Shown one piece after another: positions 1 to 18,219 of a stretch of DNA of 18,219 nucleotides. The position numbers were made by a program, and so were the translations under genes. The notes beneath the pieces were generated by a model, which saw nothing but the letters and a program-made list of their open reading frames with translations, made no database searches and was not told the origin of the DNA. Position 1 is the first letter of the stretch, and the number at the start of each line of letters is the position of its first letter. This DNA is from Kudoa neothunni (Eukaryota > Animalia > Cnidaria): the NCBI GenBank assembly GCA_964304625.1, contig OZ199841.1, forward strand, positions 1-18,219, given 5' to 3'.

Positions 1-1250
1 GGCATAACAAAAGTCATTGGCCTATTCTATGGCATCCTTTCGTATCGCCACAGGAACCATAAGCCTCAAAGTCTTAAAGCTCGTGGTTAGAAGATAGAAT
101 CCGAACTGTCTTACAACGTTCTAAACTCAGATCATGACCTCGTTTAAGCGTCGAACAGACGTTCCAATACGTGGTTCTAACCACGATGGATGAGGAGTCC
201 AACATCGAAGTAGCAGAGGCTTTAGCCTCTTGCCCTATTGCCCCTTAGTTCCTTTTGTAACAAACTCCAATAAAGGATCCAGATCAACATAAAGGAGTTT
301 TTCTTCACATCATAGTGAAGCCTCACCCCAGGAAAAACGTTGATCTAGGAGTGATTCTGACTTCCAGAGTGTCGTTCAAGGAATAAGGGACTACTCCTCC
401 CTCAACCTATCCAGGATGTGTTCATCCTGGCCATTGTTTCACGAGGCCTTTTCAGTAAAGGACTGGCATCGTCAATACTTCCCTGGTTGCCAATGAAACA
501 ACAAGAAACTAAGGTACATTGGCACAGTCAAGATACTGCTGCCAGTAGAGGACTTTGGCAGTACTGGGCACTAAGCCTTTCTAACACCTATGTTTTTAGA
601 AAACAGGCGTGCCAGTTGTTGCCAAGTTCACTAAAAAGGACGTCGTACCAGGCAGACTTCATTGACACCTACAGCTGTCATCGATCAAAACAGGAAGCTA
701 AAGGAGCCTAAGAAGATCGTTACTCCACCCAACCTTTTCCTCTCCAAGGAAATGGAGGGTTCTGTTAAGAAAAAGGAACTCTTATTAGGCAAAAAGATCC
801 AGGACTGGGACGATGCCTTAGCTGTCTTTGTGCCCAGGACAGGATCTATTGCTATCACCAGGTTAGCCCTATGGCTCCGCCTAGTTCACCTTTTCCCTTA
901 CGGAACCGGTGCAGAAGAACAAGTCCATCTTCACTCCAGATCCATTAGGACTCATGGTGCAAAAGAGGAATGTTTTTCCTGTTCACAGAAAACCTGGTCT
1001 AGTTGCTTAGGATTTTCTAGAAAGCTTAATTGTCAGATGACAAGGAACGTCAAGCTAAAGAGGCATCTTCCTCATAAGCTTTATTCGCAACGTCCAGGAA
1101 AGAACTCCAGGAAACCTATAAGGATCGGAGTGTCTTGGTCTTGTTGGGACCTCATTCCCTAGGGAAAGATTTGCCCTAGGCTAAACGTCTTAACCCAGCG
1201 TCATAAAAACTACAGCAGGAATGACGATTACGCTAGGAACAGAAAAGGAG
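1..1250 (-). rRNA. rnl: Mitochondrial large-subunit rRNA, highly divergent; ends approximate
   Basis: Minus strand has domain V motifs TACTTCGATGTTGG (199-212) and GTCTGTTCGACGCTTAAA...ATGATCTGAGTTTAGAACGTTGTAAGACAGTTCGG (~101-161), a P-loop CTGGGGTGAG (~322-331), a 16Sar-type site CGCCTGTTTTCTAAAAACAT (590-609) and CCGTAAGGGAAA (~892-903). Confidence 0.93.
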
Positions 1251-1259
1251 TGGCCCATC

Positions 1260-1800
1260 TAGGCCAAAAGGAGATGGTTCCCCATTTCCTACCATGTTTC
1301 GACTTACTAGGGCTTTCACCCCAGGTGACGAGCAATGAGTCCCTTAGGAGGTCTGTTCACCTTGGTCCCATTAAAACCGAGATTACTCTCCAGTTCTAGA
1401 GCATAAAGGTTACACCCTATGCTCCAGCCCATGGTGAAATCTTCCCACATGCCATGTCACCAAGCTTCCTCAAGAAACTTGAGAAAGAAGTGGGCCATGC
1501 AACCTGTGTTAAAAAGAAGTAAGATTTAACGGTTTATCGGGACACCAGGGAACTGGACCAGCCACAATGTCCGAAGTCTAGGAAGTTTATTCTTCACAAG
1601 AGGCCCATCTTTTGTTCCCGGTACACCATAGACTACTTGATTTCCCTGGAAGAACCAAGGGAAAAAGTATCCTTTATCCACCTCCTAAAGCAAGAGAGTT
1701 TCATTTGTGTTACCGCTTAAGCTGGCACAACATTGAAACAACGTATACTTTAATGGCGCTTTCCATATCAAAACCTATGGTGTGTGGGCTAAAATAGTCC
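1260..1800 (-). rRNA. rns: Mitochondrial small-subunit rRNA, short and divergent; ends approximate
   Basis: Minus strand has a 530-loop variant GTGCCAGCTTAAGCGGTAA (~1710-1728), an h44 5' strand variant GGACTCATTGCTCGTCACC (~1324-1342), and AAGTCGAAACATGGTAGG followed by an h45-like hairpin (~1268-1305). Confidence 0.88.
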
Positions 1801-1809
1801 CAACACACT

Positions 1810-1877
1810 CCATTAAAGTTCCTCACAACCTCACCACATCAGAGGTTTTATGAGGAAATCACCATTAAAGTTCCTCA
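1810..1877. repeat. 16-bp direct repeat CCATTAAAGTTCCTCA (1810-1825, 1862-1877) around an imperfect hairpin (1819-1857) at the ORF141/rns junction
   Basis: Both copies are read directly; TTCCTCACAACCTC can pair with GAGGTTTTATGAGGAA. Confidence 0.8.
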
Positions 1878-2273
1878 GGACTTTCTCCACAAAGGAGTTT
1901 TACATTTGCTTGCCAATAAGCTTATGGGGAAAATAAGGCACAAAGTTGCCAATATACCCCATGAGCTATTGGAAACCATAGAAAGGAAAATCCCATCTTG
2001 GTTTGTTAAAGATGCTGGGCAATAAGGAAGACCAGTTAGAGCAGAAGACAAAGCAACCTGGAAAGAAGACAAACTGCTTACAGCAGATGTCAGAAGCTTA
2101 TGGCCACAAGAAGCCACAAGCCAGGAAAAGGACAAAGACTCTAACAGGACTATAAGAGCCCAGCTGGAGTCCAGGAATAAAAGAATGGACGGAATGATTC
2201 ATCAAACTAAGGATGAGGATTGAAGGAAAACAAATAAGACCCATGGAAACAATCCTCATAGGATTGTTTTCAT
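1848..2273 (-). CDS. Unassigned hydrophobic ORF, 141 aa (code 4)
   Basis: ATG at 2273 to TAA at 1848, reading through in-frame TGA. Protein MKTILWGLFPWVLFVFLQSSSLVWWIIPSILLFL...WRKSWGTLMVISS. Same strand and composition as the neighbouring genes. Confidence 0.6.
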
Positions 2274-2314
2274 GGGTCTTTTTTGTTTAAAATGGACAAG
2301 CTATAGGAAAACTC

Positions 2315-2626
2315 CTATAGTGGGGTTTTCATGGTAAAAGTCAGCAGAAAACAAGAAAAACTGACTAAAATACCATGAAACATGGAGGAGGATAAGGAAC
2401 TGCTTTCCAAAAGAAGAAGGAGGAAATCACTACGCAAGAGGGCACCATAGAACAGAGCCATATGGCAAGATAGTCCATGATTTCCTCTACTTCCTAAGGA
2501 AGATCCTTCTACCAATGCTGGAATTACCCATCCAGAAGTTGATCACATTCTCCAGTAAATCCTATGATTTATTCCTCAGAATAAGAAAGTTATGAGGAAA
2601 GATCATAGGATCCAGGCAATCAACAC
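2315..2626 (-). CDS. 103-aa membrane protein, possible divergent NADH dehydrogenase subunit 3
   Basis: GTG start overlaps the cox1 TAG (TAGTG). It has an N-terminal TM helix, a loop VEGSSLGSRG resembling the ND3 YECGFDPLGSAR loop, then a helix with an Asp (ALLRSDFLLLL) and a third hydrophobic segment. Confidence 0.55.
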
Positions 2627-4002
2627 TACAGGAAAACTAAGTAAGTGATGATTGCTATGGTAGCAATAATACAGCCTAAGTAGCCTGGAATAAGGAAACC
2701 ATTAGACTCATAAAGCATACTAGGAACTCGTCTAGGGATTCCTAGGAGACCTGCTCCATACAAAGGCAGAAATAGAGCCATGGTTCCCACAGTAAAAAGA
2801 AGAAGGGAACCATTATGGCTCACCATTCCTAGCCAATGTACTCCACAAGCAAAGGCTAAAAAGGCTGATATAGCCATTACCTGGTGGAAGTGAGCAACCA
2901 CAAAGTAGGTATCGTGTAACAGAATATCTGCTGTAGATGAGGAAAGCATAATTCCTGTTAAACCTCCTCCTACAAATGTGGAAAGGAAACACAGCAGAGG
3001 TAAAAGGATAGGACGAGTCTCTAGGCTACCAGATCTTACGCTAACAAGTCAACTGTAGACTTTTATGCCAGTAGGAACTGCAATAGCCATAGTTCCTGAG
3101 GAAAAGAGCAGTTTCACTTCTAGCTCTAAGTCCACAGTAAACATGTGGTGCGCATAGACTAAGTAGCCTAAGACTCCTAGACAAGATACCGAGGAAATCA
3201 GTCCTTCCTTACCATATAGGCCCGAACTGGCCTCCAGTGAAGCAGACAACACTCCAAAGGAAGGCAGAATCACCACGTAGACCTCAGGATGTCCAAAGAA
3301 TCAGAAAAGTAACTGGTACAATATAGGATCTCCTCCTCCTGAGGGATCAAACCAGGAACTACTGGTTGTTCTATCTAGCAAAATACCTAATAAGCCTAAG
3401 GCTAAAGCAGGAATTGTGCCAATGAACAACACAGCAGCAACGAATTGAGATCATACAAAAAGACTCAATTCTTTACGAGAGAAAGGAAGGAGAAGGAGGC
3501 GGAAAGAGACTACAGCATTACTGCTGCCTGCTCCACTGGCAATGCCTAGAGCATGAATTCCAGCAATAATCACATCAATAGATGTTCCATGCTGAAGTGA
3601 AGCTAAAGGAGGATACATGGTTCATCCTGGACTCCATCCTCCAGGCAACCAGAAGATCACCAGCATTGCTGTAGCTCATTCCACACCCAAGAGGCCCCCT
3701 ATATTAACCCGAGGTCAAATAAAATCCCATGTTCCAGTTTGGCCAGGAAATCATCAGTTAAGGAAACCTTGGCCAATTGGAACAAGAACCAGGAATACAA
3801 ACACCAGGCCATGAGCTGTTAAAAGAGAACAGTAAATTTCCTCAGTAGTTTGTCCATGAGGAAAGCTTATTTCTGCTCTAATGAAACAGGAACATGATGA
3901 AGCCAAAATAGAGGCTAAAAAGGATATTCTCCAATATCCTATAGCCACTATTTTAGCTGAAAGAGAACTGGAAAAGGAAGCAGAAAGCAAGCTAAAGGAC
4001 AC
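2626..4002 (-). CDS. cox1: Cytochrome c oxidase subunit I, 458 aa
   Basis: Track ORFs 3754-4002, 3049-3276 and 2626-2949 join in one frame via TGA=Trp. Motifs: TAHG, [58 protein letters not shown]. GTG start, TAG stop. Confidence 0.98.
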
Positions 4003-4204
4003 AAACTAGCCATAGGCTAGTTAACATCATCAGAGACAGAGGAAAAGGATCTGATAAGATTCCTCATGCCAAATAGGATAAAAAGGTTCCAGCAACCATT
4101 ACTTTTGCCAAAGGAACAAGAATCCTTATTAAAGATAAGGTTCTTGCCCAATAAAGCAAAAGTAAAAGGAGCAGAACCAAAGGAAAAAGAAGGCATGATA
4201 ACAA
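3992..4204 (-). CDS. Unassigned 70-aa very hydrophobic ORF (nad4L-sized, about three TM segments)
   Basis: TTG start 2 nt after the previous stop. Protein MLSCLLFPLVLLLLLLLYWARTLSLIRILVPLAKVMVAGTFLSYLAWGILSDPFPLSLMMLTSLWLVCVL. Its TAG overlaps the cox1 5' end. Confidence 0.5.
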
Positions 4205-4206
4205 GC

Positions 4207-4563
4207 CTAGGCTAGGATGAATTTCCCTGTTCTTAACAGGAAAACAGCCAGGCCAACAAAAGTTTGTATTAAAAGGACAATAAGGGATTTGATTTTAAGG
4301 AAACTTTTCTGGTCCTCAGGACATCCCGTGGTCTCCGTGGGATGCAGCCGGAATCGTAGTGTTGACACTATGGGAACTGGACATAGTGCCACTCCGACGT
4401 AAGGACTTAGGAGGCTTGAAAAGAATGATGCGAGGCAAAAGGCTAGGATTATTTTACCATCCACCCATTCCTCACAACAGAAGAAAATCAGACTGAAGCA
4501 AACAATTGCTCAAGCTCAAGAGAGCAAATGTCCCTCAGTCTTAAAGGAAAAGATTGTGATCAA
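4207..4563 (-). CDS. Unassigned ~118-aa membrane ORF downstream of cox2 (weak atp6 resemblance)
   Basis: Track ORF 4207-4464 extends upstream through two TGA codons to TTG 4563, in the cox2 frame. The C-terminal part contains PIVSTLRF and IVLLIQTFV. Start uncertain. Confidence 0.55.
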
Positions 4564-4578
4564 TGGGGGATCGTAAGA

Positions 4579-5199
4579 CTAAATGATTACAACATTTATG
4601 GCCATTAAGGCATGATAAGCCCCACATATCTCATAGCAGGCCCCAGTAAAAGATCCAGACACACAAGGCAAAAGAGTGTCTAACGTGATGTGTCCAGGAA
4701 TGACGTCCATTTTAACACCAAGATCTGGTAAAGATCAGGAATGAATGACGTCTAAAGAGTCTCCCATCACCAGAACTGGTCTGTGGGCAGAAAGGAAACA
4801 AGGGCTACAGGATTGTTGCAAAAACTGCCCATCACTCTGCTGACGAGACAAAAGGATTTCTTCCCAAACTAAAGAGGATTTGGAATATTGCCAAAACCAC
4901 TGTTGTCCACGGATATGTCAAACCTCAGTTGAGCCTTCATGACAGAAAAAGTGAAAGAAAGGTTCAACTCCAGGAATGACATATGCCAGGACCACTGAGG
5001 TAATTGGACAAATTACCAGGGAATCAAGTTTGGCTAAGAAAGGGCTATGCATGCCAATGGCCAATATGTTGTTCCTCATAAAAGCCATTGCCAGCATAAT
5101 GCTGGAAAGCCAAAGGACAAGGAGTGCCACCGCATAAAGGGAGGAATGAAGCACATTCCAGAACAGAAGAGGAAGCAATCCATGTTTATAGAAAAACAA
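4579..5199 (-). CDS. cox2: Cytochrome c oxidase subunit II, 206 aa
   Basis: Track ORF 4918-5199 continues through TGA to GQQWFWQY, DVIHSW, GVKMDVIPG and the CuA motif CYEICGAYHALM. TAG stop at 4579. Confidence 0.96.
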
Positions 5200-6202
5200 G
5201 GCTAAGAAGAACTGCTAAAGAGAACCAGGACTGTCCATAATCTTCCCAAAGGAAAGATTTGTTCACAGAGGGAATATATTTGTAACCGATTTTTACAAAT
5301 ATAAACAAGTAGGCTAAAAAAGCCCACAAAAGGAAAGTTGAAGCAATTATGCTGTCTTCCAAGGAAGTTTTCACTTTTCACACAAAGGAAAAAGGAAATC
5401 CTCCAAGGAGTCCAGCTATAAGACTTCAACTTAGGCTTTTTTGCCCTTGTGAACAAGCAAAAAGGAAAGATTTGGACAGACCATGGAAAATGCCATAGAG
5501 AAGAGAAAACCTAGGATCTCATGGCAAGAGGACATGGCAGATGTTCACAGAGAATGCAGTGCTTCAAGCCAGTATCCTTTTCCCATGAGACTCACGAAGA
5601 AGAAAATAAAGATGTCAAAGTGAGGAAGGAAGGAAAAGGATAATTGTTCCCTCCACAAATCTTAGCCAGAAAACTCCTTCTAACAATAGAGCTGTGGTCA
5701 AATAAAGACCACTAGCTACTATGGTGAGGGAGTGGACTAGGCTAGACATGGTGGCCACACCCTTCATAGCAGAAAGAAGCCATGATGAAAAAGGAAACAT
5801 TAGACTTTTTACAGAAAGGCTCAGGAAACAAATAAGGGAGTGGACCGGGGACATTGTTTTCCTAGGGAACACTAGGGATAATTTCCATTCCTGGTCAGCA
5901 TCTGCACTAATGCAAAATAAAGCACTAAAGCAGAAGAAAGTGGAAAGAGTGCTATGGACAATCATACTGGCTAAAGCGTTCCCAGTAGGCACTGTAGGCC
6001 TTCTGCCCACTATGGCCTGTGAGGAAAATCCCATCATGGATCATGATAGGCACAATCAGACAAAGTGGTCAGCTGAATAGAACAAGACAGCTGAACCACT
6101 AAGCAAGATGTACCATCATACCACTAGGGAAATTTTCCTCACCAGGACACAAAGGGTGGAAATAGCCCACAGTGCCAAAAGGAAACACAAAAGGGAAAGC
6201 AA
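5186..6202 (-). CDS. nad5: NADH dehydrogenase subunit 5, truncated (~338 aa)
   Basis: Single code-4 frame with ND5 signatures KSLMFPFSSWLLSAMKGVATMSSLVHSLTIVASGLYL (cf. KSAQFPFHSWLPxAMEGPTPVSALLHSSTMV), KRILAWST and HGLSKSFLF. TTG start inferred, TAA stop. Confidence 0.88.
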
Positions 6203-6212
6203 TTGTTCACTT

Positions 6213-6911
6213 TTAGCCTGGTATTCTTGCCAGGAGCATTAGTGCTGAAAGCACCAGGCAAATGGAAATTGCACCAGGAAGTGTAATGAGGAAAACATGG
6301 CACTGCACTAGGGCTTTAGCCCACCATAAGAAAAACCAAGGATGCCCTAAGGATCCTATGGAAAAAGTCTCTATTGGGACAAGAAAGTATGTGCTAATGT
6401 GGAGGCACATTAACCATCATGGAGAAAATCCTGATGCTCCCAGGACAAACAGAAAAGAATCTTGGACTCATCACACCATAAGCCAACTTCCACTCTGGAC
6501 ATGATTTTCACAAGAATCCCTATGTTGAGTGAGGAACAAAAGAACCAATAATGGAAAAGTTCCTCAAGCAAATAGGGAAAGGAGTGAAAAAGAGACATGA
6601 AAGAAGTGGCTTAGGATGTACTGGTCCAGGATAAGAACAAAGGACTTTACCAGGGAAGAGTAGAGAACATAATTCCTCACTCTTCTTCCTGGAAAAGTTG
6701 TCCTGGACAAAAGGAAGGCTAAAAGGAATGATGGACTCGTGCCAAGAAGAAGCACAAGATACAATGCATAAAGGCTATAAAGGCTGCTAACAATGTAAAG
6801 AAGCATTAGGGTTTCCTTAAGCAACAATAGGAAGAAAACCCAGGATTGCTGATCTTTTCTAGATCAGCTTAAACCGGATAATGCTGACCAATAGGACACT
6901 GTGTCAGCCAT
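6213..6911 (-). CDS. 232-aa polytopic membrane ORF, possible nad2/nad4-type complex I subunit
   Basis: Track ORFs 6564-6827 and 6213-6410 join via TGA. ATG 6911 overlaps the nad1 stop (TAATG); the frame is also open up to TTG 6998. Weak motifs: SSLVKS, LMCLH, GSLGHPWFFLWWAK. Confidence 0.65.
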
Positions 6912-7825
6912 TAATAGCCAAGATGCATTGCATCAGGAGCTCCCTGAAAGCAATAAGAAAATCAAGCCTGGAAGACTTCAAGCCAACAAAGGAAACAATC
7001 TTCCCTAGCCAAATTAAAAGATACCAAAAGGGATCAAGAAAATATGGCCCAGGGAAGTTGCCACCAGAGCATGTTGGCTAAAGCCTGGAAAGAGTATCGT
7101 GGCAAAAGTCCCCTTAGGATAAAGAGGGTTATAGTGTGGCTTATAATAGCTCACTTCATTAAGAGACAAAAGGAAATAAAGTGAATCAATCATCGGTATT
7201 CCAGCACAGCAAACCATAGGAAGCTGAAACCTCCATAGATCACTCCAAACCCTCCTCCTAGATCTGATTCTGATTCAGGAATGTCTCAAGGGTGTCTTTC
7301 ACCAATGCACATCATGAGGAAAGACATCCCAAGACCAGGAAAGGCTATCCAGGACAAAAGTACTAAGGAGTCTTTCTCCATCATAAAAAGGCCATCAAGA
7401 ATTATGATGAAAGCAAGACAGAAAAGTACAAAGGAAAAGATGCCTTCCCCAAGGAACATCAGAATCCGGATCCTAGATCGTCCTAATGGACTGTAGCCAC
7501 GGAACCGGCTAGAGGAAAGGAGCATTAGGGAGCCACTTGTACCCAATAGAGCTAAGATAGCCAATCCAGGATCTAGGCAGTAAGGGAGAAAAGACAAAGG
7601 AATGGTTTCCAAACCAAGTGCTAAAAAAGCCATAATCAAAGAACTATAAGAGATTCATGGGTTTTTAGCACAAAGTTTAAAACCATCACTGGCTAATGTC
7701 AAAAATCCATAGCCAATGAGAGGTCCTGTTCTACCCATAACTAAGCCTAGAAACCGTCTGTCCACAAAGGATCCTAGGCCGGAACAAAGTGCTAAAAGAG
7801 CTAGAACCAAGGAAAAGGAAATCAA
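6911..7825 (-). CDS. nad1: NADH dehydrogenase subunit 1, 304 aa
   Basis: Motifs DRRFLGLVMGRTGP...ASDGFKL, YSPLGRSR, ERHPWDIPESESDLGGGFGVIYGG...LEY and LRGLLPRY match ND1 conserved blocks. TTG 7825 to TAA 6911. Confidence 0.93.
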
Positions 7826-8833
7826 TTGTTTTCCTGTGGTTCAAGCTCCTGGTGATCATGAAACCTAGGTTTCATGAGCGGATTAGCACTTTGTATCCAG
7901 GTAGTTTCTGGAGTGGGCTTAGCCCTAGGGTACCAGGACGGGAGTGCTCATTTCCACATCGAAGATGCGGAAAGGCACGGAGGATTTTGATCATGAAGAA
8001 GGGCTCACAGCACAGGAGCTACAATATACTTCTTAGCCATAATAAACCATATGGCGAGAAGCATATTTAGCTCAAGCTTAGCAAGCTCAACTTCATGATC
8101 CGGGAGCGTGCTCTATTTCCTTAGTCTAGCAATAGCCCTATTTGGCTATTCGCTGACTGAAGGAAATATGGCACGCTGAGGAATGACGGTAGTAACTTCT
8201 GTAGTCTTGAGTCTTCCAGCTGGAGAATCTATTTTGCCTGTTATCGTAGGAGACTATGGAATCTCCAGTTTAATCCTTCCTAGAGTCTATGCACTCCACT
8301 TCCTATTGGGGCTAATTAGCCCAATAGTAGTGGTGTGACACTCTCTAGAAGTCCACCATAACGAATCTAGTACAGAATTGGGCACTAGAATAGGCCCATC
8401 TGGAAAAGATTTCGCTAGTGGGGGAGGGATGAAGGATCTACTGGTAACAGCCTTCACCACAATTCTTCTGCTAAAAGGCTTTGACGATTCGTCTATTCTG
8501 TGAGGCCTAATTGAAGACATGAATGCCAATGACTGGCCTCAACAGAACAAGACTCCAGAACCAATAGGCCCAGAATGGTACATTTTACCCTACTTCGCTG
8601 GTCTAAAACTCACTAACATTTATGCCATTCTGGCATCGTTAGTGGCCATCATAGGGGCCTATTTGTTACGAGGAGGGCCTTGAAGCATCTTAGGCATCAT
8701 ACTAGGCTGAAGCTGTTTTATCTTAGGCAAATTAGCATTAACAGCTCATGAAAGCTTAGAGGAAGTTTATCTGATCGCTTTCATTCTCCTCTGGACAAGT
8801 TGGACATGCTGATCTTACCGAAGAGAAAGCTAG
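7826..8833 (+). CDS. cob: Cytochrome b, 335 aa
   Basis: Code-4 frame with WNLGFMSG, RAHSTGA...NHMARS, GYSL...WGMTV, ALHFLL...WHSLEVH and TPEPIGPEWY. All four heme His are present. TTG start, TAG stop. Absent from the ORF track because of TGA codons. Confidence 0.96.
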
Positions 8834-8865
8834 CTTTTAGCCTAACTTGCCTAAGAAGCTTCAAG

Positions 8866-9053
8866 GTTGGAATAAAACCATCCTAAAGGATGGTTTTATA
8901 AAGGAAATTCCTCCTTTAAATCTTTACCTTTTATGAGGAAAGTTTTAAAGGAGCGGAGTAAAACCTCCCCTATGGGGAGGTTTTACAATGGATTTTTTTC
9001 CTGGAATAAAACATTCCTGAGGAAGGTTTTATAGGGGAGCCTCTTATTCCAAC
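8866..9053. repeat. Cluster of four related hairpins directly after cob, enclosed by a 10-bp inverted repeat
   Basis: ATAAAACCATCC-TAAA-GGATGGTTTTAT (8872-8899), CTCCTTTAAA...TTTAAAGGAG (~8911-8953), GTAAAACCTCCCC-TAT-GGGGAGGTTTTAC (8958-8986), ATAAAACATTCC-TGA-GGAAGGTTTTAT (9006-9032). Outer arms GTTGGAATAA / TTATTCCAAC. Confidence 0.85.
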
Positions 9054-9815
9054 TGCGCCCCATCCACCCCAAGGATTTATTTTAATAAAACTTTGTCTTT
9101 ATCTTCGTCCGCCTTGTCTCACTGGGGCAAAGGATCCTAGCAGGAGCCCCAACCACCCGCAGGTCTCTTTATTCCGTCCAGGAGTAAGAAAACCCGGGTC
9201 GGAGGGTCTTGAAGGATCCAAAAAGGTCCTTATTTGGTCAACATATGGGGTTTTTCCACCCATGTCAGAAAATGGAGTAAGAATAAGCACTTTACAGCCT
9301 AAAGTCTTATTCTTACTATGGGGGAGACACACCCATAAGTTGACCGTCATAAGGTCAATTCCCACCGTTCCGGCTTAGACGGGGCAAAGACGTCTCGGCA
9401 GAGACACTGCCCCGCCTCTGCCTAAAATACATTTTAATATTTCATAAATAATGCATTTTAGGCTCGAGGTAGGGGTACCTGTAAAGAATGTGTCTTACAG
9501 TCTTTACCTTGGCTAAACGGAGTTCCACTGTTACGACACAGGAACAGGTCCCTAGGCTTACAGTCCTCATTTGTCCCACATGGAATGGAGCCAGGAACCT
9601 TCGGTGTCGGATGGCAGGTAGGGTAGACCAGTCAGGCTACATCTCCTCCATCGCCTATGCCATGCGCGGAAAACTTAGTTCCGCTCTGAAAGGAGGTCAT
9701 GCCGATCCAAACTTATCCGATTCCTTTATGAACGACTGTGATTTGTGCAGACATGAGGAGGAGGAATGCAATAACGTGTCCGACATGATCAAACAAATTC
9801 CCATTCTGTGAACTT

Positions 9816-11675
9816 GCTGTCCGGTCGGACAACGGATTTTTCCCTTAAAAATAGGACAGGATTTACGATGGTTTCTAGGACACTCAGAAAACCATCTACA
9901 AGTCGATCAAAAGTCACTTTTAGATGGAGTTTCTGGCTATAACCTCAGAAAAAGGAGTTTAAAATGTAAACATTTTGAAAACTCACTTTCTGAGGTTTAG
10001 CGAAACCTCGGAAAATAACCAAGGATTTCCGTCATAGGAAAAAGTGATCGACTGCGTTGAGATCGAGGAAATACTCGGATCTCATAGGTGTACACCTTAG
10101 GAGTTTCGAGTTTCCATCGACGTTGTCGGCATACGACCAGTACAAAGAGAACGACCTAGGCTGATGGCCTTATGGCCTATCAGATGAGGCGTAGCCGATA
10201 GGGACGCAGCCTAATGGCAAGCTGGCAAGAGGCGCCACCAGAGCGGCTGAAGGGCCTCTGTCAATGTCGAGACAGGTTCGACGCTGACATCATGGTGACA
10301 GCTGTTGGTGAGCGAATAGTTGAACCAAGAGCTCCGACCCTAAGAGTCTCTATGGATGAAAATCCGTCAGAAAGGACTGTTATATGGACCTCGGATTGGG
10401 ATTCCAAATAGGGACGAGTAGGGATATTGGAAGGGGGTTCATCCCTAGGAGACCTTGTAACGGGCAGCCCTCCTGAATGGTCTATTCCTGAATAGGAACG
10501 ACAGCCCGAAACGAAGTTAGGGTATGATCTGGTTCACAAGGAGGTTACACGCCGACTGTTTCCGGGCTCGGCCCTCGGAGAGAGCGACCAGGGGGGGTTC
10601 CAATAAGGAAACTTCATTAAGCTTTCTCGTTCGGTAGGGAACTTGGAGTCTCCGGACGGTGAGCGAAGTTGGAGGTCACCTTGTTTTGACTAGAGGATAG
10701 GAACGAAGTTCGCCTGAAGTAGAATGTCCATTCTCCCCATGTGAGGTGACTCCGTGTGGCACGAGTGTTGCCGAAGTGCACCGTTGTCCTTTTACCGGGA
10801 CGGAAAGGCAGGCCATCAAGTCTGTTTGTGACGATGGACTGGCTCACAGCTTACGGGACTCCTAAACGATCAGAGATCGCCAGATCCGGAACATGTGACG
10901 TCCTCAATTAATACTCAACTCCCCCACATTACGACGATAGGATGTGAGGTAGTTTTGTTCCAATCCTAGTATTAATTGGGGGTCCGACTATTGTGCCTTA
11001 AGCGAGAGAGATTGTTCAACAATTACTTGGAGGATGAGACGGCGTATAGTCTCCCCGGGTGAAGAAAGGACGTCCCACTCTATGAGTCACCACAGTTTGG
11101 AAAGGCCGACCCGGCCGGTTTACAAAGTGCGGGCCTGCTGTTTATTGCAGCACGTTCATAGGGTAGTCGTGGCTAACCCTAGAGGGTCCGTTGGAGACCC
11201 TACTTTTAAAGGCCAAAGGGTGCGATCGTCACCGAGGATTCAACATTCTAGCGAGTCCTCCATGCCTAAAGTTCATGTCCTGTGGACCTTCCTTTAGGCA
11301 AACTTTTGCCAGACTGCCAGAGGCAAGCGTCCCAGATCCTATAGGGCACGTCACCTTCCTTAGGCCGTGTTATAAGGCCGGCAGGGAGGCAGTGACCTTC
11401 CAAGGCACCTGCTAGTACGGAACCAGGTTGAGTCAGGGGAAAGGCGCTAAGGAAACGCAGTAGGCGTGGATTTGGAATATGACCATGTACCATGGACTGT
11501 TGCAGCCAAATCCCGAGCTCATCGCGATGCAAGAAGCTCTGGTAATGTATCTGAATCGCGTATCGTGACTGGAGACTTAGGAGAGGATCGGGTGTGGCAG
11601 CGGTATTCCCTGCTCCGACCCATGCGAAAACAGTATGGCCTAACAACCGGTGAGGGTTGGGGAGGTTTTTCAGGA
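9816..11675. repeat. Left copy of a long diverged inverted repeat (partner 14529-16382)
   Basis: Collinear reverse-complement blocks include 9818-9831/16367-16380, ~10017-10190/~15975-16153, 10427-10668/15506-15748, 10927-10956/15235-15264, 11513-11564/14643-14694 and 11659-11675/14529-14545. Confidence 0.92.
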
Positions 11676-12232
11676 AACCCGATAGCCATGATGGAAGCCC
11701 ATACGTGTTAGGAGCGCGTTTTCTAGCGACTCACTTGTGTGCCCCGTACATGCTGGTGCCCAATGTCGGCCCACCGCCGAGGAGGTGCAGGACAAGGGGA
11801 CCTGCACCATGCCCAACTCCGCCTGGGCTGGTGTGGGACGAAATAGGACTGTGCGCATGCAGTACGCCACGAACAGGCGTTAGGATTCCTCCTCACTTGG
11901 GATCCTATCCCAGTTCGTCAAGCGGACGAAGAGCAGACAAACTTTCATTAAAATCCCCGTAGATATAAAATATCTAGGCGCATTTTATGTAATGTTTGTC
12001 GGGGAAGTTCGACAGGAGTTAACCACACGACCATCCTGGTCTGGGCATGGCAAGAGTCAGGCCCCACCGTAGGTACAGCCGGACTCGCAGTCTAAGCCAA
12101 CGTCTTAGACAGAGTCTAATCCTTTTGACCTAGAGTCTGCTTATCCTGGCTTAGATGCAGGACAATAAAGTCCTGTCCCTCTCCAGGGGGGACAGACTCT
12201 CCATCCAGGGCCCCCTTCGTCATGAGGATTTC

Positions 12233-12300
12233 AGCCAATAATTGGAGGAAAAATCCAGCGTAAGTCGCAGATTTCTTCGCTACGATTAAACTGGCTTTCC
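12233..12300. repeat. Inner inverted repeat, left arm (partner 14254-14320)
   Basis: AGCCAATAATTGGAGGAAAAATCCAGCGTAAGTCGCAGATTTCTTCGCTACGATTAAACTGGCTTTCC is the near-exact reverse complement of 14254-14320. Confidence 0.92.
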
Positions 12301-12405
12301 TCATCGAAAGAAGGGAGTCCTGTCCTGGAGCGCCGCAAGCAAGCGACCAAATCTCCAGACTCCTTGGACAAGAGTTTGGAGTAAGAGCCTCCGCTAGACA
12401 AAGCA

Positions 12406-12719
12406 AAGTCTAGCCTGGGGAAAGGTCAACAATCTAAGCACGACCTTTCCTCCCCCGGTGGAGTTGGAATCCACCTCCTGCTAAACTAGGCAGGACTTGT
12501 GAAGGGAGGCCGTCTACCAAAATAACCTTGGCCAATGAGACTGGATGCAATCCATCCGGAGATGACTCAGATGGTCAAGGCAGGGATGTCTACGTCCTGC
12601 TGGACACAATTAGCTAAGTCCAGCTTGGGGGAAGATCAATCATTTAAGCTAGATCTTCTCTCCCCCGGTGGAGTGGAAATCCACCTCTTTGCTGGCTAAG
12701 CAAGGATTTGTGTAGGGAG
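12406..12719 (+). ncRNA. Duplicated ~103-nt structured element (12406-12508, 12616-12719); candidate structured RNA or ssDNA motif
   Basis: The copies share CTCCCCCGGTGGAGT..AATCCACCTC and differ by paired changes (AGGTC/GACCT vs AGATC/GATCT; GCCT/AGGC vs GCTT/AAGC). G-U wobbles favour the plus strand. Confidence 0.6.
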
Positions 12720-12840
12720 ACAGACAGAACATGCCTGGAACATGGAGTCAAGATTCGTCCATCTTGCCTGGGGCTCCACGCCCTTACAGGGGTGGAAGAG
12801 CCGAGCCCATACCGGGCGAAGGGAGGTTGAGCTTTTCTCA

Positions 12841-13961
12841 ACCAGTGAAGGAAAAAAATAATATTTATTTTTCTTCTGAAAGGAAAAGAAAAAAATGATA
12901 TTTTATTTCTTCACGGAAGGGGAGAAAAAGAGACCCCATAAGGAAAAAAAAGTATAGTTTTTCTTATAGAAAAACAATACTATTTTCCTTATGGGCGATC
13001 GCATTTCTCCCCTAAGGGAAGGAAAAAATTTCATATTTTTCTTTGGCAAGGGTGGAGAAAAGTCAGACCAAGTTGGAGAGAAAGAAGGGAATTTTTCAAC
13101 CCAAGGAGGAATAAATTCTTCCTCTTCTCTTCCAACAAGGTCTGCTTTTTTCCCCCGCTAAGGAGAAAAAAATATATATATTTTTCTTCACAGGGGGAGA
13201 AAAACTAGACCAAGTAAAGAAAAAGTAGATCTTTTTCCCTATAAGGGAAAAGATCTAATTTTACTTTGTTTTATATTATGTAAATAATAGGGCTAAGAAT
13301 TTACATAAATATGTAAAGTAAAATAAATGATTCTTTTTCAAACTAAAATGGAGAAAAATTAATCATTTCTTTATATACTTGGTCTAGTTTTCTTCCCCCG
13401 AGGAAGAATAAAAAAATATTATTTATTTTTCTTTACTGGGGAAAAACTAAACCCTTTTCGGAAGAAAGAAAAAGGAAAGATTTTTTAATAAAACTTTCTC
13501 TTTTCTCTTACCGGAAAGGGTCTTAGTTTTCTCCCAAGAAGAAGAAAAAATATTATTATTTTTCTTCACGGGAGAGAAAAGTCTACAGACCAGAGAAGAA
13601 AAGAAAAAAGTAAATCTTTTTCCCTACAAGGGAAAAGATTTAATTTTACTTTGTTTTATATTATGTAAATAATAGGGCTAAGAATTTACATAAATATGTA
13701 AAGTAAAATAAATGATTCTTTTTCAAACTAAAATGGAGAAAAATTAATCATTTCTTTCCATTCTTCTATGGTCTGTAGACTTTTTCTCCCCAAGGAAGAA
13801 GAAAAAAAAATATATTTTTTTTCCATTCACTGGGGGAAAAAACTCTAGACCAGAGAAGGAAAGAAAAATTATCATTTTTTCTTTTCTCTTCTCATGGTCT
13901 AGAGCTTTTCTTCCCCCCAGGAAAGGAAAAAATATTATTATTTTTCTTTCCTTCTCTGGTC
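12841..13961. repeat. AT-rich array of six variable stem-loop modules alternating with a conserved ~30-nt hairpin repeat
   Basis: Repeat consensus GAAGAAAAAAATATTATTATTTTTCTTC. Modules bounded by GGGGAGAAAA...TTTTCTCCCC at 12919-13012, 13050-13156, 13193-13399, 13438-13535, 13570-13791 and 13832-13918. Confidence 0.9.
13221..13757. repeat. 152-bp near-identical direct repeat (13221-13372, 13606-13757) inside modules 3 and 5
   Basis: Direct comparison shows three differences, all in the first hairpin. Confidence 0.93.
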
Positions 13962-14253
13962 GAAAGTCTCGACCTACTTCGTCAAGAGACTCAGCTTCAC
14001 CTCCCCTTATCGGGTCGTATGCCGGGGCTGTAACTTCTTCTCCAGTACAAGATAAGGTCCCATAATTAACCCCTCCAAGGGAGAAGTATAAAAAGTAACT
14101 CTCCCAGATCATTCTTTTTATCTTCTGCCCTGGAAGGGCAGAATTAATGGACCCTTTCTTCTCCATGGAAGAAGGGCGCATAGCCCCTTTCCCCCTAGTC
14201 GAAAAGTATTTCTCCTGGGCCTTTTAACCTGGAGCTTAAGTTACCTATGACAA

Positions 14254-14320
14254 GGAGAGCCAGTTAAATCGTAGAAAGAAATCTGCGACTAACACTGGAT
14301 TTTTCCTCCAATTATTGGCT
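14254..14320. repeat. Inner inverted repeat, right arm (partner 12233-12300)
   Basis: Reverse complement of 12233-12300 with a few substitutions and one 1-nt indel. Confidence 0.92.
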
Positions 14321-14354
14321 TTTCTCCTTTGATAGGAAACTTTTCACAAAGGAT

Positions 14355-14387
14355 AAATAGCCCCACCTTCGGTGGGGTTATTTTTTT
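14355..14387 (+). terminator. Intrinsic-terminator-like hairpin with T tract
   Basis: AAATAGCCCCACC-TTC-GGTGGGGTTATTT running into TTTT. Function is inferred from shape only. Confidence 0.35.
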
Positions 14388-14528
14388 AGATGGCGGAACC
14401 TTGGTGCACGCACACTCCTCTAACAACAAGAGGTCATTACGTCTATGGCTCCTAGCTAGGCCTATCAACCTCCCCCTCTTCCAATCAGCCTCGAACCCTT
14501 CGTTTCCTCTAGCTTCAATACATCACGC

Positions 14529-16382
14529 TCCTGAAAAACCTCCCCGGGTTTCAGCCATCGACAGCCTATACTGCTTTCGTCACCGGGCATGGCGGGGCCT
14601 AACGCGTGCATCAACCGGGCCTCCATTCGTCCTACGCGTTGTGATACACGATTCAGATACATTATCAGAGCTTCTTGCATCGTGATGAGCTCGGAAAATA
14701 CCAGTAACGAGGCTACATGGCCATTTGCCATTGTGTATTTTCACGCCTACTGCACTGCACTCAAGGACGTCAGTGACTCAACATCCCTACGGTTCTGTCG
14801 CCATCCGGGAACTGGCCAAATCTCCTCACTACCGTTTCTAAAGAAAGCTCCATGATCCAATTAGGCCTACGTAATGGAGGGAACAGGAGATTCAGAAGTC
14901 AGTCTACTCAGGAAAAGATTGTTACACATTCGCACCGACACTTGACAAAGAGGATTGGACCCTAACGACCCTCTAGAGTTTTTCTATCTAAAACAGGTCC
15001 GGACCAAGGTTTTAGCTGGAGCTATCTACGGATACTCCACCAGCGTGACGCAATAAACAGCATCTCGTGTGAAAAACCGACCCAACAAGAGGTCTCTCAA
15101 GTTAGGCTCTTCCGGACGGAGAACGTCTCCTTACAAAAGGCTGAGTGGCGCCTCTCTGCGAAAAAGAGTTGAACTCTTATCTCGGTTTCCAGGTCAAGGC
15201 CACAACGGCATTTTCAAACTTTAAAATAAGGAGCAAAACTCCCTCACATCCTATCGTCGTAATGCCCGGACAAAGAAGCTTTCAAACACCTCATTCACCG
15301 GTCGCTTCTCTCCCTACGGACAACCTAACCCTCCGATATCCCCCTAAACTCTGGGGAGCTCATCACAAACAGATTCGGGGGGATTTTCTACGCTTTTGGG
15401 ATCCGTACAGGAACGCTTGAACAACGCTAACCGAAAGGAGTCCAATCTTGGGACATTGAGCCTGGCCACATAATCGCGTTATATTCAAAAGGGATCGCTC
15501 CTCAGCTTCGCTCACCTTCCGGAGAATCCAAGTTCCCTACCGAAAGTGAGAGCTTAATGAACCTTCCTCTTTGGAACCCCCCCTGGTCGCACTCTCCGAG
15601 GGCCGAGCCCGGAAACAGTCGGCGTGTAACCTCCTTGTGAACCGGATCATACCACTAACTTCGTTTCGGGCTAACGTTCCTATTCAGGAATAGATCTCTC
15701 AGGAGGGCTGCCCGTTACGCGGACTCCTAGGGATGAACCCCCTTCCAAACCCGCTCCTCGTTCTTTAGGCAGAAATCCCGATGTTCTCCTCAAACGATCA
15801 CATGACAGGGTTTTCTCCCTATCATCCTCCGAACGTCGGACGAAAGTGCTTTCTGACACTTTCCTAGCTCACCCTATGTCATCGCCGAACTTGTCTCGAC
15901 AGTCTTAACGCTCTTATGGGGCCGCTCAAGGACCCTCGAACGACTTCTTCTTCTACCTCCTATTCCAGTCGGCAAGCCTTATCTGATTAGGCCTTAAGGC
16001 CATCAGCCTAGCATAACGCTCATTTAGAGCTGGTCGTAAAACGACAACGTCGATGGAAACTCGTAACCCATAAGGTGTTCACCTATGATCTCCGAGGATT
16101 TCCTCGATCTCAACGCAGTCATTCGCTTTTCCTATGACGGAAAATCCTTGGTTGTTTTTGAATCCGTCAAGCCCTATTTTACAAACTGACATGAAAAAGT
16201 GTGTTTTTAGAGTTTTCATAAAAAAACTCATAAAAACCCCTCAATATGAGGAAAAGGACAGTTTTGTCAACAGGGACTTTATTAATTTTATAAAGAATTT
16301 AGAAAATTAACAAAAGTGTAGTTGACTACTCAAATAGTGTCCTACTTTTCTAAGCGTAAAGTTCGCTGTCCGACCGGACAAC
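14529..16382. repeat. Right copy of the long diverged inverted repeat (partner 9816-11675)
   Basis: Same blocks as the left copy, in reverse order and complemented. Confidence 0.92.
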
Positions 16383-16494
16383 CAGTGTTTTTAAGACTAC
16401 ATCTGGCTTAATAAAATAAGGAAAGCCATGAAGTCACGTTACCCACCCCACCACCCCTCATGCTATCGTACATTGTCACTTGTTCTTTTATTTG

Positions 16495-17091
16495 GCCCAG
16501 GGGGCCTAATTAACCAGTAGTGTGAAACGTCTCTAGGTTCCTCATTCTACTATGGCTAATTAGGCCCCCTGGGCAATAATTTGCCCAAGGGCCTTCAGTC
16601 CAGTATGCCATACAAAAGTGAAATGTTTGATGTTCACCCTTTGGGAGGCTAAGGAAGGTAAGGAGGCCGTCGGAAGGGCGTATTCTCATTACGAAGCCAC
16701 GCCCGGAGAAGGAATGTCCCTAGCCTGGTGGATGTGGAAGGATGACTAACAGACGCTCCATAAGGATCTTTGTTCGATCAGTAGGGAGAAGGTCCACCAT
16801 GACTGGTACAAATCTTAAAAGGATGGTCGTGTAACTTCTAGATGAGAGTTTTAATTTCCCCGTTGGAAATTAAAATTCACATCAAGATGTTCACCCATCA
16901 CCCCTACCGCGAGACTCCTAATTCCCCTTCACTCATCAGCTTATTCCGTCAATAGTAGCTTTGGTTACTATGGGAACTGGATCACAGGAAAGGAAAAAGG
17001 GATGAGAGTCCTATTGTTAGGAAGTCTCAAGGGAGCGTGGCAGAAACAAAGTTTCTGACACTTCGAGAGACTATTGGAACAATAGGATCTC
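16495..17091. repeat. Three long rod-like imperfect hairpins (16495-16574, 16822-16899, 17004-17091)
   Basis: GCCCAGGGGGCCTAATTA...TAATTAGGCCCCCTGGGC; TTTTAATTTCC-CCGTT-GGAAATTAAAA extended to GATGG/CCATC; TCCTATTGTT...CAGAAAC-AAA-GTTTCTG...AACAATAGGA. Confidence 0.85.
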
Positions 17092-17331
17092 GCTGGGGAC
17101 AAAAAAAACCTAATTAAATTGTTTTTTATGGCAAACTGGATGATGTTTTCTAACCTTTGGCTAGAGAAACGATTCAGTCCTGCTACGCTACTGTAGCACT
17201 GTCCATGGACGAACCAGGACTATCATGGAGTTCCCTCCATCACAGATGTAAGTAAAACGGCTAACTATTAGCCATTTAAGGCTAAATCAGTTTCCTCACT
17301 TGTTGAGAAAAGTGAAACAACATCATTTTTG

Positions 17332-18156
17332 TTAAATTGAAGACATTAAGAAACAAAATGTTACTATTTTCACAATGAAATGAACAAAATCTTGATGAGA
17401 AAAGTAACATCCATTCTGATGTCACACTGGACGGACTTTAGCCAAGATTAAATAGGAGAAAAGGATTAATCAAGGCCAAAGACACAAGTGGCAAGTTTGT
17501 CCAACCACTATCAGCCAATAATACTCCTGGAGGACTAAAGGACTGAAACTCATACCAGTCAGCATCAACAACTGACAAGGTTGAATAATCGCCTTTTGTT
17601 CTAAAATAACAAAGGCTATTCAGGGCAAGAAAGTCCAGACCAGAAGCACTATAAAGGCTTCAGCACAGGTGGAAAACGCTTCTAGGGCTAAAGCTCCAGA
17701 AGCCATCACAAACACTAAGCTTACAGCTGTGTTGTGCTGAAAAAGAAGTCTGCCCATTAAAGCCCAGTAAGACCAAACTGGCTGATATGTACCAGATCAC
17801 CAGATCTGCTGAGACGAAGTAAGAATCAGCAAAGAAGCATCAAAGCTAAGTCAGAAAGAAAGCTTTGAGGATCCTATAGCTGCCTCACTCCATCTACAGC
17901 AGATCCAAGATAGTGCCTTATGTCAATAAAGAATCCAGGAAAGACTTAAGGCACTATTGGAAATCATGGACAAAAGCAGCCATGGCCCATAAGACAAGAA
18001 AAGGGCCAGACTTCTTAAGGATCTGTACTTTAGCAGAAAAAGGAATAGGAGAACTTCTAGACAAAAGAGAAGGAGTCAAACGTCCCAAGAAAGGATAGCT
18101 AAAGCACAGATTGAAACCAAGCCCACCCTACTCCACCCTAATTGCTCTTCAGCCAA
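17332..18156 (-). CDS. 274-aa polytopic membrane ORF, possible nad4/nad2-type complex I subunit
   Basis: Only one minus frame is free of TAA/TAG over 825 nt; it has several TGA codons and is strongly hydrophobic. Weak antiporter-subunit motifs: WLLLFCLEV (TM Glu), YWHKALSWICCRW (Lys...Trp) and LMLTGMSFSPLVLQEY. TTG start inferred. Confidence 0.7.
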
Positions 18157-18219
18157 ATAAACTTATTTAGGAGTTTAAGACATGGACTTATGGAGCAGAA
18201 TTGAAATAGGAACTGCTGA

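Follow-up and report, generated by a model that had tools for sequence, protein, structure and literature searches.

What prevents the deletion of the large non-coding regions of myxozoan mitogenomes has been stated as an open question (PMC11034133). Sphaeromyxa zaharoni carries a duplicate of about 1.8 kb, and plasmids have been described in Myxobolus wulii (1,690 bp) and Kudoa iwatai; the non-coding minicircles of the latter two species, which are thought to carry the replication origin, derive from the kind of region considered here (PMC11034133). The non-coding half of Kudoa mitogenomes has been reported as unconserved among species (PMC4492933). By contrast, we found that at least 2 kb of this half are conserved as one element and that selection acts on its structure.

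The window analysed here, 18,219 bp long, is the complete mitogenome of the myxozoan Kudoa neothunni, in which rnl and rns occupy about positions 1-1900 and two non-coding paralogous copies, L and R, flank a central array (Table 1). Each copy continues the strand of its flanking genes, following the last gene of one of two divergent gene units. Sampled words of the interval 9600-14800 recurred at 98% in four short-read runs from one sample, probably the source specimen; therefore, the inverted elements are not an assembly artefact. A search for nuclear copies of the elements found none.

Table 1. Features of the K. neothunni mitogenome around the inverted pair
Feature	Position	Strand	Remarks
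cob	7805..8830	+	Final gene of + strand unit; 1 kb upstream of L
5' arm of enclosing duplex	9079..9137	+	Roughly 60-bp imperfect duplex with 11900-11954; encloses L
Left element L	9812..11675	+	About 1.85 kb; non-coding; homologues at same position in two other Kudoa
5' three-way junction of L	9818..9858	+	Alternative: simple hairpin with GGUC loop; 4/13 pairs changed on both sides across four copies
Homogenised core of L	10427..10668	+	92% identical to R core; near-saturated against other species
Helix, invariant AUUAA bulge, helix domain of L	10610..10670	+	Outer 6-bp helix has four sequences in four copies
Double hairpin with invariant 8-nt loop	11134..11181	+	Stems differ among L, R and K. 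septempunctata
8-bp linker helix	11468..11513	+	11468-11475 with 11506-11513
3' extension, L only	11680..12170	+	Conserved in three species, z 5-10
3' arm of enclosing duplex	11900..11954	+	Pairs with 9079..9137
Inner inverted block	12233..12301	+	91% identical to 14253-14320; symmetry extends inward beyond L/R
Central AT-rich hairpin-repeat array	12838..14100	.	Both elements point at it; GC skew sign switches here; putative origin or terminus
Inner inverted block	14253..14320	-	Partner of 12233-12301
Right element R	14529..16386	-	Inverted, collinear paralog of L
AUUAA bulge domain of R	15504..15564	-	Outer helix 5/6 pairs
Homogenised core of R	15506..15748	-	Inverted partner of L core
5' three-way junction module of R	16330..16386	-	Counterpart of L junction
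Conserved Kudoa membrane protein ORF	17335..18162	-	Final ORF of - strand unit; 1 kb upstream of R

A preliminary description had reported about a dozen reverse-complement blocks in strict order, and we confirmed eleven or more, all in order, with block identities of 73-100% and a self-BLAST E value of 6e-124 for 10012-10671. The sums of left and right coordinates, described as preserved, drift from 26,198 to 26,166 to 26,210 along the element, and a hand count of about 20 differences and a 1-nt indel in the 243-nt core agrees with our alignment of 242 nt (92% identity, one 1-nt indel). Between blocks, the linkers are near-saturated (z only 0.8-2.7 against shuffles), as expected from sequence called unalignable. 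Two pairs of hairpins with kept stems and changed loops (GTCG-tatgc-CGAC and GTCGT-aaa-ACGAC; GGCC-ataa-GGCC and GGCC-ttaa-GGCC) are present as written. Among 706 block positions, 100 differ between L and R, 48 of them by transversion; would-be L:R wobble pairs are balanced between the strands (25 and 27), so we see no sign of selection for pairing between the two elements, in agreement with the preliminary description. Length-conserved linkers had also been offered as evidence of large structured RNAs or long cis elements. Taken by itself, preserved spacing is weak evidence, since simulated small indels alone produced similar spacing (SD 13-41 nt over 1.85 kb).

Homologues of L occur at the same position in K. 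septempunctata (contig L011, about 2700-850, minus strand) and in a third Kudoa (contig L010, about 2565-730, minus strand), with end-motif to end-motif spans of 1,816-1,846 nt. Leave-one-out nhmmer searches recovered them with E values of about 1e-14 and 4e-6, respectively, and on-diagonal 14-20-mers shared between species numbered 3-10 against 0.4-1.3 expected, nearly all within the L/R blocks. The alignable set comprised four copies from three species (L and R of K. neothunni and L of the other two); R of the other species lies outside their contigs, and the between-species comparison rests on L orthologs. K. iwatai shares the layout, and one of its 3' hairpins is alike, but neither profiles nor structure models detected the element there. 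We found no homology in non-coding DNA of Enteromyxum leei or in distant Kudoa-like contigs, and a metagenome pattern search returned only chance matches, the pattern being too unspecific.

The core, which had been described as conserved, did not behave as such across species. The two copies in K. neothunni are 92% identical, yet the core is near-saturated between species (z about 2.5) where 4-fold sites stay 60% identical; copies are thus more alike within the genome than orthologs are between genomes. This strongly indicates that the two arms are homogenised within the genome, gene conversion acting on them in patches, rather than that the core is under deep constraint. An 87% inverted tract of K. 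septempunctata does not occur in K. neothunni, and L012, a k-mer contig of K. septempunctata, breaks at the 5' boundary of the core; K. iwatai likewise has inverted tracts of its own (86-93%). Conversion probably starts at sites that selection holds alignable between the copies, and the linkers have escaped it. We thus document an animal mitogenome whose inverted arms have probably recombined.

Several domains, but not the whole length, showed compensatory changes. The AUUAA domain contains one perfect covarying helix (0/30 nulls), and a structure model based on K. neothunni only ranked the homologous sites of both other species first (E 0.006 and 0.02), whereas a sequence-only model gave E 5 or no match and did not rank them first. 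For the 5' three-way junction, the shuffle test gave 1/500, with an alignment that had been fitted to the model. The R equivalent of the linker helix (14742-14735 with 14701-14694) keeps 8/8 pairs through five double substitutions. A core-closing helix is possible (10425-10432 with 10598-10605), and the equivalent helix covaries in 4/4 copies, although its computed pairing probability is near zero in wider context. The enclosing duplex has a K. septempunctata counterpart with changed sequence, and the 3' extension contains a conserved 9-bp stem (12091-12099 with 12147-12155) as well as a hairpin (about 11784-11808) that resembles one in K. iwatai. A whole-element search yielded a small, modest excess of shared helices. 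The models point to a folded shape that is conserved across Kudoa more than its sequence, as would suit an undescribed structured RNA or a module that controls replication. The proposal of large structured RNAs or long cis elements was supported in that L and R are non-coding, kept in congeners and equipped with covarying helices, the latter on the strand that the flanking genes use; it was not supported for most of their length, as most 150-300-nt windows fold no better than shuffles. Short motifs and several helices of L/R were shown to be under purifying selection across Kudoa. The coordinates and models given here open the element to testing.

Our leading reading, to which we give somewhat less than an even chance, is that L and R arose by an old inverted duplication of a control-region module, the transcript of which would fold and influence in cis either the priming of replication or the formation of 3' ends at the central array. 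Each polycistronic transcript would extend at its far end through the element and fold there. With one copy per strand, the folded RNA would serve the putative central origin in cis; a role as primer-precursor or R-loop RNA is the most likely, and a processing and termination signal is the alternative.

A duplicated control region could also act only as DNA, its displaced single strand folding during replication, with no function as RNA. The layout is symmetric around the central AT-rich array and the GC skew is mirror-image, both of which would suit this possibility, as would the richness of the mitogenome in hairpins, even in coding sequence, and the absence of about 290 nt from the R copy of K. 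iwatai. Concerted duplicate control regions composed of converted and independent parts are, moreover, known (PMC2820450). Against a purely DNA-level role, wobble pairs, read by eye only, lie on the presumptive transcript strand. The invariant 5-nt bulge and the three-way junction are also more typical of RNA, as are a helix with a range of 150-180 nt and a putative pseudoknot. We consider the DNA-only account rather unlikely.

The preliminary description had proposed two paralogous large structured RNAs; as free-standing genes, these would act in trans as RNP scaffold, ribosome accessory RNA or ribozyme. A structured 5' module sits at a sharp boundary in 4/4 copies, the L span stays at 1.82-1.85 kb and is free of large indels, whereas the adjacent spacer ranges from 919 to 1,530 nt, the duplex encloses L as processing stems do, and GC content is 50% against 33% at 4-fold sites. 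By contrast, rRNAs are 77% identical between Kudoa species and L is far less conserved, the second copy in K. iwatai is truncated, and an Rfam search of the elements gave no match, although the same scan misses the true rnl and rns of this genome. RNA-seq of K. septempunctata reported only rnl and rns as abundant, with no expression peak published for the elements (PMC4492933); three host RNA runs yielded zero Kudoa reads, even on cob. We regard trans-acting RNA genes as unlikely too, and slightly the less probable of these two accounts. There is a somewhat better, still minor, chance that Kudoa mtDNA encodes paired structured RNAs of about 2 kb, distinct from rRNA, tRNA and introns and of a kind not known from animal mitogenomes, that are released from the polycistron ends and have cores kept alike by gene conversion. 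A discrete RNA, if found, would represent a new gene class for animal mtDNA.

A neutral relic (the patchily converted remains of a decayed inverted duplication, of an integrated mobile RNA or plasmid, or of the ends of an old linear chromosome) would explain why most L positions diverge between species at or above the rate of 4-fold sites, and conversion accounts for the long blocks. The cross-species motifs and compensatory helices, however, demand selection and thus disfavour this improbable reading, which is already largely refuted. Pattern scans of viral and prokaryotic contigs found no relative of the elements, and the ancestor of Endocnidozoa was inferred to have had circular mtDNA (PMC9380995). 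A search for the mitovirus RdRp (PF05919) found no match in the elements, a weak test in which the control was silent too; with no protein-level similarity among the copies, we rejected an endogenised mitovirus or plasmid gene. A look-alike of mitovirus motif B near 10455 is absent from the K. septempunctata counterpart. Heavily edited or frameshifted protein cryptogenes would fit the purine-rich sense strand and the protein-like constancy of length, but they are very improbable, because L/R have no codon periodicity, carry stops in all six frames at random frequency and gave no protein-level match in cross-species blastp among six-frame translations, in line with the earlier non-coding assignment. 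Protein searches used stop-free pieces, since mitochondrial proteins contain TGA codons.

Among known systems, ColE1 RNA II and vertebrate mitochondrial 7S RNA with CSB II, which are folded primer-precursor RNAs, would offer a functional analogy only, as cis-acting folded transcripts upstream of an origin; we found no sequence or structural relationship, and the Kudoa element is 3-10 times longer, with one per strand. Mitochondrial rRNA, group I and II introns and RNase P RNA share with it length, purine richness, multiple domains, covarying helices and short invariant motifs, whereas we found no catalytic-core or universal motifs in the Kudoa elements, which have no host gene to interrupt. 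An nhmmer comparison with the genome's own rnl and rns and a nuclear 18S piece gave no match, and resemblances to SSU and LSU motifs were due to chance, being in the wrong order and not kept between species. Intron motifs had gone unrecognised before, and we concur: neither group had an Rfam match or an interrupted gene, the P3-P7 core motifs of group I, with their R and S elements, were absent by inspection, and candidate group II stretches, when inspected visually, showed no domain V pairing. The duplications and minicircles of other myxozoans, members of the same animal class, are non-coding, similar in size and proposed to carry a replication origin (PMC11034133), but no conservation or structure has been reported for them. 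Duplicated control regions of boobies and albatrosses (PMC2820450) also comprise two non-coding copies that resemble each other more closely within a species than they do between species, some parts being converted and others independent. Unlike these, the Kudoa copies are inverted, flank a central array as units of about 1.85 kb, are homogenised over only about 37% of their length, in scattered blocks, and carry covarying RNA-like structure.

The inverted pair of collinear elements noted in the preliminary description is a real feature of this genome. The left (L) and right (R) arms shared at least 11 blocks of 73–100% identity, with 92% identity across 242 nt of the core; the linkers between blocks scarcely exceeded shuffled sequences. 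The arms were also correctly described as non-coding: codon periodicity was absent, stops occurred in every frame and no protein-level similarity was seen between species. A protein gene was rejected as their identity on these same tests, and a cryptogene is very improbable. Membership tests placed the arms in neither group I nor group II introns, and we found no nuclear copy of the elements in the assembly. As previously suggested, nothing indicated selection for left:right pairing (25 versus 27 wobbles). The absence of Rfam matches in the arms is weak evidence because Rfam likewise missed this genome's own rnl and rns.

We reached relatives via a cox1 piece: K. septempunctata (contigs L011 and L012), a third Kudoa (L010) and K. 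iwatai (L013). In leave-one-out profiles, L had a positional homologue in L011 (E ~1e-14) and L010 (E ~4e-6). Short on-diagonal matches were several-fold to more than 10-fold above expectation, and nearly all fell within the L/R blocks, which make up 37% of the arm. The first-to-last motif spans were 1,846, 1,840, 1,830 and 1,816 nt, with a cob-to-element spacer ranging from 919 to 1,530 nt. Simulated small indels alone yielded an SD of 13–41 nt, so the constant span shows just the absence of large indels, and the preserved spacing claimed earlier is weak evidence by itself. The conserved element contradicts the published view of Takeuchi et al. that the mitochondrial non-coding half is unconserved among Kudoa species (PMC4492933). 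Public sequencing runs also contained mitochondrial coding halves of several more Kudoa-like species (L008, L015, L016 and L137), with the same gene order.

Between K. neothunni and K. septempunctata, 4-fold sites were 60% identical (distance 0.6–0.9) and rRNAs 77% identical. Orthologous L elements were near-saturated between species (z ~2.5; ~1.5 substitutions/site by simulation), and this included the core, which is therefore not deeply conserved as had been proposed, despite its L/R identity. Because the L/R linkers are as saturated as orthologous L elements, the duplication is old, and the core must have been re-copied recently. K. septempunctata had its own 87% inverted tract shared by the left and right sides, which K. 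neothunni lacked; the end of its k-mer contig L012 coincided with the start of the core, circumstantially fitting the onset of a second near-identical core. The layout was the same in K. iwatai, which had inverted tracts of its own (86–93%) and whose right copy was shortened. Concerted evolution by patchy gene conversion between the arms is strongly indicated, as is known in duplicate control regions (PMC2820450). Direct repeats in K. iwatai (L013, 969-1334 and 5382-5516) flank its left element and centre; their recombination would free a ~4.4-kb circle, possibly the reported mitochondrial plasmid.

Structure is selected at several places in the elements. The cleanest test is the comparison of structure and sequence-only models: a covariance model of the helix–AUUAA bulge–helix domain, made from the two K. 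neothunni copies alone, ranked the homologous L010 and K. septempunctata sites first (E 0.006 and 0.02, roughly calibrated), whereas the same alignment without structure did not. A neutral relic is improbable. The 5' module formed a three-way junction in which both partners of 4 of the 13 pairs had changed among the four copies (1/500 shuffles), in an alignment fitted to that model; a simple hairpin is the alternative fold. A helix–AUUAA bulge–helix was the sole perfect covarying helix in an all-anchor, all-offset scan (0/30 nulls) whose anchors were picked after the sequences had been inspected. One linker helix kept 8/8 pairs in R through five double substitutions. Each of the four copies can form the core-closing helix for 0–2 kcal/mol, but its computed pairing probability in wider context was near zero. 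A candidate pseudoknot pairing, a constant 153–155 nt apart, comprised only 4 bp in R, against 6–7 bp in the other three copies, and an imperfect ~60-bp duplex enclosed L in two species. The four copies compared are a small sample. A whole-element search found shared helices in modest excess only, and most arm windows, core included, folded no better than dinucleotide shuffles and more poorly than this genome's rRNA or cox1.

The window is the entire contig C4 of a four-contig, 40.26-Mb assembly and is the mitogenome of Weber et al., who described, for K. neothunni from yellowfin tuna, a circular mitochondrial contig of 18,219 bp and an assembly of 40.2 Mb in three chromosomes (PMC12239612). 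Its cox1 and that of Kudoa hexapunctata were 99% identical. The genes read under code 4 were cox1, cox2, nad1, nad5 and cob; there were also several membrane ORFs, and rns and rnl lay at ~1-1900. Gene units diverge from ~7820: on the plus strand cob leads into L, and the terminal ORF of the long minus-strand unit leads into R. L and R are thus sense-stranded, each at the distal end of its unit, and the two units converge on the centre. The very stable hairpins in coding sequence suggest a palindrome-generating process like the one reported in Nematomorpha.

Features of the arms and other non-coding or structured sites in the K. neothunni mitogenome
Feature	Position	Strand	Observation
L	9812-11675	+	
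R	14529-16386	-	
Core, L / R	10427-10668 / 15506-15748		
5' module	9818-9858		
Helix–bulge–helix	10610-10670		
Double hairpin	11134-11181		present in three copies
Linker helix	11468-11475 / 11506-11513		
3' extension of L	to ~12170		conserved
Extra inverted block	12233-12301 / 14253-14320		between arms
Multi-stem units	12402-12477, 12612-12687		direct pair, 80% identity, similar fold
AT-rich hairpin array	12838-14100		between arms; GC skew reverses in this central region
13-bp hairpin between T-runs	14355-14383	both	~150 nt beyond R end; terminator-like
Very stable hairpins in protein-coding sequence	2250-2850, 3900-4200, 6000-6150, 7950-8250		z down to -11
C-rich motif and 40-nt block	9053-9082, 9465-9507		upstream of L; conserved in three Kudoa species
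Separate ~180-nt non-coding element	16790-16975	-	75–81% identity in K. septempunctata and L010
Second copy of its 11-nt motif	~16630		in all three species

Outside the arms, the ~180-nt element was more conserved than the arms and contained a covarying hairpin; it is a candidate promoter or small RNA. The minus-strand G-run of the C-rich motif resembles CSB II. In the nucleus, an 18S copy (L006 ~1975; G000:C2, ~5.4267 Mb) stopped close to model position 1158, where unrelated AT-rich sequence took over; this sequence has a zinc-finger-like reading and may be an R-type retrotransposon inserted in 18S.

The arms are thus the two copies of a non-coding element in which motifs and helices are under selection; both lie in sense orientation and converge on the central array. 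Our leading, still tentative, interpretation is that the fold would form in the transcript and act in cis at that array, on priming or on the formation of 3' ends, with one copy serving each strand. In K. iwatai and M. wulii, regions of this kind give rise to non-coding minicircles that are believed to bear the origin, and a ~1.8-kb region is duplicated in S. zaharoni (PMC11034133). Structure acting in single-stranded DNA only is a less probable reading; the hairpin-rich genome speaks for it, and the G.U pairs of the helices, which by eye lay on L(+)/R(-), speak against it. Free-standing RNA genes acting in trans, akin to the paralogous structured RNAs first proposed, are marginally less probable again; published Kudoa RNA-seq, which singled out rRNAs alone as abundant (PMC4492933), speaks against them. 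A discrete 2-kb RNA from the elements is less likely than not. Kudoa reads, even for cob, were absent from three RNA runs and one DNA run of tuna.

No description of this feature was found in the literature searched. The known system most like L and R in its working is a duplicated control region under concerted evolution, from which they differ in orientation, size and RNA-like fold.

What the first reader, a model, noticed from the sequence alone, without database searches (positions are those of the whole stretch)
12841..13961. Repeat-module array: conserved hairpin repeats alternating with six different self-complementary modules
Seen: the unit is a short hairpin GAAGAAAAAAATATTATTATTTTTCTTC, a linker usually ACN, then GGGGAGAAAA-Nx-GACC-[variable 60-170 nt insert]-GGTC-Nx-TTTTCTCCCC. 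Each module has a different stem but both arms change together: AGTCAGACC/GGTCTGCT, ACTAGACC/GGTCTAGT, ACTAAACCC/GGGTCTTAGT, AGTCTACAGACC/GGTCTGTAGACT, ACTCTAGACC/GGTCTAGAGC. The whole array can be closed by an outer helix, ACCAGTGAAGGAAA (12841) with TTTCCTTCTCTGGT (13947-13960). It lies near the symmetry axis of the large inverted repeats. Inference: structure is selected while sequence turns over. Candidates are a multi-hairpin replication origin, a protein-binding scaffold, or a polycistronic precursor cut at the repeats into small RNAs.
Basis: partly seen in the sequence, partly recalled or inferred. Interest (0 to 1): 0.85.

Follow-up and report, generated by a model that had tools for sequence, protein, structure and literature searches.

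The report
Hairpin array in Kudoa mitochondrial control region
The A+T-rich centre of the large non-coding half of the mitochondrial genome of the fish parasite Kudoa neothunni is a real array of hairpin-forming repeats whose two arms change together. It is most likely a DNA-level control region (replication origin and/or transcription pivot), not a new kind of RNA gene, and its function is untested.

Summary
The window is the complete 18,219-bp circular mitochondrial genome of the myxozoan Kudoa neothunni. The array lies in the gene-free half that the literature reports for Kudoa.

Eight short A-run/T-run elements alternate with six long hairpin modules at 12847-13955.
- The six modules fold far better than dinucleotide shuffles, and better than shuffles that keep the purine/pyrimidine tracts (0 of 300).
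- Each module's 5' arm fits its own 3' arm best, out of all 720 possible pairings.
- Two near-identical 153-nt cores differ by three substitutions, and two of these form a compensatory pair (P about 0.004).

- The short "hairpins" are no better than tract-preserving controls.
- Both strands fold equally, and G:T and A:C mismatches are balanced. There is no RNA-strand signature.
- No Rfam family matches, and long hairpins occur throughout this genome.

Best reading (0.45): the A+T-rich, strand-symmetric core of the control region, at the axis of a 6.5-kb diverged palindrome, built by tandem duplication and arm-to-arm correction. Non-functional palindrome turnover is a strong rival (0.3).

No related sequence or RNA reads could be reached. 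The scan's earlier notes cover this same window only. Interest is modest.

The parts
12841..13961 (.). Whole array: 8 short A-run/T-run elements alternating with 6 long hairpin modules; G+C about 30% against about 45-53% in the flanks
12847..12912 (.). S1 (12847-12876) and S2 (12883-12912): two short purine-run / A+T loop / pyrimidine-run elements with no module between them
   Evidence: not better than tract-preserving shuffles
12919..13013 (.). M1: 95-nt near-perfect hairpin; lacks the GACC/GGTC box
   Evidence: z -11.2; ensemble P 0.96
13018..13044 (.). S3 short element
13051..13156 (.). M2: 106-nt hairpin. Its apex (13103.5) coincides with the axis of the outer inverted-repeat arms
13163..13189 (.). 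S4 short element
13194..13399 (.). M3: 206-nt module, a basal stem closing three inner hairpins (three-way junction)
13220..13372 (.). Core copy 1 (inside M3): 153 nt that differ from copy 2 by 3 substitutions
   Evidence: (D3)
13403..13434 (.). S5 short element
13438..13535 (.). M4: 98-nt hairpin
13541..13568 (.). S6 short element; 23 nt identical to S8
   Evidence: (D5)
13571..13792 (.). M5: 222-nt module with a basal stem like that of M6 and a core like that of M3
13605..13757 (.). Core copy 2 (inside M5). The G-C pair 13228/13255 of copy 1 is A-T here (13613/13640)
13796..13829 (.). S7 short element
13832..13917 (.). M6: 86-nt near-perfect hairpin with a 7-nt loop
   Evidence: z -8.5
13920..13955 (.). 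S8 short element; its 3' half pairs with the 5' half of S1 (the 'outer helix')
12825..12843 (.). Left flanking hairpin, the inverted counterpart of 13958-13974
13958..13974 (.). Right flanking hairpin
9812..12301 (.). Left arm of the diverged, collinear inverted repeat that encloses the array
14253..16386 (.). Right arm of the inverted repeat

Best explanation
The array is the A+T-rich core of the mitochondrial control region of Kudoa neothunni. It works as DNA, not as an RNA gene.

Structure. It is a run of alternately oriented polypurine boxes (GGGGAGAAAA-like, and GAAGAAAAA-like in the short elements). Either strand, once unwound or displaced, therefore folds into the same string of hairpins. 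In supercoiled duplex DNA the near-perfect modules can extrude as cruciforms.

Inferred function. This strand-symmetric hairpin field sits at the axis of the 6.5-kb palindrome. I infer that it is where replication is primed (hairpin priming on a displaced strand, as at vertebrate OriL) and/or where the two long transcription units start or end.

Shown: the anatomy, the fold significance, the arm co-variation, the strand symmetry and the genomic context.

Inferred: that the array grew by tandem duplication of blocks (385-nt period), that its hairpins are kept paired by arm-to-arm templated correction and/or by selection, and every statement about origin or promoter activity.
For: Identity and context:
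- The window is the whole 18,219-bp mitochondrial contig.
- All genes lie in about 17335-18219 plus 1-8830.
- The other half is reported as gene-free in Kudoa (PMC4492933).

The array itself:
- It is the G+C minimum, 0.30 against 0.45-0.53.
- It lies at the centre of a collinear inverted repeat.
- It holds 14 of the genome's 23 local inverted repeats in 6% of its length.
- Modules fold significantly with DNA parameters as well as RNA parameters.

Strand symmetry:
- The + and - strands fold alike, -462.9 and -447.3 kcal/mol.
- G:T and A:C mismatches number 6 and 5.
- The R-box has 16 hits against 3.8 expected; 11 are in the array, in strict +/- alternation.

Pairing is kept.

Growth by duplication.

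Literature: A+T-rich, repeat-rich and palindrome-rich control regions are usual in invertebrate mtDNA (PMC1762429; PMC11034133).
Against: - No origin, promoter or protein-binding site has been mapped in any myxozoan.
- Conservation in K. hexapunctata could not be checked. Takeuchi et al. say the non-coding half is not conserved among the three more distant Kudoa species.
- The short elements are not significant on their own.
- Strong hairpins are common elsewhere in this genome, including inside cob. Hairpins alone therefore do not mark a control element.
- The skew change at the array follows from the inverted repeat itself, so it is not independent evidence.
Confidence: 0.45

Rival explanations
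1. Non-functional by-product. The centre of a long palindrome and its low-complexity purine/pyrimidine tracts are prone to slippage, tandem duplication and snap-back (quasi-palindrome) templated synthesis. These processes generate hairpins and keep perfecting them. The array is tolerated junk in a genome half that carries no genes.
For: - Symmetric insertions in both arms are what templated arm-to-arm copying produces.
- Mismatches show no wobble bias: 6 G:T, 5 A:C, 13 other.
- The short elements are explained by tract composition alone.
- The same words recur in shifted registers between modules.
- Hairpins are frequent across the whole genome.
- The non-coding half is reported as not conserved among Kudoa species.
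- Myxozoan non-coding regions are generally filled with repeats.
Against: - Divergence after duplication is very uneven: the core has 3 changes in 153 nt, and S6 and S8 are identical over 23 nt, while M4 and M6 are only about 65% alike. This needs constraint or local conversion.
- The genome must hold an origin and promoters somewhere in this half, and the array is its most distinctive site.
Confidence: 0.3
2. Relic of chromosome ends. The inverted repeat and its central array descend from the fused terminal inverted repeats of a linear, medusozoan-type mitochondrial chromosome. The array would be what remains of the telomeric repeats. This is an account of origin and is compatible with either reading of present function.
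For: - A collinear inverted repeat of about 2.5 kb per arm meets head to head at the array.
- All medusozoans studied carry inverted repeats as mitochondrial telomeres, and Myxozoa plus Polypodium are allied to them (PMC9380995).
Against: - Kudoa mtDNA is circular by PCR, long reads and Southern blot.
- Polypodium has no inverted repeats.
- The authors infer a circular myxozoan ancestor.
- Pfam found no domain at all in the 10 open frames tested, which lie in the arms, the spacer beside cob and the presumed rRNA stretch.
- Inverted duplications also arise de novo.
Confidence: 0.1
3. Polycistronic precursor. The array is transcribed and cut at the short repeats into module-sized structured RNAs with a function of their own.
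For: - Each module is a stable, self-contained fold.
- The genome has no tRNA genes to act as punctuation, so hairpins could serve as processing signals.
- Other hairpins sit at gene ends, at 2228-2288 and 8872-8986.
Against: - No strand preference in fold energy or in wobble pairs.
- No Rfam match above noise, and equal scores on both strands.
- The loops are not conserved between modules.
- The putative cut-site hairpins are not significant.
- Module sequences differ, so they cannot share one target or partner.
- The mitochondrial-mode tRNA calls in the array are low-grade.
Confidence: 0.08
4. Assembly artefact: a fold-back or chimeric long-read error created the palindromic array.
For: Palindromes can be produced by long-read library artefacts, and the reads could not be inspected here.
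Against: - The arms are imperfect, with bulges, mismatches and asymmetric loops. An artefact would give exact fold-backs.
- The contig is circular and of similar length to the independently assembled, PCR-checked K. hexapunctata genome, at 92.2% identity.
Confidence: 0.02

Closest known systems
A+T-rich control regions of invertebrate mtDNA with tandem repeats and long palindromes (insects, nematodes, flatworms; PMC1762429, PMC12052430)
   Same: It is the largest non-coding region, has a local A+T excess, contains tandemly duplicated units that each form stem-loops, and varies in length through duplication.
   Different: The units here are not copies of one repeat. Six modules have different stems, nested inner hairpins and strictly alternating polypurine boxes, and the array sits at the axis of a 6.5-kb diverged palindrome. 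Cnidarian control regions were reported as nearly devoid of palindromes.
Repetitive hairpin-forming elements of sponge mtDNA and double-hairpin elements of fungal mtDNA (PMC2800124)
   Same: These are families of hairpin-forming inverted repeats in long intergenic regions. Some are A+T-rich, some form double or triple hairpins, and their stems are maintained.
   Different: Those elements are dispersed through the genome, with conserved stems and variable loops. Here all copies lie in one locus and the stems differ between copies.
Yeast mitochondrial ori/rep elements and the vertebrate OriL stem-loop (from my own knowledge, not tested here)
   Same: A G-rich or G+C-rich hairpin set in A+T-rich DNA near a transcription start; priming on a hairpin formed by a displaced single strand.
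   Different: There is no sequence similarity and no mapped primer or promoter. There are many hairpins rather than one, and they are the same on both strands.
Terminal inverted repeats of linear medusozoan mtDNA (PMC3268669, PMC9380995)
   Same: Long inverted repeats in a cnidarian mitochondrial genome.
   Different: The molecule here is circular, the repeats are internal, head to head and 8-30% diverged, and no telomere-associated genes are present.

Membership tests
Animal mitochondrial control region (A+T-rich region) | Lies in the main non-coding region of the mitochondrial genome | tested here: met
   Code-4 reading frames fill about 17335-18219 plus 1-8830; the rest is reported as gene-free in Kudoa.
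Animal mitochondrial control region (A+T-rich region) | Local A+T excess, with repeats and stem-loops | tested here: met
   G+C is 0.30 in 13001-14000 against 0.45-0.53 around it. Repeats and hairpins.
Animal mitochondrial control region (A+T-rich region) | Contains the mapped replication origin and/or transcription promoters | not testable with these tools
Animal mitochondrial control region (A+T-rich region) | Conserved blocks between close species | not tested
   The K. hexapunctata sequence could not be reached.
Repetitive hairpin-forming elements (RHE / double-hairpin elements) | Copies dispersed through intergenic regions, and sometimes genes, of the mitochondrial genome | tested here: not met
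   The array matches only itself in the whole 40-Mb assembly. R-box hits outside the array are few and isolated. Hairpins elsewhere have unrelated sequences.
Repetitive hairpin-forming elements (RHE / double-hairpin elements) | Stems conserved between copies, loops variable | tested here: not met
   5' arms of different modules are less alike than the two arms of one module.
Repetitive hairpin-forming elements (RHE / double-hairpin elements) | Each element folds into a stable hairpin | tested here: met
Known structured RNA families, including tRNA and miRNA-like precursors | A match to a curated covariance model at its gathering score, or a sound cloverleaf | tested here: not met
   No Rfam hit at gathering score. 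At relaxed threshold only generic hairpin models appear, at a third of their cut-offs and equally on both strands. ARAGORN in standard mode finds none, and its mitochondrial mode gives only low-grade calls.
Strand-specific functional RNA structure | Excess of G:U over A:C mismatches on the transcribed strand, and a better fold on that strand | tested here: not met
   6 G:T against 5 A:C; -462.9 against -447.3 kcal/mol.
Medusozoan-type mitochondrial telomere | Inverted repeats at the ends of a linear chromosome | tested here: not met
   The contig is circular and Kudoa mtDNA is circular by PCR, long reads and Southern blot. The repeats are internal.

The most novel reading that the evidence does not exclude
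The modules are transcribed and released as a set of stable hairpin RNAs, cut at the short repeats, in a mitochondrion that has lost all tRNA genes. That would be a new class of mitochondrially encoded small structured RNAs whose fold, but not sequence, is under selection.
Probability: 0.07. Interest if true: 0.75.

Novelty: new variant of a known kind. Interest (0 to 1): 0.35.

Why it matters
Half of every Kudoa mitochondrial genome has been described only as carrying almost no genes. Where replication and transcription start in any myxozoan mitochondrion is unknown, and in cnidarians generally I know of few mapped sites.

This analysis gives that half an anatomy: a 6.5-kb diverged palindrome with an A+T-rich, strand-symmetric hairpin field at its axis. 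That names one concrete 1.1-kb target for origin and promoter mapping.

It also offers a clean natural case for separating selection on structure from templated arm-to-arm correction. Recent duplicates here show a compensatory pair among only three changes.

If the array is only palindrome turnover, it is an ordinary feature of a repeat-rich organelle genome.

Tried and rejected
Searches that failed:
- Exact look-ups of two reading frames beside the array: nothing on record.
- Homologue searches with a nad1 piece and with the 145-aa frame over the right end of the array: no hits.
- One 20-nt word of the core against metagenome contigs: no match.

Searches that found relatives but not the non-coding half:
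- A cox1 piece found Kudoa-like cox1 proteins.
- Their contigs stop at the edges of the coding half or are about 2 kb long, so no related non-coding half was obtained.

Negative annotation results:
- Rfam at the gathering and relaxed thresholds gave nothing usable.
- Pfam on ten open frames of the non-coding half and its neighbours gave nothing.
- Bacterial promoter and terminator scans are not applicable to a phage-type mitochondrial polymerase. They only re-found the inner hairpins.

Rejected readings:
- tRNA-like genes. The mitochondrial-mode calls in the array are weak, and the two 'anticodons' differ only through the loop substitution between the duplicated cores.
- G-quadruplex: the G-runs lie more than 100 nt apart.
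- GC-skew switch as evidence for an origin: it follows from the inverted repeat.

Full report
**What the window is.** The window is the whole of contig 4 of a 40.26-Mb, four-contig assembly.
- With the bacterial code it has no reading frame above 166 aa and no tRNA or Rfam hit.
- With TGA read as tryptophan it shows cox1, cox2, nad5, nad1, cob and further frames, all between about 17335 and 8830 across the start of the record.
- Length, assembly size and chromosome number match the published Kudoa neothunni assembly from yellowfin tuna: an 18,219-bp circular mitochondrial contig, 92.23% identical to K. hexapunctata (PMC12239612).
- Takeuchi et al. (PMC4492933) state that Kudoa genes are packed into one half. 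[quoted passage not shown]
- That paper never uses the words hairpin, palindrome or inverted repeat.

The finding lies in the middle of this non-coding half.

**The observation.** Reading searches gives eight short elements (S1-S8), each a purine run, an A+T loop and a pyrimidine run. Six long hairpin modules (M1-M6, 86-222 nt) stand between them, in the order S1 S2 M1 S3 M2 S4 M3 S5 M4 S6 M5 S7 M6 S8, at 12847-13955.
M1 lacks the box, M4 has an altered one, and M6 has a shorter insert.
- The five quoted stem pairs are correct.
- The outer helix pairs at 13 of 14 positions and appears in the minimum-energy fold. It is the innermost part of the large inverted repeat.

**Is it more than chance?**
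- The six modules fold with z from -5.5 to -10.4 against dinucleotide shuffles (-8.5 and -11.2 for M6 and M1).
I permuted purines among purine sites and pyrimidines among pyrimidine sites. None of 300 such shuffles folded as well for any module, with RNA or DNA parameters.
- The short elements fail this control (z 0 to -2.2). In the ensemble of the whole strand they do not fold on themselves, P about 0. Instead they pair with each other or extend the module stems.
- So the modules are real hairpins. The 'conserved short hairpin' is better described as a pair of opposed polypurine boxes.

**Do the arms change together?** I aligned every 5' arm with the reverse complement of every 3' arm. The assignment of each arm to its own partner is the single best of all 720. 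This holds when the shared G/A run is left out. Arms of one module are more alike than 5' arms of different modules.

A sharper case comes from a tandem duplication with a 385-nt period.
- The cores 13220-13372 and 13605-13757 differ by three substitutions.
- One is in a loop. The other two turn the G-C pair 13228/13255 into A-T.
- The chance of this for three random changes is about 0.004.

Divergence is very uneven across the period. The core is about 98% identical and S6 and S8 are identical over 23 nt, yet M4 and M6 and the basal stems are only about 65-80% alike with many indels. M5 has a basal stem like that of M6 but a core like that of M3. The core has therefore been either copied recently or constrained.

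**DNA or RNA?** Four results argue against one functional RNA strand.
- The two strands fold almost equally (-462.9 and -447.3 kcal/mol).
- Mismatches in the stems are 6 G:T, 5 A:C and 13 other. There is no sign that wobble pairs are tolerated on one strand.
- Rfam gives only generic hairpin models at about a third of their cut-offs, equally on both strands.
- The decamer GGGGAGAAAA, with one mismatch allowed, occurs 16 times against 3.8 expected. Eleven hits are in the array, in strict alternation of strand.

The array reads the same on both strands. That is what one expects of a DNA element that acts on either strand, or of a palindrome-making process.

**Context.**
- The array is the G+C minimum of the genome (0.30).
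- It holds 14 of the 23 local inverted repeats.
- It is the centre of a collinear, patchily conserved inverted repeat, 9812-12301 against 16386-14253, at 53-100% per block.
- Flanking hairpins at 12825-12843 and 13958-13974 are counterparts of each other.
- All genes but cob are on the minus strand, and nad1 and cob abut head to head. The two long transcription units must therefore either diverge from or converge on the non-coding half. Either way the array is the pivot. This step is inference.

**A caution.** Strong local folding is not peculiar to the array. In 120-nt windows the rest of the genome has a mean z of -1.6. It contains long hairpins at 2228-2288, at 7989-8100 (inside conserved cob coding sequence) and in 9241-9360, with z about -8. 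Hairpin-making, or selection for hairpins, acts genome-wide here.

**Explanation.**
- I put the array down as the A+T-rich core of the control region, acting as DNA (0.45). It would be a strand-symmetric field of hairpins and cruciforms that primes replication and/or sets transcript ends. It was built by block duplication and kept paired by arm-to-arm templated correction or by selection.
- The main rival is that the same mutational processes made it and it does nothing (0.3).
- A relic of fused terminal repeats of a linear medusozoan-type chromosome is possible as an origin story (0.1).
- The small-RNA precursor reading has no support but is not excluded (0.08).
- An assembly artefact is unlikely because the arms are imperfect (0.02).

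**What could not be done.**
- The source paper says very few RNA reads of the host sample map to the parasite.
- No related non-coding half could be fetched.
- The scan's earlier notes on this window concern the inverted repeat, the symmetric architecture, a tandem pair at 12406-12719 and the nad1/cob junction. I checked those parts that touch the array.

**Verdict.** This is a real, statistically solid structural feature that the two genome papers I read do not describe. It is of a kind well known from organelle control regions and hairpin repeat families. It differs from them in its module diversity, its strand symmetry and its place at a palindrome axis. Its function is unproven.

Noticed in passing
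window 9812-12301 and 14253-16386: The non-coding half is a 6.5-kb collinear inverted repeat with very patchy conservation. Blocks reach 92% (10521-10671 / 15503-15653) beside stretches near 55%. Pfam finds nothing in its open frames.
   Followed up: partly
window 7989-8100: A 112-nt hairpin (-46.8 kcal/mol, z -8.0) lies inside the conserved N-terminal coding part of cob. Strong folds are common across the coding half (mean z -1.6 in 120-nt windows).
   Followed up: partly
window 2228-2288: A near-perfect 61-nt hairpin (29-nt arms, 93% complementary) sits at the junction of two minus-strand reading frames (1851-2300 and 2318-2701). It may be a transcript-processing signal in a genome without tRNA punctuation.
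   Followed up: no
window 8872-8986: Three hairpins lie directly after the cob stop: 8872-8899, 8911-8953 and 8958-8986, with perfect stems of 12-13 bp in two of them. They may mark the 3' end.
   Followed up: no
window 12435-12498 and 12650-12709: ARAGORN in mitochondrial mode calls tRNA-like folds with anticodons cca and tcc on the minus strand. Later work holds that myxozoans have no mitochondrial tRNA genes.
   Followed up: partly
L005:1-70: A 9.8-kb Logan contig of a different Kudoa-like species (cox1 about 52% identical over the 140-aa piece searched) covers exactly the coding half. It breaks about 75 nt past cob in a tandem repeat of about 33 nt, each unit an A-run / loop / T-run inverted repeat. 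Short A/T-run hairpin repeats may be common at the edge of Kudoa non-coding halves.
   Followed up: no
window 1-1850 (minus strand): The rRNA genes are not detected by Rfam at any threshold used. By synteny with the gene-free gap 6643-8905 of L005, they should lie here.
   Followed up: no
window 7805-7864: The nad1 and cob reading frames overlap head to head, which leaves no spacer for divergent promoters.
   Followed up: partly
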